A stretch of 63,981 bases of DNA, filler included, from Candidatus Woesearchaeota archaeon (GTDB taxonomy: Archaea; Nanobdellota; Nanobdellia; Woesearchaeales; WJIZ01), in assembly GCA_018221205.1 (NCBI GenBank). It is 7 parts of 7 records of this genome, joined end to end, with 100 filler letters (N's around TTAATTAATTAA, not from the genome) between each part and the next. Parts side by side here need not be neighbours in the genome. Positions count along the whole stretch, not along the records: positions 45,478 to 55,512 come from JAAOYF010000055.1; 6 more parts are not named here. One strand, given 5' to 3'. The translations under genes were made by a program, and so were the position numbers. This document shows, piece after piece, positions 1 to 63,981 of the stretch (the first letter of the stretch is position 1; each line of letters starts with the position of its first letter). The notes under the pieces were generated by a model. That model did no database searches and was not told where the DNA came from. It worked only from the letters and a program-made list of their open reading frames with translations.

Positions 1-145
1 ATAAGAAAGATTATATTCAAAATATTCAGGATTGTGAATGTTATTGCAGCAGTAATTGTTTTGGCTCTTTGGATGTTTGTTGATTAAATTCTCTAAAACT
101 AAATAATTCATCATATTTATAACAAGATTTCCATTCTTGATCAGA

Positions 146-493
146 ATGTCGGATAATCAATCAAATCAAAATAGCACCATTGCGGCAAAAGTATGGGGCT
201 GTTTTGGTGGATCCATAGTCGGAGGACTTGGCTATGTGGTTTGCTGTGGTGTACGTTTAGCTGAAAGGGAAGGAGATTTCAGGGATTGGGCTGCGGCCAA
301 TCGCTATGGTAGGATACATTACGGAGACGAAATGAATGCTGCGCTTTTTGAGGGTGCGTTAATAGGCATATTAGCTGGATATTTGATTGGTACTGCAGTA
401 GGAGAAGCCATCAACTATTATAAGAAAAGAAAGGACAATCAATTATTAGAGGACAAGATAATCACCCAAAATGCTCATATTCCCCATAGGTAA
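146..493 (+). CDS. Hypothetical membrane protein
   Basis: ORF with two Gly-rich hydrophobic segments. ATG 146 chosen over TTG 137. Confidence 0.55.
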   Translation: MSDNQSNQNSTIAAKVWGCFGGSIVGGLGYVVCCGVRLAEREGDFRDWAAANRYGRIHYGDEMNAALFEGALIGILAGYLIGTAVGEAINYYKKRKDNQLLEDKIITQNAHIPHR

Positions 494-1202
494 AGAATCC
501 CACTAATTCTTTAATCTTCGCAAGCTTAGGAAAAACATCTTTCTCTAGACTTTGCCCGGAAATCATCTCAAAGATCTCTGGCCTGAAGATATAGATGCCT
601 GCATTCACGATATGAGAGCTTATTTTCTTCGTCTTCTCCTGGAAATCAATGATAAAATCACCATCAAGGATAGCTGTTCCATATTCAGAGCTCTTTTCCC
701 GGGTCATAAGACCCATCGTAGCCAATTTATTGAGAGAAAGGTGCTTGGTGATCATCTTCAGAAGGTCAAAATCATTGTACGTATCACCAGACATGGCGAT
801 GAAAGGCTCTTTCAGCTTATCTTTAAGGGAAAGCAAGGCAGATGCATTTCCCTTTGCCTCTTTTTCGATAATCTCAACAGGCAGGTCAATAAGGTGCTCC
901 CGCAATTCCTTTTGAGCACCTTGTGTAATCAAAAAAACTTTCTTGATGCCGTGATGAATAAAAAACTCAACCTGGCTGTGGATAAGGGGTTTGCCTTTAT
1001 GCACTTTCAGGACAGCATCTTGCTGGCTTCCTTTCAACAATAGAACAGCAGTAGTGATGGATGCATGATCTAATCCTTTCTTAAGAAAATATTCAATAGC
1101 CTGGCTTCGTGATCGTAACATAGAGCCATCAACTTTCGCATCAACCACCCTGAGCAGCGATTTCTCGATTGAAATAGCGATCTTGTCTTTATTCATATTC
1201 AT
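462..1202 (-). CDS. Ribbon-helix-helix domain fused to a degenerate sugar-phosphate nucleotidyltransferase domain; probable regulator
   Basis: N-terminal KIAISIEKSLLRVVD...RSRSQAIEYFL is RHH/CopG-like. C-terminal GKPLI, SGD, EK, VNAGIYIF and SLEKDVFP are NTP-transferase-like, but the GxGTR motif is absent. Confidence 0.75.
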   Translation of the reverse strand: MNMNKDKIAISIEKSLLRVVDAKVDGSMLRSRSQAIEYFLKKGLDHASITTAVLLLKGSQQDAVLKVHKGKPLIHSQVEFFIHHGIKKVFLITQGAQKELREHLIDLPVEIIEKEAKGNASALLSLKDKLKEPFIAMSGDTYNDFDLLKMITKHLSLNKLATMGLMTREKSSEYGTAILDGDFIIDFQEKTKKISSHIVNAGIYIFRPEIFEMISGQSLEKDVFPKLAKIKELVGFFTYGEYEHFG

Positions 1203-1289
1203 ACCGAGTATGACTAATCTATATAAACTTTTCTATAGAAAAGGCAAACATTTATATATCAATTGAGCAATAGTATGAATAGTTCATAC
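1199..1289. promoter_or_regulatory. Divergent promoter region with two palindromes built on the GTATGA/TCATAC half-site (putative operators)
   Basis: TCATAC-cga-GTATGA at 1199-1213 and GTATGAA-tag-TTCATAC at 1273-1289, with TATA-like boxes between them. Confidence 0.55.
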
Positions 1290-1290
1290 C

Positions 1291-1854
1291 ATGGCAACCA
1301 TAAAAGAAACAATGGAAGAAAGCATCAAAGCAAAGAAAGAATTTCTTAATCAGTCTTCTAAGATAAAGGAGGTGATCAGCAGATTAATAGAATGCTTTGA
1401 GAAAGGCAATAAACTATTGATTTGCGGCAATGGAGGCAGTGCAGCTGATGCACAACATATTGCTGCAGAGCTTGTCGGCAGGTTCAAAAAAACAAGAAAA
1501 GGCCTGCCTGCCATTTCTCTTTCGACTGATACCTCAATTTTAACAGCATGGTCAAACGATTATGAATTCGAGACAGTGTTTGAAAGGCAAGTGGAAGCCT
1601 TAGGAAAGAAAGGAGATGCCCTTTTAGCCATCTCAACCTCAGGAAACTCCAAAAACATCCTGAAAGCAGTAGAAAAAGCAAAAGAGCAAGGCATGACAAC
1701 CATTTCGTTGACAGGAAAAGACGGTGGCAAGTTAAAACAATTGACAGATCTCAACATCAATTCGTCCGCAGACAGCACTGCACGGATCCAGGAGTGTCAT
1801 CTTCTTGCATACCATATCATTTGTGAAGAGATCGAGAATCATTATCTACAATGA
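1291..1854 (+). CDS. gmhA: D-sedoheptulose 7-phosphate isomerase
   Basis: [26 protein letters not shown] and TARIQECH motifs. Confidence 0.95.
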
Positions 1855-2735
1855 GAACGTTGATTACGGGTGGAGCAGGGTTTATCGGTTCTAATGTAGC
1901 GTTAGAACTGGAAAAACAAGGCCATGAAGTAATAGTTATTGATGATTTTAGCACAGGAAAGAAAGAAAATCTGAAAGAGTTCAAAGGAAAAGTCATTAAT
2001 CATGACATTTCCCTTTCTTTAGAGATTGAAAAGATCGACGCTGTCATCCACGAAGCCGCGATAACAGATCCAAGATTCCAAGATGATACTATCATGCTTA
2101 AGAAAAATCTAGATGGTTTTCAGAACGTTGTACACCTCGCAAAAAAATACAACGCAAAATTAGTATATGCATCGTCAGCCGGTGTTTATGGCAACGGTCC
2201 AGTACCTATGAAAGAAGATCAGGAAAAAGATATCCTGACTGCCTATGGAAAATCAAAATTGACAATGGACGAACAAGCTAAGGCACTGGCTGAATCAATG
2301 CATATTGTCGGATTACGCTACTTTAATGTCTTCGGCCCGCATGAATCTGGAAAAGGCCGTCCTGCGTCTATGGTCTATCATCTTGCAAAACAGATGCTTG
2401 CTGGAAAAACTCCAAGAATATTCAAGATGGGCGAGCAGATAAGGGACCATATCTATGTCAAAGACTGTGTCAAGGCAACATTGCTCGCATTAGATGCGCC
2501 TTCTGGCGTCTACAATGTAGGAACAGGCATCGGAACATCCTTCAACAAACTTATTGAAGTCCTGAATGAAGTATTGGGAACAGATTTCAAGCCAGAATAC
2601 TTCGATTCTCCTTATGACATGTCCACATATCAAGTAAATACACAAGCAGACATAGAAAAAGCAGAATCAAAACTAAAATTCAAGCCAGATTATTCATTAA
2701 AAGAAGCAATAAAAGAATACATAGGGATGATATGA
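1851..2735 (+). CDS. hldD: ADP-L-glycero-D-manno-heptose 6-epimerase (NAD-dependent SDR)
   Basis: [22 protein letters not shown] and [12 protein letters not shown] motifs; operon context. Confidence 0.85.
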
Positions 2736-3694
2736 TGAAAAACATACTTGAAAATTTCAAAAATCAGAATATTCTCGTTTTAGGGGATCTTATGCTCGAC
2801 AAATATATCTTTGGAAAGGTAGAAAGAGTCTCACCAGAAGCCCCGGTCCAGATTGTTTCAGTGGAAAAAGAGAAATACACTCCGGGAGGTGCAGCGAATG
2901 CAGCTGCTAATGTCGCTGCCATGCAGGGTTCTGCCTATTTGGCTGGAATAATCGGCAACGATATGGCAAAAGACATTCTTTTAGAAGAGATAGAAAAAAG
3001 GATGATCAATACCGACGGCATAATCTTCTCCTCGACCAAGCCCACTATCCAGAAAATTCGCGTCCTAGGTCAGAACCAGCAGTTGTTGAGGATAGATTAT
3101 GAAGATACCTCTTATATCGATGCCCAGGCGAATGAGGAACTGTTCAATCATATAACCTCTTTAGGAAAGATTGACGCGGTGATCATCTCAGATTACAATA
3201 AAGGGACAATAACAGAAGAATTGCTTGAAAAATTAAGGGAATTTTGCAAGAAAAAGGACATCTTGCTCATCATCGATCCAAAACCAAAGCATAAAGCATG
3301 GTATAGGGGTGCTTTCTTGATAACACCGAACAAAAAAGAGGCTGAACAGATGGTTGGCTTTGCGATTGAAAACAAAAAAAGTCTTGAGAAAGCCGGCGAA
3401 GCATTGGTAAAAGAGCTGAACTGCAACGTCATCATCACAACAGGAGAAAAAGGCATGTCCATCTTTGAAAAAGGAAAGACCCCTCTCAATATTCCGACAG
3501 TAGCAAAGGAAGTCTATGATGTTTCTGGTGCTGGAGATACGGTAATAGCGACATTGGCGTTAGCATTGAGTGCAGACGCTTCCTTGACAGATGCAGCCTC
3601 ATTAGCAAACCAGGCTGCAGGCATCAAAGTTGGAAAAGTGGGCACGTCTGCTGTCTCGATGGAAGAACTAAAAGAACGAATCAAACATGACTAA
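2732..3694 (+). CDS. Heptose 7-phosphate kinase (RfaE/HldE domain I, PfkB family)
   Basis: GDLMLDKY, RVSPEAPV, SDYNKG and EVYDVSGAGDTV motifs. Confidence 0.92.
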   Translation: MMKNILENFKNQNILVLGDLMLDKYIFGKVERVSPEAPVQIVSVEKEKYTPGGAANAAANVAAMQGSAYLAGIIGNDMAKDILLEEIEKRMINTDGIIFSSTKPTIQKIRVLGQNQQLLRIDYEDTSYIDAQANEELFNHITSLGKIDAVIISDYNKGTITEELLEKLREFCKKKDILLIIDPKPKHKAWYRGAFLITPNKKEAEQMVGFAIENKKSLEKAGEALVKELNCNVIITTGEKGMSIFEKGKTPLNIPTVAKEVYDVSGAGDTVIATLALALSADASLTDAASLANQAAGIKVGKVGTSAVSMEELKERIKHD

Positions 3695-4673
3695 AACAAT
3701 TTTCTTAGACAGGGACGGCACTCTGGTCGTCGATCCAGGATATGTCTATAAGATAAAAGACTTTAAGCTGCACGAGGGTGTCATTGAAGGTCTGAAAAAG
3801 CTCAAAGACTTCACATTTTTCGTCATCACCAACCAATCTGGTATCGGCAGAGGTCATTTTACTGAAAAAGATATGCATATATTCAACAATCACCTTCTTG
3901 ATGAGCTAAAAAATCATGATATCAAGATAAAAGAGATCTACTTTTGTCCCCATTCTCCCTATGACGGCTGTGATTGCCGAAAACCAGGCGATAAATTGGC
4001 CAGAGAAGCATATAAGAAGCATGATATCGATCTGAAGAACTCCTGGGTCATCGGCGATACAAAGTTAGATTGTGGGTTGGCAAAGAAAATAGGCGCAAAA
4101 TCAATACATGTGTTGACAGGATATGGAGTGAAACATCTGGATGAAGTAAAGGAGCTTAATCCGAGCTACATAGCAGCGAATATTGATCAGGCTGCTGATT
4201 TTATCACCTTCAAAAATGAAAAAAAGATCATTCCGAGAGAAAAGATTGTTGCATTGGCTGAAAGATTGAAGAAAGAAGGCAAGAAAATGGTGACAATCAA
4301 CGGCGCGTTCGACATTTTGCATAAAGGCCACGCAAAGATCCTGAAGGAAGCGAAAAAACAGGGTGATATCCTTATCGTAGGCTTGAACTCTGATAGTTCC
4401 ATAAGAGCAAACAAAGGTCCAAAAAGGCCAGTCAACAATCAGGAATCAAGGGCAAAGATGCTCGCAGCCTTCTCATTCGTGGATTATGTAGTAATATTCG
4501 ATGAAAAAACCCCGTTGAAGCTGCTTGAAGAGATAAAGCCCAATATCCATGTGAACGGCTCTGAATATGGTGAGGATTGTATTGAAGCTCCTATAGTGAA
4601 GAAATATGGTGGAAAGATATATGTTGTAAGCCTTCTAGAGGGCTGCTCTACAACCGGCATCTTAAGGGGTTAA
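3687..4673 (+). CDS. Fusion of GmhB heptose-bisphosphate phosphatase and RfaE domain II adenylyltransferase
   Basis: N-half has DRDGT, TNQSGI and CPH..CDCRKP. C-half has GAFDILHKGH, GLNSDSS..KGPKRP and STT. Confidence 0.9.
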   Translation: MTKTIFLDRDGTLVVDPGYVYKIKDFKLHEGVIEGLKKLKDFTFFVITNQSGIGRGHFTEKDMHIFNNHLLDELKNHDIKIKEIYFCPHSPYDGCDCRKPGDKLAREAYKKHDIDLKNSWVIGDTKLDCGLAKKIGAKSIHVLTGYGVKHLDEVKELNPSYIAANIDQAADFITFKNEKKIIPREKIVALAERLKKEGKKMVTINGAFDILHKGHAKILKEAKKQGDILIVGLNSDSSIRANKGPKRPVNNQESRAKMLAAFSFVDYVVIFDEKTPLKLLEEIKPNIHVNGSEYGEDCIEAPIVKKYGGKIYVVSLLEGCSTTGILRG

Positions 4674-4709
4674 GAAAGATTTTTATAAGCAGTCTTATTT
4701 GCGCAAGCT

Positions 4710-5630
4710 ATGTTAAGCATAGTCATTCCTGCATATAATGAAGAAAAGAATATCCCTATACTCTATAGGGAGATTTCTTCAGTACTCAAAAGCCGAAACT
4801 ACGAAATAATCTTCATTGATGATGGAAGCACTGATCGGACCTTTCAGATATTGGCGCAATTGAACAAAAGGGATAAGAAAATCAGGGTCATTAAATTCAG
4901 GAGAAACTTTGGCCAAACTGCTGCGTGGGATGCTGGTTTTAAAGAAGCTAAAGGAGAAATCATTGTAGTGATGGATGCAGATTTGCAGAATGATCCGCAG
5001 GATATTATTCGGTTGCTAAAAAAATTAGATGAAGGCTGTGATATGGTATCAGGGTGGCGGGCGAGAAGAAAAGACAGCATCTCGAAAAGGCTATTCTCGA
5101 GAATTGCAAATAACATAAGAAAAGCGATTACGAAAGAAAGAATACATGACTCAGGCTGTTCATTAAAGGCATATCGAAGAGAATGTCTCGAGGACATTGA
5201 ACTCTACGGTGACATGCACCGATATCTTCCTGCCCTGCTCCTATGGAAAGGATTCAAGATTGGAGAGATAAAAGTAAACCATCGGAAAAGAAAATTTGGT
5301 AAGACAAAGTATGGTATTGGTAGAATTGTAAGAGGATTTCTTGATCTCCTTATCATTGCATTCTGGATGAGATACTCTGTAAGGCCGATGCATTTCTTTG
5401 GTGGGTTGGGTATTGTTTCCTTTCTCACTGGATTTGGTATAGGATTGCACCTCACGATAGCAAAAATAGTGTATAATATAAGTCTCGCAGATAGGCCGTT
5501 GTTGCTATTAGCGGTGCTCCTCACTATTCTCGGTGTTCAGTTTTTCGCGCTGGGTATCGTGGCAGATATCTCCATGAAAACATATCACCAAAGAAACGAA
5601 GATCATACCAGGATAGAAAAAAGAATATAA
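4710..5630 (+). CDS. GT2 glycosyltransferase, ArnC/GtrB/DPM-synthase-like
   Basis: IPAYNEE, DDGSTD, RNFGQ and DADLQ motifs; two C-terminal TM helices. Confidence 0.9.
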   Translation: MLSIVIPAYNEEKNIPILYREISSVLKSRNYEIIFIDDGSTDRTFQILAQLNKRDKKIRVIKFRRNFGQTAAWDAGFKEAKGEIIVVMDADLQNDPQDIIRLLKKLDEGCDMVSGWRARRKDSISKRLFSRIANNIRKAITKERIHDSGCSLKAYRRECLEDIELYGDMHRYLPALLLWKGFKIGEIKVNHRKRKFGKTKYGIGRIVRGFLDLLIIAFWMRYSVRPMHFFGGLGIVSFLTGFGIGLHLTIAKIVYNISLADRPLLLLAVLLTILGVQFFALGIVADISMKTYHQRNEDHTRIEKRI

Positions 5631-5631
5631 A

Positions 5632-6357
5632 ATGCAAGAAGATCTAGTGAAGCATTATAGGGACTTGATGAAATCACAGGAAGTAGATTTCCGATCTATG
5701 TCTTTAAGGAGATTGATTCTGAAGTACCTCCCCCATGGAAATATTCTTGATGTTGGCTGCGGTCCAGGATTTATGAGTCGGGATATCCTCAGAGCTGGAA
5801 ATGAAGTGACTTCTATTGATATCGATAAGAACTTGTTGGGCCTTGCAAAGAAAGTGATGAAGAGGTATAAAAAATCTATAAAGCATCTCGGGGTAGGAGA
5901 GCTGAAGGCACTTGGAGAGGGGCGCTATGACGGCATAGTCTGCTTGGATGTTATCGAGCACGTAAAAGATGATAAAAACGCGATAAGGAACATGCATCAC
6001 GTGCTGAAGAAAGATGGAAAGGCTATTATTCTCGTTCCTGCTTTTCAATGGCTCTATGGGAAGAGGGATGTCGATATGGAACATTTCCGAAGGTATGGGA
6101 AAGGGGATTTCGTGCGCAAGCTTAAGAAGGGTGGATTCATTATAGAAGAAATAAGATATTGGAATATGTTGGGTTTAATTGTATATGCGTTTTTTGAAAA
6201 GGTATTACAGAAGAAGATTAATGAAGCGGTGCGGTATCGTGAAAAGAAGGGATTCAGCAAACTGGTAAACGATTTCCTCTCACTTCTTCTAGGAATAGAA
6301 TATTGGATAAGCCTTCCTCTCGGTCTCTCGTTAATAGCCGTTGTAAGAAAAAAATGA
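5632..6357 (+). CDS. Class I SAM-dependent methyltransferase
   Basis: LDVGCGPG, LDVIEH and HFRRY motifs. Confidence 0.88.
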   Translation: MQEDLVKHYRDLMKSQEVDFRSMSLRRLILKYLPHGNILDVGCGPGFMSRDILRAGNEVTSIDIDKNLLGLAKKVMKRYKKSIKHLGVGELKALGEGRYDGIVCLDVIEHVKDDKNAIRNMHHVLKKDGKAIILVPAFQWLYGKRDVDMEHFRRYGKGDFVRKLKKGGFIIEEIRYWNMLGLIVYAFFEKVLQKKINEAVRYREKKGFSKLVNDFLSLLLGIEYWISLPLGLSLIAVVRKK

Positions 6358-6424
6358 CGAAAGAGACAGTAAACAGATTCAGACAATTTACTATGGTTGC
6401 AATAGTCTGGAGCATAATTAATAT
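6354..6424 (+). CDS. Possible GtrA-like membrane protein, 5' fragment truncated by gap
   Basis: ATGA overlap with the upstream gene; translates MTKETVNRFRQFTMVAIVWSIIN. Confidence 0.35.
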
Positions 6425-6524
6425 NNNNNNNNNNNNNNNNNNNNNNNNNNNNNNNNNNNNNNNNNNNNTTAATTAATTAANNNNNNNNNNNNNNNNNNNN
6501 NNNNNNNNNNNNNNNNNNNNNNNN
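6425..6524. other. Artificial contig spacer (also 15135-15234, 30638-30737, 45378-45477, 55513-55612, 61529-61628)
   Basis: N runs flanking the six-frame stop linker TTAATTAATTAA. Confidence 0.99.
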
Positions 6525-6604
6525 GTAGCCGCGTAAAAATATTTCTAAGAAGTCGACCTAAAGGTCGGGGAATTAAACCCCTGTGCTCGCTACGCTCGCA
6601 TTAA
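6525..6604 (+). repeat. 80-nt multicopy element end, copy 1 (IS200/IS605-like end or MITE)
   Basis: Near-identical to 55615-55694 and to the reverse complement of 61449-61528. Contains hairpin CGACCT-aa-AGGTCG and always lies at a contig end. Confidence 0.8.
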
Positions 6605-6607
6605 AGA

Positions 6608-6715
6608 AAGCCGCGTAATGGGGCTTTAGCCCCATCTTGCGTGTCAAGAATCGAAGATTCTTGATCATGATCAGAAATCTCTGATTTCTGACATGCCAAC
6701 CGAGCGTAACCAGTT
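6608..6715 (-). mobile_element. Cluster of nested small hairpin elements
   Basis: Hairpins ATGGGGC/GCCCCAT, TCAAGAATC/GATTCTTGA and TCAGAAATC/GATTTCTGA; the latter two are bounded by CAYG tetramers. 18-nt identity to tRNA-Gly intron 2. Confidence 0.55.
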
Positions 6716-6812
6716 GAGCATTATCGATATTGAGCAGTTATTAAGAGAAGTTTTATAAATCTCTTTTTTCTGATTGAATGTAATAGTGTGTAGTATAAAA
6801 AAGAGGTTGAAC

Positions 6813-7226
6813 GTGGAAAACTCTTCTCGAGGACAGGTAAGTACGGAATTCGTCATAACAGTCGCTTTCTCCCTATTGATGATCATCCCTCTGTCCGTCC
6901 TTCTCTTTGAGCACGGCTCAAAGACCTATGATGACATCTCAATGAACCAAGGAGGCCTTATCGCGAGAAAGATTACAGATTCAGCCAATTCTGTCTATTA
7001 TCTCGGCCATCCATCCTCAGTCACCCTGAAAGTATACATGCCGGAAGGCATCGAGAACATAAACATAACAGGCAGAAACATCATCATTCTGCTGCAGTCT
7101 GATAAATCCATTGTTAGCACCGCGAATGTAAACCTTACCGGCAGCTTAAAGCGTGACCCTGGATTAAGATTCATAAAGATTACTGCCTTAGAAAATAAGG
7201 TGAACATAACAGATGATATTCGATAA
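6813..7226 (+). CDS. Type IV pilin-like protein, class III signal peptide
   Basis: RGQVSTEF followed by a hydrophobic helix; GTG start after a GAGGT RBS. Confidence 0.8.
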   Translation: MENSSRGQVSTEFVITVAFSLLMIIPLSVLLFEHGSKTYDDISMNQGGLIARKITDSANSVYYLGHPSSVTLKVYMPEGIENINITGRNIIILLQSDKSIVSTANVNLTGSLKRDPGLRFIKITALENKVNITDDIR

Positions 7227-7608
7227 ATCCCAAGTCACAGCTGAATTTCTTTTCCTGATTAGTTTTCTCTTCGTGGTTTCACTTGGATTCATCTACGCTG
7301 CTGGAAGTCATATGAAAGATTTTTCAGATAACCAAAAGAGGGTCGCAATAGAGGATTTTGGTGAATCTCTCAAGAACGAATTGGTCCTTGCATCAGTGGT
7401 GAAAGAAGGGTATGAGCGGACCATAGAACTGCCTGACAAAATCGATGGCACGATTGATTACACCATCAATGTGCTGAACTCCACCATAGTCATTCTTGCT
7501 GATAAGTACGAATTCAGTTTCATTGTCCCGAAGACAGAAGGGGCGCTGCAGAAGGGAACCAACATCATTAGGAATATAGATCAGACCGTCTTCATTGAAA
7601 ATGCGTAA
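7213..7608 (+). CDS. Type IV pilin-like protein
   Basis: KSQVTAEF followed by a hydrophobic helix. Confidence 0.8.
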   Translation: MIFDKSQVTAEFLFLISFLFVVSLGFIYAAGSHMKDFSDNQKRVAIEDFGESLKNELVLASVVKEGYERTIELPDKIDGTIDYTINVLNSTIVILADKYEFSFIVPKTEGALQKGTNIIRNIDQTVFIENA

Positions 7609-8104
7609 ATCACAGGTGTGGATAACAGATTTGACTGCTGGCATAATCATCTTTCTCTTTGCCATCGTCATCTACTTCATCTATACGGATAATCTGTCCA
7701 ATTTTGGCAACGAAAATATTGATGAGACTTATGCGGATGCCGCAGCCCTCTCAGATTTATTGATGAAAGCAGGCTCTCCTCCTAATTGGGATATTTCAAC
7801 AGTGAAGGAGATCGGATTGACCGGTGATGATTTCCGCCTCAATGAGACCAAGCTGACAAGCCTATCATCTCTGGATTATAGCAGATCAAAGCTCCTGCTG
7901 AAGACAAGATATGATTTCCTATTCTTTTTCGAGAACAATAGCAATGATGTTCAGACCCTTGCTCCGGGAACGTATTTCGGCAAGCCTGGTGTGTCAAAAG
8001 AGAACATCAACGAGGTGGAGGATCCTTTCATCCTGATCACAGTGAAGAGGCTACTCATTCACGATTCAGATATCCTAACGATGGTGGTGTATGTATGGGA
8101 ATGA
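7601..8104 (+). CDS. Pilin-like protein
   Basis: RKSQVWITD, hydrophobic helix and GSPPNW. Confidence 0.75.
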   Translation: MRKSQVWITDLTAGIIIFLFAIVIYFIYTDNLSNFGNENIDETYADAAALSDLLMKAGSPPNWDISTVKEIGLTGDDFRLNETKLTSLSSLDYSRSKLLLKTRYDFLFFFENNSNDVQTLAPGTYFGKPGVSKENINEVEDPFILITVKRLLIHDSDILTMVVYVWE

Positions 8105-11100
8105 AGGGAGGTATCTTCTTCAGTATAGATGCGCTCATAGCGTCAATCATATTGATATCCGCACTTCTCATCTTATCGACACTCTATATCGAAGAATCAA
8201 ATACCCGTCATTTGAGCTCTATTTCCAATGATGCGTTAGGTGTTTTTTCAGAGATGCGTATCGGAGAGATCAATAATAGTTATGTTGATTATCTGTTCTC
8301 GCAAGGAGAGATAAAAGACGCTAACCTTACCCTCATCGAGCAGCTTGGCGAACTTTGGGCCTTGAACAAGACTACGCTTGCCACTAATCTGGCAAAAAAC
8401 CTTACTGAATATCTTTTCCCTAGGAATTTTGGATTCGGCATCGTGATAGGCAATGAAGTATTATATGAAAGAAACTTTTCTACTAAGCATAACATCATCG
8501 CCTCACGGAAGATGATTTCAGGCTACGAAAAGACAAAACCCCTCAAAGGATCAACGTCTCGTTCATATCTCAAAGGAATCAAAGAAAAGACATTCTCATC
8601 CTATGCCTATTTAGGCGGTTTCATCGGCCAGGGCAACCTTTCTGTCTTGGTCAGTGATGTCCCCGCAGGTGTTGCGTTGGATAGCATGTATATGGAGCTT
8701 GACGCAGGCAGCAATTTCAACCTTTTCATCAATAATATTCAATGCAACGGGACCTATTCTCCGTCTGGAGGCACCATGACTGCAGATGGATGGAACATCA
8801 GCATGTGCATGCCTTCATTCAATACAGGTGCAGTCAACACGTTTAAGATTTTCTTCCCCGGAGTTATCACTTCATCTTTTGTCGGCGGAGGGTTCATTAG
8901 GGTGTCCTACACGACTGATGAATTCGTCCCTCCGGCTCCCGAAAAGGAAAAGACAGAATGGCTTCCTGGGATTTCAGGCATCATCAACCTCTACTCCTCG
9001 ATATTCGTTCCAGGCACGCTTGATAGTATGCAAGTCTACCTGCACTTCCTGGCAAACACCCTGAATAACTCCAACACCGTTTATCTCATGATAGGAAACA
9101 CCACAGTCTATCGATCGACTGATTTCAGTGGAGACCAGATCGTCAGCATGCAGGACATAAATCTCACCAAATTCCTCAATTACACTGAATTGAATATGCG
9201 CACTATCCCCATAAGGATAGGCTTTGAGAACGTCAGCTTTCAGACATTCTTCGAAGGCAATGGGGACGTCATGATCATAACCGACGTCTCAGGAAGCATG
9301 GACTGGCGGATGGATGTAGACAATGTGAACGGTGTACGAAGGAACTGCAATGACACCGATCTTGATAATCTGAGTACTGCCCGCTTGAGCATCGCAAAAT
9401 GTCTTGACAAAGAGTTTGCAAGAGATATCATCAATTCAACTGGTAATAGGGTAGGCCTGGTCTCTTATGACAGCTCAACCCACAATGGGGAAACGGTCTT
9501 GCCTACATCTGATTTAAACCAGATTGACACAATAATAGGTAATGCCTCGCCTGAGACTGGTTATGAGGCGTCTGGCGGAACATGTATCTGTTGTGGAATA
9601 AACTCTGCCAAGGATGTGTTAGTTGCTGAAATAGGGAACATCTCCCTCATCTCACCTAATTCCTTATGGAGGTATAATAACTTCAGCCTAAGCAGTACGC
9701 CTCCCAACGATCCACTGAATAATTCATGGTATGATGCAGATTATACGCTCGAATCAGGATGGTATGTTGGAGCTTCTGTATTGGGTGCAACAAATGGATT
9801 TGCCTACGCATTTCCTGTGATAACTGAGATGGGTTCGTCCTTGACTGGGTCTCGGGTGTATGCGAATCTTTGGGAAAACAGTGGGGATAGTGTTGGAGCC
9901 CCGAATGATTTTTCTTCTGGTACATTGAACACGACTGGAAATACGTATGGGATTGGGGGCAATGATGATGGTTGGGACACTGATTCTCCAAGAAATGGTA
10001 CAGGGCCATTCGGATATGATGATGATGTAGATTACAACAACTTGGTAACTTATGGGGGTTCCCAGGGTTATGTATTGGAATTCGATAACAATTACCAAGG
10101 TAATGGAAATCAGTGTACAAACTTTGACTGCTCTGCCGCATACGGTATTATGGTAAATATCACTCCTGCCTTGTTTAATATATTGCAATCAAATGGTGAA
10201 GCCCATATCTCGTTCTATTATCAATGGGATGATCGGAATAATAACGTCTTCCGCAGTACGAATGATCAAGTATGGATAAAATCACGATGGACCTCTCCTG
10301 TTTCTGGTGGCCATGACCTCGGGACAAACCTTGATGCTGGACATAGCGGAGCTGATGCCTCCGTCGAAATTGAGACCCGGGACAATCCAGATAACGACTT
10401 TTCAGGATTCTACTCGCAGAACATTACCGCATGGATAGAATCTCCCGGTCTCTATTACTTTGAGATAGGTGGAAAGCTGCAGGCTACACCATATTGGTTT
10501 TATGATTTTGAGAAATGGGGGTGGTGGCGGTTCGATGATATCCAAATCGAGATAAGCAATGTAACTGATTATTACTACTTGAGAAAGGATTTCAACATCA
10601 CAAATATCTCACAGGTCAAGAAAGGTGTCCTTAATGTACTCTCTGATGATGCAGCTGCAGTCTACATCAATGGTGTTGAAGTCGACGTTGATTACGGATC
10701 TCATATGGGAGATCAGTGGAATAGACGGGGAAAGAATATTAATGGCAATGTATTCAGAGAAGGGAAAAATGTGATTGCTGCCGAATTGAGAAATTCGGCA
10801 TTAGCTGCAAAGTTCGACGTAGAATTGATCGGCCTAAATAACTCAAGAGATACTGCAATGATGGTCATGACTGATGGTGTCGCAAATGAAGATGCTGGCT
10901 GTCCCCAGACAGGCACGCCTTCAGAGGAAGCGATTGAAGCAGCCTGCGAAGCACGTGAAGATTATGGTATCACTGTCTATGCTGTCGGTTATAGTGCATC
11001 CTCAGATGTCGCGACCCTGCAATCTATAGCTCAATGCGGAGATGGGCTGTTTGCGCAGAGCAGCAATGTGACTGCACTGCAGGAATTCTATGAAGATGTG

Positions 11101-11895
11101 GCCCTGCTTATCGTTTCCGCGACCAGACACAGCCAGACGATCGAAGTAGAAGGAACATTGTTTGACAGCACGCTCTATGATGATTCCTACATCTGGTTCA
11201 ATTTCACTCCTGGTGTGGCCCCTCCACAATTCGGGGAGATTGCGTTGAGGTTTGAAGAGAGTAATTTCACAAACTGTTCTTTCAATGTCAATATCCCGAG
11301 CCAGATCAGGATATCAGAGGCAAGGTTGACGTCATATTCATCTGAACATTGGGCTGACGGGCTGATAATGAACAACAAGGATGTATATAACTTAAGTTCA
11401 TTCCATACTGATTATACTCCCCTCGGAGATCCTTTTATTATCGACATCCCTCCATCGATGCTCAATGGAGGCTCAAACTCATTTTATGTCCGGACCGGTG
11501 ACGATCCCTATAATACGACCGGCTGCTCTCTGAATAATACTTTCCTCTATACTGGCCTGGTAGACTCATCGATATCCTACAGTTCAGTATTACCGAAGGC
11601 AGATGGCTGCCGTTGGACGATTGAGACTGAGGGTTCGGGAAACATCACTGCAAGGGTTCCCTCAGACTATAGTGGAGGGAAGAACTGTTATTATACCAAC
11701 TCATTATTCAGCTATGATAGTGAAGATAGTATAGATCTTGCAGTATTCAATCTGCTCTCGAATTTGGACTTTGATAGCGACGGAAGGATTGACATCAATA
11801 TTGAAGAGCAGGATCTTGAGATTGAATCCCTTTCAGTGACGCAAGTGCCGTTCCTGTGGGGACCTGCAGTGGTAGAGGTCAGGGCATGGCAATAG
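8095..11895 (+). CDS. Large pilin-like adhesin with vWA domain and inserted carbohydrate-binding-like domains
   Basis: N-terminus KGGIFFSIDA; MIDAS residues DVSGS, GGT and MTDG; YYLRKDF...DDAAAVYING jelly-roll-like segment. Confidence 0.75.
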   Translation: MGMKGGIFFSIDALIASIILISALLILSTLYIEESNTRHLSSISNDALGVFSEMRIGEINNSYVDYLFSQGEIKDANLTLIEQLGELWALNKTTLATNLAKNLTEYLFPRNFGFGIVIGNEVLYERNFSTKHNIIASRKMISGYEKTKPLKGSTSRSYLKGIKEKTFSSYAYLGGFIGQGNLSVLVSDVPAGVALDSMYMELDAGSNFNLFINNIQCNGTYSPSGGTMTADGWNISMCMPSFNTGAVNTFKIFFPGVITSSFVGGGFIRVSYTTDEFVPPAPEKEKTEWLPGISGIINLYSSIFVPGTLDSMQVYLHFLANTLNNSNTVYLMIGNTTVYRSTDFSGDQIVSMQDINLTKFLNYTELNMRTIPIRIGFENVSFQTFFEGNGDVMIITDVSGSMDWRMDVDNVNGVRRNCNDTDLDNLSTARLSIAKCLDKEFARDIINSTGNRVGLVSYDSSTHNGETVLPTSDLNQIDTIIGNASPETGYEASGGTCICCGINSAKDVLVAEIGNISLISPNSLWRYNNFSLSSTPPNDPLNNSWYDADYTLESGWYVGASVLGATNGFAYAFPVITEMGSSLTGSRVYANLWENSGDSVGAPNDFSSGTLNTTGNTYGIGGNDDGWDTDSPRNGTGPFGYDDDVDYNNLVTYGGSQGYVLEFDNNYQGNGNQCTNFDCSAAYGIMVNITPALFNILQSNGEAHISFYYQWDDRNNNVFRSTNDQVWIKSRWTSPVSGGHDLGTNLDAGHSGADASVEIETRDNPDNDFSGFYSQNITAWIESPGLYYFEIGGKLQATPYWFYDFEKWGWWRFDDIQIEISNVTDYYYLRKDFNITNISQVKKGVLNVLSDDAAAVYINGVEVDVDYGSHMGDQWNRRGKNINGNVFREGKNVIAAELRNSALAAKFDVELIGLNNSRDTAMMVMTDGVANEDAGCPQTGTPSEEAIEAACEAREDYGITVYAVGYSASSDVATLQSIAQCGDGLFAQSSNVTALQEFYEDVALLIVSATRHSQTIEVEGTLFDSTLYDDSYIWFNFTPGVAPPQFGEIALRFEESNFTNCSFNVNIPSQIRISEARLTSYSSEHWADGLIMNNKDVYNLSSFHTDYTPLGDPFIIDIPPSMLNGGSNSFYVRTGDDPYNTTGCSLNNTFLYTGLVDSSISYSSVLPKADGCRWTIETEGSGNITARVPSDYSGGKNCYYTNSLFSYDSEDSIDLAVFNLLSNLDFDSDGRIDINIEEQDLEIESLSVTQVPFLWGPAVVEVRAWQ

Positions 11896-12824
11896 GGAAA
11901 AAATCTGCCTTCTTCACGATCGTCAGCATTATCCTCGTAGCCGGATTGCTGTTCTTCTATGTATCAAGCAATAGGTACTCTGAAAAGGAAAGAAGCCGCG
12001 TCATTACAATAAGGGTAGCAACGATGAATTCTTTTATCAATGACATTGAGCACGATATTGAGAGGGGGTTGTTCATCTCATCGATGAGGTCTCTTATCGG
12101 CATGACCGAGTATGTGGCAGAGAACGGAACATTCTATACTGATTTTGAAGCGTCATTCAATGAGGCCATTTTCAACGGCACCGCCGATGGGATGCCTCTG
12201 AATCTTACCTTTAACTCCCATTTCGGGACGTGGATGGAGAAAGTGACAGATATCGGCTCTAAGCTTGATTTGAGAATCACTACAGCCGGCATGAAGGTAG
12301 TTCCGTTCCATGATGACCCATGGAGACTGAAAGTGACTGTGATAGGGACAATAAATATAACTGATAGGAAAGGGCTCGCCTCATGGAAAAGGGTATTGAA
12401 CGTCACAACTGCCTTAGACATCCAGGATTTTGAGGATCCATTATACACCATTATCAGCTCTGGTAAGCTCACTAATCAGGTCATCGCAACAGGTGTAACT
12501 GATTTTGTAGACGGCTCTGATGCCTCAAATCTCATAACCCATGCAAATAATTCATTATACATTGCTTCGTCGTCAGCCCCTAGCTTCTTGATGAGGTTCG
12601 AAGGCAATTTAAGTCCTTCTCCTTATGGTATTGAGAGCATTGTAGACATACCCACATTACAGGTCGTTGCTCCCACGCTTTATGACGGAAGCAGCAGCAC
12701 TATCGACTACATCTTTTTCGGCGTACAGGATGCCGGCTGCCAGGTCAACCAGACCAAGACAGAACTGCCTTGGCTCAGGCTCGACAACCCCCATCTACCG
12801 ACATATGAGTCCACTTGCAGCTAG
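11886..12824 (+). CDS. Pilin-like protein
   Basis: KKSAFFT followed by a hydrophobic helix; EDPLY and APSFLMRFEG segments; operon context. Confidence 0.7.
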   Translation: MAIGKKSAFFTIVSIILVAGLLFFYVSSNRYSEKERSRVITIRVATMNSFINDIEHDIERGLFISSMRSLIGMTEYVAENGTFYTDFEASFNEAIFNGTADGMPLNLTFNSHFGTWMEKVTDIGSKLDLRITTAGMKVVPFHDDPWRLKVTVIGTINITDRKGLASWKRVLNVTTALDIQDFEDPLYTIISSGKLTNQVIATGVTDFVDGSDASNLITHANNSLYIASSSAPSFLMRFEGNLSPSPYGIESIVDIPTLQVVAPTLYDGSSSTIDYIFFGVQDAGCQVNQTKTELPWLRLDNPHLPTYESTCS

Positions 12825-12869
12825 AATCTCTCCGGAAAGTTTTTAAATCCCCCTTCTAAATAAGGAGAC

Positions 12870-14024
12870 ATGGTTAAAGAGAGCTCTATAATAGAGACTG
12901 GAGTAGATAAGCTCGTTGAGATTATCCGTGCAAAAAGAAGGATTTCTGTGCAGGACGCTTCAAAGATGCTTGGTGTAGGAGAAGTAGTAGTGGAAGAATG
13001 GGCAGATTTTCTTGAGGAAGAGGGCATCATAAGCATTGAATATCGGTTCGCCACCCCTTATCTTGTCGAAAGGAAGCTCACCAAGCAAGAGATCAAATCA
13101 AAAGAGAAGGAATTCCATGGTGAGAAAGAAGGGTTCATTAGGAAAGCAGAAGTCACGCTGGCCCTGCTTGATAGGGAAGGAGAGACTTTCCAGAAATTCA
13201 AGGCAAACTTTGATGACCTCAAGAAAGAGCTCGGTTCTGATTTGAAGAATGTTGAAGGTGAGTTAAGAGAGCTGGAAAAATTCGAGGACCTCAAGAAAGG
13301 GGTTGACAAACAGATCATTGAGCATGAGAAAGAATTCAGGAATAAGATCGATGTCTTTGAGAAAGAGATTGAAAGGGAGGAACAGAAATATCTTGTCATT
13401 GTAGACAATCTGAACAGGGAGGAAGAGAAGCTCGATAAGCAACGATTAGAGACGCTCTCTCTGAGGGAAAAGGAGATGAATGTCAGGAAGAAGCTGGCAC
13501 AGTTCCAGGAATACATCTCAAAGATCAATCAGGCAGTGAAGCAGGAAGAGGCTGTTTTAGATGATGGTGAGACAAGGATAAAGAACCTCAAGAGTATGGC
13601 TGAACGCATTAAGAAAGATATCCAATCCAAAGGTGGAAAGGGAAAGATGCTCATGAAAGAAGGGACTCTTCATAAAAAGAAGATTTTCGAGATACAGAAA
13701 GCCGTTCTTGATAAAGTGGTGAAGAACAAGGATTATATCACGAAGCAGATTGAGGAAAGCAGAGTTTCTACAAAGAAGTTCAGGGAATTTTTCAACAGGA
13801 AGACAGAAATAGAAAACTTGTTAAAGACCCTTGAGAAAGAAAAAGACCAGCTGGAGCTGGAATTGATTAAGCTGATAAAGAAGGCAAAAGCCCTTCATCT
13901 TGCCTCAACCTCAGCCGGGCTGAAAGGCCATGTAAAAGAGCTTGAGACCACTTTTGAAGATATCAAGAAGAAGAAAGGAAGATTCGAGCAGAATATGACC
14001 AAGCTTAGTTCATTATTTAAATGA
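12870..14024 (+). CDS. Coiled-coil protein with N-terminal winged-helix-like domain
   Basis: IETGVDKLV...VEEWADFLEEEG followed by long E/K-rich heptads. Confidence 0.7.
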   Translation: MVKESSIIETGVDKLVEIIRAKRRISVQDASKMLGVGEVVVEEWADFLEEEGIISIEYRFATPYLVERKLTKQEIKSKEKEFHGEKEGFIRKAEVTLALLDREGETFQKFKANFDDLKKELGSDLKNVEGELRELEKFEDLKKGVDKQIIEHEKEFRNKIDVFEKEIEREEQKYLVIVDNLNREEEKLDKQRLETLSLREKEMNVRKKLAQFQEYISKINQAVKQEEAVLDDGETRIKNLKSMAERIKKDIQSKGGKGKMLMKEGTLHKKKIFEIQKAVLDKVVKNKDYITKQIEESRVSTKKFREFFNRKTEIENLLKTLEKEKDQLELELIKLIKKAKALHLASTSAGLKGHVKELETTFEDIKKKKGRFEQNMTKLSSLFK

Positions 14025-15134
14025 AAAAAGTTGCAAAAAAAGAGGTGGTAAAGCAGACGAAGTCTGCTAAAGGACAGGATACGGTTATTGAGGAATATGA
14101 ATTCAATTCTGATAATATTCCTGTTGTCATCCGTATTTTTAGGAGTCCCCATGAATTCGTCCCTATCTATAAAATATCCATTTCCAGCATCTCTGCGAAC
14201 ACCGAAATCATTCTGGAAAGGATAAGGAAAGAGCTCATCAAAGAAGTCAACCTAGGTATGGTCGCCCTGACTGACCAGAATAGAGAGGGCCTGGCAGAGC
14301 GACGTTTTAAAGAGACTATTGTCAGCCTTATCAAGAAATATTTCCCTGATGTCGGGGAAAAGACCGTCGAATTTCTCTCTTCTTATCTTATACAGAAAAG
14401 CTTAGGGATGGGTAATGTCGAGATTCTTGATGATGATCCCTATCTTGAGGAGATCTGCATAAATAACGCAAATGAGCCTGTCTGGGTCTATCATAAGAAG
14501 CACGGCTGGCTCAAGACGAATGTTGTCCTGAAGGATGAGGATCAGATTAAGCATTATTCTTCCATGCTTGGAAGGAAGGTCGGCAGGCAGATCTCTATTC
14601 TCGATCCTTTGATGGATGCGAATATCGAGGCAGGAGACCGAGTGAACGCGACATTGAGGCCTATATCGACAAAAGGCAATACGATCACATTGAGAAAGTT
14701 CTCTGCCAAGCCCTGGACCATAACCGATTTCATCAGGGAAAGGACAATTTCCATTCCGGCTGCAGCCTTTCTCTGGCATTGCATCCAATATGAGCTCTCT
14801 ACATTGATCGCAGGGGGTACTGCTTCTGGAAAGACATCTATGCTAAATGTCATCACAAATTTCTTCCCTCCTAATCAAAGGATCATAAGCATAGAAGACA
14901 CGAGAGAGGTCCGGCTGCCAAAATTCCTCCATTGGGTCCCCCTATCGACAAGACAGCCCAATACTGAAGGCAAAGGAGGTATTTCAATGCTCGATCTCCT
15001 TGTCAACAGCTTGCGTATGCGCCCTGATAGGATCATCGTAGGTGAGATTAGAAGAAAAAAAGAGGCCCAAATCTTATTTGAAGCTATCCATACCGGCCAT
15101 TCTGTCTTCGCCACAGTGCACGCGAATAACACCA
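14021..15134 (+). CDS. Type II/IV secretion (pilus assembly) ATPase, TadA/CpaF/FlaI-like, 3' truncated
   Basis: GGTASGKT, SIEDTRE, LRMRPDRIIVGE and HTGH..ATVHA motifs. Confidence 0.93.
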
Positions 15135-15235
15135 NNNNNNNNNNNNNNNNNNNNNNNNNNNNNNNNNNNNNNNNNNNNTTAATTAATTAANNNNNNNNNN
15201 NNNNNNNNNNNNNNNNNNNNNNNNNNNNNNNNNNG

Positions 15236-15748
15236 ATGGGCTTTGTCAGAGTGAAAAAAATCAAGGGAAAGGAGTATGCTTACCTTGTTGAGAACACCTG
15301 GAAGAAGAGAAAGAAGGCTGCGAGACAGAAAGTAAGCAAGTATCTTGGCAAGGTTGTTCGATTTGATAAGGTCAAAGATTCTGATTTCTTTTCTTTTGTT
15401 GGAAAAAAGCCTGAAGAGTATAAGAATACGAAAGAAGGTATGTTGAAAGATCTTATCAGATATGAGCTTCTTCTTCGGGGTTTTAGTGAGGAAGGTATGT
15501 TGTTGAAGAAGGATACTCTTATTTTTGATCTGAATCAGAAAAGATTTATCGACAAAGGAAAGGAAAAGAAACTTGTTATAGAGATGAATGAAGGATTTCT
15601 CTGCAAACATACTTTGCGTAAAGTTCTGAGCTTCCGCTCCTTTGAGGAGGATGAACGGGAGAAGGGAATAAAACTTGCTAAGATCCTCTTAGAAACTGGG
15701 TTAAAGGTCCCTCAGGAAATATTCATTTCCTTTTTCGAGAAGATTTAG
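15236..15748 (+). CDS. Hypothetical basic protein
   Basis: 170-aa ORF with no catalytic motif recognised. Confidence 0.65.
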   Translation: MGFVRVKKIKGKEYAYLVENTWKKRKKAARQKVSKYLGKVVRFDKVKDSDFFSFVGKKPEEYKNTKEGMLKDLIRYELLLRGFSEEGMLLKKDTLIFDLNQKRFIDKGKEKKLVIEMNEGFLCKHTLRKVLSFRSFEEDEREKGIKLAKILLETGLKVPQEIFISFFEKI

Positions 15749-16265
15749 TCTTTTTGATCCTTTTCAGCTTGCCCATGAGCTTCTGCTCTTCTGAAGGGAG
15801 TTCTGCAAGCTCTTTCAATGAGTCTGTCTTTGTTCTCTTTTTTGCCATCAAACTCTTCAAGGCGGCATCTTTCGGCTTTTTGGCCATGACCCTCAATTGG
15901 GAGATGGGTTGCTTGAGCCTTCTTTTTTTAAATGTCCTCGGTCTCTTGGCCATGCTCTTTAGGCTGGAAAGGTCTTGCCTTTTCTTTGGTGCTGGCTTTT
16001 TTTGAGGTTTTGGAGGGGCCTTTTTTGGAGCTGGTTTTGGAAGCACCGTTTCTGTGGCTGACTTTGGAAGCACCATCTTTGGCTCAGGTTCTAATGCTTC
16101 TTCATGTATCTTCAGAGCACTATCGTGCTCTTTCCTCTCTTCATCAGCCTCTTCCACTTCCAGGCCATCAACCAATGAGCCTTCTCTCTTTTTCTTTCGC
16201 CAGAGATAAAAGATGACAGCTGCTACTGCGAGAAAGAATATGAGGATTAAGATAGGAATGAGCAT
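15723..16265 (-). CDS. Membrane-anchored Lys/Pro-rich hypothetical protein
   Basis: N-terminal TM helix and low-complexity tail. Confidence 0.65.
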   Translation of the reverse strand: MLIPILILIFFLAVAAVIFYLWRKKKREGSLVDGLEVEEADEERKEHDSALKIHEEALEPEPKMVLPKSATETVLPKPAPKKAPPKPQKKPAPKKRQDLSSLKSMAKRPRTFKKRRLKQPISQLRVMAKKPKDAALKSLMAKKRTKTDSLKELAELPSEEQKLMGKLKRIKKTKSSRKRK

Positions 16266-16343
16266 GAAAGATTTTCTGACAGAGAATTATTTAATGGTTT
16301 TGATTTCACAAACTATTTAAAGCTCTTATGAGTGTTTTGGCTT

Positions 16344-17015
16344 ATGGGGGACAGGTTTCATGTCGGCATCATCCTAGATGGGAATAGAAGGTATGCTGAA
16401 AGAGAAAAGATGAAGCCGTGGATGGGCCATCATTATGGCGCAAGAAATCTGAGCGAGCTCATCAGGAAATGCAAGCATCTGCCTATAAGCCAGCTCACTC
16501 TCTACTGCTTCTCTATGGAGAATTTCGACCGGAGCGCAAAAGAGAAAAAGGAGCTGTTTAAGCTTATCCGGAAACATTTCGCGAAACTTGAAGACAGCCC
16601 TCGGATCAATGATATAAGACTGAATTTCATCGGACGATTGGAATTGTTTCCTAAAGATATGCAAGAGCTGATGAGACGGTTGATGAGAAAGACGAAGAAG
16701 CATACTCACTACACTGTCACCTTTGCCATGGGATATGGCGGCAGGCAGGAGATTGTCGATTCTGTAAAGAAGATCATAAAGAAGAAGATAAAGAAGATAG
16801 ATGAAGAGACTATTGCCAAGCACCTCTATATGCAAGATGAGCCAGACCTGATCATCAGGCCTGGCGGTGAAAAGAGGACGAGCAATTTCCTGATGTGGCA
16901 AAGTGCCTACTCCGAATGGATATTCATACCAAAATTGTGGCCAGAGTTCAGCGAAAGAGATATGGAAAGGGCACTTGAGATGTATAGGAAGAGGAAGAGA
17001 AGGTTCGGCACATGA
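16344..17015 (+). CDS. uppS: cis-prenyltransferase (polyprenyl diphosphate synthase)
   Basis: HVGIILDGNRR, FSMENFDR, YGGRQEI and RTSNFLMWQSAYSE motifs. Confidence 0.95.
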   Translation: MGDRFHVGIILDGNRRYAEREKMKPWMGHHYGARNLSELIRKCKHLPISQLTLYCFSMENFDRSAKEKKELFKLIRKHFAKLEDSPRINDIRLNFIGRLELFPKDMQELMRRLMRKTKKHTHYTVTFAMGYGGRQEIVDSVKKIIKKKIKKIDEETIAKHLYMQDEPDLIIRPGGEKRTSNFLMWQSAYSEWIFIPKLWPEFSERDMERALEMYRKRKRRFGT

Positions 17016-18280
17016 AAGAACTTCTAAAAAAAGCTGCTGAGCAGCTTAAAGAGAAGGACAGGATCAGAGTGATCAGCCATTATGATGCTGACGGCATCAG
17101 TGCTGCTTCAATATTTGTAAGGATGCTGCAGAAACTTGGGAAGGAATTCATTGTGAGCATTGTCCCTGGTTTGGATAAAGGTGTGCTTACTCAATTGGCC
17201 AAGGAAGAGTATTCTACTTTTGTCTTTCTGGACCTTGGCTCTGGGAGCATAGCTGATATTGAGGAATTATTTGCTGGCAAGGATGTCTTTGTCCTGGATC
17301 ATCATGTCCCGAGCAGCAAAGCTCAGGAGATTATCCATGTCAATCCTCACTTATTCGGCCTTGATGGCGGCACTGAACTCAGCGCTTCAAGCTTATGTTA
17401 TCTGTTCTGCAAAGAACTTACTGATATAACAGAGATGGCTCACATCGCGCTAGTGGGAGCATTGGGGGATCTTCAAGAACCTTTTTCACCTTATCATGAA
17501 ACCATCCTTAAAGAATCAGATGTGGAAGTGAAAAAAGGTATCAGGCTCTACGGCGGCTCGAGGCCTTTGCTGAAAGCGTTGGAGTTCAGCTCGTTTTTTG
17601 AGAGCAGGGAAGAAGCAGAGATTTTTGTGGAAAAATTAGGCATCAGTCCAGAGAAGAAAGTGAATGAGCTGAATGAAGAAGATGTCACCAAATTACAGGA
17701 GGCGCTTTCAGTGGACAACAAAGAAGTCCTATGGAACATCTACTCCAGAAAAGATGATGATCATTATAAGGATCTGAGAGAGTTTGTTACGATCCTGAAT
17801 GCCTGTGGAAAGATGAACAAGCCTTCTTTGGGGATAGCTGCCTGCTTAGGTGGATTGAGGGAGAAAGCTGTCGGCTGCTTATTTGAGTACAGGCAGGAGA
17901 TTCTGAAGGCTCGCGAGTGGTTCAAGGCCAACAGGAAAGGAAAGAGAATCATCGATAAAGAGGGCTTTGTCATCATCAATGCGCAGGATAAGATCATGGG
18001 GGCGTTGATCGGGACATTGGCCTCGATGCTGAAGGAAGAAAAAGGCACGATCATTGGGTTGTCCCATGTTGAGGAGAAAACAAAGGTGAGCATGAGAAGC
18101 AAGACCATTGATGCTCAAGCCACCCTTAAAGCGCTTATCAAGAAACTAGGAAAGGGTCAAAGCGGGGGGCATAAACAAGCTGCTGGAGCATTCATTCCAA
18201 GAGAAAGCGAAGAAGAATTCATTAGGCTGGCAAGCCGACTATTAGAAGAAAAAAGCGTCGAAGAAGAAATTACAGCCTAA
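17012..18280 (+). CDS. RecJ-like DHH/DHHA1 phosphoesterase
   Basis: HYDADG, DLG, DHH and GGHKQAAG motifs. Confidence 0.88.
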   Translation: MKELLKKAAEQLKEKDRIRVISHYDADGISAASIFVRMLQKLGKEFIVSIVPGLDKGVLTQLAKEEYSTFVFLDLGSGSIADIEELFAGKDVFVLDHHVPSSKAQEIIHVNPHLFGLDGGTELSASSLCYLFCKELTDITEMAHIALVGALGDLQEPFSPYHETILKESDVEVKKGIRLYGGSRPLLKALEFSSFFESREEAEIFVEKLGISPEKKVNELNEEDVTKLQEALSVDNKEVLWNIYSRKDDDHYKDLREFVTILNACGKMNKPSLGIAACLGGLREKAVGCLFEYRQEILKAREWFKANRKGKRIIDKEGFVIINAQDKIMGALIGTLASMLKEEKGTIIGLSHVEEKTKVSMRSKTIDAQATLKALIKKLGKGQSGGHKQAAGAFIPRESEEEFIRLASRLLEEKSVEEEITA

Positions 18281-18539
18281 GCCTTATCATGTCTATCTTC
18301 TCAGCCACTTCCTCTCCTTTTTTGGTGAGAGTGAGCAGCTTCAATCTGCCGGTCTTCTCGAAGTTGATTAAACTAGCCTTCTCCATCTCCTGGAGAATCT
18401 TGACCACATGAGAGTACGTACAGTCGATCCTTTTTGCTAATGAGGACGCATAGACATCCATATCAGAATTCTTTAAGTGGACAAGCATCATCGCGGGCTT
18501 TTCGCGGAAAAAAACATTGAAAATCTCCTTGTTCTGCAT
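18270..18539 (-). CDS. Winged-helix transcriptional regulator, MarR-like
   Basis: LAKRIDCTYSHVVKIL...GRLKLLTLTKKG. Confidence 0.8.
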   Translation of the reverse strand: MQNKEIFNVFFREKPAMMLVHLKNSDMDVYASSLAKRIDCTYSHVVKILQEMEKASLINFEKTGRLKLLTLTKKGEEVAEKIDMIRLRL

Positions 18540-18640
18540 TTAGGCATCCCCCATCTATAGTCTCGATTATATATGATTGAATTTATAGGATTGACTAGCG
18601 GTTTTTAAATCTTTTGACACCTCTAATTGAGGGCAATTTT

Positions 18641-19072
18641 CTAAGAAATGCTCTCGAGCTTGATCTTGAAATTAAGCGCCTTTCCTGTTAGTGGATGATT
18701 AAGATCGAGCTTCACCCCTGTATCAAGCACTTCCACGATCTTTGCTGGTGTCTGTGCTCCGTTTGGCAAGGTAACGAGAAGCATCATGCCTGGCTTGAGC
18801 TCTTTGTCTTGAGGAAGCTTATCCTTTGGCACTTCTGTCACTAATTGAGGATTGGGCTGACCATATGCCTGTTCTGGCTTTATGGAAATTTCTTTCTCCT
18901 GGCCTATCTCCATGCCTATAAGAGCATCATCAAAGCCTGGAATGACTTGTTTAGAGCCTACTTCAAATTCCAAGGGCTGGCCATGCTTCTCAGAACTGTC
19001 AAAGACTGTGCCATCATCCAATGTACCCGTATAATTGACTTTTACCTTATCTCCTTTCTTTACTGCCATCAT
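18641..19072 (-). CDS. slyD: FKBP-type peptidyl-prolyl isomerase
   Basis: YTGTLDDGTVFDSS, VIPGFD, PEQAYG and DLNHPL motifs. Confidence 0.9.
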   Translation of the reverse strand: MMAVKKGDKVKVNYTGTLDDGTVFDSSEKHGQPLEFEVGSKQVIPGFDDALIGMEIGQEKEISIKPEQAYGQPNPQLVTEVPKDKLPQDKELKPGMMLLVTLPNGAQTPAKIVEVLDTGVKLDLNHPLTGKALNFKIKLESIS

Positions 19073-19243
19073 ATCAGCTCCCAAAACAAGAAGTTTTGAC
19101 TGTATTTTTGAAAAAATCCTGAGTATATAATAATTTGGTATATAATGTACATTTAGTTTATTTATAAAGGAATTTTCCTCGACGAGAACAATTGGAAAGA
19201 TTTATATATGTTAAACTCTAGAGTGACAAAAAGAGGTGACATT

Positions 19244-19441
19244 ATGGCAGATAAAAGCGTTGTTGGAACAATTGCCCTATGGCTTGTCCTTATTGGCAGT
19301 CTGAATTGGGGCCTAGTAGGAGCGTTTAATTGGAATTTGGTAGAAGTCATTCTTGGCACAGTGCCAGTATTAGTGCAGATAGTCTATATCTTAATGGGAT
19401 TGAGTGCACTGTACATGATCTACGGTGCTGTTAAGAAATAA
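19244..19441 (+). CDS. DUF378 family small membrane protein
   Basis: LVLIGSLNWGLVG...VYILMGLSALY; GAGGTGA RBS. Confidence 0.85.
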   Translation: MADKSVVGTIALWLVLIGSLNWGLVGAFNWNLVEVILGTVPVLVQIVYILMGLSALYMIYGAVKK

Positions 19442-19455
19442 TTTTATTATTCTTT

Positions 19456-20148
19456 TTATTTTAATAATATAGTGTTTAATATACCAAAATTTGCTATGAG
19501 ATTAAGACTTTCTGTAAATATCAGAATTCCGATTAATACGAGAATCACTCCAAAGACAATCTGGAAATATTTGAGGAATTTCGCATATTTCTGAATCCAT
19601 TTCAAGCTTTGTGCAGTGAAGATACCTATCAAGAGGAAAGGAATGCCTAATCCTAGTGAATATGACAGTAATAAGAGGAAGCTTGAGCCTGGCTGGGAAG
19701 CTGCCAAAGCCAGAACTGATCCTAAGACAGCCCCCACACAAGGAGTCCAGCCTACAGCAAAAGCCACTCCGAATAAGAATGAAGTGAGGTAGGAGGGCTG
19801 CATCCTAATTCTTAATTTGCGCTCTTTTTCTAGGAACGGCAGCTTAAGAAGGCCTGTCAGGAATAATCCAAATGCTATGATAATGATTCCAGCTATTCGT
19901 GAAAGCCATGTCTGGACTGTATAAGAGACATTTACCAAGACTGTATTGAGCAATACTCCTAAAATGCTGAAGACCAGAGAAAAGCCCAATACATACATGA
20001 CGGTATTGATGAATATCTTCATGCGGTTTTTTCCAACTGATGTCCCTGAGAGATAAGCGAGAAAGGCTGGAATCAACGGCAGGACGCAAGGACTAAGAAA
20101 TGAGACAATGCCTGCGAGAAATGCTGCAACGATGGTTATTGTGGCCAT
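19456..20148 (-). CDS. ccdA: CcdA/DsbD-type membrane disulfide reductase
   Basis: SFLSPCVLPL and GWTPCVG motifs; six TM helices. Confidence 0.88.
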   Translation of the reverse strand: MATITIVAAFLAGIVSFLSPCVLPLIPAFLAYLSGTSVGKNRMKIFINTVMYVLGFSLVFSILGVLLNTVLVNVSYTVQTWLSRIAGIIIIAFGLFLTGLLKLPFLEKERKLRIRMQPSYLTSFLFGVAFAVGWTPCVGAVLGSVLALAASQPGSSFLLLLSYSLGLGIPFLLIGIFTAQSLKWIQKYAKFLKYFQIVFGVILVLIGILIFTESLNLIANFGILNTILLK

Positions 20149-20149
20149 A

Positions 20150-20425
20150 TCATCTCCATGTTATGATGTTGAGGATGATGAATGCTGCTGTCTGTAAAAG
20201 GCTGAAAATCATCACATAATTGGATATGCCCTCTGCATATAACATCATACTGGTTACGGCGAAATAGAAGGAGAAGATGTTCTGGATGAGGAACAGGAGA
20301 GCAAACAGGATCAATCCAAGGGTAAAGAGAGATTTTACCTTCTTGAAGTTCTTCACATAGACGATGAGCAATGACACTACCAACAGTATGTTTATGCCGG
20401 TCACGATAGTGGAAAGATTTACCAT
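20150..20425 (-). CDS. Small three-TM membrane protein
   Basis: Hydrophobic 91-aa ORF coupled to ccdA. Confidence 0.7.
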   Translation of the reverse strand: MVNLSTIVTGINILLVVSLLIVYVKNFKKVKSLFTLGLILFALLFLIQNIFSFYFAVTSMMLYAEGISNYVMIFSLLQTAAFIILNIITWR

Positions 20426-20478
20426 GTTCCATCTTAACTTTCAATCCTTTATTTATTTATCGGAAAAAATAAAAAAAA

Positions 20479-20760
20479 TTAACCGCTCCAAATTGCAGTA
20501 TAATCAGAGTCCTGGGGTGAGGAATGTTCCCCTGCTGGAGAGCCGGCGCCATTGCCGTTTGTGGCATGTACTGGGACGCTCACCTCTGGACCGATTATTG
20601 TGAAATCGTTATCTGCGATCTGCACTGCATTAGGATTCTTCTCGCCTGCTTCTGAGTCTTTATTGAATACTGGGCAGACAAATCCATCGGTCTTCTCAAC
20701 AGCAGCTGCGAAAGCAGATATCATCAATGCTGTCAATACTAAAATTACTGGTACCTTCAT
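20479..20760 (-). CDS. Small secreted protein
   Basis: GGAGGTGA RBS and signal peptide. Confidence 0.7.
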   Translation of the reverse strand: MKVPVILVLTALMISAFAAAVEKTDGFVCPVFNKDSEAGEKNPNAVQIADNDFTIIGPEVSVPVHATNGNGAGSPAGEHSSPQDSDYTAIWSG

Positions 20761-20822
20761 AGTTTCACCTCCTTGAGTCATTCATCTTCTGTGGCAGAAG
20801 GAGTATTAATAGTTACGCCAGA

Positions 20823-21095
20823 TTATCTCCCAATTTTCTCCCAAATCTCTTTCAAGAAGGGTTCTATTTCTGGTGCCAAGAAGTAGACATCCCCGTAAGA
20901 TCCTTTCTTCACGATGTGGAGGAGATTGTTCTTCTCCAGAATCTTCAGATGGTGCTGTATGGTCTTATAGTCTAATTTGAGTGATTTTGCTAATTGATGC
21001 GCATTCTTCGGCTTTTCTTCCAGAGATCTGAGCAGGTTAACTCTTGTCATCCCTCCCCTGGTTCCGGCAAGGAGATACCATAATATATACTTCAT
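20823..21095 (-). CDS. ArsR-like winged-helix regulator
   Basis: LLAGTRGG, NAHQLAKSLKLDYKTIQHHL and YG..YF; real start probably ATG 21095. Confidence 0.8.
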   Translation of the reverse strand: MKYILWYLLAGTRGGMTRVNLLRSLEEKPKNAHQLAKSLKLDYKTIQHHLKILEKNNLLHIVKKGSYGDVYFLAPEIEPFLKEIWEKIGR

Positions 21096-21168
21096 AAACC
21101 TGTCTAAAGAAGGTTTTTTATATACTTTTCTCGTAAGAATTATATAGGACCCCTTCTTGGTATTGATT

Positions 21169-21642
21169 ATGGACATTCCAGGGCAAAACGAACTGCAGAA
21201 AGATATCTCTAAGATGAATCCTGATAATAATGCAAGATCTCGGATCATCATCACTTCGTTGATTGTCTTTGTGGTGGTGCTGTTCAGTTCGGTGCTGCTT
21301 TTCCAGGAAGGGGTGGAAAGAAGTTTCATCTTAGGGACGTGCAGCGTTAGTGGAGTTACGGGATGTCATATTGTGATGACAGGAAATGAAGCTGTCATTG
21401 AACTTGAAAGCGAGGAGTATTTCATCAAGGAGCTGAAAGCAGAAGGCTGTACCACTGAGCTTATCGAAGGGAAGAAAGCTACATTGAGGAATTGTTCGAT
21501 ATCTTCTGTGTATAATAAATTAGATATCAGCGCTGAGCTGGAGCATCCTGTCTCTACACTCGTACATAAAGAGGAAGGGAATATCTTTGCATTCTATGAG
21601 ACCACTAAGGTAAAAGAGTTCTTCAAGCCGTTGCTCGGATAG
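21169..21642 (+). CDS. Hypothetical membrane-anchored protein
   Basis: One TM helix followed by a Cys-containing domain. Confidence 0.6.
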   Translation: MDIPGQNELQKDISKMNPDNNARSRIIITSLIVFVVVLFSSVLLFQEGVERSFILGTCSVSGVTGCHIVMTGNEAVIELESEEYFIKELKAEGCTTELIEGKKATLRNCSISSVYNKLDISAELEHPVSTLVHKEEGNIFAFYETTKVKEFFKPLLG

Positions 21643-21680
21643 GAAATGCTTATAAATAGCCATTTACTTTCTTTCATCAT

Positions 21681-21781
21681 AGCGGGGTAGGGCAGCCAGG
21701 AGTGCCCGGAGGGCTCATAACCCTCAGGTCAGTGGAAGCAGATGGAGAGGCTGCTGCTGAATTCAAATCCACTCCCCGCTA
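21681..21781 (+). tRNA. Initiator tRNA-Met(CAT) with a 26-nt non-canonical intron at 53/54 (21736-21761)
   Basis: AGCGGGG/CCCCGCT acceptor with A1-U72, three G-C pairs in the anticodon stem, CAT at 21716-21718. BHB has a CAGT/GCTG helix with GG^A and AA^T bulges. Confidence 0.93.
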
Positions 21782-22501
21782 TTATCCTCTCCATTTCTTG
21801 ATTTTATTAAGGTGCTTTGGCGAATCAAACCCTATAAGATCGAGCCATTGCTGCAAGTTTTTTTGGCCATTTAATTCAATTCGATTAATCGTCGTGAACC
21901 CTCTCTCTATACGTTTATCCTTAACATTGTAATCGTAAATTTCAACAATAGAAAAACCCCATTTTTTGAGGAGAACCGAAACTTGCATAATAAGCATTTT
22001 ACTTTTGGATGAAAGGGTAATAACAGGATAATATGGCACTTTTCTATACTTCTTCTTAAATGAAATGCACCCATCAGTATCAAAAATTCCCTTTACTACA
22101 GATTTCGTGAATCTTTTGTTTTCAATAAATATATGAGGAATGTGAAGATTCAACCCCTTTTTACCTTCCCATAGGTTAAGTGTGTTCGTGAGGAAAATGT
22201 ATAAAGATTTTGAATATAAACGGAAACCATAAGTAGTCGAATTATCATGATATCTCATATTTGGTGAAATGCCAAAAAGATCTTTAACAATTGGATTCAA
22301 AATTTCATCATAAAACTGCATTTCGTCTTTTGGATTCCCTACACATTTTATTGAATACTCATTCTTGTAAGGACGGTACTGGATATTCCCATCACCGATT
22401 AAAATTCCGATGAAATAGGCCAGCTTAGTTGATAATGTAGATGGTAGAATGATTCCTCTTTGTTTATCTTTGTTGCTTAGAGGGTAAATTCTCAATTCCA
22501 T
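21782..22501 (-). CDS. Free-standing two-motif LAGLIDADG endonuclease
   Basis: LAYFIGILIGDG and VVKGIFDTDG; AT-rich; stop codon abuts the tRNA discriminator base. Confidence 0.9.
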   Translation of the reverse strand: MELRIYPLSNKDKQRGIILPSTLSTKLAYFIGILIGDGNIQYRPYKNEYSIKCVGNPKDEMQFYDEILNPIVKDLFGISPNMRYHDNSTTYGFRLYSKSLYIFLTNTLNLWEGKKGLNLHIPHIFIENKRFTKSVVKGIFDTDGCISFKKKYRKVPYYPVITLSSKSKMLIMQVSVLLKKWGFSIVEIYDYNVKDKRIERGFTTINRIELNGQKNLQQWLDLIGFDSPKHLNKIKKWRG

Positions 22502-22531
22502 TTTTTCTATCTAATGAGAAAGATGGAATTG
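22493..22531 (-). promoter_or_regulatory. Hairpin occluding the LAGLIDADG start codon
   Basis: CAATTCCAT/ATGGAATTG 9-bp stem includes the ATG; TATA-like TTTAAATA lies just upstream. Confidence 0.6.
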
Positions 22532-22558
22532 TATTTAAATTTACCCGTATAGACAAAG

Positions 22559-22579
22559 TTCAAATCCACTCCCCACTAT
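22559..22579 (+). repeat. Degenerate duplicate of the tRNA-iMet 3' exon
   Basis: TTCAAATCCACTCCCCACTAT versus 21762-21782 TTCAAATCCACTCCCCGCTAT (20/21). Confidence 0.9.
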
Positions 22580-22628
22580 CTTTTTTTGTATGAAAAGATT
22601 TTTTAATATCTTAATCTTTCTTTTTCGA

Positions 22629-23531
22629 ATGAGGGGAATTGTTGTTTTTCTCGCTTCGATGCTTATTCTTTCAGGGTGTGAACTAATGGATATCTTTGAT
22701 GTTGAGGTTGACTTGAAAGCGCAGGAAGCTATTGATAAGAAAGATCCTGCTTTATGTGAAGAAATCGAAGATGAGCGAGATGCCCGGGATACTGTAAGAA
22801 GAAGGGATAATTGTTATGTGAAAGTTGCTGCTGGCTTGAAAGACCTGAAAATATGTGATAATCTCGTTGAGCAAGATAAGAATGCTCAGGAGTGCAAACA
22901 GGGTGTAGCAGTAGCAAAAGAAGACATCAAGCTGTGTAAGGAGTTAGAAGGAAGCCGAGTAAGAAATTGTATCACAGACATTGCAGTGAATCAGAAAAAA
23001 ATGCATACTTGCCATGAGTTAGAAACAGATTCAGACAAATATAGTTGTTATCATGATGTGGGGATCGCCAAGGAATCTGTGGATATATGTGAACAAATCC
23101 ACCCAAGTGCAAGCCATAGTAGAAACGATTGTTTCAATCAAATTGCTGTAAAGAAGAACGATGAAACCATCTGTAATAGTATCGGGCAAGAATCTCTTGC
23201 AGATAGGTGTAGGACATCTATTGCCTTAAAGAAGAATGATGAAACCATCTGTGAGGGAAACAGTTTCAAGAATTTCTGCTGGATGCAGATGGCAGCAAAA
23301 CAGCAGGATTTTTCGTTATGCCTTCGTATGAAAGATGATTATGATGGCCAGGATAATTGTCTCGGCCAGGTTGCCGTCCTTAAAAGTGAAGTTTCGATCT
23401 GTAAGAAAATTGATGAGCCAGAAAGAGAATATGATTGCATAGCTTTCATAGCAGAGAATATGAAGAATCCATCCTTATGTGAGGGCCTTCCAGCAGATGC
23501 GAAAAAAGAATGTATTGAAGACGCATCATAA
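22629..23531 (+). CDS. Cys-rich repeat lipoprotein
   Basis: Lipobox LILSGC; about 10 repeats of roughly 25 aa with paired Cys (D..IC..I....RD.C). Confidence 0.8.
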   Translation: MRGIVVFLASMLILSGCELMDIFDVEVDLKAQEAIDKKDPALCEEIEDERDARDTVRRRDNCYVKVAAGLKDLKICDNLVEQDKNAQECKQGVAVAKEDIKLCKELEGSRVRNCITDIAVNQKKMHTCHELETDSDKYSCYHDVGIAKESVDICEQIHPSASHSRNDCFNQIAVKKNDETICNSIGQESLADRCRTSIALKKNDETICEGNSFKNFCWMQMAAKQQDFSLCLRMKDDYDGQDNCLGQVAVLKSEVSICKKIDEPEREYDCIAFIAENMKNPSLCEGLPADAKKECIEDAS

Positions 23532-23563
23532 CATTTAATAACCACTTCTCTTTTTATTGATTT

Positions 23564-24205
23564 ATGATAGTCGGTATTGACGAAGCAGGACGCGGCCCTG
23601 TTATTGGTCCACTTGTCATGGCTGGAGTCCTTATTGAGGATGATGATAAGCTTCGGAAGCTTGGAGTGAAGGATTCTAAAGAATTAACTGGGCTGCAACG
23701 TGAAAGGCTTTATGATGAGATCATCAAAGTTGTTGATAAGTACAAAATCACTATTGTTTCTCCTCAGGAGATCGATGATAGCTTGAAGAGCAAGACTTCT
23801 AACCTCAATTGGCTTGAGGCTGATCAAAGCATCCTTATCCTGAATGAATTGAAGCCGGATCTGGCCTACATTGACTGTCCTTCTAATAATATAGGGCAGT
23901 ATACTAAGTATATTGAAGCTAAACTGAAGAAGAAGATGAAGCTTGTTGTTGAGCATGGTGCTGATGCAACCTATGCTGTTGCTTCTGCTGCCTCTATACT
24001 AGCCAAAGTGACCCGGGACAGGGAGATCGAAAAGATCAAAGCTAAAATTAAGATGAATTTTGGGTCTGGGTATCCAAGCGATCCTTTGACGCAGGGCTTT
24101 CTAGCTAAACATTACAAAGATTTTCCTGATATTTTTAGGAAAACGTGGAAGAGCTATCAGAATGTTGTTGAAGGGAAACAGCAGAAGAGATTGGGAGAGT
24201 TCTAG
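23564..24205 (+). CDS. rnhB: Ribonuclease HII
   Basis: GIDEAGRGPVIGPL, DSK, AASILAKV and GSGYPSDP motifs. Confidence 0.96.
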   Translation: MIVGIDEAGRGPVIGPLVMAGVLIEDDDKLRKLGVKDSKELTGLQRERLYDEIIKVVDKYKITIVSPQEIDDSLKSKTSNLNWLEADQSILILNELKPDLAYIDCPSNNIGQYTKYIEAKLKKKMKLVVEHGADATYAVASAASILAKVTRDREIEKIKAKIKMNFGSGYPSDPLTQGFLAKHYKDFPDIFRKTWKSYQNVVEGKQQKRLGEF

Positions 24206-24264
24206 CGAAATCTTTATATATGATAAGACTTTCTACGTACTTTTATAAGACTTTTAAAAGTACT

Positions 24265-24423
24265 ATGAAAGAGATTGTATTCAATGATAAAGTTCTGCAG
24301 AAAGAGCATAGGGTGAAGATCCCTCAGCCTATTGTTGATTCGTTAAACTTAAAAGAGGGTGATTCTATCACGATCATCTTAGATACCGAGAAGGAGCATA
24401 TCGTAATCAAGAAAAAAAGATGA
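24265..24423 (+). CDS. AbrB/MazE/SpoVT-like small DNA-binding protein
   Basis: RVKIPQPIVDSLNLKEGD; ATGA overlap with smc. Confidence 0.7.
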   Translation: MKEIVFNDKVLQKEHRVKIPQPIVDSLNLKEGDSITIILDTEKEHIVIKKKR

Positions 24424-27400
24424 CACGCATAAACAGATTAGTGTTGCATGGATTCAAGAGCTTTGCTAAATATACTGATCTTGAGTTTGGATCCAGGTTC
24501 AACTGCGTTCTTGGTCCTAATGGCTCTGGGAAGAGCAATATTCTCGATGCACTCTGCTTTGTCCTGGGTAAAACAAGCTCTAAATCACTGCGGGCTGAGA
24601 AATCTGCCAACCTGATCTATAATGGCGGGAAAGCCAAGAAGCCTTCGAAAAGGGGGGAAGTGAGCATCTTCTTCGACAATAAGCAGAAGACCTTTCCGAC
24701 CGAAGAGACGGAAGTGAAAGTAACCAGGATAATCAAGGATAACGGACAGAGCATCTACAAGATCAATGACCAAACGAGAACGAGGCAGCAGATTGTCGAT
24801 CTGATGGGGATAGCGAAGATAGATCCGGATGGATATAATATCATCCTTCAGGGAGATATTGTCAGATTCTGTGAGATGTCTGCCAATGATCGCAGGTTGC
24901 TGATCGAGGAGATCTCCGGCATTTCGGTCTATGAGGAGAAGAAGCATAAAGCCATCGGCCAACTGAGTAAAGTCGAGGAACGGCTGAAAGAAGCTGAGAT
25001 CATCCTTTCTGAGCGGAAGACGTACCTGAAAGAATTGAAGAAAGACCGGGATCAAGCGCTTAAATTCAAGGATATGACAGAGAATATCAGGAAGTATAAG
25101 GCCAGCCTGATCAAGCTGAACATGGACAAGAAAGAGAAAGACCTTAATGAGGTAAAAGAGAGGATGGGAAAGCATTCCTCTTCTATTGAGGGCAGCCTGA
25201 AGAAAGTCGAGACATTCAAGCAGGATATTGTGAACCTTAAAGCTGAGATCGAGAAGATCACCAAAGAGATTGAGCAGAAAGGGGAAACAGACCAGGTCAA
25301 TCTGAACAGAGAAATAGAGGAGCTAAAGATCGAGATGACGAAGAAGGGCTCACGGGTCGATACCCTTGCCAGCGAGATAATAAAACTGGATCAGCGCGAA
25401 AAGGACCTTGAAAAAGGCCTAAATGAAATCAAAGAGAAGATAGCCAGCCTTGAGAAGGATAAGGAGAAATTTGATTCTTCCCGGAAAGAGAAGGGGAAGC
25501 AGCAGGAAGAGCTGAAAGAGAAAGTAGCACAATTCAAGGAGAAACATAATATCGAGGTTGCTGGTGAGATCGAGAAAAGAATAGATGAGATTGATGAGCA
25601 GAGTGAAGAGTTGGCCAAGGACATCAATGTCCAAAGAGAAAAGCAGCATCATTTTTTCAGAGAGAAAGATAAAGTCGAGCATGAATTGGGCACGATCAAA
25701 GCTGCAATCGATAAAGTCTCTGAAATTGAGAAAGAACATAAGAAACAGCTTGATGATCTCAAGAAAAAAAGGGAAGAATTCAAGCAGACAACATTAGAGT
25801 TGAACAAATTGCTTGATGAAGACAGCAATCTTGGAGCAAAGGTCAGAGATGCCCGGGAAAGAGTAGAGCAGGCGCATGAAAAACTGGCAAAATTACGCTC
25901 AAAGCAGACCACCATCAAAGAATTCTCTCTCGGAGACAATGCTGTCAAGGCAGTCTTGAATAACAAAGAACAGGGAGTATATGGAACAGTTGCTGATCTG
26001 GGCAAGGTCAGCGCGAAATTCTCATTGGCTCTTGAAGTAGCAGCTGGGTCTCGCATGAAAAGCGTTGTTGTGGAGAATGATAAGATAGCGGCTGACCAGA
26101 TCAATTATCTGCGGAAGAATAGATTGGGAGTAGCTACTTTTTTACCATTGAATAAGATCAAGGCGAAAAAGAGCAGTGACAATCTGAAAAAATTGAAGGA
26201 TGCTGATGGGGTGCATGGATTAGCTGCTGAACTTGTGAGTTATGATGCTAAGTTTAAAGATATCTTTTCTTATGTCTTCGGAGATGTCCTTGTTGTGGAT
26301 ACTCTCGATGTTGCTCGAAGATTGGGCATAGGCAAAGCAAGATATGTCAGCCTGGATGGAGATCTAGCTGATATTTCTGGAAGAATGGTTGGTGGTTATC
26401 GGGATAAGAAGCGTAAAGGAATGGGCTTTTCAGTAGCGGAAGTCGATAAGGAGATCGAGGATCATGAGAGGACTGTTGCCAGCAATGAGAATAACCTTTC
26501 TAGTTTCCAGTCCCGGAGAGCAGATATCGATGAGAAGATAACCGGATTGCGCACTAAGAAAGGGGAATTGGAAGGAGATATCATCAAGAATGAGAAAGCA
26601 TTGCACCTTGAAGGAGGAGATCTTGCCTTATCACGGAAGAAAGAGGAGGATCTAGAGCAGCAAAACAAACAATTGGAAGATGATATCAACAAGATCCAAG
26701 ATACTATCGCTGAGAAGAATAAGGGATTGGCCAGCATCAAAACTGAGAAGCAGAAATTACGGAGTGAGATCTCTCAATTACGCAGTCCTACCTTATTAGC
26801 GGAGCTTTCTACGTATGAAGAGAAGATACGGGAATTGAGCCAGGAGATCGCAACCCTTAATGGTGAGATCAAGAACATCGATATCCAACATAAAGATATC
26901 TTCCAGCCAGAGATTGAAAAAACGAACACTATCGTGAAGCAGATCGAGAAAGACCGGAAGCAGTTCGTTTTGGAGATGGAGGATCTCAGGACGAAACTGA
27001 ACAAGGAAGACAAGATCCTGAAGGAAAGAGAGAAAGAAGCAAAAGAGTTTTACACGAAATTCAAGGAGTTATTCTCGAAACGGTCTGTTGTCAATGATGA
27101 TATCACCAAGAAAGAGCATGAAATATCCAGGATACAGGAGAAATCACGGGAAGTTGAGATCAAAAATAACACCCTCTCCATCAAGAATGCTGAATTAAGC
27201 GCTGAAATGTCTGGATTGAAAGAAGAGTTTTCCCAATATGAAGGGGTTGCCCTGGATATGGAGAAGAATGATGAGCAGCTCAAGTATCAGATCTCGAGAT
27301 TCGAGAAGATGAAGGAGCAGATCGGCACGGTCAATATGCGGGCTCTGGAAATCTATGAAGAGATCGAGAAGGAATATAACAGACTGACCACCAAAAAGGA

Positions 27401-27911
27401 TACCCTGGCCCAGGAGAAAGCGGATGTCGAAGAATTGATGAATGAGATTGAGGGAAAGAAAAAGGATTTATTTATGAAGACCTATGATTCTATCAACAAG
27501 GAGTTCCAGAAGATATTTTCCTCGCTCTCTAAGAAAGGGGAGGCTTCTCTTGAGTTAGAAAATAAAGAGGATCCTTTTGCTGAGGGTGTCAGGATAAAAG
27601 TCAAAATAACCGGACAGCGCTTCTTGGATATCCGCTCATTATCTGGTGGAGAAAAGACTATGACTGCTTTGGCCTTTATCTTCGCTATCCAGGAGCATGA
27701 TCCTGCCAGCTTCTATATCCTGGATGAGGTCGATGCTGCTCTCGACAAGCATAATTCAGAGAAACTATCCAAATTGATACAGGAGTATTGCGAGCATGCC
27801 CAATACATACTGATCACCCATAATGATGGCATTATCTCGGAAGCTGACACGCTCTATGGAGTCTCGATGGACGAGCATGGCATGAGCAAAGTGGTGAGCC
27901 TAAAGATCTGA
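24420..27911 (+). CDS. smc: Chromosome segregation protein SMC
   Basis: GFKSF, GPNGSGKSN, hinge region, LSGGEK, LDEVDAALD and ITH motifs. Confidence 0.97.
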   Translation: MTRINRLVLHGFKSFAKYTDLEFGSRFNCVLGPNGSGKSNILDALCFVLGKTSSKSLRAEKSANLIYNGGKAKKPSKRGEVSIFFDNKQKTFPTEETEVKVTRIIKDNGQSIYKINDQTRTRQQIVDLMGIAKIDPDGYNIILQGDIVRFCEMSANDRRLLIEEISGISVYEEKKHKAIGQLSKVEERLKEAEIILSERKTYLKELKKDRDQALKFKDMTENIRKYKASLIKLNMDKKEKDLNEVKERMGKHSSSIEGSLKKVETFKQDIVNLKAEIEKITKEIEQKGETDQVNLNREIEELKIEMTKKGSRVDTLASEIIKLDQREKDLEKGLNEIKEKIASLEKDKEKFDSSRKEKGKQQEELKEKVAQFKEKHNIEVAGEIEKRIDEIDEQSEELAKDINVQREKQHHFFREKDKVEHELGTIKAAIDKVSEIEKEHKKQLDDLKKKREEFKQTTLELNKLLDEDSNLGAKVRDARERVEQAHEKLAKLRSKQTTIKEFSLGDNAVKAVLNNKEQGVYGTVADLGKVSAKFSLALEVAAGSRMKSVVVENDKIAADQINYLRKNRLGVATFLPLNKIKAKKSSDNLKKLKDADGVHGLAAELVSYDAKFKDIFSYVFGDVLVVDTLDVARRLGIGKARYVSLDGDLADISGRMVGGYRDKKRKGMGFSVAEVDKEIEDHERTVASNENNLSSFQSRRADIDEKITGLRTKKGELEGDIIKNEKALHLEGGDLALSRKKEEDLEQQNKQLEDDINKIQDTIAEKNKGLASIKTEKQKLRSEISQLRSPTLLAELSTYEEKIRELSQEIATLNGEIKNIDIQHKDIFQPEIEKTNTIVKQIEKDRKQFVLEMEDLRTKLNKEDKILKEREKEAKEFYTKFKELFSKRSVVNDDITKKEHEISRIQEKSREVEIKNNTLSIKNAELSAEMSGLKEEFSQYEGVALDMEKNDEQLKYQISRFEKMKEQIGTVNMRALEIYEEIEKEYNRLTTKKDTLAQEKADVEELMNEIEGKKKDLFMKTYDSINKEFQKIFSSLSKKGEASLELENKEDPFAEGVRIKVKITGQRFLDIRSLSGGEKTMTALAFIFAIQEHDPASFYILDEVDAALDKHNSEKLSKLIQEYCEHAQYILITHNDGIISEADTLYGVSMDEHGMSKVVSLKI

Positions 27912-27957
27912 TTCTTAGGTAGGAAAGATTTAAAAACTGAGAGCGTATAGTAAGAAC

Positions 27958-28593
27958 ATGGTTAAGGGGGATAAGAAAGTTCCTATCGTATGGGATGGGA
28001 TATTCTATAGTGTCCTTGTTGGTGCTATCGGATTCGGCCTGTACCAGATGCATGCGTATCTTGGAGGTGCATTGTTCCTTGTCGCTGCATTTATACTCTA
28101 CTTCTTCAGAGATCCCAATAGGATAAGTCCTAAAGATGGGGCCTTTGTCCTGTCTCCTGCAGACGGCAAGATAATCAAGGTGAAGAAAATCATCCATCCT
28201 ATTTTAGGAAAAGGAAAAGAGATCCTCATCAGGCTCTCATTGCTGGATGTGCATGTGAACAGGAGTCCGATCCAGGGAAAGCTCACTTCGGCTGCCTATG
28301 AAAAAGGAAAGAAATTCCCTGTGGTGTTCAAAAAGAGCCCTGAAGTGAATGAACGGAATTCCATGCTCTTGAAAGGGAGCATCGATGTTGAAGTTACGCA
28401 GATAGCAGGTATCATAGGAAGGCGTATAGTACAGTGGATCAATATCGGAGACAGTGTGAATGGCGGCGATAGGATCGGCATGATCAAGTTCGGGAGCATG
28501 ACTTCCTTATTTGTGCCTTCCAATGTGAAGGTCCAGGTCTCTCATGGGGATAGAGTAAAATCAGGTAAAACTATCTTGGGCATAATCGAATGA
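27958..28593 (+). CDS. psd: Phosphatidylserine/archaetidylserine decarboxylase
   Basis: FFRDP, SPADG, DVHVNRSP, NERN and KFGS motifs. Confidence 0.9.
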   Translation: MVKGDKKVPIVWDGIFYSVLVGAIGFGLYQMHAYLGGALFLVAAFILYFFRDPNRISPKDGAFVLSPADGKIIKVKKIIHPILGKGKEILIRLSLLDVHVNRSPIQGKLTSAAYEKGKKFPVVFKKSPEVNERNSMLLKGSIDVEVTQIAGIIGRRIVQWINIGDSVNGGDRIGMIKFGSMTSLFVPSNVKVQVSHGDRVKSGKTILGIIE

Positions 28594-29783
28594 GAATAGC
28601 CATCTTTAGCGACACATTCTATCCGAAGATCGACGGTATCGTTACTTTTATTCAGCATGCAGCAGACTACCTCAACAAGCATGGACATAAAGTACTTATC
28701 GTCTGTCCTCAGTATAGCAAAGCGGATCCGGATGTGCCTTATGCAAAGCTGATACGGCTGTTCTCTGTTTCACTGCCTACGTATAAAGAGGTGAAGATCG
28801 TCCTCTTCAGATTCTCTACGCTTATGAAAGGGCTCCGTGCATTCAAACCAGACCTTATCCATATCAACACGCCTGGTTCTATAGGGGTGGCTGGAATCCA
28901 AGCTGCGCGAAAATTGGGCATCCCTGTTTTAGGCACCTACCATACTCTTGTCTCGGAGCAGATGATCTATGTCTCGCCCATGAATCTTCTGGGCATCAAT
29001 AAGCTGCTCGGCAGACAGCCGAATACCTCTGCTTTCCTCAAGAAAGAGAAGAGCATCCTCAAAGAATTTGGTTGGTGGAGCTCTTTAAAGGTGTACAACA
29101 GATGTGATATGGTCGCTGCCCCTTCAAAGGCCATTGTAAAATTGCTCCAGGAAAGAAAAGTGAAACCACCTGCAGTATTCCTATCAAATGGGATAGATCT
29201 AAAGAGCTTCACGCCTAAGAAGAGCTATCCAAAAAGGAAAGGGTTATTGTTATTGCATGTCGGCAGGATATCCTTTGAGAAGAACATCGATACGATCGTC
29301 AAGGCTGTGGAGATCTGCGTCAAGACTGAGAAGAACATACATCTGCATGTTGTTGGTGGAGGGCCTGCGCTTGATTCCCTGAAGAAGATGACGGAAGAGA
29401 GGAAACTTCTCCAGTACATCACCTTCCATGGAAGGGTGGACAACAAGAAACTCAAGCATCTTTACCAGGAGTCAGACGCTTTTGTCACGGCCAGCCCGAT
29501 GGAAACTCAAGGTATTGTCATCCTAGAAGCGATGGCATCCGGACTGCCAGTCATAGGAGTAAGGAAATATGCCATACCTGACCTGGTGAAAGATCATTTC
29601 AACGGCTTTTTGGCAGAGCCTTATGATGAAAAGAGCATGACTAAGGCTATCCTGAAGATGGTTAAAAATCGGTCCCTGCTCAAGACATACGGCAAGAATG
29701 CCCTGAAGACAGTCAAAGAGCATGAGCTTAACAGATGCATGAAAATCGTTGAGAAGACCTTCAAATCTGCAATTTCTCGTTAA
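28590..29783 (+). CDS. GT4 glycosyltransferase
   Basis: SDTFYPKIDG, GRISFEKN and ETQGIVILEAMASG motifs. Confidence 0.9.
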   Translation: MRIAIFSDTFYPKIDGIVTFIQHAADYLNKHGHKVLIVCPQYSKADPDVPYAKLIRLFSVSLPTYKEVKIVLFRFSTLMKGLRAFKPDLIHINTPGSIGVAGIQAARKLGIPVLGTYHTLVSEQMIYVSPMNLLGINKLLGRQPNTSAFLKKEKSILKEFGWWSSLKVYNRCDMVAAPSKAIVKLLQERKVKPPAVFLSNGIDLKSFTPKKSYPKRKGLLLLHVGRISFEKNIDTIVKAVEICVKTEKNIHLHVVGGGPALDSLKKMTEERKLLQYITFHGRVDNKKLKHLYQESDAFVTASPMETQGIVILEAMASGLPVIGVRKYAIPDLVKDHFNGFLAEPYDEKSMTKAILKMVKNRSLLKTYGKNALKTVKEHELNRCMKIVEKTFKSAISR

Positions 29784-29816
29784 CTTTAAAAAGCAGATGA
29801 GAAACTTCAGTCTAGT

Positions 29817-30003
29817 GCGTCGGTAGTCTAATGGTTAGGATAGAGGCCTTCCACACGTGGATCCACTGGGTCTACATGCAGACAGCCTTTGATCCGGGTT
29901 CGAATAACTGGTTACGCTCGGTTAACACGCAATGGGGGTTTCGCTTCGCTCAAGCCCCCGAGTAACAGATGGGCGTACTGTTGCGAAAGTCCCGGCCGAC
30001 GCA
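29817..30003 (+). tRNA. tRNA-Gly(TCC) with two introns: 37/38 (29854-29883) and 59/60 (29905-29989)
   Basis: GCGTCGG/CCGACGC acceptor and TCC at 29850-29852. The T arm CCGGG-TTCGAA^T-CCCGG is restored by splicing at a TTCG/CGAA helix with AA^T and AG^T bulges. Confidence 0.88.
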
Positions 30004-30035
30004 TCATTCATATAAATTAACGAGGAGCAAAAGAA

Positions 30036-30308
30036 ATGAGACAAAATGACAGACGTGGAAGTCGTGGTGGCAGTTCCAACAAAAGAGGCAGCCGTGACGG
30101 CTCCAGTAGAGGAGGCGACCGTGATGGTGGCTTTGGTGGAGGCGGTGGCTTCAATAGAGGCGGCGGTTTTAACCGAGGTCCGAGGGAAATGCATAAAGCG
30201 ACTTGTGCAGAATGCAATAGCGAATGTGAAGTCCCTTTTAAACCAACAGAAGGCAAACCAGTATATTGCAGAGACTGTTTTCAGAAACACAGACCTCCAC
30301 GGTTTTGA
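30036..30308 (+). CDS. RGG-rich CxxC-x17-CxxC zinc-ribbon protein
   Basis: CAEC...VPFKP.EGKPVYCRDC with a Gly/Arg-rich N-terminus. Confidence 0.88.
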   Translation: MRQNDRRGSRGGSSNKRGSRDGSSRGGDRDGGFGGGGGFNRGGGFNRGPREMHKATCAECNSECEVPFKPTEGKPVYCRDCFQKHRPPRF

Positions 30309-30407
30309 GGATTCAGTACACTGTTTTATTTATTATCTTACTTCATTTACTATCGGTATACTGCTTACAAAAAGGATAGTTTTCGCTGGGCAATGCATAT
30401 TTTCACC

Positions 30408-30596
30408 ATGAAAGGCAAAAAGGGATATGTCATGGCTGGAGCTGGTTTCTTTATGATTATCGTCAATGCCCTTGATTATCTTTTGGGATGGGATATAGAA
30501 TTCACTCCTTTGCTCATCATCGGATTGGTTTTGGTTGTTGTAGGCATGAATATGGATGACCTCCTCCCCGACTTGAAAGTCGGGGTATCCGCTTAA
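30408..30596 (+). CDS. Small two-TM protein whose C-terminus runs into an IS end
   Basis: Hydrophobic ORF; the last ~12 codons are read from the IS hairpin. Confidence 0.55.
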   Translation: MKGKKGYVMAGAGFFMIIVNALDYLLGWDIEFTPLLIIGLVLVVVGMNMDDLLPDLKVGVSA

Positions 30597-30637
30597 GCTT
30601 CTGCGTGGTGTTGTTCTTGATTTACTATGTACTTGAA
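30556..30637 (-). mobile_element. tnpA: IS200/IS605-family element: tnpA 3' end and right end, truncated by gap
   Basis: Minus strand 30637-30593 reads FKYIVNQEQHHAEA* (Y1 transposase YIxNQ motif), followed by hairpin CCCCGACT/AGTCGGGG (30566-30585) and GGTCA. Confidence 0.8.
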
Positions 30638-30754
30638 NNNNNNNNNNNNNNNNNNNNNNNNNNNNNNNNNNNNNNNNNNNNTTAATTAATTAANNNNNNN
30701 NNNNNNNNNNNNNNNNNNNNNNNNNNNNNNNNNNNNNAAGTGCGAAATTTGAGC

Positions 30755-32158
30755 CTATTGCTTCTCTCTGGCAACTTCTGCAGCCAAGTACTGAAATGAT
30801 TCATGGTCTATCGGACCTTCCAATCCTAAACCTATCCTTGCTGTTGCAATCCTTCCGATTCTGCGAATAGCAGCTCCCATGCTCTCTGTTCCGATAAGAT
30901 ATGCTGAAAGGTACATATCTCCAAAAAGAGGATGTTTGGACCATCTATCTACTTTAGCTGCATCAGAATCAGATTGTGCATATAATTCTCGAGCTTCTGC
31001 TACTACCTGCTCGCTCGTATAACCATCTCTTCTTCTCCTGATTACTGCCATATGTTTTGCTGCTGAATGTAATCTTTGCGCTGCAACAGTGACTTCTAAC
31101 CGATTAACAAAATCTTCACCCATTGTTTCTCTGTAATGCTCCATCGCAGCTTCATGACTTCCATACATAAGTTCTAATACTTGTTCTGCCCAACCCTCCT
31201 TTTGGAGACAGTCATTGGATGCCATCATATTCATACCCATCTCTGAAGGAAGTTTTCCTGCTCTTCTCATTAAATCAAAAACTGCACCCTGTACATAATG
31301 GCCCACAAGTTCATGCGATACTAAATGAAAGAAATCTTCCCTTGTTTTTGCTATATCTGTATTGTATTCAAATACTGAAGCAAGCTTAGGCGATCCATCT
31401 GGATTCTCTCCACCCATGTATAGGCTGAATCCTGTATATGGTACATCATTTACAGTCCTAAATTCTGCCCCATCAAATGCAACATCAGCAAGATGTGCAT
31501 CAAGACCAGGGATACCAAAATCCATTCTTTCGAACACATTTGCTCTCCAGTCTGCAAGAAGTAAGGTGAAAAAGTCATCTGCAGTTTGCTTTACTTGATC
31601 TCCTGGAAGAAGATTTGCATTATGCCATGCCCTGTAAGTTTCTCCAAGATCTCTATCTCCTACAATAACTCCCACGTTTCCAAGTGCTTGAACAAGTTGT
31701 TCTCTTTCCTTAGTTGGTGGTTCCAAAAATGGCTCACGAAAATTAGTTTTTTGATATTTCTCATCAAATGATGGTGCTTCTCTTGCCTCATCCACTTGAC
31801 TTAATGCATGTCGAAGTACTATATCTAATGTTTCAATCTTTCTTAGATTAACACCTCTTCTTGTTTCAGAAAATTGATCTGCTTCCGTTCTGAGCTCAAC
31901 TGCTAATGCTTCTAGTCTGTGACGATCAACATAATCAATAACTTCGGTTGGAGACATTTCCTCAAGATTAACACCTCCCGCAGCTCTAAGCCGAACAGCC
32001 ATAGGATCATCATATACATCAGGAATATCCATACGTAGTGGCCAACCATCTGCAATAACGTGGTCTCCACCATCGTCACTTTTATTGTCTCCTCCAACAA
32101 GAGTATCTGCACCATGAAGTAATGTGGCTAGCCTATGGACATAGCTTGTAGTCCCCAT
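30755..32158 (-). CDS. Hypothetical protein, possible DUF885-like metallopeptidase
   Basis: HELVGH plus downstream EGWA and a C-terminal AY..G. Confidence 0.6.
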   Translation of the reverse strand: MGTTSYVHRLATLLHGADTLVGGDNKSDDGGDHVIADGWPLRMDIPDVYDDPMAVRLRAAGGVNLEEMSPTEVIDYVDRHRLEALAVELRTEADQFSETRRGVNLRKIETLDIVLRHALSQVDEAREAPSFDEKYQKTNFREPFLEPPTKEREQLVQALGNVGVIVGDRDLGETYRAWHNANLLPGDQVKQTADDFFTLLLADWRANVFERMDFGIPGLDAHLADVAFDGAEFRTVNDVPYTGFSLYMGGENPDGSPKLASVFEYNTDIAKTREDFFHLVSHELVGHYVQGAVFDLMRRAGKLPSEMGMNMMASNDCLQKEGWAEQVLELMYGSHEAAMEHYRETMGEDFVNRLEVTVAAQRLHSAAKHMAVIRRRRDGYTSEQVVAEARELYAQSDSDAAKVDRWSKHPLFGDMYLSAYLIGTESMGAAIRRIGRIATARIGLGLEGPIDHESFQYLAAEVAREKQ

Positions 32159-32317
32159 ATGACTCAAGAATAGCCCACCAAACATAAATGCTATGGGTTA
32201 GATCGCAGATATTATGTATGCTTTCGCTTTCTATGCCATAAAGCGCAAAGCTTAATTTATGTGCAAGCATATTCTATCGAAACCTTTATAAAGATTTAAC
32301 CACTGTTTAGTGATAAA

Positions 32318-33325
32318 ATGGTACATTTCGCCAGTAGGCTCTATGATGGGCTGCCGACTGACTATAGTGCTAAAGCTGTAGCAGAATGGAGCAATTTGCC
32401 TAGTCCTAACTCTCCTGTGCCGAGAAAAAGATCAAGAGGCCTTATCGAACTGAGGGATACTGATCTGCCGAGGGGATATTTCTTGCCTGGATTCGGTACT
32501 GCCAGCAATGCGTATGTCTCTCTACCGATAACTGAAGTAGGAGATGGCTTCCAAAGAGCGTCAAACACAAAATCCACTATAGCCAGATTCATGAACGATC
32601 AGTTCGAAGCAGGTCCCTTTTCAGCGATTGATACAGTCTATCAAGATGCATATCAAGAACTGATGAAATTCGCAGAAAAAGAAGGCTACTCAAAAGGCTT
32701 TTCCATAGAAGCATTCAGCTCGGGATTCTTGCCAGAAGCTGCAGTCGCAGGTGTGTTGCCGTTAGGAGAAGACTTCTCAGTATTTTTCAAGAGCAGATAT
32801 TTTACAGATGCGACAAAATCAATCGCAAAAAACTATGGAGTAGATACTGAAACAGCAAAATTATACGTCATGATGCACGAATTCTCCCATCTGTTTGGCC
32901 TGCCCGGGGGTGTCGAAGGAGAGATGAATCTCGAGACTCTCTTGACAGAATTCGCAGACCATCAATTGAAGCAGGTGAAGTCTGCTGGAAAGATCGGCGA
33001 GACAAAAAGGATAGAGATGACAAGAATCTATAGGGATATCAAGAAGATCGCCTCTGCCCGTATACAGATGGTGCATGAACTTTATGGTAACAGGGATCTG
33101 GATGCGATGGTGCATAATCTGGTAGATGGAGAATCAGTCGAGAATCTTTCATTGGAGCAGCTTGAGACCTTATTTGATAGCCTCATCGATGAGCAGAAGG
33201 AATATGCCGAAAACCAGCCTGAATATCAGGATAGCGAAGACCCTGATTACATACCAGAGACTGAGAAGAAGCCCGATGAAGAGGATGACGAAGAAGAGGA
33301 AGTGCAAGAAGAGTCTTCAGAATAA
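32318..33325 (+). CDS. Hypothetical zincin-like protein with acidic tail
   Basis: HEFSH motif and D/E-rich C-terminus. Confidence 0.6.
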   Translation: MVHFASRLYDGLPTDYSAKAVAEWSNLPSPNSPVPRKRSRGLIELRDTDLPRGYFLPGFGTASNAYVSLPITEVGDGFQRASNTKSTIARFMNDQFEAGPFSAIDTVYQDAYQELMKFAEKEGYSKGFSIEAFSSGFLPEAAVAGVLPLGEDFSVFFKSRYFTDATKSIAKNYGVDTETAKLYVMMHEFSHLFGLPGGVEGEMNLETLLTEFADHQLKQVKSAGKIGETKRIEMTRIYRDIKKIASARIQMVHELYGNRDLDAMVHNLVDGESVENLSLEQLETLFDSLIDEQKEYAENQPEYQDSEDPDYIPETEKKPDEEDDEEEEVQEESSE

Positions 33326-34120
33326 TCTTTCTATATTGTTGATGAAAAACAGCCGTAAAAGGCTTATCAAAGGCACAAATCCGAATACTGCAGTAAAATA
33401 AAAAGCCATCATATTTATCTTAAAGACACCAGCCAAGATCAATAGCCCGGCAAGCAGCAGCATAAAGCTGAGGAGATAGGTCTTGATGATCTTCTTGAAT
33501 TCTCTGAAACCTACACTGAAGGTCTTGAGGAATGCAGGTATGATCTTGTTCTTCTGTATCGCAACAAGAGAGATGAACCAGAAATAAGAGATGATAATCA
33601 GTAAGACAAAGACAACAAAGGTGATGATGCCTTGGGTGATGACCGGGACAACAGAATTGACCATCGAGAGATAGACAGTGAGCAGAAAGCTGAGCACGAC
33701 AAAGATATAGAAAAATAAGCTAAACAATGAAAACTTGCCGATGTACGGCCAGAATCTCACTTTCCGAGCAGTGCGGGAAGCGAGAAAGAAATTTACACCC
33801 TGAAAAATGATCCACAAGACGAACATCACGACCGCAAGAAAATATAAAAACTCAAAAAGCTGTGAAGACAATGCTAAGAAATCAGCGCTCTTCGAGAATA
33901 TAGGTCTTTGAGAATCAAGGATGTCCAGACTAGGGGCTTCGATGCTCTGCATAAGGCCAGATAATCTCAAAAGAAGATTGAACACATTGAACATGATGAT
34001 AAAATACACAATGAAGAAGACAACAATGTAAAGAAAATCTACAATACTCGTCACGCTAAATAAAAGCCTGTTTTTTTTGACTACGTTCAAAGTCTCAAGA
34101 AGATTATTCGGCATCTTCAA
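33317..34120 (-). CDS. Multi-pass membrane protein
   Basis: About six TM helices; coupled to the upstream giant ORF. Confidence 0.75.
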   Translation of the reverse strand: MKMPNNLLETLNVVKKNRLLFSVTSIVDFLYIVVFFIVYFIIMFNVFNLLLRLSGLMQSIEAPSLDILDSQRPIFSKSADFLALSSQLFEFLYFLAVVMFVLWIIFQGVNFFLASRTARKVRFWPYIGKFSLFSLFFYIFVVLSFLLTVYLSMVNSVVPVITQGIITFVVFVLLIIISYFWFISLVAIQKNKIIPAFLKTFSVGFREFKKIIKTYLLSFMLLLAGLLILAGVFKINMMAFYFTAVFGFVPLISLLRLFFINNIERLF

Positions 34121-37100
34121 CTTTACATACCCTGTTCACACCATCGCGTACACAAGAGACTTCCTTGTCCTTAGTCGGCTCACATTTCACCGTACCACAC
34201 AGACAGGCCTTTGTCACTTCACCTGGCCAGCAGTCATCTAACTCCCCTGGTGCTTTGCATCTCACAGGGATATCGATGAGTTTTTTCTGCTGCTGTCCAA
34301 GATAAGTAGAGATCTGGCCTGACTTATCAGATGTTTCGCTCTCTTTATCATAGAACGTTAAGTCCATCTTCCACCTTTTCAAATCAGAAGTGCATACTTC
34401 AGGGGTGGTTGATTTATAGATGATATGGATTGCTGTCCCTTTCGGAGGCACAGCCTTGAAGACCATACGTAATCTACCATTTTCAAGATACAATATCTTA
34501 TCTGAAGGCAATGTGCCTGTGCCGATCTGATTCGTTTTGTTCGTTAGATTAGTATAAAGGGTGAACACTCCTTTATCCTCGAACGAGATATAGAAATCAG
34601 GATGTTCCAATCCAGGATTATCATCTTTCAGCTCAACAAGCTGGATATATTGCTTGCTGTACTCAAATGTGCTTTTTACCTGCTCAAAATCGCTCTTCTT
34701 CATCCTGTAGCCAGGCAGATCATCGATCTCATGCACACCATTCCCATTGAAAGGATAGGCTTCTGATTCCTCCAGCAATACACCATGATGATTATACGTT
34801 TTCATGACCAGTAATTTAGTATAAGGATTGAATTCTTTTGAAGAATCCTTTTCGACGTCTGCAGGCTGTCTCTGCACAATCTTCATCTTGACATTGATAG
34901 TATCCTCTCCTGTAAACACGTCCTTTGCCGACTGCGGTTCATTGAAGAACCTGATATAATTCTCATCCTCATAGCCAAGATCGCACCTGAACATGCCTTC
35001 TGCCACATCTAAGTCACAGAAAGCAGGAGGCTTTCCTCCTCTATCATCGATGCTGCACTCTGTCTGCCCATTCTTATCTGAATCATCGCTTATCCAGCTG
35101 ACGACCATCTTGTCATATCTCCAGGGTGCATCTCTGATATCCTGCCAAAGCTCTTCTTCGATCACCTGTCCTCGGGCAGCCCGTCCAGAGCCCATCGAGA
35201 CACTTCTCTCTTGCCTGCCGATCTTCACGCAATCGCATTCTCCAGTAGCAGTGTCACAGCTGTAATCATCTGAGCATACCAAAGTGACGCGATAGTTCAT
35301 CTCAGAGCCAGCCACCATGCCCAATCCAAGATGATAATTATAGGTAGTCAAGCCAGGGGGTGATGTCGTAGGATTGAAACTCACAAATCTTCTTTCACAA
35401 GGATAAGCAGCCGCGACTGTATTGACATCGATAGAGACATCTTCCTCTAAAAGTGCAGTGACATCTAAATCCCATGTTCCGGTAAAGGCCCATAAGCAGA
35501 CATTATGTACGAGTTTCCGTTCAGCAAACAACGCCTTATACATCGTCGAGCTGCCGTATCTATCGCTGATATCATTCGATATTTTGCCTCCAGCAGAGGT
35601 CAGCGCACCGAAGAAATTTCCTATCTTGCCCTCTGACCGTTCATAGCCCGTGCCGAATTTTTTCGTGAAGCATGATACCAATTCATAGATCAAATCGCAG
35701 ACATACACAGAAAGAACTGCTTTGCACATGCCTGCACTTCCGTCTCCTGTATAGAGTACAGTCTCAAAGCATATCCGTATAGCCTCCATCACTCTTTTCC
35801 ATAGGCTCAAGTATGAAGTGATCCCGGGGAAGCAGCCGCATTGGAAACTGCGTAATAATCCAGAAGTAGGATCCACGATATATTCTTTATCTGACACACC
35901 AAGAGTCTGTTGAAGATCATGATACACTTGTTTTGCCCTCACTTGAGAAGATTTCGTGGCAGTGACATATTTCGTCATGAAATCTCTTTCATATTCTTTC
36001 TGGTAATTCCTGCTTTCAGGATCTATCGAACTCGTATCAATATCAAAGTAGCCATGCTGAGTAAAAGGTTTGAATACTCGTGAAGTAGAGACACGAGAAG
36101 CTTTGAGTGGATTGAAATCTGTCTCTGCACTTTTTATCTCGCTCGTGATGATACCGATCTGGGCACTATACACGCTACCTGTATCGTCCCCGCCAGTAGA
36201 GCTGCCAGTGAATTTCTGAGGCAAAAATCTGAACCATACCTCAGTAGAGCTCTCCCCAGCCCTATATGATCTCTCTGATTCATTCTTTTCAGGCTTGTCT
36301 TTGAACGTATCATGCGCAGGAACAACTTCTGTAGGTGCGGTGCCGTCAGGCTCGCAAAAGCCCGCAACCGAATTCCATAATCGTCTTCCTGTACCGCAAT
36401 CATCATCCTCGATAGACAAGGTCCCTTCCTGCGCTCCTTTCTTATCCTCTAATGCAGCGCATTTGCTCTCTTTCAGTTCATCCATGATCAAGCAGCTAGG
36501 GTCCCATTCTTCCATATATTCAAAAGCGCAGCAATCATTAGAAGGGGCATGCAGATCTCCACACTTATTCTCTTCATCTTCTTTTGCCTCAACATAATCA
36601 GCATAGACCTTCTTGATGCCTGAATTGTCTCCAGTATACTGGATATAACTATTATATTCCGGGCCATACGCGCAGTCACTCACCACTTTCTCTTCCTTGG
36701 CAGCTTGTGCAGCTGTCAGAGGTGTACTCTTGCTGATATCTCGGGCATATTTCATGAATGTTGGAGCAGATGGACAGAATATCCTATCGCACACCCATTT
36801 CATCGTGTCTTGGAACTCCTTCTTGCTCCTGATAGCATCCTCACATTGCTGGCATGATGATTGTTTATCAGCATCATCAATGTATTCTTCCTCACACTGT
36901 CCTGTCTCTGCAAAGTAAGGGTTCCACCCTCCTTCACCGAACGCACTCAATGTAGAAGAGAACTCACAGCTGAAGCTCTCTTGGAACGCCAGCGCAAAAT
37001 CAACAAGAATTGAACCAGCACAAGTGTAAAAGAGGGCTTGTTTGACTGCATTCAATGGCTTCAATAAGGAATCGATGCCATTGATGGTCTCATTCAAGAA

Positions 37101-39221
37101 ATCAATCGAGCTCCGTAAGAATCCTTCAGGGATCTTGTCAGAAGGCAGCCTTCTGTCAATAGTAAGTTCAATATTCCAGCATTGCCTCTGCTTCGTCAAT
37201 TCGATCTCGCTTCTTTCAAAAGCAGTATATGCAGAGCCAGAAGCATCTGAATAGGCAAAATCAATGTCCATCACTAAAGGAATCTTCAAGCATCCTAATC
37301 CAGGTACTAAACAATCACCTTTCCTATGGTCAGAAAGGTTGTTCTCCATCTCTAAAGTGGTCATGCCTTCATCGAAAAATCCATCTAATTTCCGCAATTT
37401 GATCAGGACATAGCCCATCTTGCCATCCCTGCTAGGAGTATATTCTACGCTCTGTATCCAATCAAAATCATAATCACTTTTATCTGCATCGCTCAATTGG
37501 ATCCTGTCTGTTACATCAACATAGTTGATGCTGCCGTTTCTTGAACCGCCTTGCCATTCGATAGAGTTGACAGGGATGCCGATCTGCGCCTGCCCCTCCA
37601 ACATCAGCCTTGGAGTCAATACTTCTGGAGTCGCCTCTCCGACATCAATGCTCCACCAGCTTCCGTAGCCGCACGTCGCAAGGATCAGTCCATCTGCTAT
37701 TTCTAAAGGCTCTGACTCCAGGCCAGATTCTGTCTTGGCGATGATCTCGATGCTGTTATACCATGCAGTGCCGAACTCCTCGCCATAGCCTACACGGAGA
37801 TTGCTGTCTCTCCTCTCAGGATCATAATCCACTTCTTCATTAATATCATATCTAAGTTTTCTCTCCAGCTTGACCTGGACAGCGAAATTTCCTTCCTCAT
37901 CTACCTCCTTAGAATATTCCTTGCCATTCACCGTGACATAGACCGTAACTATCTGGCCTGGCTGTTTGCTTACTTTTCCTCTGATCGTCACATCAGTATG
38001 ATAGCTCGGGTTGATCTGATCAAGATTTGTCTCTAAGATGATAGGGATCTCTGTATCGACAGTCGTCTCCAATTCTTTGCTGGCAGTATTGCCTGCTTTA
38101 TCAGTAGCAGTGATCGTAATGATGTTCTTTCCCTTGAACAGCTCGATAGACTCAGAAAAATTTCCCTCGAGAGTTGCGCTCTGTGAAGACTCTTCTTCGA
38201 CAACGCAGAAATCAGCCAACGCATCAAAATTATCATCAAGCTCCCTTCCTGTATCAGGGGTGGTCACGCTGACAGGGCTGGATTTATCGCTTTTAGTGCA
38301 GTCAGCATCAAACGCAGCTATCTCATAAGTGTATCTTGTTGCTTTGTTCACCCCAGGATCGATGAACTGGTTATCATTGATCGTCGTCAGCGCCTTTCCG
38401 TCTCTGTAGATGACATATTGATAGATATCATCAAGCCTGTTCCACTCTAACTCTATAAGATTCTCTTCTGTTCTCAGCACCTTCAAGTCCTCGACTTGAG
38501 GAGGCCCTTCTTTCTCTTCTTCTCCTTGTTTCAGCAATATCTCTAAAAGAACCTCTTCATCCACTGTTCCTTGAATGAGGATACGTTCCTCATGGGAATA
38601 TTTGTCAAGTCCCTTTACTTCAAGTCTTGGAGGAGTAGAATCTATCGTGACACTTTGTTCAACAAAAGTCTCCAGACCGTCTGGATCTATCGAGACCACT
38701 CTGATGAGGGTTATCGCGCTTGGCAGGCCTACTCCTGAGAATTCAAATACCCCTGTCGGATCAGTATTCAATGAACGTTTCAATTCTCCGTTGATGTACA
38801 CCTGGACTTTTGACAGCGGAACTGTCTTTCCGGTCAAGTCTATCCTGTTGCTGCTGAAAAACTCCGGGATGGACACTTCCAAGAAAGGATCGCTGCTTTT
38901 CGTGACAAACTGTCCTGCTTCTGTAGCACAATCTTCTGCAGAAGTGCAGCTTTCAACAGCATAGAAATACTGAGTGCTCTCCCCTAAGCCTTCGATATCA
39001 AAAGAATGTCTTGTCTCAAGAAGATTGGAACTTTCTTCCAGGCCATAGTTTATATCTAATCCATATTCTATCTTCGCTGTTGCCGCTTCGTCGGTCTCCC
39101 AGTTGACATCAGCAGTTACTGTTCCGGCAACGATAGTGAGATTATTCAGGCTGACAGCATTGACGATAGGCATGAAGAATATTAGGAAAATCATAAAACC
39201 AGCTATTCGTTGCTTGTTCAT
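34104..39221 (-). CDS. Giant secreted or surface protein (FN3/Ig-like repeats plus Cys-rich core)
   Basis: 1705 aa; signal peptide; WETDE..YG FN3-like module; ITATDKAGN Ig-like module; many Cys. Confidence 0.8.
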   Translation of the reverse strand: MNKQRIAGFMIFLIFFMPIVNAVSLNNLTIVAGTVTADVNWETDEAATAKIEYGLDINYGLEESSNLLETRHSFDIEGLGESTQYFYAVESCTSAEDCATEAGQFVTKSSDPFLEVSIPEFFSSNRIDLTGKTVPLSKVQVYINGELKRSLNTDPTGVFEFSGVGLPSAITLIRVVSIDPDGLETFVEQSVTIDSTPPRLEVKGLDKYSHEERILIQGTVDEEVLLEILLKQGEEEKEGPPQVEDLKVLRTEENLIELEWNRLDDIYQYVIYRDGKALTTINDNQFIDPGVNKATRYTYEIAAFDADCTKSDKSSPVSVTTPDTGRELDDNFDALADFCVVEEESSQSATLEGNFSESIELFKGKNIITITATDKAGNTASKELETTVDTEIPIILETNLDQINPSYHTDVTIRGKVSKQPGQIVTVYVTVNGKEYSKEVDEEGNFAVQVKLERKLRYDINEEVDYDPERRDSNLRVGYGEEFGTAWYNSIEIIAKTESGLESEPLEIADGLILATCGYGSWWSIDVGEATPEVLTPRLMLEGQAQIGIPVNSIEWQGGSRNGSINYVDVTDRIQLSDADKSDYDFDWIQSVEYTPSRDGKMGYVLIKLRKLDGFFDEGMTTLEMENNLSDHRKGDCLVPGLGCLKIPLVMDIDFAYSDASGSAYTAFERSEIELTKQRQCWNIELTIDRRLPSDKIPEGFLRSSIDFLNETINGIDSLLKPLNAVKQALFYTCAGSILVDFALAFQESFSCEFSSTLSAFGEGGWNPYFAETGQCEEEYIDDADKQSSCQQCEDAIRSKKEFQDTMKWVCDRIFCPSAPTFMKYARDISKSTPLTAAQAAKEEKVVSDCAYGPEYNSYIQYTGDNSGIKKVYADYVEAKEDEENKCGDLHAPSNDCCAFEYMEEWDPSCLIMDELKESKCAALEDKKGAQEGTLSIEDDDCGTGRRLWNSVAGFCEPDGTAPTEVVPAHDTFKDKPEKNESERSYRAGESSTEVWFRFLPQKFTGSSTGGDDTGSVYSAQIGIITSEIKSAETDFNPLKASRVSTSRVFKPFTQHGYFDIDTSSIDPESRNYQKEYERDFMTKYVTATKSSQVRAKQVYHDLQQTLGVSDKEYIVDPTSGLLRSFQCGCFPGITSYLSLWKRVMEAIRICFETVLYTGDGSAGMCKAVLSVYVCDLIYELVSCFTKKFGTGYERSEGKIGNFFGALTSAGGKISNDISDRYGSSTMYKALFAERKLVHNVCLWAFTGTWDLDVTALLEEDVSIDVNTVAAAYPCERRFVSFNPTTSPPGLTTYNYHLGLGMVAGSEMNYRVTLVCSDDYSCDTATGECDCVKIGRQERSVSMGSGRAARGQVIEEELWQDIRDAPWRYDKMVVSWISDDSDKNGQTECSIDDRGGKPPAFCDLDVAEGMFRCDLGYEDENYIRFFNEPQSAKDVFTGEDTINVKMKIVQRQPADVEKDSSKEFNPYTKLLVMKTYNHHGVLLEESEAYPFNGNGVHEIDDLPGYRMKKSDFEQVKSTFEYSKQYIQLVELKDDNPGLEHPDFYISFEDKGVFTLYTNLTNKTNQIGTGTLPSDKILYLENGRLRMVFKAVPPKGTAIHIIYKSTTPEVCTSDLKRWKMDLTFYDKESETSDKSGQISTYLGQQQKKLIDIPVRCKAPGELDDCWPGEVTKACLCGTVKCEPTKDKEVSCVRDGVNRVCKVEDAE

Positions 39222-41158
39222 TCTAGGCTTGGTTTCAATTGTGAAACATACTCTCCTTCAAATATATAGCCGATCATCTTCAGCTTCTCTTCTTTCTTAA
39301 GCGGTACAGGGACATATTTCAACACAGGGAACACAACACTCTCAGCGATGACAACATCGCCTCCAGAAGCGCTCCATTTCCCGTTATATCCGCCGACAAT
39401 CTCATCCCCTTGGGTCAAGATGATGTTGAGGTCATATTCAGCATCTCCATCGATAAGATTGATCATATTATCCTCTGATGGATAGGTCTTATACTGATAA
39501 TAATCTCCCTGTGCTATCTCGATCGTCACCTGCATGTCATCTTCAAGCTCTTCTGCTGGTCCGATGCTATCTCCATCGCTGTTGTAACGGCGATAGACTG
39601 ATCTAAAGTCCACGTTCTTGAGTTTAGTGATATCCAACTCAAGCATGTTCTCAGTCAGCTGTGCTTTTGCAGGCAGATATCCTGCTTTTTCAGCAGTGAT
39701 GAATGGATTGGCACAGCCTTCCGGTAGGGTTGTCCGCAATCGGTATGCGCCATTGTCAGGGATTGTTCTTCCCAAATCACAATTATATTTAAAACATTGT
39801 AAACTTACGTTGACATCGTTTAATTCGATATTATATAATCCGTCTTCCTTGCCGTATACCCTGATATCATAGATCTCCTCTCCTGTCTGATCGCAGAATC
39901 CTCTGTCAAAGGTGTTGGAAGTGAAAAGCTCCAGTCCATAGTTCTCTTTGAAGGGCTCATTGTTCTTTATCGTGACCGGAAGAACAAAAGTGAACGTATA
40001 GCCGTTTCCCCCATAGGCAAACCCATCTCTCAGGGTTACTTTGACAGGATAGTTGACGTCATAGAGGAAATGATAGACGTTGATGCAGAGGAATCGCATG
40101 TATTCCTTCTGGCCTTCAATCAGATTGGATTTTAATATGCCGTTATCATGGGGCCGGGCGATAAGCTCAATGCCTATCTTGGGGACGGTCTGCAGGCCTA
40201 TTGACAAGGTCGGCTCTTCTACATTGATGTCCCAGTACATCCTTAAGTATTCAAACGCATCGATCGGAGCATTCTCTGGGAAATTCCTGTCGGCAATATC
40301 ATCCATAGTATATTCGAGAAGTTTCTCATAATCCTTCAAAGGCCTCTGGAACGGAACATGATCAGTGCCTTTTATCCTGACTCGGGGCAGATTGACCGTG
40401 AGCATCTCCTCCACTTCCTCTTTCACATCACTCACTCTCCAGCTCAGTTCTCCACATCTAAAAAGCATATCAGTGAACGGGACATCCTGGTTGGTGGCCA
40501 TAAGATTGATGGTGAAGTTCTCGAGCCAGAAGGTGTTGAGCTCAACATCCAGGAGCTTGTTTCCTGTTTCTATTATCTTCCTCAGCCTGACATCTCGCTT
40601 CGCCCTGAAGTCTTCCAGGAGAGCATGTGAATTGTTCGCCTTATAGCTCACCCTGATAGGATAATCTAAGACAACAGTGACATCATCTCTGTTCAGGAAA
40701 GCATCTACAGTCATATCGTCAAGCTCCACAATCGTATATTCCTCCTTAAAGACAAGGAATCCATTGATGCACTCATGAGTATGTTCTTCGACATATTCTT
40801 TTATTTCCTGTTGGACCGAATCTATGCTGGGACTGTATCGTTTGCCTTTATAGAACCAGAAAGGCATTTTGATTATCCCTAGTCCGTCCGGATTCACGTA
40901 TCTGCTCGGATTCAGGTCAATGGCAGTCGGAATGTCGATGAAACCTCCTTGCTGGCTTATGATGCTCAGGGCGTCATCCAAAGACTGCTCAGCGCAGCTT
41001 TCGACAAATCTTTGGACAGGATGCAGTTTCTCAGTCAATACATCCGGCTCTGTTATCATGAAAGTAGACTTGAAATAGAGAAAGAGCACTACTGAAAACA
41101 GGACGATCAATCCTAATATGATAAATACGCTCACCTGTGCTTTCTTGATTGCAATCAA
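39218..41158 (-). CDS. Large pilin-like protein, class III signal peptide
   Basis: KKAQVSVFIILG. Likely start is near TTG 41158; the longer ORF extension overlaps the neighbouring gene. Confidence 0.75.
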   Translation of the reverse strand: MIAIKKAQVSVFIILGLIVLFSVVLFLYFKSTFMITEPDVLTEKLHPVQRFVESCAEQSLDDALSIISQQGGFIDIPTAIDLNPSRYVNPDGLGIIKMPFWFYKGKRYSPSIDSVQQEIKEYVEEHTHECINGFLVFKEEYTIVELDDMTVDAFLNRDDVTVVLDYPIRVSYKANNSHALLEDFRAKRDVRLRKIIETGNKLLDVELNTFWLENFTINLMATNQDVPFTDMLFRCGELSWRVSDVKEEVEEMLTVNLPRVRIKGTDHVPFQRPLKDYEKLLEYTMDDIADRNFPENAPIDAFEYLRMYWDINVEEPTLSIGLQTVPKIGIELIARPHDNGILKSNLIEGQKEYMRFLCINVYHFLYDVNYPVKVTLRDGFAYGGNGYTFTFVLPVTIKNNEPFKENYGLELFTSNTFDRGFCDQTGEEIYDIRVYGKEDGLYNIELNDVNVSLQCFKYNCDLGRTIPDNGAYRLRTTLPEGCANPFITAEKAGYLPAKAQLTENMLELDITKLKNVDFRSVYRRYNSDGDSIGPAEELEDDMQVTIEIAQGDYYQYKTYPSEDNMINLIDGDAEYDLNIILTQGDEIVGGYNGKWSASGGDVVIAESVVFPVLKYVPVPLKKEEKLKMIGYIFEGEYVSQLKPSLE

Positions 41159-41871
41159 CCTCTTTTTTGGATTTCGACGAATAAAAATCTCACATATGCA
41201 AAGTATAGGAGATAGATGATTATGCTGATGATGCCTCCGATAACTAGATGGATATTGATGAAGAGTGTAAGGGCAGAACTCAAGAATACGTAGGCAAGGA
41301 ACACAATGACAAAAGCAAGGAAAAAGTCCCATCTCGTAAATGCTGCTTTCAATGAAGGCAGAAAATTGATCTTTCCAGTAATCGCATAATGCATGAACAC
41401 CATCATAGAGAGATACACCACAAGCAGGACATAGATGCCCAAGGCCCATATAATAAACTGTTGTTTAAGTGTTGAAATGATGACAAAGCCCATTCCGACA
41501 AGAGCGTACCACAATAATCCTAGGTACATCGCATTATGGCCGTATTTCATGCTCCCTTTCCTATGGAAACTCAGTCTCCATACCAATGCCCTCAAGATGC
41601 TCCAGACAATGATGCCGACGATGATGAAGACCACGATGAGGACGATGAAGTAGGTGAACGAGTGCTGTAAAGCAGGCAATAATTGATCGATCTCGGATTC
41701 TGTCAGCTGAAAGATAGTATCGGGAATCTGGATGCTCTGGATCTTAGAGTAGAAAAGCTTCCAGAACCCTGCATAGAGCAGGAAGATGAGCACGAATGCC
41801 ATCAGATCAACGAAGAAGATCTTCCAATAATCCTTCTCAAATCTCTTGAATGCTTTCTGTACGATATTCAT
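41155..41871 (-). CDS. Multi-pass membrane protein
   Basis: About six TM helices; layout similar to 33317-34120. Confidence 0.75.
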   Translation of the reverse strand: MNIVQKAFKRFEKDYWKIFFVDLMAFVLIFLLYAGFWKLFYSKIQSIQIPDTIFQLTESEIDQLLPALQHSFTYFIVLIVVFIIVGIIVWSILRALVWRLSFHRKGSMKYGHNAMYLGLLWYALVGMGFVIISTLKQQFIIWALGIYVLLVVYLSMMVFMHYAITGKINFLPSLKAAFTRWDFFLAFVIVFLAYVFLSSALTLFINIHLVIGGIISIIIYLLYFAYVRFLFVEIQKRG

Positions 41872-44800
41872 CAGAAATCCACCTCATCCTGGTCATCTGC
41901 GACCGAGGCAGGATCAGCACTGCTTGCCCTGCCAGGTATTCTCCTCACATCATCTGCCCTCGGCGTAGCAGGCACGATATCATTGCACAGTTCCGTAACA
42001 GTATCGCCATTATGATTAGCCACTCCGCTAGGGAACACTAAGCAGATCTCATGATAGAATGTTGTGCTGTCCTGCACTACTGGATCAGTTCCTGATTTCG
42101 AGAACGTCTCCCCTTCATTGATGATATAGTTCTCATCATACATCTGGACAGTCTCATCTCCACGTAAAATGACATTGAATTCTATGGTGCGGCCGCTGTC
42201 TGTAGGATTCCTCACACCGTAGCTGAATTTATAGATATAATCAGCCTGCTGTTGGGAATCATTAAAGTATATCGCTTCCTGCACCTCTCCTTCGATATGC
42301 GCAATAGGCACCGTAACCCCTCCAGGATGATCGATGAGCAAAGTGCTGCTGCCCACCTTATCAGTCCATCCTGAGCAAATCTCACTCACCCAGCAGTCAG
42401 TCCCGCCGAATAAGACCGTTGAACAGAAGAAATCATCCACACCCTGCCGCCATTCAGCCAGATCCTCATCACTCATGAACAGGCTCAATAGTTTCCCTAT
42501 CCCTGTCTGCGCACTTTCTAAGATATTGAAGGTAGTGATAGCAGTCTGCTCCCTATTATTGGGTCCGCCTGATGCAACTCTATGTTTTTCTAGAATTTTC
42601 CCTAGGTTTTTCTCTTGTTCCTCACAATCTTCGCATTCCTTATATGATCCATCGCTCTGTTTGTCATAAAATTTCCCATCTTCAACGTTGAAACAAGGAT
42701 TCATGCAATACATGACGATATTGTCTTTTGTCTCTCTGACATACGTGCCAGCAATATTCTCTCCTACAATTTCAAAAGCAGGATTGCCAGATTCAGTTGT
42801 ACTTTTCATGGAGAAAACAATGATATCATCCTCCAAAAGTTCTATTTGATCAATATGCAGATTGCCTTTATCATCTTTATTATACGTAGTTATTGCATCA
42901 AAATGCTCAAACTCGCCATCCGCTGCACGGGTTCCCTCAGTGACAACTATTTGATTTCCATCGAGACTTATTTCAGCCCCGTCTGTAATCAATGTGTCAT
43001 CAACACGTGTGAGATCTCTTCTATCCATCCGATTCAATTCCGCAACAGTAAGCATCTGAGGCAGATTCCTTCCAAAATCAGCGCTGAAATCCCCATTGCC
43101 GATTATCCGTTGAGATTGTTCAGAATCCAATATGGTCTTTTCCTTGCTTCCTTCTTTGCTGATGGTCGTTGTGCCTGTCTCATCCTGCTCAATAATGATG
43201 TCGCCGATGAATCGAAGCATCCCTGGCTTGCCGTCTGTAAACTTGAACCATTCAGCACCTGCTTCAGAATTCTCATGCGGTTCGATCTCTCTCCCATTAT
43301 ACGTTAATATTGGACCGTCTTTAGTAGACTTGAATTTCACCTTCGTATTCCCGTGCAAGTCAATAGGATTTGTTCCATGCATCAATGTCCTCTTCACAAC
43401 TTTATTATTCTTATATTCTGTGATTAAAGTATATTCTCCACTCTCTTCTTCCTTTACCTTGCTGACAGGAGACAGTTTTCCATTTACTTCAGTGAATGTC
43501 TCTGTCTCTGTGGTTTTGATACCCTCTGATGTGCTCGTTTTGGTATAGGATATACTCCTGCCATCTGGTGAGATAGAAGGATTCTTTTCCTGATTAGTCA
43601 GGTATTCTCGACGAATAAGGTCTGATGCAGCGACGAAAGCCGGATAATCATTTTCATCCACCGGCACAATTTTTCCGTTATAGATGACAGTGCCAGTGAC
43701 TTCATCCCTTTTCACATTACTTTGATCAACTGGCTGTCCTACTGCTCCTTTTGGGGTGATTTGAACTTGTTTCATATATCTCTCAATGAGAACTGCTCTC
43801 TGTTGTGAACTAAATCCTTGTGCTATAAGGCTCCGTTCATATTCTTTCTTAATGTCCTCCCGCAATGATTTTTCATCGGTTTCTACGATAGAATAAGACG
43901 CCCCTCCTGGCAAGGTAACAGAGAAATCTTCCTTTTTTGTGGGAACTGCAATTTGGAGCTTTTGTTTCTCCGATTCATATTCCTTTTTAACTTCTTTTAG
44001 CTTATCTTCAGCTATTTTTGCTTGTTCAAACTTACCTTCATTATAGAGTCTGATTGCATCATTCTCAAGTTTAATAATCTGGCTTTCATACGCCCTCAAT
44101 TTTGCTTGCTCGAGTGAGCCATCTGCTGTTGTTTGGATAGGTTGCGTTGGTTCCTCTTTTTTTATTTCAGTATACTTCTCTTGTGCTTCGGCTAATTCTT
44201 TCTCTTTTTGTTCTGCCTCTTCGATCTTGTTTTCTGCATATAATTCCAGTGCTTCTGCTTTGAGATCGGCAATTTGCTTTTCATAAGCATTCTGTCTTGC
44301 AGTATCAAGAGCTGATGATTGTTGACCGCCTGTTCCTTGTTTCACAAGAGAAACTGTTTGCTTATCATCCGATAATTTATATTCAGATCCCTCACTATCC
44401 TTCCAAACTTCATCATCGACATGATAGCGCAGTGATCGTCTGCCAGAAGCTTTGGTGGGATCATCAATATATGCAGTGAAAGCATCTTCTTCAAGTTCAC
44501 CATCATCTGCATACGTTTTTTGGATGGTATATGTCCTCCTTCCTAGGTCATCGTAAGTTGGTGGTGAAACTAATGTTTTCTGGTCTTTTAGGGTATTACC
44601 GACAGAATCAATAAAAATGGCAAAATCTTCACTTGAATCAAGTTCATTATTATCTCCATGAAAATCAAATCCTTTCCAATCGTCGTCATCATTGTTACGA
44701 TATAATACTTCATCATCATCACTTAAATCATCAGCTTCTCGATAAATTTTAGCTAATCCATCAGAGTAACTCCATGTCTGTTCCTTCCACGGTTCTTCTT

Positions 44801-45311
44801 CATCTGTTTTATCGAATTTATGCCATTTTCCATCCTCATACTTAAAATATTCAATTCCCGTGCCTGTGAGCGGATTTCCTTCATATTTGACTTCAATAGT
44901 TCCAGAAGGCTTGCTAAAATCATAGGACTCGCCTGTTTTTTGTTTATTGAGTTCAGTTTTCACCCAGTTAACAAACGTTGCATAATCCTCTACATCATCA
45001 ATCTCACCAATATCTCCCCTCATATGGGGAATTTTTTCAAATTTAGCATTGCTCTCCGAGGAAGCGCGATACTCAATAACATCATCCCAATTAAAAATAC
45101 CCAGATCATCTGAATGTGCATAAACCTGAGCAAGTCCTTCATCAAAAGTCCAGCTTTGTTTTTCGTATGACCGTCCATCACCAGTATACCATGATTTACC
45201 ATCATATCTTAGGTAATCTTCACTTTCTCTAAACTCAAGATACTCTGCTTGTACTGCTCCAGCTAACAAAAGCAAAAGAACAGTATAGCAAATGATTCTC
45301 TTCATTCCCAA
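41871..45311 (-). CDS. Large secreted protein with internal repeats
   Basis: Signal peptide, duplicated Y.DGKW..QxW..GLA module, duplicated AYE.QI..L..A..LY.E.K.E.A module and Cys-containing C-terminus. Confidence 0.78.
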   Translation of the reverse strand: MGMKRIICYTVLLLLLAGAVQAEYLEFRESEDYLRYDGKSWYTGDGRSYEKQSWTFDEGLAQVYAHSDDLGIFNWDDVIEYRASSESNAKFEKIPHMRGDIGEIDDVEDYATFVNWVKTELNKQKTGESYDFSKPSGTIEVKYEGNPLTGTGIEYFKYEDGKWHKFDKTDEEEPWKEQTWSYSDGLAKIYREADDLSDDDEVLYRNNDDDDWKGFDFHGDNNELDSSEDFAIFIDSVGNTLKDQKTLVSPPTYDDLGRRTYTIQKTYADDGELEEDAFTAYIDDPTKASGRRSLRYHVDDEVWKDSEGSEYKLSDDKQTVSLVKQGTGGQQSSALDTARQNAYEKQIADLKAEALELYAENKIEEAEQKEKELAEAQEKYTEIKKEEPTQPIQTTADGSLEQAKLRAYESQIIKLENDAIRLYNEGKFEQAKIAEDKLKEVKKEYESEKQKLQIAVPTKKEDFSVTLPGGASYSIVETDEKSLREDIKKEYERSLIAQGFSSQQRAVLIERYMKQVQITPKGAVGQPVDQSNVKRDEVTGTVIYNGKIVPVDENDYPAFVAASDLIRREYLTNQEKNPSISPDGRSISYTKTSTSEGIKTTETETFTEVNGKLSPVSKVKEEESGEYTLITEYKNNKVVKRTLMHGTNPIDLHGNTKVKFKSTKDGPILTYNGREIEPHENSEAGAEWFKFTDGKPGMLRFIGDIIIEQDETGTTTISKEGSKEKTILDSEQSQRIIGNGDFSADFGRNLPQMLTVAELNRMDRRDLTRVDDTLITDGAEISLDGNQIVVTEGTRAADGEFEHFDAITTYNKDDKGNLHIDQIELLEDDIIVFSMKSTTESGNPAFEIVGENIAGTYVRETKDNIVMYCMNPCFNVEDGKFYDKQSDGSYKECEDCEEQEKNLGKILEKHRVASGGPNNREQTAITTFNILESAQTGIGKLLSLFMSDEDLAEWRQGVDDFFCSTVLFGGTDCWVSEICSGWTDKVGSSTLLIDHPGGVTVPIAHIEGEVQEAIYFNDSQQQADYIYKFSYGVRNPTDSGRTIEFNVILRGDETVQMYDENYIINEGETFSKSGTDPVVQDSTTFYHEICLVFPSGVANHNGDTVTELCNDIVPATPRADDVRRIPGRASSADPASVADDQDEVDF

Positions 45312-45477
45312 TTCCTCGCCAATTCAGTTATGTCGATTATTTCTTTGCCTTCGAAAAAGATACGTGCGTCATAACTTNNNNNNNNNNNNNNNNNNNNNNN
45401 NNNNNNNNNNNNNNNNNNNNNTTAATTAATTAANNNNNNNNNNNNNNNNNNNNNNNNNNNNNNNNNNNNNNNNNNNN

Positions 45478-48017
45478 CTCTATTCAAGAAAAAAGAGAAA
45501 CTACCTGAGCCAAAATCTTTACCGCCTTTACCTAAAAAAGAAGTCAAGATAGAGCCGTTGGCTAAACTATCGCCGCCTAAAAAAGAAATCAAGCCTACGT
45601 TCACTTTATTCAAGAAAAAGGTTCCTAAACCTCTGAAGGCAAAGGAACTGAAAGCAAAGAAACTTTTCTTCTTCGGAAAGCCGGAAATCCCGAAGCCAGA
45701 CAAGAAAGCAGAGAAGGAACTATTATCGAAAGAGATAGGTACACTTGAGAAGACGCTAAAACCAAGGCCTAAGAAATTCCTTTTCGGCAAGCCGAAAGAG
45801 GATGAACTGTCGAAGCTCCTGAGAGAGATAGAGGAGAAAGAACCGATGCTTGACATTCCTGGGGCCAAGGATCTCGAGAAAGAATTAGAGAAACCTGTTG
45901 CCAAACCTCTTTTGTCCAAGAAACTGCCGGAACCCTCTGAAAAGGCCATCAAGCCAAAGTTTTCGCTGTTCAGGAAGAAAGAAAAACTGCCAGAGCTGAA
46001 ACTTTTACTCCCTCTACCTAAGAAAGAGATAGATATAGAGCCGTTGAGGACAAAGATATCACCCCCTAAAAAGGAAATCAAGAGATTCACACTCTTCAAG
46101 AAAAAAGAGAAAATGCCTGAGCCTCCGAAGAAACCTGCTCAGAAGATACAGCCAGAATTGCTACCTATGCCTAAAACTCCACCATCTAAGAAGGAGAAAC
46201 TGTCTCTGCCGAAAATCGAGAAGCCGAAGGAAAAATTCTCCCTCTTCAAAAAGAAAGAGCCTTTGCCTCCCCTGTCCAAAATCAAACCAAAGGAGATCAA
46301 GCCTGAGAAAGAATCACCTCCGTTACCAAAATCACAGAAGCACGGATTCACTTTATTCGGCAAGCCAAAAGTCTCGAAGATGGAGAAGCCAGGGGACGAG
46401 CTGAAACGATTGCTGGAAGATATCCAGAAAGAGCCAAAACTGTTTAAGAAGGAATTGCCAGTGCCGAAACCTAAACGAGAGATAGCTGAGCCGAAAAAGT
46501 TCACTCTCTTCGGCAAGCCCAAGATTCATCCTCCAAAAAGCCCATCTGTCAAGAAAGAACTACCCATACCCAAACCGAAAGAGATTGCACCGCAGAAGAA
46601 ATTCTTTTTCGGCAAGCCGAAGGTTCCTACCCCTAAAATACCCTTACCTAAAAGTGGATTGATACTATCTAAGAAAAGATCTTCTGTGCTGCCTCCTCCT
46701 CCACCAGGGATACTCTCGAAAACAGAGCTCAGCAAATTTGAGGAGTCTGAAGTGAAACTTGAAAGGAAGATGGCCCATAAGATACGGAAGGAAGAACATA
46801 AGGAGGGGAAGCAGAGACTCAAAGTCCTCAAGAATAAGATCAATGAGCGCGAGAACCTTCTGCTCCAAAAGCAGAGTGAAGAGAAGCGACAGCAGAAGGA
46901 ATTGAAAAAACAGGAGAAGTTTGATCTTGGGAGAGAACTCGAAAGCATGGAGACTGAACAGCAGCATAAGCGGCATAGGCTTGCTGATACTGTCCGGAAA
47001 GCTGAGGAGAGGACATGGCTTTCACACCATCGTAAAAAAGAGCTGGAGAAACTAGATAGATTGCAGCAGATGGAAGCAGGGGATCATGCAGTGCATATGG
47101 AAGGGCAGCAGCTGAAAGACCAGCGAAAGCAAGAGAAGGAATTCAGGAAGAAAGAGCTTGCTAAACAAAAGGAATCACATGCTAGAGAAAAAGTTCTTAC
47201 TAGACATAGGAAAGTGCAGGAAGATATGTTACGTGTACAGCAGGAGAAGTCGAGCAGAGAGAAGCTTTTAGGGATGAGCAGGGAGAATTTTACAGAACTT
47301 CAGGATCAGCGTCGGCAGGAGCAGCTTGCGAAAGAAGGAAGACTATCAGAGCTGCCAGAACCGCCGATGCCAGAGCCACCAAAGATAGAAAAACCATTTG
47401 TTGAAGAACCTACTCTGGACATGGGCAGAGAGGTCGACCATGCTTTGAGGATGGCCCAAGCCCAGGAGAAAAAAAGGCACGATCATGAGATGGCATGGGA
47501 AAAGAGAAGAGGGACGAAAGAGCAGCAGAAGATCGAGGAAGAGATCTTCCGCATCACTGATTTCATAAAGAAGGAGCCTTTATCTGATGTGGAGAAACAG
47601 AAGATACAAGGCATCAAATCAAAAATCCAGGATGAGCAGGTAGCATTGCATGATCAGATCAGTACAGAACAACAACGAATACAAGAAGAGATACTGCATC
47701 GGCATGCAGAAGTCCAACGAGCCATCCAGCGTATCAAAGAAGACCATCTCACCTATAAACCTCGAGATTTAGTGTTAAAACAGGAACATCTTGCCGGTCA
47801 AGGGGCAGTCTATGGAGAAGCTGAGCACATAATGGAAAGGATAGCGGATGCCAGGGAAGAGATGATGAGACTGCATCTTGAGAGTGCGAAACAGATCTAT
47901 GTCGAACTCATGAGAGAATATCTTAAATTGCAGCTTACTGATAAGAGGAAAGTATATCCGGAACTTGCTGAACTGTATAGTGAAAGGAAGAAAACAGAAG
48001 CGATGTTCACCCAGTGA
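45478..48017 (+). CDS. K/P/E-rich low-complexity protein with C-terminal coiled coil, 5' truncated
   Basis: Open from the contig start; recurring FTLFKKK and FFGKP motifs. Confidence 0.7.
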
Positions 48018-48546
48018 TCTTTTTCATTATTTCTTCAACCTTTTTTTTCAACTTATCAATCGATCCATTGTTCTTGATAAGAAAGTCAGCGTGCTTCATG
48101 GCATTGTTGATATCCTGTCCAGGGGTCTTGCCTTGGTTCTCATGATCATCGATCTCCTTGAATTTTTCAAAGCTTTCTGGATCTCCAGGACGTTTTCGGG
48201 CCTTTAATCGTTCATATCTTGTCTTCTGTGAGGCATCTATGGCAATGATATATGCATCGGGAAATTGCTTTAGCTCGTTTATTTCGTCTACTGTCCGGAT
48301 GCCGTCCGCGGCAATGTTCACTTTTGTCGCGTTCTCAACAATCATCTTTGAGAGGATGCCGTTATTATCGCTCTCCTCTTTCACCTTGTTGCCGAGCATC
48401 TGCAGATTCTCTCTTGTGGCCTCGATATTGCGTTTCTTCGCCTCAATCCTTAGGATATCTGAATAGGTGAAATGCTCGAAGCCCTCTAGAAATCTGGCAG
48501 CTGTTGTCTTTCCTGCTGCTATGGTGCCTGTAAAGCCGATTATCAT
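48007..48546 (-). CDS. P-loop kinase, dephospho-CoA/nucleotide kinase-like
   Basis: GTIAAGKT, DGIR..E, RYER...R and ADFLIKN motifs. Confidence 0.8.
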   Translation of the reverse strand: MIIGFTGTIAAGKTTAARFLEGFEHFTYSDILRIEAKKRNIEATRENLQMLGNKVKEESDNNGILSKMIVENATKVNIAADGIRTVDEINELKQFPDAYIIAIDASQKTRYERLKARKRPGDPESFEKFKEIDDHENQGKTPGQDINNAMKHADFLIKNNGSIDKLKKKVEEIMKKITG

Positions 48547-48623
48547 CAGAAAAGTAAGGAAGTATGCTTTTATAATATTTGCGTATCCAAATATTTAAAA
48601 ATAGAATGCTATTTGATTTCATT

Positions 48624-49073
48624 ATGGACATCATCATAGGTTGTGACCACGGCGCCTTCAAGGTGAAAGAGGAATTGAAGAGGCATCTTTCTGATAATGG
48701 TCATGCTGTCGAAGATGTGGGAACGGGAAGTGACCTTTCTGTCGATTACCCCGAATATGCTGCTAAATTAGCGAAGAGAGTGCAGGAGACAGGCAATACA
48801 GGAATATTGCTTTGCGGAACTGGGATCGGCATGAGCATGGCAGCAAACAAGTTCAAAGGCATTAGGGCTGCTTTATGCCATGATGTGCATACAGCGAAGA
48901 TGGCTCGTGAACATAACAATGCGAATGTGCTTTGCCTTGGTGGAAGGACCACTTCGTTAGAAGATGTGAAAAAGATCGTTGATGTTTTTTTGACTACCGA
49001 GACAAGCCAAGAAGAACGGCATCATCGAAGGGTGGATGAGATCTCTTCAATAGAAAAAGATAACTTTAAATAA
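48624..49073 (+). CDS. rpiB: Ribose 5-phosphate isomerase B
   Basis: GCDHG, CGTGIG, ANK, AREHNNAN and RH.RRV motifs. Confidence 0.95.
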   Translation: MDIIIGCDHGAFKVKEELKRHLSDNGHAVEDVGTGSDLSVDYPEYAAKLAKRVQETGNTGILLCGTGIGMSMAANKFKGIRAALCHDVHTAKMAREHNNANVLCLGGRTTSLEDVKKIVDVFLTTETSQEERHHRRVDEISSIEKDNFK

Positions 49074-49094
49074 CTCATTCTTTGAGAAAAAAGC

Positions 49095-49538
49095 ATGCAG
49101 GAATTCATTATCTCGGCAATCGCCTACCTTGGCCTGATCGTGGGCTCTTTCCTCATGGTACTTGCGCCGGAAGAGAAGAAACCAGGCATGAAGTATTTTC
49201 ATTCAATCCATTACATCCTCTTTTTCTTCTCGATCATCTTAGCCATGATCGTAAGTGAGAGATCCCCTCTTATGATCATCGTCTCGATCATCGTAGGAGT
49301 TGCCTATTACTACATGCGGAGACATTTCGCCTATCTTGGCTATCTCCATTATTCTTTCCTCATCGTGTTTTTCTCCTCGACTGCATACAACACCCTTTTT
49401 CCTATCATCATGTTTGCGTATGGGCTTGTAGTGGGAGCTTATCTCATCAACCTCAAAGAGAAGTCAAAAAGCTTCTTCAAGCTTCTTCCTTATGCACTGT
49501 CTATACTGACCACGTACTTGTTCAGCCTAGTTCTTTGA
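49095..49538 (+). CDS. Hypothetical membrane protein
   Basis: Highly hydrophobic, with an APEE motif. Confidence 0.7.
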   Translation: MQEFIISAIAYLGLIVGSFLMVLAPEEKKPGMKYFHSIHYILFFFSIILAMIVSERSPLMIIVSIIVGVAYYYMRRHFAYLGYLHYSFLIVFFSSTAYNTLFPIIMFAYGLVVGAYLINLKEKSKSFFKLLPYALSILTTYLFSLVL

Positions 49539-50592
49539 ACGTTCTTCTAGATGCCCAGAGATATTCTATTCCAGAATAGATCGTTATGACGACAGCAACC
49601 AGCATGAAATGCCATGCATATGGGAAATGGATGATAACTGCCACTATAGCGATGATCTGGACGACGGTCTTGATCTTTCCGGAGAGCTTAGCAGCGATCA
49701 CCTCTTGTCTGGTCGCGGCGACCATCCTGATTCCAGTGATGGCAAACTCCCTGGCAATTATCGTATATGCCATCCAGGCGTCGATGCCTTTGCCGATGAG
49801 AAACACCAAAGCAGAAGAGACCAGAAGCTTGTCAGCGAGAGGATCGATCAGTTTACCGAAATTTGTTACCTCTTTCCTCTTTCTTGCCAAATAGCCGTCT
49901 AGGGCGTCTGAAAGCGCCAAAAGTATGAAAGAGCCTGCTGCGACATATTCTCTCCACGTGATATCGCTCAGGAGGAAAAGGATGAAAAGGGGAATGAGCA
50001 GAATCCTCAATATAGTTATCTGATTTGGAATGTTGATCTTCAGAGGGCCTCTTGCCTTGTGGAAGAGCAACCTATAGCCTTGTGCGAAATAGATCAAGGC
50101 AGAGATTGCGGTGAAGAATGCAGTGAGGAGAATCAAGATAGTCTTTAATGCAGGATTGACGTTGAGCACGAACACCACCAGAGTCGTCATCTGGATGAAT
50201 GTAGTTGTCTTCCCTAACAGATTCGGAGTCAGCTCTTCTTTTCTGTATCGATACAAGAACACAGAACCGCCTATTAAGAGGATAAGGTCGCGAGAGATGA
50301 TGATCAACGCAACCCAAAGGGGAAAATTGAATTTCACCAACAAGGCAATGACTGCAAACACGATGAGTACCTTATCTGCTGCAGGATCGAGTATCTTCCC
50401 TAATTTCGTCTGGATCTTCCATCTTCTCGCTATCTGGCCGTCGATCAGATCAGTGAGCGCTGCTATGAAGATGACAATAAATGCATCCCGATAGCGTTGC
50501 ATGAAGACGAGAATCATGAAGATCGGCGCGAGAACCATCCTTACTATCGAGAGGATATTCGGCAGATTCTTGAGCTCTTTTAGGTCTACCAT
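49522..50592 (-). CDS. pgsA: Tandem two-domain CDP-alcohol phosphatidyltransferase (PgsA-like)
   Basis: Two complete motifs: DLIDGQIARR..GKILDPAADK and DALDGYLARK..GKLIDPLADK. Confidence 0.85.
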   Translation of the reverse strand: MVDLKELKNLPNILSIVRMVLAPIFMILVFMQRYRDAFIVIFIAALTDLIDGQIARRWKIQTKLGKILDPAADKVLIVFAVIALLVKFNFPLWVALIIISRDLILLIGGSVFLYRYRKEELTPNLLGKTTTFIQMTTLVVFVLNVNPALKTILILLTAFFTAISALIYFAQGYRLLFHKARGPLKINIPNQITILRILLIPLFILFLLSDITWREYVAAGSFILLALSDALDGYLARKRKEVTNFGKLIDPLADKLLVSSALVFLIGKGIDAWMAYTIIAREFAITGIRMVAATRQEVIAAKLSGKIKTVVQIIAIVAVIIHFPYAWHFMLVAVVITIYSGIEYLWASRRTFKELG

Positions 50593-51143
50593 TTTTCTTT
50601 TCTGATTTTCAGATAGAATGCGAGATGATTCACTGTGACATGGAGCATAAAACTTGCAAGCAGCGCTGTGAAGAGAAATTGCCAGCTGAACAGTGCATAA
50701 TAGAGGGGGGCCACAAAGATTAACGCCCCTGCGACGAAATCGAGCTGATCAAAAGGTATCCACTTATCTCCCGGTTTTATTCCCAGCATCCTTTTGAAAT
50801 AACTAGCTACGGCATCACCGATCATCGCTCCCAGACCCATGAGCGTCCCTAATAGGACAGGCCTGGAGTAATCGATGACGCTGATGGAGTTAAACCAAGA
50901 CACATTCAAGAGTGACTGCTGGACAAAGGCAAGAAAAATTCCCGTTATGACGCCGATGAATAATCCTCGGTAGGTCTTATGATCTCCCATCAATCTTTTT
51001 CCTCTCTGCTTCAGCTTGTGGTCTAACGGATAGTCAAGCTGCTTCAACAATCTCGCTTTCTGTGCCAGGACAGGCGCCATATTGGCGAAATAGGCAGGAA
51101 CAAGGAAGTACATGCTCTCCAGGATAATCTGCATCACAGTCAT
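50586..51143 (-). CDS. carS: CDP-archaeol synthase
   Basis: PAYFANMAPV, GDHKTYRG, SYFKR and PFDQLDF motifs. Confidence 0.9.
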   Translation of the reverse strand: MTVMQIILESMYFLVPAYFANMAPVLAQKARLLKQLDYPLDHKLKQRGKRLMGDHKTYRGLFIGVITGIFLAFVQQSLLNVSWFNSISVIDYSRPVLLGTLMGLGAMIGDAVASYFKRMLGIKPGDKWIPFDQLDFVAGALIFVAPLYYALFSWQFLFTALLASFMLHVTVNHLAFYLKIRKEKW

Positions 51144-51679
51144 ACTACCCTCCTTATGGTAAATGGACTGATCATCAATGCGCCGAGGAGAATGAAAAGA
51201 TAAGGGTAGAATATTGTCGGCAGACTGAAGAAGAATATGAGCGGGATGATGAGGCCATTCAAGGTTATCGGCATGCCGATGAACCCTTCTCTCAGGTTGA
51301 TGATATTATATCTTGCCAGACGGATCATTCCGCAGGTTATGAAGAATATCAAAGCGATGCCCAGAAAGAGGTCAACTGCTGCGTATGAAAATCCAAAAAA
51401 AGCCGTCGCTATGCCAAAACTTGACATATCAGCCAGTGAATCTATCTGCTTGCCGAATTCTGTCTTCTGTTTCAAGAGGGAAGCGACCTTTCCATCCATG
51501 AAATCCATGAATACGGCAACAATGAGCAGGATAGCAGCCATCTGGAATTCTCTCTGGACGATAAAGTAGATGGCGAGCAGTCCTGAAAGCAGATTGAGAA
51601 AGGTTATCATGTCAGGAAGATTCATAATCTTTTTCAGATCGAACTTATCAAGATTCCTGAATTTCCCCATTCTTCTCAT
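51140..51679 (-). CDS. pssA: CDP-alcohol phosphatidyltransferase, PssA/archaetidylserine synthase-like
   Basis: DFMDGKVA, FGKQIDSLAD, RLARYN and FIGMP motifs. Confidence 0.85.
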   Translation of the reverse strand: MRRMGKFRNLDKFDLKKIMNLPDMITFLNLLSGLLAIYFIVQREFQMAAILLIVAVFMDFMDGKVASLLKQKTEFGKQIDSLADMSSFGIATAFFGFSYAAVDLFLGIALIFFITCGMIRLARYNIINLREGFIGMPITLNGLIIPLIFFFSLPTIFYPYLFILLGALMISPFTIRRVV

Positions 51680-51743
51680 GAGAGCATTGGCATTTATTAA
51701 GTTTTTGCATAATCTTTTTAATACGCCTAGCTATTCTGGCACT

Positions 51744-53198
51744 ATGGCCATTACTATACTTGATTGCTATACGGATGAGCCTGCTGGTTTGGGGGTTCCT
51801 CCTTATCTGGGAACGTATCCAAGATATCTGTATGGCTATCTGAAGGAAGAGCATGAGACCATTAATTACCTGACCATCGATGATCTCCGGCTGCATATCT
51901 TCTATCAGGGCAAGATCAAGGAGAAAGCCCAGACCGATATCAAGACCTATAATCTCACGAAGAATTATCCCCATATCAGCAAGATATTGTCTGAGACCAA
52001 TGAATTAATCATCATTGTCGGAGTGCATGCACCAGGAAAATACCTTTCTGCTTTACCTGGAATTTTACATGAGGTTCTTCGGCTCGTGAAAGATATCAAA
52101 TGCAAAAAAGTTCTTACTGGGCCTGCACTCTATGGCACTTCTCTGGAAGGAGGCAAGTTTTTCGAGAAGGCAGACCTGCAGAAGTTTGATGAAGTTCGAA
52201 ATTATAACTTTCCTTTTGCGAAAGTCGCTGGCTATGCTGTCAGCGGTGCAGAACTTGTCAAACAGATTCCTGATTATCGTATCATTGAATTGGAGACAGG
52301 AAGAGGGTGTTCGAGCAAAGGATGTAATTTCTGCACTGAACCGTTGAAAAGCAGACTGATGTTCCGACGGAAAGAGGATATCATCTTGGAAATGAAGGCA
52401 ATGCATGAGAATGGAGTTGTTGATTTTCGCCTCGGCAAGCAAGCTTGTTTCTATACCTATCCTGGACCTGATAAACTTTTGGAAAGGATAAGGGAGGAGA
52501 TCAAGGATATCCGAACATTGCATATCGATAATGTGATTCCGAGCATGGTTCTTTCTTCACGAGGAGATAGGATCACAGAGGCAATAGTGAAGCATTGCAC
52601 ACCTGGAAATATCGCTGCTTTTGGCGTGGAGAGTTTTGATCCTGCAATCATCGAAGCGAATAATCTTGCCTGCGATGCTGAGACGTCTTTTGAAGCCATC
52701 AAAAGAGTCAATGAGCTTGGAAGAGAGATGGGGAAGAACGGCATGCCAAAATATTTACCAGGCATCAATATCCTCTTCGGATTAGAAGCAGAGAGCAAGC
52801 AGAGCCAGGAAGAGAATATGAAATGGCTGAAAAAGATCTATGATGACGGACTATTGGTGAGAAGGATCAACATCAGGCAGGTTGCTGTCTTTCCTGGAAC
52901 AAAACTTTATGAGCGGTGCGGGAATAAATATCTGCGCAAGAATAAAAGATATTATTGGAAATGGCGGAATGAGATAAGGCAGAAGATCGATTTTCCGATG
53001 CTGAGGAGATTGGTGCCGAAAGGATCAATCCTGAAGGGAATCCGGACAGAGGTGCATGACGGCAATACGACGTTCGGCAGGCAGATCGGAAGCTACCCTC
53101 TTTCCGTGGGCATCAAGAAAAAACTGCCCTTGAAAAAATTCTATGATATCAAGGTTGAGGACCATATGCTGCGGAGTGTTGTCGGCTCTATCCAATAA
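51744..53198 (+). CDS. Archaeal radical SAM protein with C-terminal TRAM-like domain
   Basis: DEPAGLGVPPY, CxxxxCxxC (GCSSKGCNFCTE) and GRQIGSYP motifs. Confidence 0.88.
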   Translation: MAITILDCYTDEPAGLGVPPYLGTYPRYLYGYLKEEHETINYLTIDDLRLHIFYQGKIKEKAQTDIKTYNLTKNYPHISKILSETNELIIIVGVHAPGKYLSALPGILHEVLRLVKDIKCKKVLTGPALYGTSLEGGKFFEKADLQKFDEVRNYNFPFAKVAGYAVSGAELVKQIPDYRIIELETGRGCSSKGCNFCTEPLKSRLMFRRKEDIILEMKAMHENGVVDFRLGKQACFYTYPGPDKLLERIREEIKDIRTLHIDNVIPSMVLSSRGDRITEAIVKHCTPGNIAAFGVESFDPAIIEANNLACDAETSFEAIKRVNELGREMGKNGMPKYLPGINILFGLEAESKQSQEENMKWLKKIYDDGLLVRRINIRQVAVFPGTKLYERCGNKYLRKNKRYYWKWRNEIRQKIDFPMLRRLVPKGSILKGIRTEVHDGNTTFGRQIGSYPLSVGIKKKLPLKKFYDIKVEDHMLRSVVGSIQ

Positions 53199-53229
53199 TT
53201 TTATATAACCATTTTCTCTTTAGACCATT

Positions 53230-54375
53230 ATGAAAAAAAGAGGGCAGGCAAAGACCATCACGTATATCATCATCGCCATCGGTCTTGTTGTGCTGATCAT
53301 CTTTTCTCTCTCTTCATTCCAGGAATTGGCTTCTCAGCAGGATGATATCCAGATCGTCAATCTGCAGAAGAGCATCGCCACAAGAGTATTGCAGCAGAGC
53401 ACCCGTTCTAAAGGAACGAGAATGAATGCTTCTTTCGCTGTTCCCTCTTCTGTCCATCAGATCTGTTTCTTCGACTCCAATCAATCATTTGATAATCTGA
53501 GGAATCCTGCGATCACCAGCTTATTCGCTGATGATGAGGTGAATAATCTGTTTTTGCTCTCTGGTGGGAGCTATATCCCTGGGAGAGTGGAGAATATGGT
53601 TCTTCGAAAGAATCCTTTATGCGCAAAGATCATCAATAACCGGATAGATCTTGTTCTGGAAACTTCCCAGCAGCAGACAGTTGTGGATGCCTCTGCAGAT
53701 GTCGAGGATGTCCAATGTGTATCTGTCCTGGAGCATGGTCCGAATGAGGGAAAGATCGATATTGTATTTTTAGGGTATGCATTCAAAGATACTGATGAAT
53801 TCAATGAGGAGGTCAACCGCTATATGAATAACATCCTCTTGGAGTTTAAGCCTTTTTCCGATTATATAGAGAAGTTCAATTTCTATCGCGTGGATGATAC
53901 AAATATCAGCTGCGATATCTCTGGCTATATTGCCTGCGACCAATATCAGCTCTTGAAGTCGGCGTCAAATTGTCCGAATGATTATATCTTCCTTTTAGTA
54001 GCAAGATCCAAGATAGCTGAATTCATCAAGCCGGTGCGAAGTTCTGCTATCGGCAAGATCGCAAAGATAAATACTGCTGATAAGCCTTTTGTTCTGGTGC
54101 ATGAATTCGGCCATACTTTCGGCGATCTGGCTGATGAATATGTCGATGATAACTACTACACCCTCTCTAATTTTGATGTGAGTAAATACCCTAATTGTGA
54201 TTCCAGCCCCTGCGATGCGTGGCAGACCATCAATGGAAGCAGCTGCTATCAAGGCTGCTCTCTAAGCAGGTATTTCAGGCCGACAGAAGAATCGCTCATG
54301 CGTTCGTTGAGCAGCCCTACCTTTGGGCCGGTGAATGAACGAGAGTTGCTGAAGAGGTTGCTGCACTATGATTAG
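53230..54375 (+). CDS. Pilin-like protein fused to an M64 (IgA peptidase)-like metallopeptidase
   Basis: KKRGQ class III signal; KIDIVF, PF..Y..KFNFY, HEFGH..GDLADEY and SLMR motifs. Confidence 0.75.
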   Translation: MKKRGQAKTITYIIIAIGLVVLIIFSLSSFQELASQQDDIQIVNLQKSIATRVLQQSTRSKGTRMNASFAVPSSVHQICFFDSNQSFDNLRNPAITSLFADDEVNNLFLLSGGSYIPGRVENMVLRKNPLCAKIINNRIDLVLETSQQQTVVDASADVEDVQCVSVLEHGPNEGKIDIVFLGYAFKDTDEFNEEVNRYMNNILLEFKPFSDYIEKFNFYRVDDTNISCDISGYIACDQYQLLKSASNCPNDYIFLLVARSKIAEFIKPVRSSAIGKIAKINTADKPFVLVHEFGHTFGDLADEYVDDNYYTLSNFDVSKYPNCDSSPCDAWQTINGSSCYQGCSLSRYFRPTEESLMRSLSSPTFGPVNERELLKRLLHYD

Positions 54376-54874
54376 ACAAGCTGTTTATCTCATGATGGCA
54401 GTTGTTCTGTTAGGTGGAGCTCTTGCAGCAACCCAAGAAGTTGTCGTCTTTAAACTGCATTATGATCATGGTGAAGTGAAGGTGCTTAATTTCACGAAGA
54501 AATATGGCTTTACTCCGGATAGACGGATCCAACCCGATCCAGGCTATATGCTGAGGGTGCTTTCGGATGAAGGAGTGATCCATGAATTCCGGTTTAAAGT
54601 ACCTAATGAGCTCATAGCAGAGGGAACCGATGAGACCGGCGAATTGAAAGGGGGGAAAATTGTCCTCGAGGACATGAATTTTGCATTATCAATCCCTCAT
54701 TTTGATGAGATGACCTCTATCGAGATCTATTCTGAGAATGATGAAGTTGTAGGAACATACTTGTTTCCATCTGATGATATCACTACGATCAAATCCAGCC
54801 TTATCGGATTTATCATCATCGTCACTATTGTCAGTATAGGGTTTATCTTCTGGCGATACAAGAGGAGAAGTTAA
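54368..54874 (+). CDS. Hypothetical exported protein with C-terminal membrane anchor
   Basis: Signal peptide, C-terminal TM helix and basic tail. Confidence 0.7.
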   Translation: MIRQAVYLMMAVVLLGGALAATQEVVVFKLHYDHGEVKVLNFTKKYGFTPDRRIQPDPGYMLRVLSDEGVIHEFRFKVPNELIAEGTDETGELKGGKIVLEDMNFALSIPHFDEMTSIEIYSENDEVVGTYLFPSDDITTIKSSLIGFIIIVTIVSIGFIFWRYKRRS

Positions 54875-54956
54875 AGAGGTCTTTCGAAATTATTTCGGAA
54901 ATTGCACTGGACAAAAATTCTTCTCACGTGGGATTTAAAAACAGTAGCCTGTTCTG

Positions 54957-55079
54957 AAAAAGAGGACACGCTCACCTGCTAAATTGTGATTTCCGGTTTA
55001 ACCAGAAATCACTTAGGCAGGTTCGCTCAATGTCCTCTTTTTCGTTGCTCCAAAGATCCAGCAATGGAGATCTTTGGAG
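54957..55079 (+). ncRNA. Conserved two-hairpin leader of a LAGLIDADG gene, copy A
   Basis: 86-nt hairpin, 5-nt spacer and 32-nt hairpin burying the GGAG of the GGAGGTG RBS; aligns without gaps to copy B with compensatory changes. Confidence 0.7.
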
Positions 55080-55089
55080 GTGTTTTGAA

Positions 55090-55512
55090 ATGAATTTATC
55101 AACAGATGAAAAATTGGCTGAGCTGATTGGTATTATGTTAGGGGATGGATGTCTTTGCAGAACTGCAAGACAAAGGCTTATCTATATTTGCGGACACAAG
55201 ACTGATGATTGCGAATACCATACTACTATTACTGCAAAACTCTTTAAAGACATTTTCAACAAGGAGATTAAAATCCATTTCAGAAATAATGTAAATGTTG
55301 TTTACATTAAATTCAGTGATAAGGAAATCTTCAGAACACTTCGTTCTTTACAGATACCGGTCGGAAAGAAATATAATTACTTACGCATTCCGGTTTGCAT
55401 TAATTCAGACAAGCTATTTTGTTCTTTAATGAGGGGGTTATTTGATACTGATGGTTGTGTCGTACTAAGTAGGCAACATAGAGAGAATCCTTACTATCCA
55501 AGATTAGAGATA
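55090..55512 (+). CDS. Two-motif LAGLIDADG endonuclease, 3' truncated by gap
   Basis: LAELIGIMLGDG and LMRGLFDTDG; shares GKK and PYYP with 21782-22501. Confidence 0.88.
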
Positions 55513-55614
55513 NNNNNNNNNNNNNNNNNNNNNNNNNNNNNNNNNNNNNNNNNNNNTTAATTAATTAANNNNNNNNNNNNNNNNNNNNNNNNNNNNNNNN
55601 NNNNNNNNNNNNGC

Positions 55615-55694
55615 GTAGCCGCGTAAAAGTATTTCTAAGAAGTCGACCTAAAGGTCGGGGAATTAAACCCCTGTGCTCGCTACGCTCGCATTAA
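55615..55694 (+). repeat. 80-nt multicopy element end, copy 2
   Basis: One mismatch to 6525-6604. Confidence 0.85.
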
Positions 55695-55815
55695 GATATG
55701 GAAGGTATTTCTTATAGTATCTTTAGTCTACTGTACTGCTCATAGGCTAGGTTAAATAGAGGAAATAGAAGAAATACGGAACGTTAAGCTTATAAAGAAA
55801 ATAACTGTTCCAACC

Positions 55816-55900
55816 TTCATGCCAACGTCGCATACTCAAAAATCTTTGTCGATTTTTGGTCGCGTCTAGACATTCACTTCGTTCATGCCAACGTCGCATA
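55816..55900 (+). repeat. 19-nt direct repeat of the tRNA-Ser 5' end flanking a 47-nt hairpin insert
   Basis: TTCATGCCAACGTCGCATA at 55816-55834 and 55882-55900; the insert holds CAAAAATC/GATTTTTG. Confidence 0.85.
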
Positions 55901-55970
55901 ACCTGGTATTGCGCCAGCTTGGAAAGCTGGTTTCCGCAAGGATATCCCGGTTCAAATCCGGGCGTTGGCG
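55887..55970 (+). tRNA. tRNA-Ser(GGA)
   Basis: GCCAACG/CGTTGGC acceptor, CCAGC-TTGGAAA-GCTGG anticodon arm, long variable arm, G73. Confidence 0.95.
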
Positions 55971-55972
55971 TT

Positions 55973-56521
55973 TTAGAATTCTTCTGTGTTTATGATCTCG
56001 GCATTATACCAGTATTTGTACTCGTCGAATGTTGCTTTCTTGAATATGCCGATAGCGTCTTTGATTGCTGTTATGTAGAAACCTTTCATGAATGCTGATC
56101 TCATGGTTGTATCGACGCAGCCATCAGCGTAGAATCCTGCAAAAAATAATTTTTCAATGTTATTATCTTTCAGATATTTTTCTAATTCTGGATTGGAGAA
56201 TCCGTCATAGAGATGCTTGATCATAATTTTGTTATCTTTTGGATCGAACATGAGCTCTGATCCTGGACTGTCTTCTGAACATAATTCTTCTGTTCCATCT
56301 CTCTTATATCTTTCATAGACATTCTTCGGCCAATGCTTCTTTCCGTAGATTGATTTTATGAAAATAATTGGAATGTCTCGCTTTCTTGCTTTGTCAACCA
56401 CTGCCTGTATGTTCTTGAGAACTTTTGGATAATTCGAAACGTCCAGGCCTTTCTTCGCTGATAATCCTTCTTCTGCGCAGAAATCCTTTTGCACGTCAAT
56501 AACCAGGAGTGCTTCCTTCAT
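55973..56521 (-). CDS. Isochorismatase/cysteine hydrolase family protein
   Basis: LLVIDVQKDF, K..YDGF and CVDTT motifs. Confidence 0.88.
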   Translation of the reverse strand: MKEALLVIDVQKDFCAEEGLSAKKGLDVSNYPKVLKNIQAVVDKARKRDIPIIFIKSIYGKKHWPKNVYERYKRDGTEELCSEDSPGSELMFDPKDNKIMIKHLYDGFSNPELEKYLKDNNIEKLFFAGFYADGCVDTTMRSAFMKGFYITAIKDAIGIFKKATFDEYKYWYNAEIINTEEF

Positions 56522-56572
56522 ATGTTTGTAGAATAGGAATAGCTATATAAATATTCGCGAATCCATGCTTTC

Positions 56573-57481
56573 ATGAAGATCCTCATTATGGGTGCGGGTG
56601 CGTTCGGCACAGCTATCGGCGGATTTTTAGCTAAAGAGCATGATATCATTCTAGTGGGTAGAGAAAAGTATATGGAACCTATCCGAAAGAACGGATTGAA
56701 AGTAAGCGGCGTTCTTGGTGAATTCACTGTCAAAAATATTCGGGCTGAATCTTCTGTTCCCAAAGAAGAACAAGAACTGATTATCCTGACGACGAAATCT
56801 CAGGATACAAAGCAAGCAGCAGAGCAGATGAAGCCTGCTGTCGGCAAAACTGCTATTCTTAGTTTACAAAATGGTGTTGGAAATGAAGAAGTTTTACAAG
56901 AGATTCATGGTGAAGACAAAGTCTTGGGAGGAATAGCTATGATGGGGTTTGAGATTGTCAAGCCAGGAGAGGTCAAAGTAACTGCAGTGGGAGATCATAT
57001 GAAGATCGGCGAGATGGATGGAAAGATGACCGAACGAATAAAGAAAATCGCAGAGGTCTTCACTGATGTAGGTATTGAGACAGATGCAGTGGATAACATC
57101 AAGCACCATATCTGGACTAAATTGATGTATAACTGCGCCTTGAACTCGACAAGCGCTTTGTTTGGTGTGGAATATGGCAAATTACGCAATGAATATGCCT
57201 GGAAGATCGTCAATGATATCATCAAAGAAGTGTTTTTGGTTGCAGAGAAGAAGAATATCAAGCTCAATTGGAAAGATCATAAAGAAATGGTCGGTTTTTT
57301 GGATCAAGTATTGAAAAAAGTAGGCAAACATCGGGCTTCGATGCTGCAAGACTTGGAATTAGGAAGAAAGACTGAGATAGATTTCTTGAATGGAAAAGTT
57401 GTTGAGTATGGGAAAGAAATTGGAATAAAAACGCCAGTGAATGAGATTCTTTGGAATTTGATCAAATTTCGGGAGAATTAA
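56573..57481 (+). CDS. panE: Ketopantoate reductase
   Basis: GAGAFG, LQNG, W.KL..N and SMLQD..GRKTEID motifs. Confidence 0.9.
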   Translation: MKILIMGAGAFGTAIGGFLAKEHDIILVGREKYMEPIRKNGLKVSGVLGEFTVKNIRAESSVPKEEQELIILTTKSQDTKQAAEQMKPAVGKTAILSLQNGVGNEEVLQEIHGEDKVLGGIAMMGFEIVKPGEVKVTAVGDHMKIGEMDGKMTERIKKIAEVFTDVGIETDAVDNIKHHIWTKLMYNCALNSTSALFGVEYGKLRNEYAWKIVNDIIKEVFLVAEKKNIKLNWKDHKEMVGFLDQVLKKVGKHRASMLQDLELGRKTEIDFLNGKVVEYGKEIGIKTPVNEILWNLIKFREN

Positions 57482-57514
57482 TGTTTCACTACTTGTGGTC
57501 ACAAGAATAATGAG

Positions 57515-57618
57515 TGGACTGGCCGGGATTTGAACCCGGAGCCTCACCGCAATTGGGAATGGAGACAAACCTCCTATTCTTGCCAGCGGCGCGTTATACC
57601 AGATTTAACTACCAGCCC
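57515..57618 (-). tRNA. tRNA-Ala(GGC) with a 30-nt intron at 37/38 (57551-57580)
   Basis: GGGCTGG/CCAGTCC acceptor with G3-U70, C32-G38, anticodon GGC and a BHB-like intron. Confidence 0.9.
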
Positions 57619-58361
57619 AAACGTTCTGCTTTGAAAGGTCGGATATCCTTTAAAAACCTTGTGACGCTTTCTTGATGAAGTTGAAAACAATATCGCTTCT
57701 TCCATTTTTTGTGTTGTTGAGAATAATAACTATAGGAGTATCCAAAATCAACGAGTATGGTTTTTACCTGTCTAGCTAGACCTTCGCTAGTTGTATTGAA
57801 GCTAATGCGGATTCTGTTCTCTTTTTTCTTATATAATATGCTTCCATCTGTATCAAATAATCCTTTAACAAACCCCCTTTTGAATGATTTGGATACATCC
57901 ATTATCTTTAATTTAACTGTAGAGTGTTTAGATGTGGAATCATAATCTAAGAAATGAGAAAAGTATTCAAATAAAGCTTTTGAATATGTTCTAACTCGAA
58001 AGGTGTGTGCATCTTCACTGATGTGAAATTTTCTTTGAAAATGTTTTTCGAATAATTGTTTCACATACAATAAATAATCATTATTAACTTTGCCGACATG
58101 AACATTGATAGTATATTGATAATTCTTTGGATAAAAATATTGGCTCCCGTCTCCAGCAAAAATTCCCATTATTTCACCTGTTTGTTTGGTATAAGATATT
58201 TGAAATTTTGTGGGGGATTTTTTGTATGATGGATCGACGCCCAAGTACTTTATGGCCGTGTTTTTAGAGATTTTTAAGTCTCGGCAGATTGTTCTTTTTG
58301 AAAATCCTCTTCTCGACAGATATTTTATCTTTTGTAATTTCTCAACTGATATTTTATTCAT
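57609..58361 (-). CDS. LAGLIDADG endonuclease with N-terminal HTH
   Basis: GFSKRTICRDLKISKNTA HTH; GEIMGIFAGDG and FVKGLFDTDG; stop codon lies inside the tRNA-Ala 5' end. Confidence 0.9.
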   Translation of the reverse strand: MNKISVEKLQKIKYLSRRGFSKRTICRDLKISKNTAIKYLGVDPSYKKSPTKFQISYTKQTGEIMGIFAGDGSQYFYPKNYQYTINVHVGKVNNDYLLYVKQLFEKHFQRKFHISEDAHTFRVRTYSKALFEYFSHFLDYDSTSKHSTVKLKIMDVSKSFKRGFVKGLFDTDGSILYKKKENRIRISFNTTSEGLARQVKTILVDFGYSYSYYSQQHKKWKKRYCFQLHQESVTRFLKDIRPFKAERLGW

Positions 58362-58369
58362 AATTCCAC

Positions 58370-58492
58370 CTCCAAAGTTTTCGTGTTTTGAAACTTTGGA
58401 GCTCTTAAAAAGAGAACAATGAGCAAAACAGCATAATTGATTTTAGGCTTTGCCGAAAATCATTATTTAGCTGTTTTGCGTGTTCTCTTTTT
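58370..58492 (-). ncRNA. Conserved two-hairpin leader of a LAGLIDADG gene, copy B
   Basis: Hairpin 1 at 58407-58492 and hairpin 2 at 58370-58401; same lengths as copy A. Confidence 0.7.
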
Positions 58493-58556
58493 TGTAACAA
58501 GGACTTCTATATATGTCTAATCGAACAATAACCGAAAGAAATTTGACTTAAAAAGG

Positions 58557-58584
58557 GTGTTATACCAGGTTTAACTACTGGCCC
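58557..58584 (-). pseudogene. Degenerate tRNA-Ala 5' fragment (acceptor 5' strand plus D arm)
   Basis: GGGCCAGTAGTTAAACCTGGTATAACAC versus GGGCTGGTAGTTAAATCTGGTATAACGC (24/28); TATA-like box about 25 nt upstream. Confidence 0.85.
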
Positions 58585-58622
58585 AGACCTCTAAAGAACC
58601 TCTGAACCATATAAAAAAGTAT

Positions 58623-58835
58623 CTACTTCACTGCAATCTTAATATCCTTTCCTTGGACAGTCTTCCGTCCAGAGTGCTTCGCAATCTTGATGGCTCTCTC
58701 GCTTGTCTTGGTCCCATAATTGATCAGGTATTCGACTAATTCCTCGACTGCCCCATCAGCTACTCTTTTCGCGCCTGTTTTCTGCATTATCTTAGCGATC
58801 GGTGCTTTTGGAATAGTGCTTCCTGGTCTTGGCAT
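58623..58835 (-). CDS. Archaeal histone
   Basis: IPKAPI..I..GAKRV, A..IAKHSGRKTV..KDI. Confidence 0.92.
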   Translation of the reverse strand: MPRPGSTIPKAPIAKIMQKTGAKRVADGAVEELVEYLINYGTKTSERAIKIAKHSGRKTVQGKDIKIAVK

Positions 58836-58896
58836 TGTTCCACCTCAATAACAAAATTTCGCTGGGTTTATAATCATTTACTTCAGTGCGAAATTT

Positions 58897-60375
58897 TCAA
58901 TAATCGATGATATCCATCTCATCGACAACTTGTTTGACATAATCAATCTTGCTTTTGCTTCCTGCATAGACCGTAAACAGTCTTTTGCCTTTGCGAACAG
59001 TATCGCCAATATGCTTGTATAGATAGATGCCTGCACCTTTGGTCTGGGGGGCGCCAGCAATACGGGCAAGCTTCGCAATAAGGAGATTATCTATTGCCCG
59101 TATTCTTCCTGATTTCTGAGCAATGACATCATATTCAAAAGGCGCTAAAGGAATCTCTTCAGTCTTGATATTAGGATTACCGCCCTGCAACTTGATGATC
59201 TCTTTCATCTTTTCATACGCTTTTCCTGAAGAAAGGATCTGTTTTGCCAATGCCCTTCCATTCTTCCTGCCTATTAATTTGAAGAAATCTGCTGCCATCG
59301 TGATACATTTCCTTTCAAGATCAAGGGGCCTATCAGGACGTTGTTTGAGTACTTTCAGCACATCTCTCGCTTCCAATGCCGGTCCTAATCCATTGCCTAT
59401 AGGCTGCCTGCCGTCAGTCAACACAACTTTGATCTTCATGCCTAGCCGTGTACCGATTTGTAAGAATTTCCTTTTCAGATGCGAAGCTTTCTTCGTATTG
59501 GTTATTTTAGTATTTGGACCTATAGGGATATCAATGATGACATGAGAACTGCTTACCGAATTCTTTTTAGCAAGGATAGAAGCTAACAACTGGCTTTCCG
59601 CATCTATCATCAAAGGCTTTTCCACACTGATGATCTTATCGTCTGCAGGCGCTAATCGTAAAGCGCCTCCCCAGACAATGCATCCTTTTGCTTTCTTGAT
59701 GATCTTCTTCATCTTTGGAAGGGGAAAGACAACATCAGCAAGAACTTCCATCGTATCTGCAGTCCCGGCTGGACTGGTGATCGCCCTACTACTCGTTTTT
59801 GGCATGACATATCCTGCTGCTGCCATGATAGGGACAAGGATCATGGTCGTCCTGTTGCCAGGTATGCCTCCGATTGAATGCTTATCGATGACAATCTTGC
59901 TGTCGATATGAAGCCTATCTCCTTCCTTCACCATCGCTTTTGTCAAAAGCAGAGTCTCTTCCAGCGTATTCGGATTGCAGTAGCTTCCCGCAACAAAGAA
60001 GGTCAGCTCGACCTGGCTTAATTTATTATGGACAATGTCCCACACCAGCTGGTCAATCTCCTTTTTCGTGAGATGCTCACCATCCAGTTTCTTCTTGATA
60101 TAATCGATAGAAAGCGGTTTTTTAGCCAGCCGTATCCTCACCACATCCTTATTCTTCAGCTTTAGGGACGCAAGGACCTCATCATACACACCGATGAATC
60201 CTTTCGGGATAAGCGATTCGGTAATGTCGATGACAGCAGTCTCGATCTGTCCATTATAGAATATCTTGATACGATCAGCAGCATGCAAGTCAAGGACCTC
60301 TGCATCCTTCTCGTTGATGATAGCGACCAACGGACCCCCTGTTTCGGTCTTGAGGTGCTTAACCCTGAGCTTCAA
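58897..60375 (-). CDS. AMP phosphorylase (thymidine phosphorylase family)
   Basis: N-terminal beta-barrel extension; DKHSIGGIPGN, KTSSRAITS.AGTAD and APADD motifs. Confidence 0.92.
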   Translation of the reverse strand: MKLRVKHLKTETGGPLVAIINEKDAEVLDLHAADRIKIFYNGQIETAVIDITESLIPKGFIGVYDEVLASLKLKNKDVVRIRLAKKPLSIDYIKKKLDGEHLTKKEIDQLVWDIVHNKLSQVELTFFVAGSYCNPNTLEETLLLTKAMVKEGDRLHIDSKIVIDKHSIGGIPGNRTTMILVPIMAAAGYVMPKTSSRAITSPAGTADTMEVLADVVFPLPKMKKIIKKAKGCIVWGGALRLAPADDKIISVEKPLMIDAESQLLASILAKKNSVSSSHVIIDIPIGPNTKITNTKKASHLKRKFLQIGTRLGMKIKVVLTDGRQPIGNGLGPALEARDVLKVLKQRPDRPLDLERKCITMAADFFKLIGRKNGRALAKQILSSGKAYEKMKEIIKLQGGNPNIKTEEIPLAPFEYDVIAQKSGRIRAIDNLLIAKLARIAGAPQTKGAGIYLYKHIGDTVRKGKRLFTVYAGSKSKIDYVKQVVDEMDIIDY

Positions 60376-61399
60376 TTTCTTCCTCGTAGATCTTCAAGAA
60401 CACCATGGAGATGGAAAGGACAACCGGCCCGATGATGATACCGATAGGCCCGAAGAGGATGATGCCCCCTATAACACCTAGGAGTATGAAGACAGGATGT
60501 ACTTTTGCCTTGTCTGCAACAATTTTCGGCCTCACAAAATTGTCTGCGGTGCTGATGATAAGGCCCGCAATCAAGAGGCCTATTGCCTGACCAGGATGAT
60601 TCGTCAATGCCTTGATGATGACAGCAGGGACCCAGATGATAGGAGTCCCCATAAAAGGGACCAAAGCAAAGAAGAACATGGCTATTCCCCACAATATCGG
60701 AGAGGTAACACCAAAGATCGCAAATGCTATCCCTCCTAGCAGTCCTTGTCCGGCACTTATCAGAAGTTGGCCGTAGATGACAGCATACGTGACATCCTTA
60801 AGCTGGCCGATGATGTTCTTGCTATGTATCTTTTTGAGCGGAAGCAGATGTTTCACTTTATACATCAGGGATTCGCCTTCCTGAAGCAGATAGAAGACGA
60901 TGAAGATCATGATGAAGAAATGCAGGAAAAATATAGGTATGGAAAAGATGAAGTCGCTTGCTATGTTGATGAAGAAATCGGTTATCCGCTTGGTGAAATT
61001 GGTGAGAAGATTCTTGACTTGGGTATCAGTGACATATTTCTCGATGAAACCAGACAGATTACACAAGAGGGCATTTCCGCAATCCTCTCCTCCGATGTTT
61101 CCGGTCGCAAGAATCTGCTTGATGAAGATATAGTTGGTTGTTGCCTCCTCAGCTATGGTGTTGGTGATAAAGAAGATAGGTATGACGAACAATACCACGA
61201 TCGCCGCAGAGACGATGAGGGCAGAAATGAATTCCTTTTTGATATATTTCCGCAGAAATTTGTGCAGAGGATAGAAGAGATACGCAACCACAAAGCTTGC
61301 TAAGATCGTGCTGATGAATGGTTTCACGATGAGAAAAGTGAGGATGACGACTATGGCAAGCATCGCATAGAATGCGTATCGAGAAAGGTTCTTGGTCAT
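60359..61399 (-). CDS. AI-2E family transporter
   Basis: AYLFYP, DNFVRP, HP..LLGVIGG and GP motifs. Confidence 0.9.
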   Translation of the reverse strand: MTKNLSRYAFYAMLAIVVILTFLIVKPFISTILASFVVAYLFYPLHKFLRKYIKKEFISALIVSAAIVVLFVIPIFFITNTIAEEATTNYIFIKQILATGNIGGEDCGNALLCNLSGFIEKYVTDTQVKNLLTNFTKRITDFFINIASDFIFSIPIFFLHFFIMIFIVFYLLQEGESLMYKVKHLLPLKKIHSKNIIGQLKDVTYAVIYGQLLISAGQGLLGGIAFAIFGVTSPILWGIAMFFFALVPFMGTPIIWVPAVIIKALTNHPGQAIGLLIAGLIISTADNFVRPKIVADKAKVHPVFILLGVIGGIILFGPIGIIIGPVVLSISMVFLKIYEEEIEAQG

Positions 61400-61448
61400 G
61401 TAAAAAAACAAGTAGAGAATATATATAAAGGTTATGGACAACAGTTTT

Positions 61449-61528
61449 TTAATGCGAGCGTAGCGAGCACAGGGGTTTAATTCCCCGACCTTTAGGTCGA
61501 CTTCTTAGAAATATTTTTACGCGGCTAC
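61449..61528 (-). repeat. 80-nt multicopy element end, copy 3
   Basis: Reverse complement of 6525-6604. Confidence 0.85.
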
Positions 61529-61853
61529 NNNNNNNNNNNNNNNNNNNNNNNNNNNNNNNNNNNNNNNNNNNNTTAATTAATTAANNNNNNNNNNNNNNNN
61601 NNNNNNNNNNNNNNNNNNNNNNNNNNNNGGGGCAAAACAGCCCCGATTTGACTAAACTGTCAAATAGATTTTCCGGATATTTCAGCGGAGCTAAGTGTCA
61701 AACTTGGGTTAAAAAAGAAAAATGCCGTTAAATAAGAAAACTCGCCGAAGCTCGGTTCTGGCGAGATTCTGAAAGCTCAGCTTGCTGAGATTCAGCCTGC
61801 TCGAAAATCAAGGGATGATATAGTGATGGGTGTGTCCAGATGAATGCCTCACC

Positions 61854-63164
61854 TCAATATATCTCCGTCCCACCAACCTTGATGGTGTATTGTTTTTCGA
61901 TGGTGACTCCTGAGCCGGTTATCTTGATCTTGACTGGAAATGTGCCTTCCTCGAATTTGGGCTTGATGCGTATTGCCTTCCTGATCTCCATGCCTGACCT
62001 TAATGAGTTTACACTAACCTCTCCCCGTGTATCAAAGTACTCATCCATATCCGAGGTATCCACAAACACCTTTTCTATGTTCTCTTTTGTAGAATTATTC
62101 AGTATTATCATAATCTCGGCTGTTGAGCCTGGCTCCAGGAAATGTGGAACCTCGAGGATGACGGAGGATGAAAGGCAGTGGATTGCTTCTTCTTTGGCTT
62201 TGTGCTCTGCTTCTTCCCTCTTTCTCTCATCTTCTGCCAAACGTGCCTGGCATTCGGCTTCCTCCTTAGCCTTTCGGTCAGCTTCGTCCTTGGCTTTGTG
62301 CTCTGCTTCTTGCCTGCTTCTCTCCTCTTCAGCCTTCTTTTTCTTTCTGATCCTATCTTCCTTCTTCTCCCTCTTTGCCAATATTTCGGTAATTATTGAA
62401 ACAGCTTCTTTTGCATCTTGTTGTATATCATGACTCGAATCACCAAATCTTCTTTTCAATAGGGGGATAGATGACTCTTTTACTAGGCCCAGCTCTTTTG
62501 CTAATACCTTCAAACCTATTACCGAGCATTGCCGCATCATCTCGTCATTATCTGATAGAGTTCTCTCAAATAAAGGAATAGATGAATTTCTTCCAATGCC
62601 TCCATTGTCTGCCAAGCAAGCAAGAGCGAATGCTGCCCTCCAGCGTACCTCAAAATGGGAATCTCTCATATTGTTCTCAAGATAGGGTATAGATGATTTT
62701 TCCCTGATACCTTTCAGGGCCATACGACCTAAGGCAAAAGCAGCGTATGCCCGAACATGAAATACATTGTCTTCAAGGCTTTCATTAAGTTTAGGTATAT
62801 ACGTTGCATCACTAAAATAAACGCCCGTAACAAGTTCTTTTAGGGCAATTATTGCATTATTCCCAACTTTTGAATCAGAGTCCTTTGTAGCTCGAGCAAG
62901 CTTAAAAAAGGTTGACTCCCTGCCAATCTCTAATTTCGCGAGGTATCCTATGGCTCCTACTGCATTCTCACGAACTTCAGAATTTGAATCAAACAGGGCA
63001 TCTTCAAGGAAGGGTAACGATGAGGGATGACCAAAGTCATCATCTTTGGCTAGGCAAGCTAAGGCATAAGAAGCTTCATGGCGTTTTTCAGAATCAGTAT
63101 CCTGAAGTGCTCTGTTAAGCCCATCAATGTCTCTTTTTCTTTTCATCCTATCTATAGAAAACAA
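61854..63164 (-). CDS. HEAT-repeat protein with charged linker and conserved C-terminal beta-rich domain
   Basis: L.D....VR..AA.AL repeats; ends YTIKVGGTEIY; probable TTG start at 63164. Confidence 0.8.
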   Translation of the reverse strand: MFSIDRMKRKRDIDGLNRALQDTDSEKRHEASYALACLAKDDDFGHPSSLPFLEDALFDSNSEVRENAVGAIGYLAKLEIGRESTFFKLARATKDSDSKVGNNAIIALKELVTGVYFSDATYIPKLNESLEDNVFHVRAYAAFALGRMALKGIREKSSIPYLENNMRDSHFEVRWRAAFALACLADNGGIGRNSSIPLFERTLSDNDEMMRQCSVIGLKVLAKELGLVKESSIPLLKRRFGDSSHDIQQDAKEAVSIITEILAKREKKEDRIRKKKKAEEERSRQEAEHKAKDEADRKAKEEAECQARLAEDERKREEAEHKAKEEAIHCLSSSVILEVPHFLEPGSTAEIMIILNNSTKENIEKVFVDTSDMDEYFDTRGEVSVNSLRSGMEIRKAIRIKPKFEEGTFPVKIKITGSGVTIEKQYTIKVGGTEIY

Positions 63165-63175
63165 ATATCCACCCC

Positions 63176-63964
63176 TCAATATATCTCCGTCCCACCCACC
63201 TTGATGGTGTATTCCTTTTCGAGGGTGGCTCCAGAGCCAGTTATCTTGATCTTGATGGGTATAACTCCACTCTCGACCTTTGGCTTTATTCTCACAGTAT
63301 AATTTAAGGTCATTCCTGGTTTTAGTATTGGAACCTTGATAGCCCCCTCAATATCAAAGAATTGCTCCACATCTGAGAGATCAACAGAGATATTCTCTAA
63401 TGAATGTTCTGCATCATTTTTCATTCGGGCAGTGATTTCTGCGGATGTGCCATAGTCGATAAAATTTGGGATTAATAGTTCTATTGAAGATAATAGAACT
63501 TTTTCTGCATCTATTATTGAAATTTTGTATTCTTTAATTGTGGAAGCAGGTTCTTCATCATTCTTGGATTCTTGGTGTTGAGGTGGAGGAGGCGGGGGTA
63601 CTATTAGGGATGAATTTTGTTGAAGAAATATCGAACGTTGCTCAGTTATCATGCTATTGATATTATCATATTCGTCAGTGAGAAAAATTTTACCTGTAAT
63701 TGTAATTCTATTGCCCCATATACTTTTTTTAGGTGTAATATTATCAATTGCATTAAGAGGTATAATTGTAGACGCAGTATAGGTTTTTTTAAAAATTCCA
63801 GTAATATTTACAAATATTACTCTTTGATTTGTGAGTGTTAGATAACCATTTTGTACATTCTCTCCCCACTTATCAGTGTTGGTTACCTTATCCCAACATG
63901 CGAGTACTTGTTCATTTGGATAAAATAGAATTGCTTTATTCACCTCATCTGGTATTTGAATCAC
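63176..63964 (-). CDS. PH-like domain protein with poly-Pro linker and the same C-terminal domain
   Basis: GYLTLTNQRVIF (bacterial PH/GRAM-like); ends YTIKVGGTEIY; GTG start after GAGGTGA. Confidence 0.78.
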   Translation of the reverse strand: MIQIPDEVNKAILFYPNEQVLACWDKVTNTDKWGENVQNGYLTLTNQRVIFVNITGIFKKTYTASTIIPLNAIDNITPKKSIWGNRITITGKIFLTDEYDNINSMITEQRSIFLQQNSSLIVPPPPPPQHQESKNDEEPASTIKEYKISIIDAEKVLLSSIELLIPNFIDYGTSAEITARMKNDAEHSLENISVDLSDVEQFFDIEGAIKVPILKPGMTLNYTVRIKPKVESGVIPIKIKITGSGATLEKEYTIKVGGTEIY

Positions 63965-63981
63965 TCTATGTCACCTCAATA

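Follow-up and report, generated by a model that had tools for sequence, protein, structure and literature searches.

The window analysed here is a 63,981-nucleotide stretch of DNA from Candidatus Woesearchaeota archaeon (GCA_018221205.1), made of parts of this genome joined end to end. It carries a tRNA-iMet gene with anticodon CAT at 21681..21781 on the plus strand (A1 at 21681, A73 at 21781), which was read directly from the sequence and is undetected by ARAGORN and by Rfam. A probable TATA box, inferred from sequence and spacing, lies about 25 nt 5' of A1 (21650..21657, plus strand). The 5' exon, with positions 1–53 and the anticodon (21681..21735, plus strand), is followed by a 26-nt intron at 53/54 (21736..21761, plus strand) and by a functional 3' exon of positions 54–73 (21762..21781, plus strand) that was delimited through sequence, repeat comparison and RNAfold. 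The intron splits G53 from T54 and has a relaxed form of the BHB claimed for it in a first-pass annotation of this DNA: all four pairs of the central helix are present (21730–21733 with 21756–21759), five pairs form the intron helix (21737–21741 with 21751–21755), and the BHB scoring step returned 4 and 3/3 for this intron. A tRNA splicing endonuclease is encoded on contig C31 of the host genome, so that both the relaxed BHB at the junctions and the enzyme expected of an archaeal BHB tRNA intron are present. RNAfold returns a cloverleaf with an insert in the T arm (z of -1.39, an energy that by itself is not significant). In the 1.28 Mb genome, which is 94.8% complete, the 5' exon and the intron each occur once, and this is the sole tRNA-iMet copy found.

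The intron loop (21742–21750) is complementary at 9 of 9 bases to the trailer just 3' of the tRNA (21786–21794). At loci with a 53/54 intron (L021–L231) the mean run of loop-trailer pairing is 5.58, against 4.37 for permuted pairs, a value reached by none of 200 permutations; at one of them (L070) both loop and trailer are fully changed in sequence and the pairing is kept. This pairing was looked for at all intron positions and holds for 53/54 only. The evidence as to strand consists of 13 A-C against 5 G-U flanks, counts that are inflated by kinship.

The nuclease gene, its promoter and the stranded tRNA end

Convergent with the tRNA is a free-standing gene for a two-motif LAGLIDADG protein of 239 amino acids (21782..22501, minus strand), whose stop codon adjoins A73, the discriminator base, as the first-pass annotation had described. 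The open reading frame matches PF14528 (E 2e-9) and has a GC content of 33% against 42% for the genome. Its named homologues come from Woesearchaeota and Nanoarchaeota, and the host is Woesearchaeota-like; a search of viral contigs for a carrier between cells returned a single weak match (38% over 99 amino acids). The predicted structure (mean pLDDT 96.6) combines the two helices and their acidic metal-binding residues with the alpha-beta saddle fold of LAGLIDADG homing endonucleases, and in fold it comes closest to the TliVMA intein endonuclease, I-Tsp061I and I-DmoI, the last of which is also found by a sequence profile of the family. The acidic catalytic positions D37 and D143 are intact, among 120 homologues D37 never varies and D143 is conserved to 90% or more, and 84 of 86 proteins derived from the loci have D or E at both sites, the other two being without the N-terminal part in the alignment. 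The protein looks like an active two-motif monomer. It shares this fold with I-DmoI, I-Tsp061I and PI-PfuI (17–22% identity, query-normalised TM-score 0.55–0.67), but those enzymes are encoded within the intron or intein that they mobilise, whereas this gene lies outside the 26-nt intron and on the opposite strand, and so is not an intron-encoded endonuclease.

Beyond the nuclease gene lies a stranded tRNA 3' end (22558..22579, plus strand), made up of G53, positions 54–73 with one change at position 70, and one flanking base. The repeat comparison confirmed the copy of the 3' exon noticed earlier, with 20 of 21 bases identical between 21762–21782 and 22559–22579, and only these two copies exist in the whole 1.28 Mb genome at three or fewer mismatches. 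The accompanying claim that homology begins at the splice junction stands for the exact repeat only, as identity extends left to G53 (22558), which is preceded by 15 bases (22543–22557) that resemble tRNA positions 38–52 in register. The gene thus has the order functional replacement end, nuclease, stranded native end that characterises mORF-type elements. It is likely that the functional 3' exon was brought in by the cassette and that the stranded end is a remnant of the recipient's intron-less allele. Intron, exon, nuclease and promoter fill the 823-bp insert (21736–22558), in which there is no further open reading frame. The suggestion that no recombinase is present holds for phage-type integrases: a profile search of the 94.8%-complete genome, which a divergent recombinase could escape, gave no PF00589 match, and the tyrosine recombinase expected in or near an integrase-driven tRNA island is absent to that extent. 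A reading of the whole 823 bp as one large spliced intron was rejected, because the distal junction is without a BHB partner; the bases 5' of the distal copy are unable to pair as a central helix with positions 48–51.

The promoter region of the nuclease gene contains a predicted TATA box (22532..22539, minus strand), called from sequence and promoter comparison, and an inverted repeat (22493–22505 with 22519–22531, minus strand) whose pairing would occlude the start codon when transcripts read through; relatives do not share its sequence. Overlapping the BRE side of this promoter is a pseudo-target (22543..22565, plus strand) that matches tRNA positions 38–41 and 53–60 in register, with a changed centre. 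When the outer blocks were used as the search pattern and the centre was left free, 11 loci scored above every one of 30 shuffles and another two were picked out by eye, representing 12 distinct loci, or 13 of the 84 loci with enough upstream DNA. Agreement with the tRNA ends outside positions 36–60, and the centre is conserved although the proteins are just 45–75% identical. An alternative promoter box, CACTGG, occurs at none of the 13 loci with the pseudo-target and at 28 of the 71 others. A profile built without this locus ranks its pseudo-target first in the genome (22.8 bits, the next at 16.2). At L023 and L038 the pseudo-target is separate from the stranded end, while here and at L155 the two are fused via positions 53–60; use of its right half as joining homology for the distal broken end would account for the start of identity at the splice junction. 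We infer from these comparisons that the pseudo-target is an uncleavable operator through which the nuclease would repress its own gene. Two other readings were dropped: the look-alike at 22543–22557 is not a neutrally decayed old tRNA, given its conserved centre and its separation from the stranded end at L023 and L038, and it is not part of a host regulon, the motif being unique in the genome.

Nuclease and intron among relatives

A DNA search for the tRNA gene in the 301 genomes of the order gave 262 matches in 238 genomes. The sample consisted of 130 of these matches taken from the best 150, which favours query-like genes and disfavours 5'-intron genes, and 123 scorable loci remained after the locus itself and six loci short of downstream DNA were left out. 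A member of the nuclease family (at least 90 bits) adjoins 11 of the 20 iMet genes that have an intron in the interval from 43/44 to 53/54 and none of the 103 genes without one (88 intron-less, 15 with other introns), counts whose significance is overstated since the interval was defined from the nuclease loci themselves and kin are non-independent. For position 53/54 alone, where the association had been predicted beforehand, the nuclease adjoins 9 of 16 genes with the intron against 2 of 107 others, in agreement with the prediction. It is absent from 7 of the 16 scorable 53/54 loci and from 9 of the 20 interval-intron loci. One intron-less iMet gene (L101) is accompanied by a distant LAGLIDADG gene (30% identity, 71 bits) that falls under the 90-bit threshold.

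Linkage of the iMet locus to rnhB extends through the order, and intron-less alleles without the nuclease are the common state there. Such empty alleles had been expected in relatives and were found, also within the host's own family, in which one genome (G219) is intron-less and without nuclease, another (G301) has the 53/54 intron and the nuclease without a stranded end, and a third (G276) has introns at 45/46 and 59/60 together with the nuclease. The further expectation that intron, nuclease and duplicate come and go together failed, as shown by the nuclease-less 53/54 loci and by the rarity of the stranded end, found at about 6 of the 59 loci with the nuclease. Nearly identical introns at 53/54 are shared by 16 different families, and three nuclease-less 53/54 loci (L024, L027, L028) retain 20–35 bases that by eye resemble the last codons of the nuclease. 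Broken nuclease copies are common (L030, L196, L226, L227, L231), and the family, at more than 200 bits, is present in 18 of the 301 genomes; patchy distribution, empty orthologous alleles and decayed copies are all typical of LAGLIDADG homing endonucleases.

An alignment-based protein search of the same 301 genomes found a match at E 1e-45 in 25 of them, the host included. There are 18 matches above 200 bits, again including the host's own, of which 17 adjoin tRNA-iMet; an intron in the interval is present in 17 of these 17 iMet genes, and at L243 the 43/44 call has a weak score and runs together with a nested intron. The eighteenth adjoins another intron-bearing tRNA, and most of the seven weaker matches flank other tRNAs (by eye). 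Metagenomes supplied 80 nuclease loci, or 70 distinct scored loci after removal of 4 duplicates and 6 unscorable ones, and 67 of the 70 nuclease-adjacent iMet genes have an intron in the interval (L227, with two nested introns, was corrected by hand). In the three exceptions (L181, L222, L229), an intact-looking nuclease stands beside an iMet gene with introns at 29/30 and 37/38 only (L181), or the nuclease belongs to a separate clade that lies upstream of the tRNA (L222, L229). A further locus, L220, went uncounted for its low score and has by eye a divergent intron-less iMet gene.

Within the interval the intron classes are complementary: of 70 genes, 35 have an intron at 53/54 only, 30 at 43–50 only, two have both and three have neither, against 17.9 expected with neither, a comparison whose significance is overstated for the reasons given above and because the 43–50 class co-occurs with introns at 37/38 and 28–31, that is, in intron-rich lineages. 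Introns at 59/60 and in the D arm are independent of both classes. Members of this one nuclease family are found with introns at 43/44, 44/45, 45/46, 47/48 or 53/54, so one protecting intron appears to be needed and, as far as these comparisons indicate, any of several positions suffices; this would place the target site at about positions 38–60. The partner is exchangeable. On the nuclease tree the intron class switches 17 times where shuffled labels give a mean of 24.4, and several sister groups with support of at least 0.94 differ in class, which contradicts a cassette that moves as one fixed unit. A free-standing nuclease is here statistically coupled to an adjacent intron that encodes no nuclease, a pattern expected of collaborative homing. 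The gene itself has flipped and changed sides while keeping to the same tRNA, as seen in a clade that lies downstream on the same strand (L093, L161, L164, L171, L178, L180, L181, L184, L224) and in another that lies upstream (L211, L215, L216, L222, L223, L229). Several tRNA-iMet genes (L164, L168, L194, L200, L202, L210, L219) have four or five introns each.

Distal DNA is long enough at 59 distinct convergent loci, and a stranded 3' end was scored in 7 of these, six of them clear, including the present one, and one doubtful (L231); L192 also carries one, on a contig too short for this count. The stranded pieces at L023 (from position 49) and L038 (from position 46) have an intron-less T arm with compensating pairs of their own, unlike the active gene. 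The stranded end at L155 is intron-less across 53/54, and those at L056, with its own T-stem pairs, and L192 are intron-less across 59/60. Since these copies represent old, intron-less alleles, the intron at those loci probably arrived with the nuclease or the incoming end. A duplicate of some kind is also present at 14 of 93 intron-less loci without any nuclease, and therefore proves little by itself; the stranded duplicate is a scar and no standing part of the element. In contigs of sequencing runs X1 and X2, which break within the tRNA, an empty allele with the same flanks was not seen. The reverse event is visible at L116:455-1450 (minus strand), where an intron-less tRNA-iMet gene is followed by an unrelated 830-bp insert and then by a stranded intron end, 3' exon and trailer. 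At eight intron-less loci (L039, L054, L060, L062, L065, L067, L068, L144), short hairpin-rich inserts, possibly REP- or MITE-like, lie about 90–120 bases past the tRNA end between duplicate copies of the tRNA-iMet 3' end that start at about position 52–58.

A proposed mechanism and its alternatives

Taken together, these data make it probable that the locus represents an archaeal form of collaborative homing combined with end replacement like that of fungal mORFs, acting at tRNA-iMet. From its place at the 3' end of the genome's one tRNA-iMet gene, the nuclease gene would spread by homing together with a mini-intron that is spliced by the host and that likely renders its own tRNA allele uncuttable. 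The enzyme, with its I-DmoI-like two-motif fold and both catalytic acidic residues kept, would cut intron-less tRNA-iMet DNA at a site that covers about positions 38–60, centred near 45–50, a region in which the neighbouring tRNA nearly always bears an intron; the correlation suggests that several positions in it can serve. Repair of the break from a cassette-bearing donor would proceed via the 5' exon on one side and, between distant lineages, via short homology on the other, leaving the recipient's old 3' end stranded. A join within the eight bases common to the pseudo-target and tRNA positions 53–60 would make a recombinase unnecessary, and the pseudo-target at the TATA box may act as the uncleavable operator of self-repression. 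The range of states seen across loci is consistent with subsequent decay, of the stranded end and then of the nuclease, after which a non-canonical intron would be left on its own, still removed by the host splicing endonuclease.

The nuclease may alternatively be a sieve and not a vector, cutting intron-less sites while introns spread by other means, such that the gene survives beside alleles that are already immune. This is unlikely in our estimation, though much of the survey fits it: nearly half of the interval-intron loci (9 of 20) are nuclease-less, the nuclease tree shows frequent changes of partner intron (17, with a shuffled mean of 24.4), the stranded end is missing at most loci, many introns outside the interval also occur at nuclease loci, and the 830-bp insert at L116 brought an intron-less end, so that other cargo swaps tRNA ends too. 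What tells against it is that the old ends are intron-less across 53/54 (L023, L038, L155) or 59/60 (L056, L192), which suggests that the intron came with the nuclease, along with the remnants resembling nuclease last codons at L024, L027 and L028 (by eye) and the near-identical 53/54 introns in 16 different families.

Duplicated tRNA 3' ends at 14 of 93 intron-less loci without nuclease could also point to an integrase-driven element, now a relic, whose attachment site was the tRNA 3' end and whose left-over passenger is the LAGLIDADG gene, and a recombinase-bearing insert has been linked to tRNA intron gain in Caldiarchaeum (PMC3293823, in the text available). Such an origin is very improbable here, given that intron, exon, nuclease and promoter take up all of the 823-bp insert, that the genome has no PF00589 match, and that a passenger would neither follow one tRNA isotype (17 of 18) or a 10-position intron interval nor retain its catalytic residues. 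Least credible of all is a domesticated protein, a maturase-like helper or regulator that splices or expresses tRNA-iMet with T-arm introns: for all its tight adjacency and strong conservation, the presence of the maturases I-AniI and bI3 among the fold matches and the loop-trailer pairing at 53/54 loci, seven genomes carry the 53/54 intron without a family member next to it or, at E 1e-45, elsewhere, broken copies are common, and the gene is patchy within genera.

Collaborative homing at tRNA-iMet would make this locus a concrete candidate route for the spread of oddly placed archaeal tRNA introns. It predicts a target at about positions 38–60 and protection by introns from 43/44 to 53/54 but by neither 37/38 nor 59/60 alone, and target, protecting positions and operator could all be tested with one purified 239-aa protein. 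If the mechanism is correct, the view of introns as a protection of tRNA genes against mobile elements would be reversed, with the element itself bringing the shield. A broader proposition, in which non-canonical tRNA introns of DPANN archaea are gained in general through free-standing LAGLIDADG genes, is more tentative and may well prove too wide; each family would target one tRNA, recruit as immunity any BHB mini-intron situated within its recognition site, repress itself via a tRNA-mimic operator that doubles as landing homology, and then decay, so that lone odd tRNA introns in databases would be its leftovers.

Known systems and other cassettes of the host genome

The arrival route of non-canonical archaeal tRNA introns is called unknown or open in the accessible text of two studies (PMC4090602; 10.64898/2026.10.13.758758); the available part of the second, a 2026 preprint on Asgard tRNA introns, offers no general route and contains neither "homing" nor "LAGLIDADG". 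LAGLIDADG genes are described within archaeal group I introns in the portion of PMC6125680 that is accessible. In the open-access literature, supplements and subscription papers aside, no description of a pairing between nuclease and tRNA intron was found.

Comparison suggests that the iMet cassette works like phage collaborative homing and is built like mORF hybrids, being neither an intron-encoded enzyme nor an integrase island. Collaborative homing, in which a free-standing endonuclease lies beside an endonuclease-less intron, is reported from T3/T7-like phages, a cyanophage and ICP1 (PMC10448857, as far as its accessible text goes). As there, the gene lies outside but beside the intron, the predicted cut coincides with the intron insertion region and joint acquisition would be expected; unlike there, the setting is a cellular archaeal chromosome with a tRNA target, a LAGLIDADG enzyme and several intron positions, and the intron is a protein-spliced BHB intron of 20–40 nt instead of a self-splicing one. 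The mORF hybrids of fungal mitochondria, described for atp6 of Allomyces macrogynus and for atp6, atp9, cox2 and nad3 of Glomus in the available text of PMC3630166, likewise have a free-standing endonuclease that brings a replacement gene end and strands the native end without a recombinase. Their targets, by the same account, are protein genes, with immunity provided by a diverged replacement end, whereas a tRNA target is hardly free to diverge and immunity here likely comes from the intron.

Further parallels concern regulation and genomic setting. According to the accessible part of PMC2988022, I-TevI represses itself through an operator that resembles its homing site and is controlled by a hairpin; here, too, a target look-alike overlaps the nuclease's own promoter and a hairpin may bury the translation start, and T4 SegB is likewise a free-standing enzyme among tRNA genes. 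Both of these, unlike the present protein, are GIY-YIG phage enzymes, the SegB target is a tRNA intergenic region, and the operator proposed here is a predicted one. The tRNA-Thr gene of Caldiarchaeum gained introns through a 1.8 kb insert with a putative recombinase, found in six places (PMC3293823, in its available text), and resembles the iMet locus in having a mobile insert between an intron-richer active tRNA and a stranded tRNA fragment. That insert differs in encoding a recombinase and in its 1.8 kb size, and the word "homing" is absent from the accessible text of the paper.

The host genome (G000) yields 11 PF14528 matches that correspond to nine genes, since the gene on C40 is matched twice and C38/C74 hold two pieces of one gene. 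By eye, seven of the nine abut or overlap intron-bearing tRNA genes, which is weak evidence alone because most tRNAs of this genome bear introns, and at least three others of the seven are accompanied by stranded 5' or 3' fragments. The six further tRNA-linked genes are on C39, C46, C63, C72, C74 and C38/C74, and several of their open reading frames end inside the tRNA; stranded fragments are visible at the 5' end on C39 and at the 3' end on C72 and C74. The end-replacement design of the iMet cassette recurs in the same genome at the 3' end of ppsA (L002:1366-2541, contig C1) and at the 5' start of metK (L009:185-1190, contig C40), in both cases beside a stranded copy of the gene end that has diverged. 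No intron was seen in either cassette, and they would be direct counterparts of the mORF hybrids as these are presented in the accessible literature.

Upstream of four of the LAGLIDADG genes (C46, C63, C72, C38), about 18 bases 5' of a TATA-like box, lies a CACTGGAC box that also precedes host genes on C19, C25, C27, C48, C52 and C65, several of them nuclease- or DNA-binding-like by eye; it possibly marks a host DNA-repair regulon used by the cassettes. A related imperfect hairpin, BHB- or REP-like by eye, occurs in the leaders of the LAGLIDADG genes on C1, C38, C39, C46, C72 and C74 and at L093.

Follow-up and report, generated by a model that had tools for sequence, protein, structure and literature searches.

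The window, i.e. the whole stretch of 63,981 nucleotides analysed here, comes from the genome of a Candidatus Woesearchaeota archaeon (G000) and consists of contigs chained together with N spacers. It holds two LAGLIDADG nuclease genes that are each preceded by a structured leader, one at the end of contig C38 (copy 1) and the other on contig C39 (copy 2; Table 1). Since the copies lie on different contigs, their closeness and opposite orientation are a meaningless artefact, and the two are not neighbours. The covarying leader that it described in two copies is real: the copies form an ungapped inverted repeat of 133 nt (54950-55082 and 58367-58499; 72%), and the five compensatory swaps that it listed can all be read in the sequence, as can both bulges, the TATA-like box of each copy and the T run. 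In each copy, a long hairpin with bulges is followed by a T run, and a further hairpin covers GGAGGTG. On either strand, both copies reach z-scores of −7.1 to −10.7 in RNA folding, with 0 of 200 shuffles being as stable, and of −7.4 to −10.3 with DNA folding parameters.

Table 1. Coordinates of the two leader copies and adjoining features, counted along the window
Feature	Position	Strand	Basis
CACTGGACA box of copy 1, promoter element common to the host radA operon	54905..54913	+	position read in sequence
TATA-like box of copy 1	54934..54940	+	sequence; type A spacing
Hairpin 1 of copy 1, type A	54956..55043	.	folding; model match E 5.9e-15
Hairpin 2 of copy 1	55048..55082	+	folding; sequence
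Double-motif LAGLIDADG gene 1	55090..55512	+	family search; truncated by C38 end
Non-biological contig join, a spacer between two N runs	55513..55612	.	contig mapping
Intron-containing tRNA-Ala(GGC)	57515..57618	-	Rfam; contig mapping
Double-motif LAGLIDADG gene of copy 2, 250 aa, both acidic motif residues kept	57609..58361	-	sequence; family search
Hairpin 2 of copy 2, including the Shine-Dalgarno-like GGAGGTG (58373-58367)	58367..58401	-	folding; sequence
Hairpin 1 of copy 2, type A	58407..58492	.	folding; model match E 1.5e-16
TATA-like box of copy 2	58506..58513	-	sequence
Diverged 30-nt duplicate of the tRNA-Ala 5′ end, 87%	58559..58588	-	score 44, control maximum 26

By the start-site geometry that we assume, transcription of copy 1 would begin near 54957-54962, i.e. 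at the first bases of the hairpin. Hairpin 1 of this copy contains the core found throughout the family (~54967-55029) and has an A run and a T run at its base. With DNA parameters, it follows the family in folding better on the minus (template) strand than on the plus strand (−27.9 vs −23.1 kcal/mol), and its TC/TC loop becomes a tandem G·A when read on the minus strand; the two strands of hairpin 1 in copy 2 fold about equally well. Most of the Shine-Dalgarno (SD)-like GGAGGTG of copy 1 (55076-55082) is contained in the 3′ arm of hairpin 2. Gene 1 breaks off at 55512 and its frame resumes on contig C74, which overlaps C38 by 83 nt; a tRNA-Leu then follows. The nuclease ORF of copy 2 stops within the first bases of tRNA-Ala(GGC), which is likely to be its homing target, and the diverged copy of the tRNA 5′ end marks the upstream edge of the cassette. 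No intact CACTGGACA box lies upstream of the TATA-like box of copy 2. The two proteins share 20% identity over 130 aa, and LAGLIDADG_3 matches the copy 2 protein at 2.5e-14 and the truncated copy 1 protein at only 5.5e-4.

The contigs themselves display two repeat families. An ~83-nt repeat, which we take to be IS200/IS605-like from its look, ends at least 10 contigs (55613-55697, 61445-61528 and 6525-6609 in the window), and a second family (30556-30636) ends about 11; the bodies of these elements seem to have collapsed in the assembly. In addition, the 5′ end of tRNA-Ser(GGA) is duplicated exactly over 19 nt, 66 nt upstream and with a small hairpin insert (55816-55834 and 55882-55900).

A leader family in three layouts

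In G000, the core of hairpin 1 was found upstream of seven of the nine LAGLIDADG genes (seven loci). A pattern made from this core occurred in 27 of 401 genomes of the order, giving 51 matches vs one control match, and scanning a species-genome collection with it returned 109 stretches. A flank profile divided 148 pattern hits into 121 members, 99 of them distinct, and 27 chance hits, the latter being bacterial and coding-sequence hits that were discarded for their low flank-profile scores; three pattern hits in viral contigs also scored low and were likewise discarded. The covariance-model search of archaeal genomes proposed in the initial annotation gave hits tied to nuclease genes: model R1, built from 67 copies, added 60 further ones and found the element in 30 of 150 genomes of the order and, under stricter filters, in 0 of 131 genomes of the same class outside the order (one mis-anchored R1 hit, L241, was excluded). 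This amounts to 159 distinct leader copies, nearly all from Woesearchaeota-type archaea and labelled Woesearchaeota, Nanoarchaeota or Nanoarchaeia, with one each labelled Micrarchaeota and Promethearchaeota; many copies labelled ‘Methanosarcinales’ are the same loci as ones in the order (e.g. L057 and L016). Counted among the 159 are L021, L032 and L209 from genomes flagged as unpublished (G316, G208 and G132), on which no claim rests.

RNAalifold recovered only seven inner pairs from the mixed alignment, so a structure of 19 pairs was named by hand and then counted. It pairs 88.4% of cells with 119 double changes and beats 500 of 500 shuffles; slid controls reach 31-46%, a comparison that favours the structure because it was derived from the same sequences.

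Rfam holds two structured motifs linked to LAGLIDADG genes, LAGLIDADG-1 and LAGLIDADG-2. Unlike these, the leader has no match in Rfam 15: tRNAs were all that exceeded the threshold in the window, where no leader match appeared at E-values up to 10, and none of 20 leader loci gave a match at the gathering score. The comparison with Rfam that had been suggested at the outset, LAGLIDADG-linked motifs included, thus matched no family and bears out the idea of an undescribed structured element linked to nuclease genes. Within the literature searched, which largely excludes subscription papers, neither the element nor the box was found described; the supplement of PMC5737381 may cover LAGLIDADG-linked motifs, the term ‘LAGLIDADG’ being absent from its main text.

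Three layouts can be distinguished. In type A (87 copies, both window copies included), the promoter is followed by the hairpin, the T run and another hairpin that covers the SD. Type B (46 copies) has the promoter and then a single hairpin, the base of which pairs an anti-SD-like arm with GGTGAT, and type C (26 copies) is built in the same way except that the promoter lies within the hairpin loop. Of the two-hairpin leader first proposed, only the core of hairpin 1 is family-wide; hairpin 2 belongs to one of the three layouts. The type C loop is 35-60 nt long and holds box and TATA in 26 of 26 copies, two of them as one-base variants, and the TATA begins 15-23 nt before the end of the core 3′ arm. 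Given the usual archaeal TATA-to-start spacing, the type C transcript would start inside that arm. As its promoter sits in the loop, the mRNA made from it cannot contain the hairpin, and the sense-strand RNA of ~85 nt that had been envisaged is not supported as the general form in the face of these 26 copies. The promoter of types A and B lies upstream of the hairpin, so that, by position, a transcript without the 5′ arm would arise in type C and not in A or B. The orientation of flanking genes does not separate the layouts, and same-strand upstream genes, for which a read-through model would predict enrichment, are not enriched at type C (9 vs 10).

Pairing of the SD is present in every layout, through hairpin 2 in type A and through the basal stem in types B and C; the anti-SD sequence used for pairing is one that we presume, and the 16S 3′ end was not found in G000. 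In 58 type B and C copies, 382 of 464 basal-stem cells are Watson-Crick pairs, and the mismatches lean to the sense strand (G·T 26 vs A·C 15), in a count that the fixed, G-rich SD biases. Such pairing is what would be expected of a pure sense-strand mRNA leader of the T4 type, in which the hairpin sequesters the RBS or attenuates, the type C promoter bypasses the hairpin, and any strand bias of the core is a by-product or eases melting of the stem. The type A start site, which by position is the first base of the hairpin, also speaks for such a leader, as does the likeness of type C to the phage arrangement outlined in the accessible parts of PMC2988022 and PMC2677866. Overall, we consider this explanation doubtful. 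The core can be separated from the SD stem: L292 (1279-1323) and L293 combine a box promoter with a putative nuclease-type ORF and have only a short anti-SD/SD stem, the core being absent. Since the basal stem stands alone in these two loci, the core has a separable role, and the strand on which it folds is the second point that weighs against a sense-strand leader.

Strand preference of the core

The initial annotation had seen no G-U evidence to tell RNA from DNA. The family does supply wobble evidence, and this points to the antisense strand. With RNA parameters, the core has the lower energy on that strand in 145 of 158 copies (81/87 type A, 40/45 type B and 24/26 type C), and with DNA parameters it does so in 80 type A, 32 of 45 type B (a weaker bias) and 22 type C copies, kin among the copies not being independent in these counts. 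Stem mismatches were read on the sense strand in the 60 copies found by the model only, which are free of the constraints of the search pattern; they contain 42 A·C vs 11 G·T mismatches, and the inner-stem G-C pair has turned into A·C or C·A 13 times and into G·T never. Counting once per cluster, with 8 loci of other bulge sizes omitted, gave A·C 51 vs G·T 19 across 67 clusters, and 8 of 12 stem positions lean to A·C and four to G·T. Both arms change alike, meaning that the A·C excess is not conservation of one arm; fourfold sites reveal a mild skew of C over G on the sense strand (−0.10 to −0.14), which favours A·C a little. As a control, the radA leaders were examined, and 18 of 25 folded better on the sense strand.

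Internal and terminal loops carry a strand signature as well. A 2 × 2 loop that reads TC/TC on the sense strand, and hence tandem G·A on the antisense strand, occurs in 45 of 150 copies, and in 44 cases both arms provide a pyrimidine-GA-purine context; GA/GA on the sense strand was seen in 0 of 150. For tandem G·A in DNA, a context rule exists. Among 124 terminal loops, GNA triloops account for 25-31 on the antisense strand and for none on the sense strand, with only five GNRA loops and no UNCG loops. GNA mini-hairpins are far more stable as DNA than as the RNA equivalent that was tested, according to the accessible part of PMC13037366. Together, the antisense bias, the tandem G·A and the GNA loops suggest a DNA-type signature of the core on the antisense strand, and of the possibilities first raised, it is that of a single-stranded DNA hairpin that gains most support, for the core only.

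For a pure sense-strand leader, all of this is awkward: A·C prevails over G·T by cluster, tandem G·A and GNA loops are confined to the antisense strand, and the radA leaders behave in the opposite manner. Even the type C core, where only a stable blocker would help, has 22 A·C vs 5 G·T mismatches. The antisense bias would be equally accounted for by an RNA made in cis from the antisense strand. Folded through G·U and tandem G·A pairs, it would silence the nuclease mRNA as antisense RNAs of plasmids or type I toxin-antitoxin systems do, and the type A antisense hairpin does also end in a U run. Yet, such a U run is missing behind the hairpin of types B and C, no conserved antisense promoter was seen by eye in the alignments, GNA triloops outnumber GNRA tetraloops and UNCG loops are absent, and the genes downstream of the cassette are convergent in about half of the loci (50/101), all of which makes an antisense RNA quite unlikely.

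Homing cassettes, the radA box and leader exchange

The 132 downstream ORFs of at least 100 aa comprise 115 that are LAGLIDADG-related, 9 of other nuclease types (three Mrr_cat, three HNH_repeat, endonuclease I/DUF559, Vsr and PDDEXK_3), 3 non-nuclease ones and 5 without assignment. Family hits account for 87 of the LAGLIDADG ORFs (49/76 at E 0.01 and 38/56 at E 0.001), and 28 further ORFs were linked to such hits by local profile or BLAST. The initial annotation had allowed for a generic MITE or for hits unlinked to LAGLIDADG genes; with 124 of 132 ORFs being nuclease-type and the distance to the start codon being fixed, the leader does not behave as a generic MITE. An association with LAGLIDADG genes alone did not hold up, given the nine genes of other nuclease types.

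A tRNA lies at the nuclease stop codon in 27 of 121 loci, and cassettes adjoin conserved genes such as uS9-rpoN, MCM, rtcB, htpX, ppsA and hisS. Diverged duplicates of a host gene end flank 7 of 60 cassettes, the tRNA-Ala copy included, vs 1.1% of control pairs. The ORFs lie outside introns and inteins, beside conserved genes and with signs of co-conversion, an anatomy that matches free-standing homing endonucleases, whose cleavage of the empty site is predicted from this arrangement.

Several loci deserve separate mention. L118 and L120 have a convergent reverse-transcriptase gene downstream of the nuclease (RVT_1 in L120, a similar C-terminus by eye in L118), which we assume to be DGR-like. 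In L257 and L237, insertions of the IS200/IS605 type lie directly behind the leader, just past the start codon (Y1_Tnp in L257, an end-like palindrome in L237). L004 (contig C40 of G000) is a LAGLIDADG gene with neither box nor hairpin. On each side of it lies a version of the opening ~10 codons of the gene downstream, presumably an S-adenosylmethionine synthetase-like one.

The CACTGGACA box occurs 14 times in G000 and its reversed sequence 0 times. It is found upstream of the radA operon (a small gene plus radA) in 26 of 30 genomes, mostly 20-24 nt ahead of the TATA box and at a density of 39 sites in the 32 kb upstream of radA vs one in 138 kb of gene and downstream DNA; box and TATA form a common pattern in 38 of 41 genomes, which G000 escapes through its longer spacing. 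Among the leaders, 64 of 81 type A and 25 of 45 type B copies have the box upstream; some cassettes are without it, such as copy 2, just as L292 and L293 are without the core. In three genomes, 20 further box regions have first ORFs that encode Cas4-like, RNase_H_2, DEAD-type helicase, radical SAM-HhH and DUF763-HhH proteins, or Bro-N, YhcG and methylase families, and several without a family. R1 detected no hairpin before these host box genes and no more than a weak match ahead of a further LAGLIDADG gene. Because the box precedes host genes that have no hairpin, it can be assigned to the host and the hairpin to the cassettes.

An oriented motif at a fixed distance before the TATA of radA and repair genes is the hallmark sought for an archaeal DNA-damage regulon, and the CACTGGACA box shows it. 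By gene content and by analogy with the UV-response promoter motif TTTCACTTTCA of haloarchaea (accessible part of PMC2556686), the CACTGGACA box may well respond to DNA damage; the two motifs differ in sequence, and induction was measured for the halophile motif and is inferred for this one.

Just upstream of its start codon, the small gene before radA (L153-L182, e.g. L159; L183) shows a conserved TTGAAAYAAAANGCGAANAGCAAGGAGG-like stretch. Its leader folds better on the sense strand, and the 94-aa protein that it encodes has no Pfam family. Between radA and an acyltransferase gene, L110 (= L020) contains an orphan type B leader followed by a 7-codon ORF and is likely a cassette minus its nuclease.

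Leaders are exchanged between nucleases. Of 42 leader pairs with at least 80% identity, 35 precede proteins without significant similarity, and 15 of 25 multi-member protein clusters mix layouts, as illustrated by L044 (type B) and L048 (type A), whose proteins are 64% identical. The nearest leader belongs to the same genome in 31 of 55 cases vs 5.9 expected (67 copies, 17 genomes). With pairs of related proteins and one same-genus genome pair omitted, identity within vs between genomes is 0.72 vs 0.64 for type A and 0.78 vs 0.66 for type C, where the loop with its host-adapted promoter is included; in type B, sharing a genome does not raise the identity (0.64 vs 0.65). The points of exchange lie at or after the start codon. 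Leaders are either copied within a genome or follow a partner in the host.

These swaps bear on the proposal that the LAGLIDADG protein itself binds the leader, as an RNA partner or as a self-binding site; the initial annotation had spoken of an RNP partner or autoregulatory site. Apart from the 115 of 132 downstream proteins that are LAGLIDADG-related, the proposal can draw on the presence of LAGLIDADG_3 in 34 of 34 motif-positive genomes vs 19 of 30 others. The leader, however, also precedes Mrr_cat, HNH_repeat, Vsr and PD-(D/E)XK genes, and it swaps between unrelated proteins and follows the genome rather than the protein, so that such a role is scarcely probable.

Known systems and a proposed expression module

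Homing endonuclease genes of phages T4 and Aeh1 (I-TevI, I-TevII, I-TevIII, segB and mobE) have hairpins that sequester the RBS (PMC2988022). In the part of that source at hand, these hairpins are like the leader in covering the RBS of a homing nuclease and in having a promoter whose transcript is without the 5′ arm, as in type C here. They belong to phages and a late promoter, whereas the leader belongs to a cellular archaeon and a radA-type box of its host; moreover, a single core is swapped here among unrelated nucleases, is antisense-biased and, in types A and B, has its promoter upstream. In fractured phage genes, hairpins stand before free-standing GIY-YIG and Vsr-like nucleases in 15 of 16 cases (accessible part of PMC2677866). 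Compared by description, they resemble the leader in that two stem motifs are conserved and a promoter is embedded in a hairpin found ahead of several nuclease families; they differ in their phage late promoter TATAAATA and in being interpreted as RNA hairpins, and the host genes here are mostly unsplit. By this analogy, the leader may work like the phage homing-nuclease hairpins, being at most a candidate member of that class.

DNA mini-hairpins of the GCGNAGC type are described for the phage G4 origin, RSF1010 ssiA and N4 promoters in the accessible part of PMC13037366. Like the core, they are GNA-capped and lie on a template strand; unlike them, the core has a long bulged stem and a loop able to hold a promoter, and it is not known to have a primase or polymerase partner.

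Three RNA-based classes were tried and rejected. In a bulge-helix-bulge, each strand has a 3-nt bulge and 4 bp lie between the two; the type A bulges are ~13 bp apart, and types B and C have no outer bulge. In a kink-turn, a 3-nt bulge adjoins tandem G·A, but in the 45 of 150 copies with antisense tandem G·A, the bulge is 2 bp off or absent. Retrons encode an RT in cis and a single transcript with msr and msd; an RT-like ORF is present at two loci only (L120 by Pfam, L118 by eye), and the type C transcript lacks the hairpin.

The likeness to integron attC sites extends further. Both have AAC/GTT pairs (C-G in 86 of 89 copies here), extra bases on one arm, a variable and here purine-rich terminal loop, GAA-type loops, and a bottom strand made more stable by G·T pairs, in the same orientation and with the same strand bias, as far as attC is described in the accessible part of PMC5027507. 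In favour of an attC-like site at which a tyrosine recombinase moves nuclease cassettes, two copies also adjoin XerA-like genes and 5 of 19 XerA-like genes have the box. The leader nonetheless differs from attC in having no RYYYAAC/GTTRRRY complementarity, with GTTTCRC or GTTTCAA as its 3′ box, and in a spacer that is paired, pairs on either side of the would-be crossover covarying, instead of boxes with an unpaired spacer. There is one site per gene, upstream, with both arms co-inherited; second sites after the genes, arrays and an IntI-type integrase were not found, and exchange occurs at or after the start codon. Two genomes rich in copies, G000 (seven copies, 95% complete) and G001 (at least six, 91%), gave no PF00589 match, and neither a tyrosine recombinase nor a Y1 transposase was found in G000. 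R1 had no match near 20 recombinase genes, and with no repeated site either, the idea that these loci are integrons using the leader hairpin was dropped. All in all, movement by a tyrosine recombinase is very improbable. More generally, no partner protein of the core was found, tyrosine recombinases occurring in 28 of 34 genomes with the hairpin vs 28 of 30 without.

The recombinase loci are of interest in themselves. L270, L271, L272, L280 and L282 (also L275-L277) represent another XerA-like class of recombinases, which are often located at the ends of contigs, with the CACTGGACA box in 5 of 19 examined; several have a conserved inverted repeat of their own upstream, others a dif-like palindrome directly upstream. 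In L081 (110-1565), inverted repeats and dif-like sequences beside xerA enclose the hairpin, a gene for a four-helix bundle and one further gene; this is possibly a small island integrated at dif.

The explanation that we prefer, and to which we give an even chance, is that the leader is a portable expression module used by unrelated free-standing homing nucleases of Woesearchaeota-type archaea, tiny organisms of groundwater, with a logic like that of T4 plus a template-strand hairpin. The base of the hairpin is predicted to conceal the RBS, and the core is predicted to fold on the template strand, probably in single-stranded DNA. The architecture of the module is well supported, and the role of the core is its weak step. 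A point against this explanation is that the induced mRNA of types A and B still includes the SD stem. DNA damage or DNA uptake would activate the CACTGGACA box, which would likely switch on the nuclease together with recombination and radA; the nuclease would cut the empty allele, and RadA would copy the cassette in. Read-through RNA from host operons would stay untranslated, its SD being paired. Once the cassette becomes single-stranded during recombination, the template-strand hairpin might be bound by a host protein and act as the handle for copying the leader to further nuclease genes within that genome. On a more tentative reading, which we hold possible, the core would be a single-stranded DNA site of a new kind, with attC-like physics but no integron, that lets a damage-inducible promoter-leader hop onto new nuclease genes. 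If true, Woesearchaeales would share an SOS-coupled ‘ignition module’ that makes homing elements of LAGLIDADG, PD-(D/E)XK, Vsr and HNH-repeat proteins.

To the question of how the free-standing homing nucleases of cellular archaea obtain their expression signals, spare their host and coordinate cutting with recombination, the module provides a testable answer in the form of a 9-bp box common to radA, an SD-pairing stem and a strand-specific hairpin. The module further singles out over 100 divergent nucleases that probably target the genes beside them. It also illustrates that a covarying ‘leader RNA’ can bear a DNA-type signature, which RNA motif searches confined to the sense strand would misread.

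Follow-up and report, generated by a model that had tools for sequence, protein, structure and literature searches.

Between a degenerate copy of the 5′ end of a tRNA-Ala(GGC) gene and the intact gene itself, this archaeal chromosome carries a leader and a gene for a LAGLIDADG protein, the stop codon of which is nucleotides 8-10 of the tRNA. The reading that we favour, at a probability of about three in four, is that the whole is a free-standing homing-endonuclease cassette, and that such cassettes spread through intronless homing by tRNA-isotype-specific nucleases. The cassette is likely one of a family of selfish genes whose enzyme lineages each go with a single kind of tRNA.

Anatomy of the cassette

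The window, to which all positions refer, is the whole stretch of DNA that was analysed, 63,981 nucleotides. The cassette lies within contig C39 (window 55613-61528), with all its parts on the minus strand and clear of the N gaps. The host assembly (1.28 Mb, 74 contigs) is 95% complete by markers. As a separate observation on it, repeat families of ~80 nt lie at many contig ends, including 55613-55696, 61440-61528, 6525-6609 and 30552-30637, and these repeats probably break the assembly.

Along the minus strand come, in turn, AMP phosphorylase, histone, TATA-like box, remnant, T5 run, leader, nuclease ORF and tRNA-Ala(GGC) (Table 1). An earlier note, made from this DNA alone, had described a tRNA-Ala 5′ fragment behind a TATA-like box, and it is indeed there, the box at 58616-58609 being likely, from its sequence and position, the original tRNA promoter. 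The fragment is real, though the 28 nt then assigned to it, which match at 24/28, are here delimited as 26 nt (23/26). With up to 5 mismatches allowed, the 1.28-Mb genome holds no other second match to the tRNA 5′ end. The complete tRNA-Ala(GGC) with an intron at 37/38 was also correctly seen, and the limits of that intron, 30 nt, were set against the anticodon-intronless alleles of relatives. Pairing of the remnant with the 3′ strand of the tRNA leaves two adjacent acceptor mismatches, at positions 5 and 6, which upholds both the contention that the two could not form a full acceptor stem and the contention that this is not one giant intron. A giant BHB intron encoding the nuclease was accordingly rejected as its exons do not rejoin into a full cloverleaf. 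Within the cassette there is no integrase gene, the single ORF being LAGLIDADG, and no displaced 3′ remnant was seen by eye downstream of the tRNA-Ala.

Table 1. Parts of the tRNA-Ala cassette and its left flank, in window positions
Feature	Position	Strand	Basis or remark
Archaeal histone gene, left flank	58623..58835	-	Pfam PF00808 E 8e-15; synteny with G001, G004, L316, L325, L287
TATA-like box upstream of remnant	58609..58616	-	sequence; AT-rich boxes at like distance in empty alleles
tRNA-Ala 5′ remnant	58559..58584	-	23/26 identical to the intact gene's first 26 nt
T5 run after remnant	58554-58550	-	
Long leader hairpin	58407..58492	-	fold z -6.98; covariation
Second leader hairpin, over nuclease Shine-Dalgarno	58370..58401	-	fold, covariation; predicted translational brake
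HTH + two-motif LAGLIDADG nuclease ORF, 250 aa	57609..58361	-	Pfam; invariant columns; structure model
Embedded TATA-like box in Phe-Leu-Lys codons	57649..57656	-	starts 38 nt upstream of tRNA +1; codon bias
Intact tRNA-Ala(GGC), G3:U70	57515..57618	-	Rfam 52.6 bits; exons identical to G004 empty-site allele
30-nt intron at 37/38	57551..57580	-	BHB-like fold, one mismatch in 4-bp central helix

Insertion at an ancestral tRNA site

What stands at this place in relatives? Five same-family genomes were searched with AMP phosphorylase. In two genomes of the family the histone stop codon is followed by an unbroken tRNA-Ala(GGC), at 37 nt in G001 and at 48 nt in G004, and the remnant here begins 38 nt past the histone stop, i.e., where these relatives carry the intact tRNA. 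The more distant genomes L316, L325 and L287 have the same empty histone/tRNA-Ala arrangement, and together these five empty alleles bear out the earlier proposal that the element is an insertion at an ancestral tRNA position. Of the other three searched, G005 has a different gene between, and two have no tRNA in the stretch examined. G002, also of the family, is occupied, with a 40%-identical nuclease that ends in an intronless tRNA-Ala beside AMP phosphorylase. Occupation of the site is thus optional, empty in G001 and G004 versus occupied in the present genome (G000) and G002, across genera and not within one population.

Spread of the nuclease is patchy. Among 301 genomes of the order, 17 have a match at E 1e-30, which in 5 of the 17 is better than 1e-80, the Ala lineage is carried by ~5, and at 29 tRNA-matching loci of other genomes of the order (L301-L329) there were 0 nuclease matches. 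Ala-lineage nucleases (L113, L037, L115, L287, L118) are found also at tRNA-Ala(CGC), with one at an AGC anticodon, and in L287 the GGC gene that adjoins the histone is empty.

A family of nucleases at tRNA genes

From two cases at different tRNAs the earlier note had argued for a family rather than an accident, and the wider count agrees. Homologues were recovered with an alignment query of genome contigs, a single-protein query having given none, and those named are from Woesearchaeota and other DPANN groups; viral contigs gave distant matches only (best E 5e-13). A free-standing ORF with at least 60 nt downstream is present at 173 of 190 loci, a set that holds some duplicates, and 128 of these 173 have an ARAGORN tRNA within -150..+120 nt of the stop codon, 93 on the same strand and 35 converging, against a background of 7/900 other ORFs (at least 180 aa, this genome) with a tRNA at the stop. 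Several of the 45 loci without an ARAGORN tRNA are multi-intron tRNAs that ARAGORN missed. The junction of nuclease with tRNA-Ala recurs in 39 loci from other assemblies, and some members are frameshifted or truncated (L061/L129, L048).

The host genome alone has nine such nuclease genes (ten ORF pieces, two of which join by an 83-nt overlap), of which seven end at tRNAs, one at the start of metK and one beside a duplicated gene end. Remnants are present at six, three found by BLAST and the others partly by eye, and were not seen at three. The metK cassette (G000:C40:1-1250, L334), which places the family at protein genes also, consists of a metK start remnant, an HTH-LAGLIDADG gene and a new metK start that overlaps its stop. 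The mirror-image cassette that had been reported alongside the present one is there too (window 21681-22579, contig C34): its tRNA, initiator tRNA-Met-like, is at 21681-21782 (+), the nuclease ORF at 21785-22510 (-) and a 3′ remnant at 22558-22579, and its nuclease clusters in phylogeny with six more from this tRNA. Another LAGLIDADG cassette, at window 54905-55512, has the promoter box in its standard form together with the leader of the tRNA-Ala cassette; a contig end interrupts it, and the remainder, on C74, stops ~30 nt short of a tRNA.

Whether nuclease phylogeny tracks tRNA identity had been put forward as a check, and it does. Labels were assigned by hand to 136 loci, one without the motif, with unlabelled, duplicate, fused and broken loci excluded, and FastTree was applied to 135 nuclease cores from which the C-terminal run into the tRNA had been removed. 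A single branch, with support 93, sets all 35 Ala rows apart, in a distribution that needs 1 change (31.1 when shuffled, 0/500). His (11 rows), Tyr (7), iMet (7), Phe (5) and Arg (3) likewise need 1 change each, and the 20 groups together 31 versus 94.5 shuffled; Gly, Asp, Pro, Ser, Ile and Trp labels need 2-6, partly from mixed 5′/3′ cassettes. The intermixing in the tree of 5′ and 3′ cassettes of one isotype suggests that the nuclease follows the identity of the tRNA and not the side on which it lies. Within the Ala group, subgroups correspond to host lineages (Micrarchaeota, Aenigmarchaeota, Iainarchaeota), and much of the spread may therefore have taken place inside lineages; long vertical descent would give the same pattern. 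Separately, the members L086, L095, L107 and L091, among the Tyr, Ser and His lineages, are in records titled Patescibacteria, possibly through binning errors.

The nuclease

The ORF matches Pfam LAGLIDADG_3 (E 2.5e-14) and, weakly, an HTH; matches to the WhiA domain are weak and below the cut-off. D71 and D172 are invariant in 31 homologues, and all 36 Ala ORFs checked have both LAGLIDADG motifs. In the structure model, from the 31-row alignment (pLDDT 90.5), residues 6-40 form three helices at the N-terminus, ahead of a LAGLIDADG body of two domains, for which the best structural match is I-DmoI (Foldseek E 3.6e-9, 17% identity). The fold and the two catalytic motifs are those of I-DmoI and of archaeal intron- or intein-encoded monomeric LAGLIDADG nucleases, from which the present protein differs in being encoded outside an intron or intein and in its added N-terminal HTH. 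Its gene is free-standing, with its own start, ribosome site and stop, and the remnant cannot pair as an exon. By analogy with its family, the 250-aa protein would be expected to cut DNA.

Remnants of tRNA genes

A recognisable remnant is not a general feature of these cassettes, contrary to what had been expected of the architecture. A profile search flagged 7/34 Ala upstream regions, of which 5 are true 5′ remnants (this cassette, L111, L113, L041 and L114), 1 is a whole tRNA and 1 a chance match. Where present, 5′ remnants stop at about positions 18-35, none going beyond the anticodon loop, and those of 3′ type extend ~30 nt inward from the tRNA 3′ end. The acceptor strand of the present remnant is a natural variant (L283, L328) that it has in common with the remnant of L114, and L114 is the nearest row to this nuclease in the tree. 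From its sequence, the remnant could be the original gene end after drift, it could come from an older host allele, or it could be an arm that the cassette carries along with it. The cassette may have supplied only a new 5′ end, as the earlier note proposed, or a whole foreign tRNA: in 4/5 Ala cassettes the remnant differs from the downstream tRNA, but the downstream exons here are those of the G004 empty allele.

A different class of insert deserves mention. Small nuclease-free inserts of ~45-75 nt (window 55816-55900; G000:C64:24228-24330) duplicate the first bases of tRNA-Ser(GGA) and tRNA-Pro, 19 and 14 nt respectively. As these also duplicate tRNA 5′ ends, a remnant alone is no proof of nuclease action.

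Leader and predicted embedded promoter

The leader fold (z -6.98, 0/200 shuffles) has no family in Rfam. A profile picks out the leader ahead of nuclease genes whose targets are Ala, Gly, Trp, Thr and others, with three occurrences in the host genome; the profile search was used instead of the short core motif, which alone gave a weak enrichment (19/164 versus 1-10 shuffled). In 16 leaders, 20 of the 36 pairs have two-sided changes (shuffles 8.5, 0/500; slid controls 4-10), a margin that is overstated in that the structure was derived from the same alignment and the rows are related. For the second hairpin the same is true of 7/8 pairs, and in 3/16 rows it does not hold the same ribosome site.

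The end of the nuclease gene appears to do double duty. Phe-Leu/Ile is present 25-44 nt before tRNA +1 in 34/39 Ala nucleases, and 29 of these 34 pairs have the TATA-forming codon versus 11.8 expected, the figure for other F-[LI] pairs being 22/78. Empty alleles have a promoter box at a similar distance from the tRNA. It is predicted that the last codons of the nuclease hold a replacement promoter for the tRNA.

A promoter box in common with repair genes

A 9-nt box upstream of the TATA is present in 54/164 nuclease upstream regions, versus 4 antisense, 2-9 shuffled and 5/131 downstream, and box plus TATA in 37/41 genomes of the order, with 0 for the reversed control. When 30 box loci were taken, one per genome, 7 were before radA or the small gene leading its operon (adjacency to radA was checked in two of the radA-type loci), 9 before UvrA, helicases, PD-(D/E)XK or RNase-H-like nucleases, an integrase or a LAGLIDADG gene, 3 before Bro-N genes and 11 before others or none. 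A loose count gives the box at 16/34 Ala loci, or 15 without a chance match in the histone gene of this window. The present cassette has no standard box, just a partial look-alike abutting an AT-rich box, and the promoter of this copy may be uncoupled or decaying.

The tRNA intron is not part of the design

The earlier note had counted the intron as part of the architecture, which comparison does not support. An N gap breaks one of the 39 Ala-linked tRNAs, which was excluded; the other 38 comprise 16 that are intronless (one of which ends early at a contig end), 14 with an anticodon-loop intron and 8 with introns elsewhere only, by eye. Among 30 unlinked tRNA-Ala genes, a biased set as it was chosen by similarity to the exons of this tRNA, 6 have an anticodon-loop intron and 12 any intron, with Fisher p 0.18 for the former comparison (14/38 versus 6/30) and p 0.22 for the latter. 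Introns are in any case common in the host genome, where 25/33 ARAGORN tRNA calls carry them, and the 16 intronless linked tRNAs have no evident difference from unlinked ones. On these counts collaborative homing was set aside, the nuclease not being consistently intron-linked at its target. The intron as a source of immunity could hold here, not in the 16/38 relatives that are intronless.

Mechanism and alternatives

How might such a cassette spread? The prediction is that the LAGLIDADG protein cleaves tRNA-Ala copies that lack a cassette; recombinational repair from an occupied copy would then paste the cassette in, the host staying viable by virtue of the cassette ending in a complete tRNA-Ala with, it is predicted, its own promoter. 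The cut would be in or near the anticodon arm, to which both the extents of the 5′ and 3′ remnants given above and the presence of single lineages (Trp, Gly, Asp) on either side of the same tRNA kind point. The remnant would be the old 5′ end and possibly the left homology arm. Expression may be damped by the hairpin over the ribosome site and also, when the two genes are co-transcribed, by RNase P, cleavage by which at tRNA +1 would remove the nuclease stop codon. Many members would borrow a host recombination/repair promoter box and so time their expression to DNA repair, though in this copy the box looks degraded. Here the 37/38 intron may protect the tRNA, since its exons equal an empty-site allele; intronless members would need another protection.

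A more ambitious picture, which is tentative and to our minds rather doubtful, would have a DPANN radiation of modular tRNA-replacement homing elements, with an anticodon-arm-specific meganuclease for nearly every isotype, a swappable translation-braking leader, a tRNA promoter in the last codons and a box tying firing to the RadA regulon, in an arms race that drives intron richness and stem turnover and leaves fragments for split tRNAs.

It is unlikely that the nuclease is instead cargo that does not choose its site, with the remnant as an attachment-site or target duplication left at tRNA genes by an integrase or a small (MITE-type) mobile element working in trans. That tRNA genes are integration sites is in its favour, as are the nuclease-free inserts with their duplicated tRNA-Ser and tRNA-Pro 5′ ends in this very genome and, in the part of the source drawn on, the interpretation along such lines of a 5′ fragment and reconstituted tRNA in Caldiarchaeum (PMC3293823). 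However, an integrase is lacking from the cassette, nuclease lineage predicts isotype across phyla, whichever side of the tRNA the nuclease lies on, the same design recurs at metK, and the catalytic residues are invariant. Might the HTH-LAGLIDADG protein be a domesticated factor, vertically inherited, that binds the adjoining tRNA gene or its precursor as a regulator or a maturase, with WhiA and intron maturases as models? The N-terminal HTH and sub-cut-off WhiA-domain matches, the host-lineage subgroups in the tree and a promoter box common to host genes would fit, but such a role is quite improbable given the invariance of both acidic residues, the absence of the gene from the site in same-family genomes with an intact tRNA and its restriction to ~5/301 genomes, and the 16/38 linked tRNAs that have no intron to mature.

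Less credible again is a working exon, by which the remnant would be one half of a split tRNA or the 5′ exon of a giant intron. It does have its own TATA-like box, a T run and a kept D-stem, and split tRNAs exist in Nanoarchaeota according to the part of a preprint used here (10.64898/2026.05.13.725050), yet it has those two adjacent acceptor mismatches with the downstream 3′ strand, a complementary 3′ half was not found in the 95%-complete assembly, and 29/34 Ala cassettes have no remnant at all. Misassembly, a danger that had been recognised from the outset, or chance juxtaposition is scarcely believable. The MAG is fragmented, and among the contigs listed from the sequencing run X1, which may be the source sample, none spans the whole cassette; against that, X1 contigs match 57912-58603 and 57590-57748 with 0 differences and so bridge both junctions, and the junction recurs in the 39 loci of other assemblies. 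In the two sequencing runs compared, neither an empty allele nor a joint across the cassette was seen.

Known systems and significance

A free-standing homing endonuclease with a partial duplicate of its target is known from T4 (PMC2330249, PMC3984707) and from fungal mitochondria (PMC6279837), to judge by the portions of those papers on which this section draws. Closest in some respects is T4 SegB, which cuts tRNA genes and homes, and for which the same two brakes have been proposed, a hairpin at the Shine-Dalgarno sequence and removal of the stop codon when the tRNA is processed (PMC2330249, in part); there also a free-standing nuclease gene beside tRNA genes spreads with the neighbouring tRNAs. 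SegB is, as there described, a GIY-YIG enzyme of a phage that recognises a generic T-loop motif of many tRNAs. The present family, in contrast, is LAGLIDADG, resides in cellular archaeal chromosomes and has single-isotype lineages; the cassette here is inserted into the tRNA, has a remnant beside it and carries an embedded promoter-like box. In collaborative homing (PMC3984707, in part) a free-standing nuclease acts with an ORF-less intron at the target, and that intron could protect the occupied allele, as may hold here; a difference is that the intron here is a BHB-type tRNA intron and absent from many members. The fungal cob and atp6 cases (PMC6279837, in part) have LAGLIDADG ORFs outside introns, between an intact gene and a displaced partial copy, but concern protein genes with C-terminal duplicates, in organelles and with mostly degenerate ORFs, and the portion drawn on describes no isotype radiation.

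Caldiarchaeum subterraneum tRNA-Thr(GGU) has, by the account in part of PMC3293823, a 5′ fragment (positions 1-27), an insert with an 813-bp ORF and a reconstituted tRNA. The ORF likewise immediately precedes the reconstituted tRNA, which has an extra intron, and there are several paralogues per genome; the insert differs in being 1,868 bp at one locus with no family, and its authors read it as a recombinase-bearing element of plasmid derivation. ‘LAGLIDADG’ has 0 occurrences in the text of that source as far as it was available here, and the 813-bp ORF may, by likeness of description, be a member of the family.

In the literature searched, which comprised papers outside subscription, there is no description of a LAGLIDADG family paired by isotype with archaeal tRNAs, nor one of the promoter box, and the available part of the main text of a 2026 preprint on 208 Nanobdellota genomes (10.64898/2026.05.13.725050) has 0 occurrences of ‘homing’ and 0 of ‘LAGLIDADG’. 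The details added here are the embedded TATA-like box, the covarying leader and, in many cassettes, the box shared with radA.

Homing needs empty and occupied alleles in one cell, and a large family of such elements consequently implies that uncultured DPANN archaea, about whose gene flow little is known, routinely exchange DNA and recombine it homologously. The family also offers a testable cause for the abundance of tRNA introns and fragments in DPANN. Moreover, as a set of well over 100 natural monomeric meganucleases, with targets that can be guessed from the adjoining tRNA, it is suited to studying how LAGLIDADG specificity is reprogrammed.

The common promoter box points to a repair regulon exploited by selfish genes. 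Its nearest parallel is the Orc1-2 DNA-damage regulon of Sulfolobus (PMC6061795, in part), where a short motif is likewise present in the promoters of DNA repair genes, though in a different lineage and with 6 nt versus the 9 nt here, and the set here includes selfish nuclease genes. Behind the box in many genomes of the order, the radA operon is led by a conserved gene of 90-110 aa without a Pfam match, for instance G000:C65:52883-53155 (L251:1384-1665). The box is also before a short acidic ORF (~35-50 aa), which in G000 is upstream of Sua5 (C52:10264; L273, L275).
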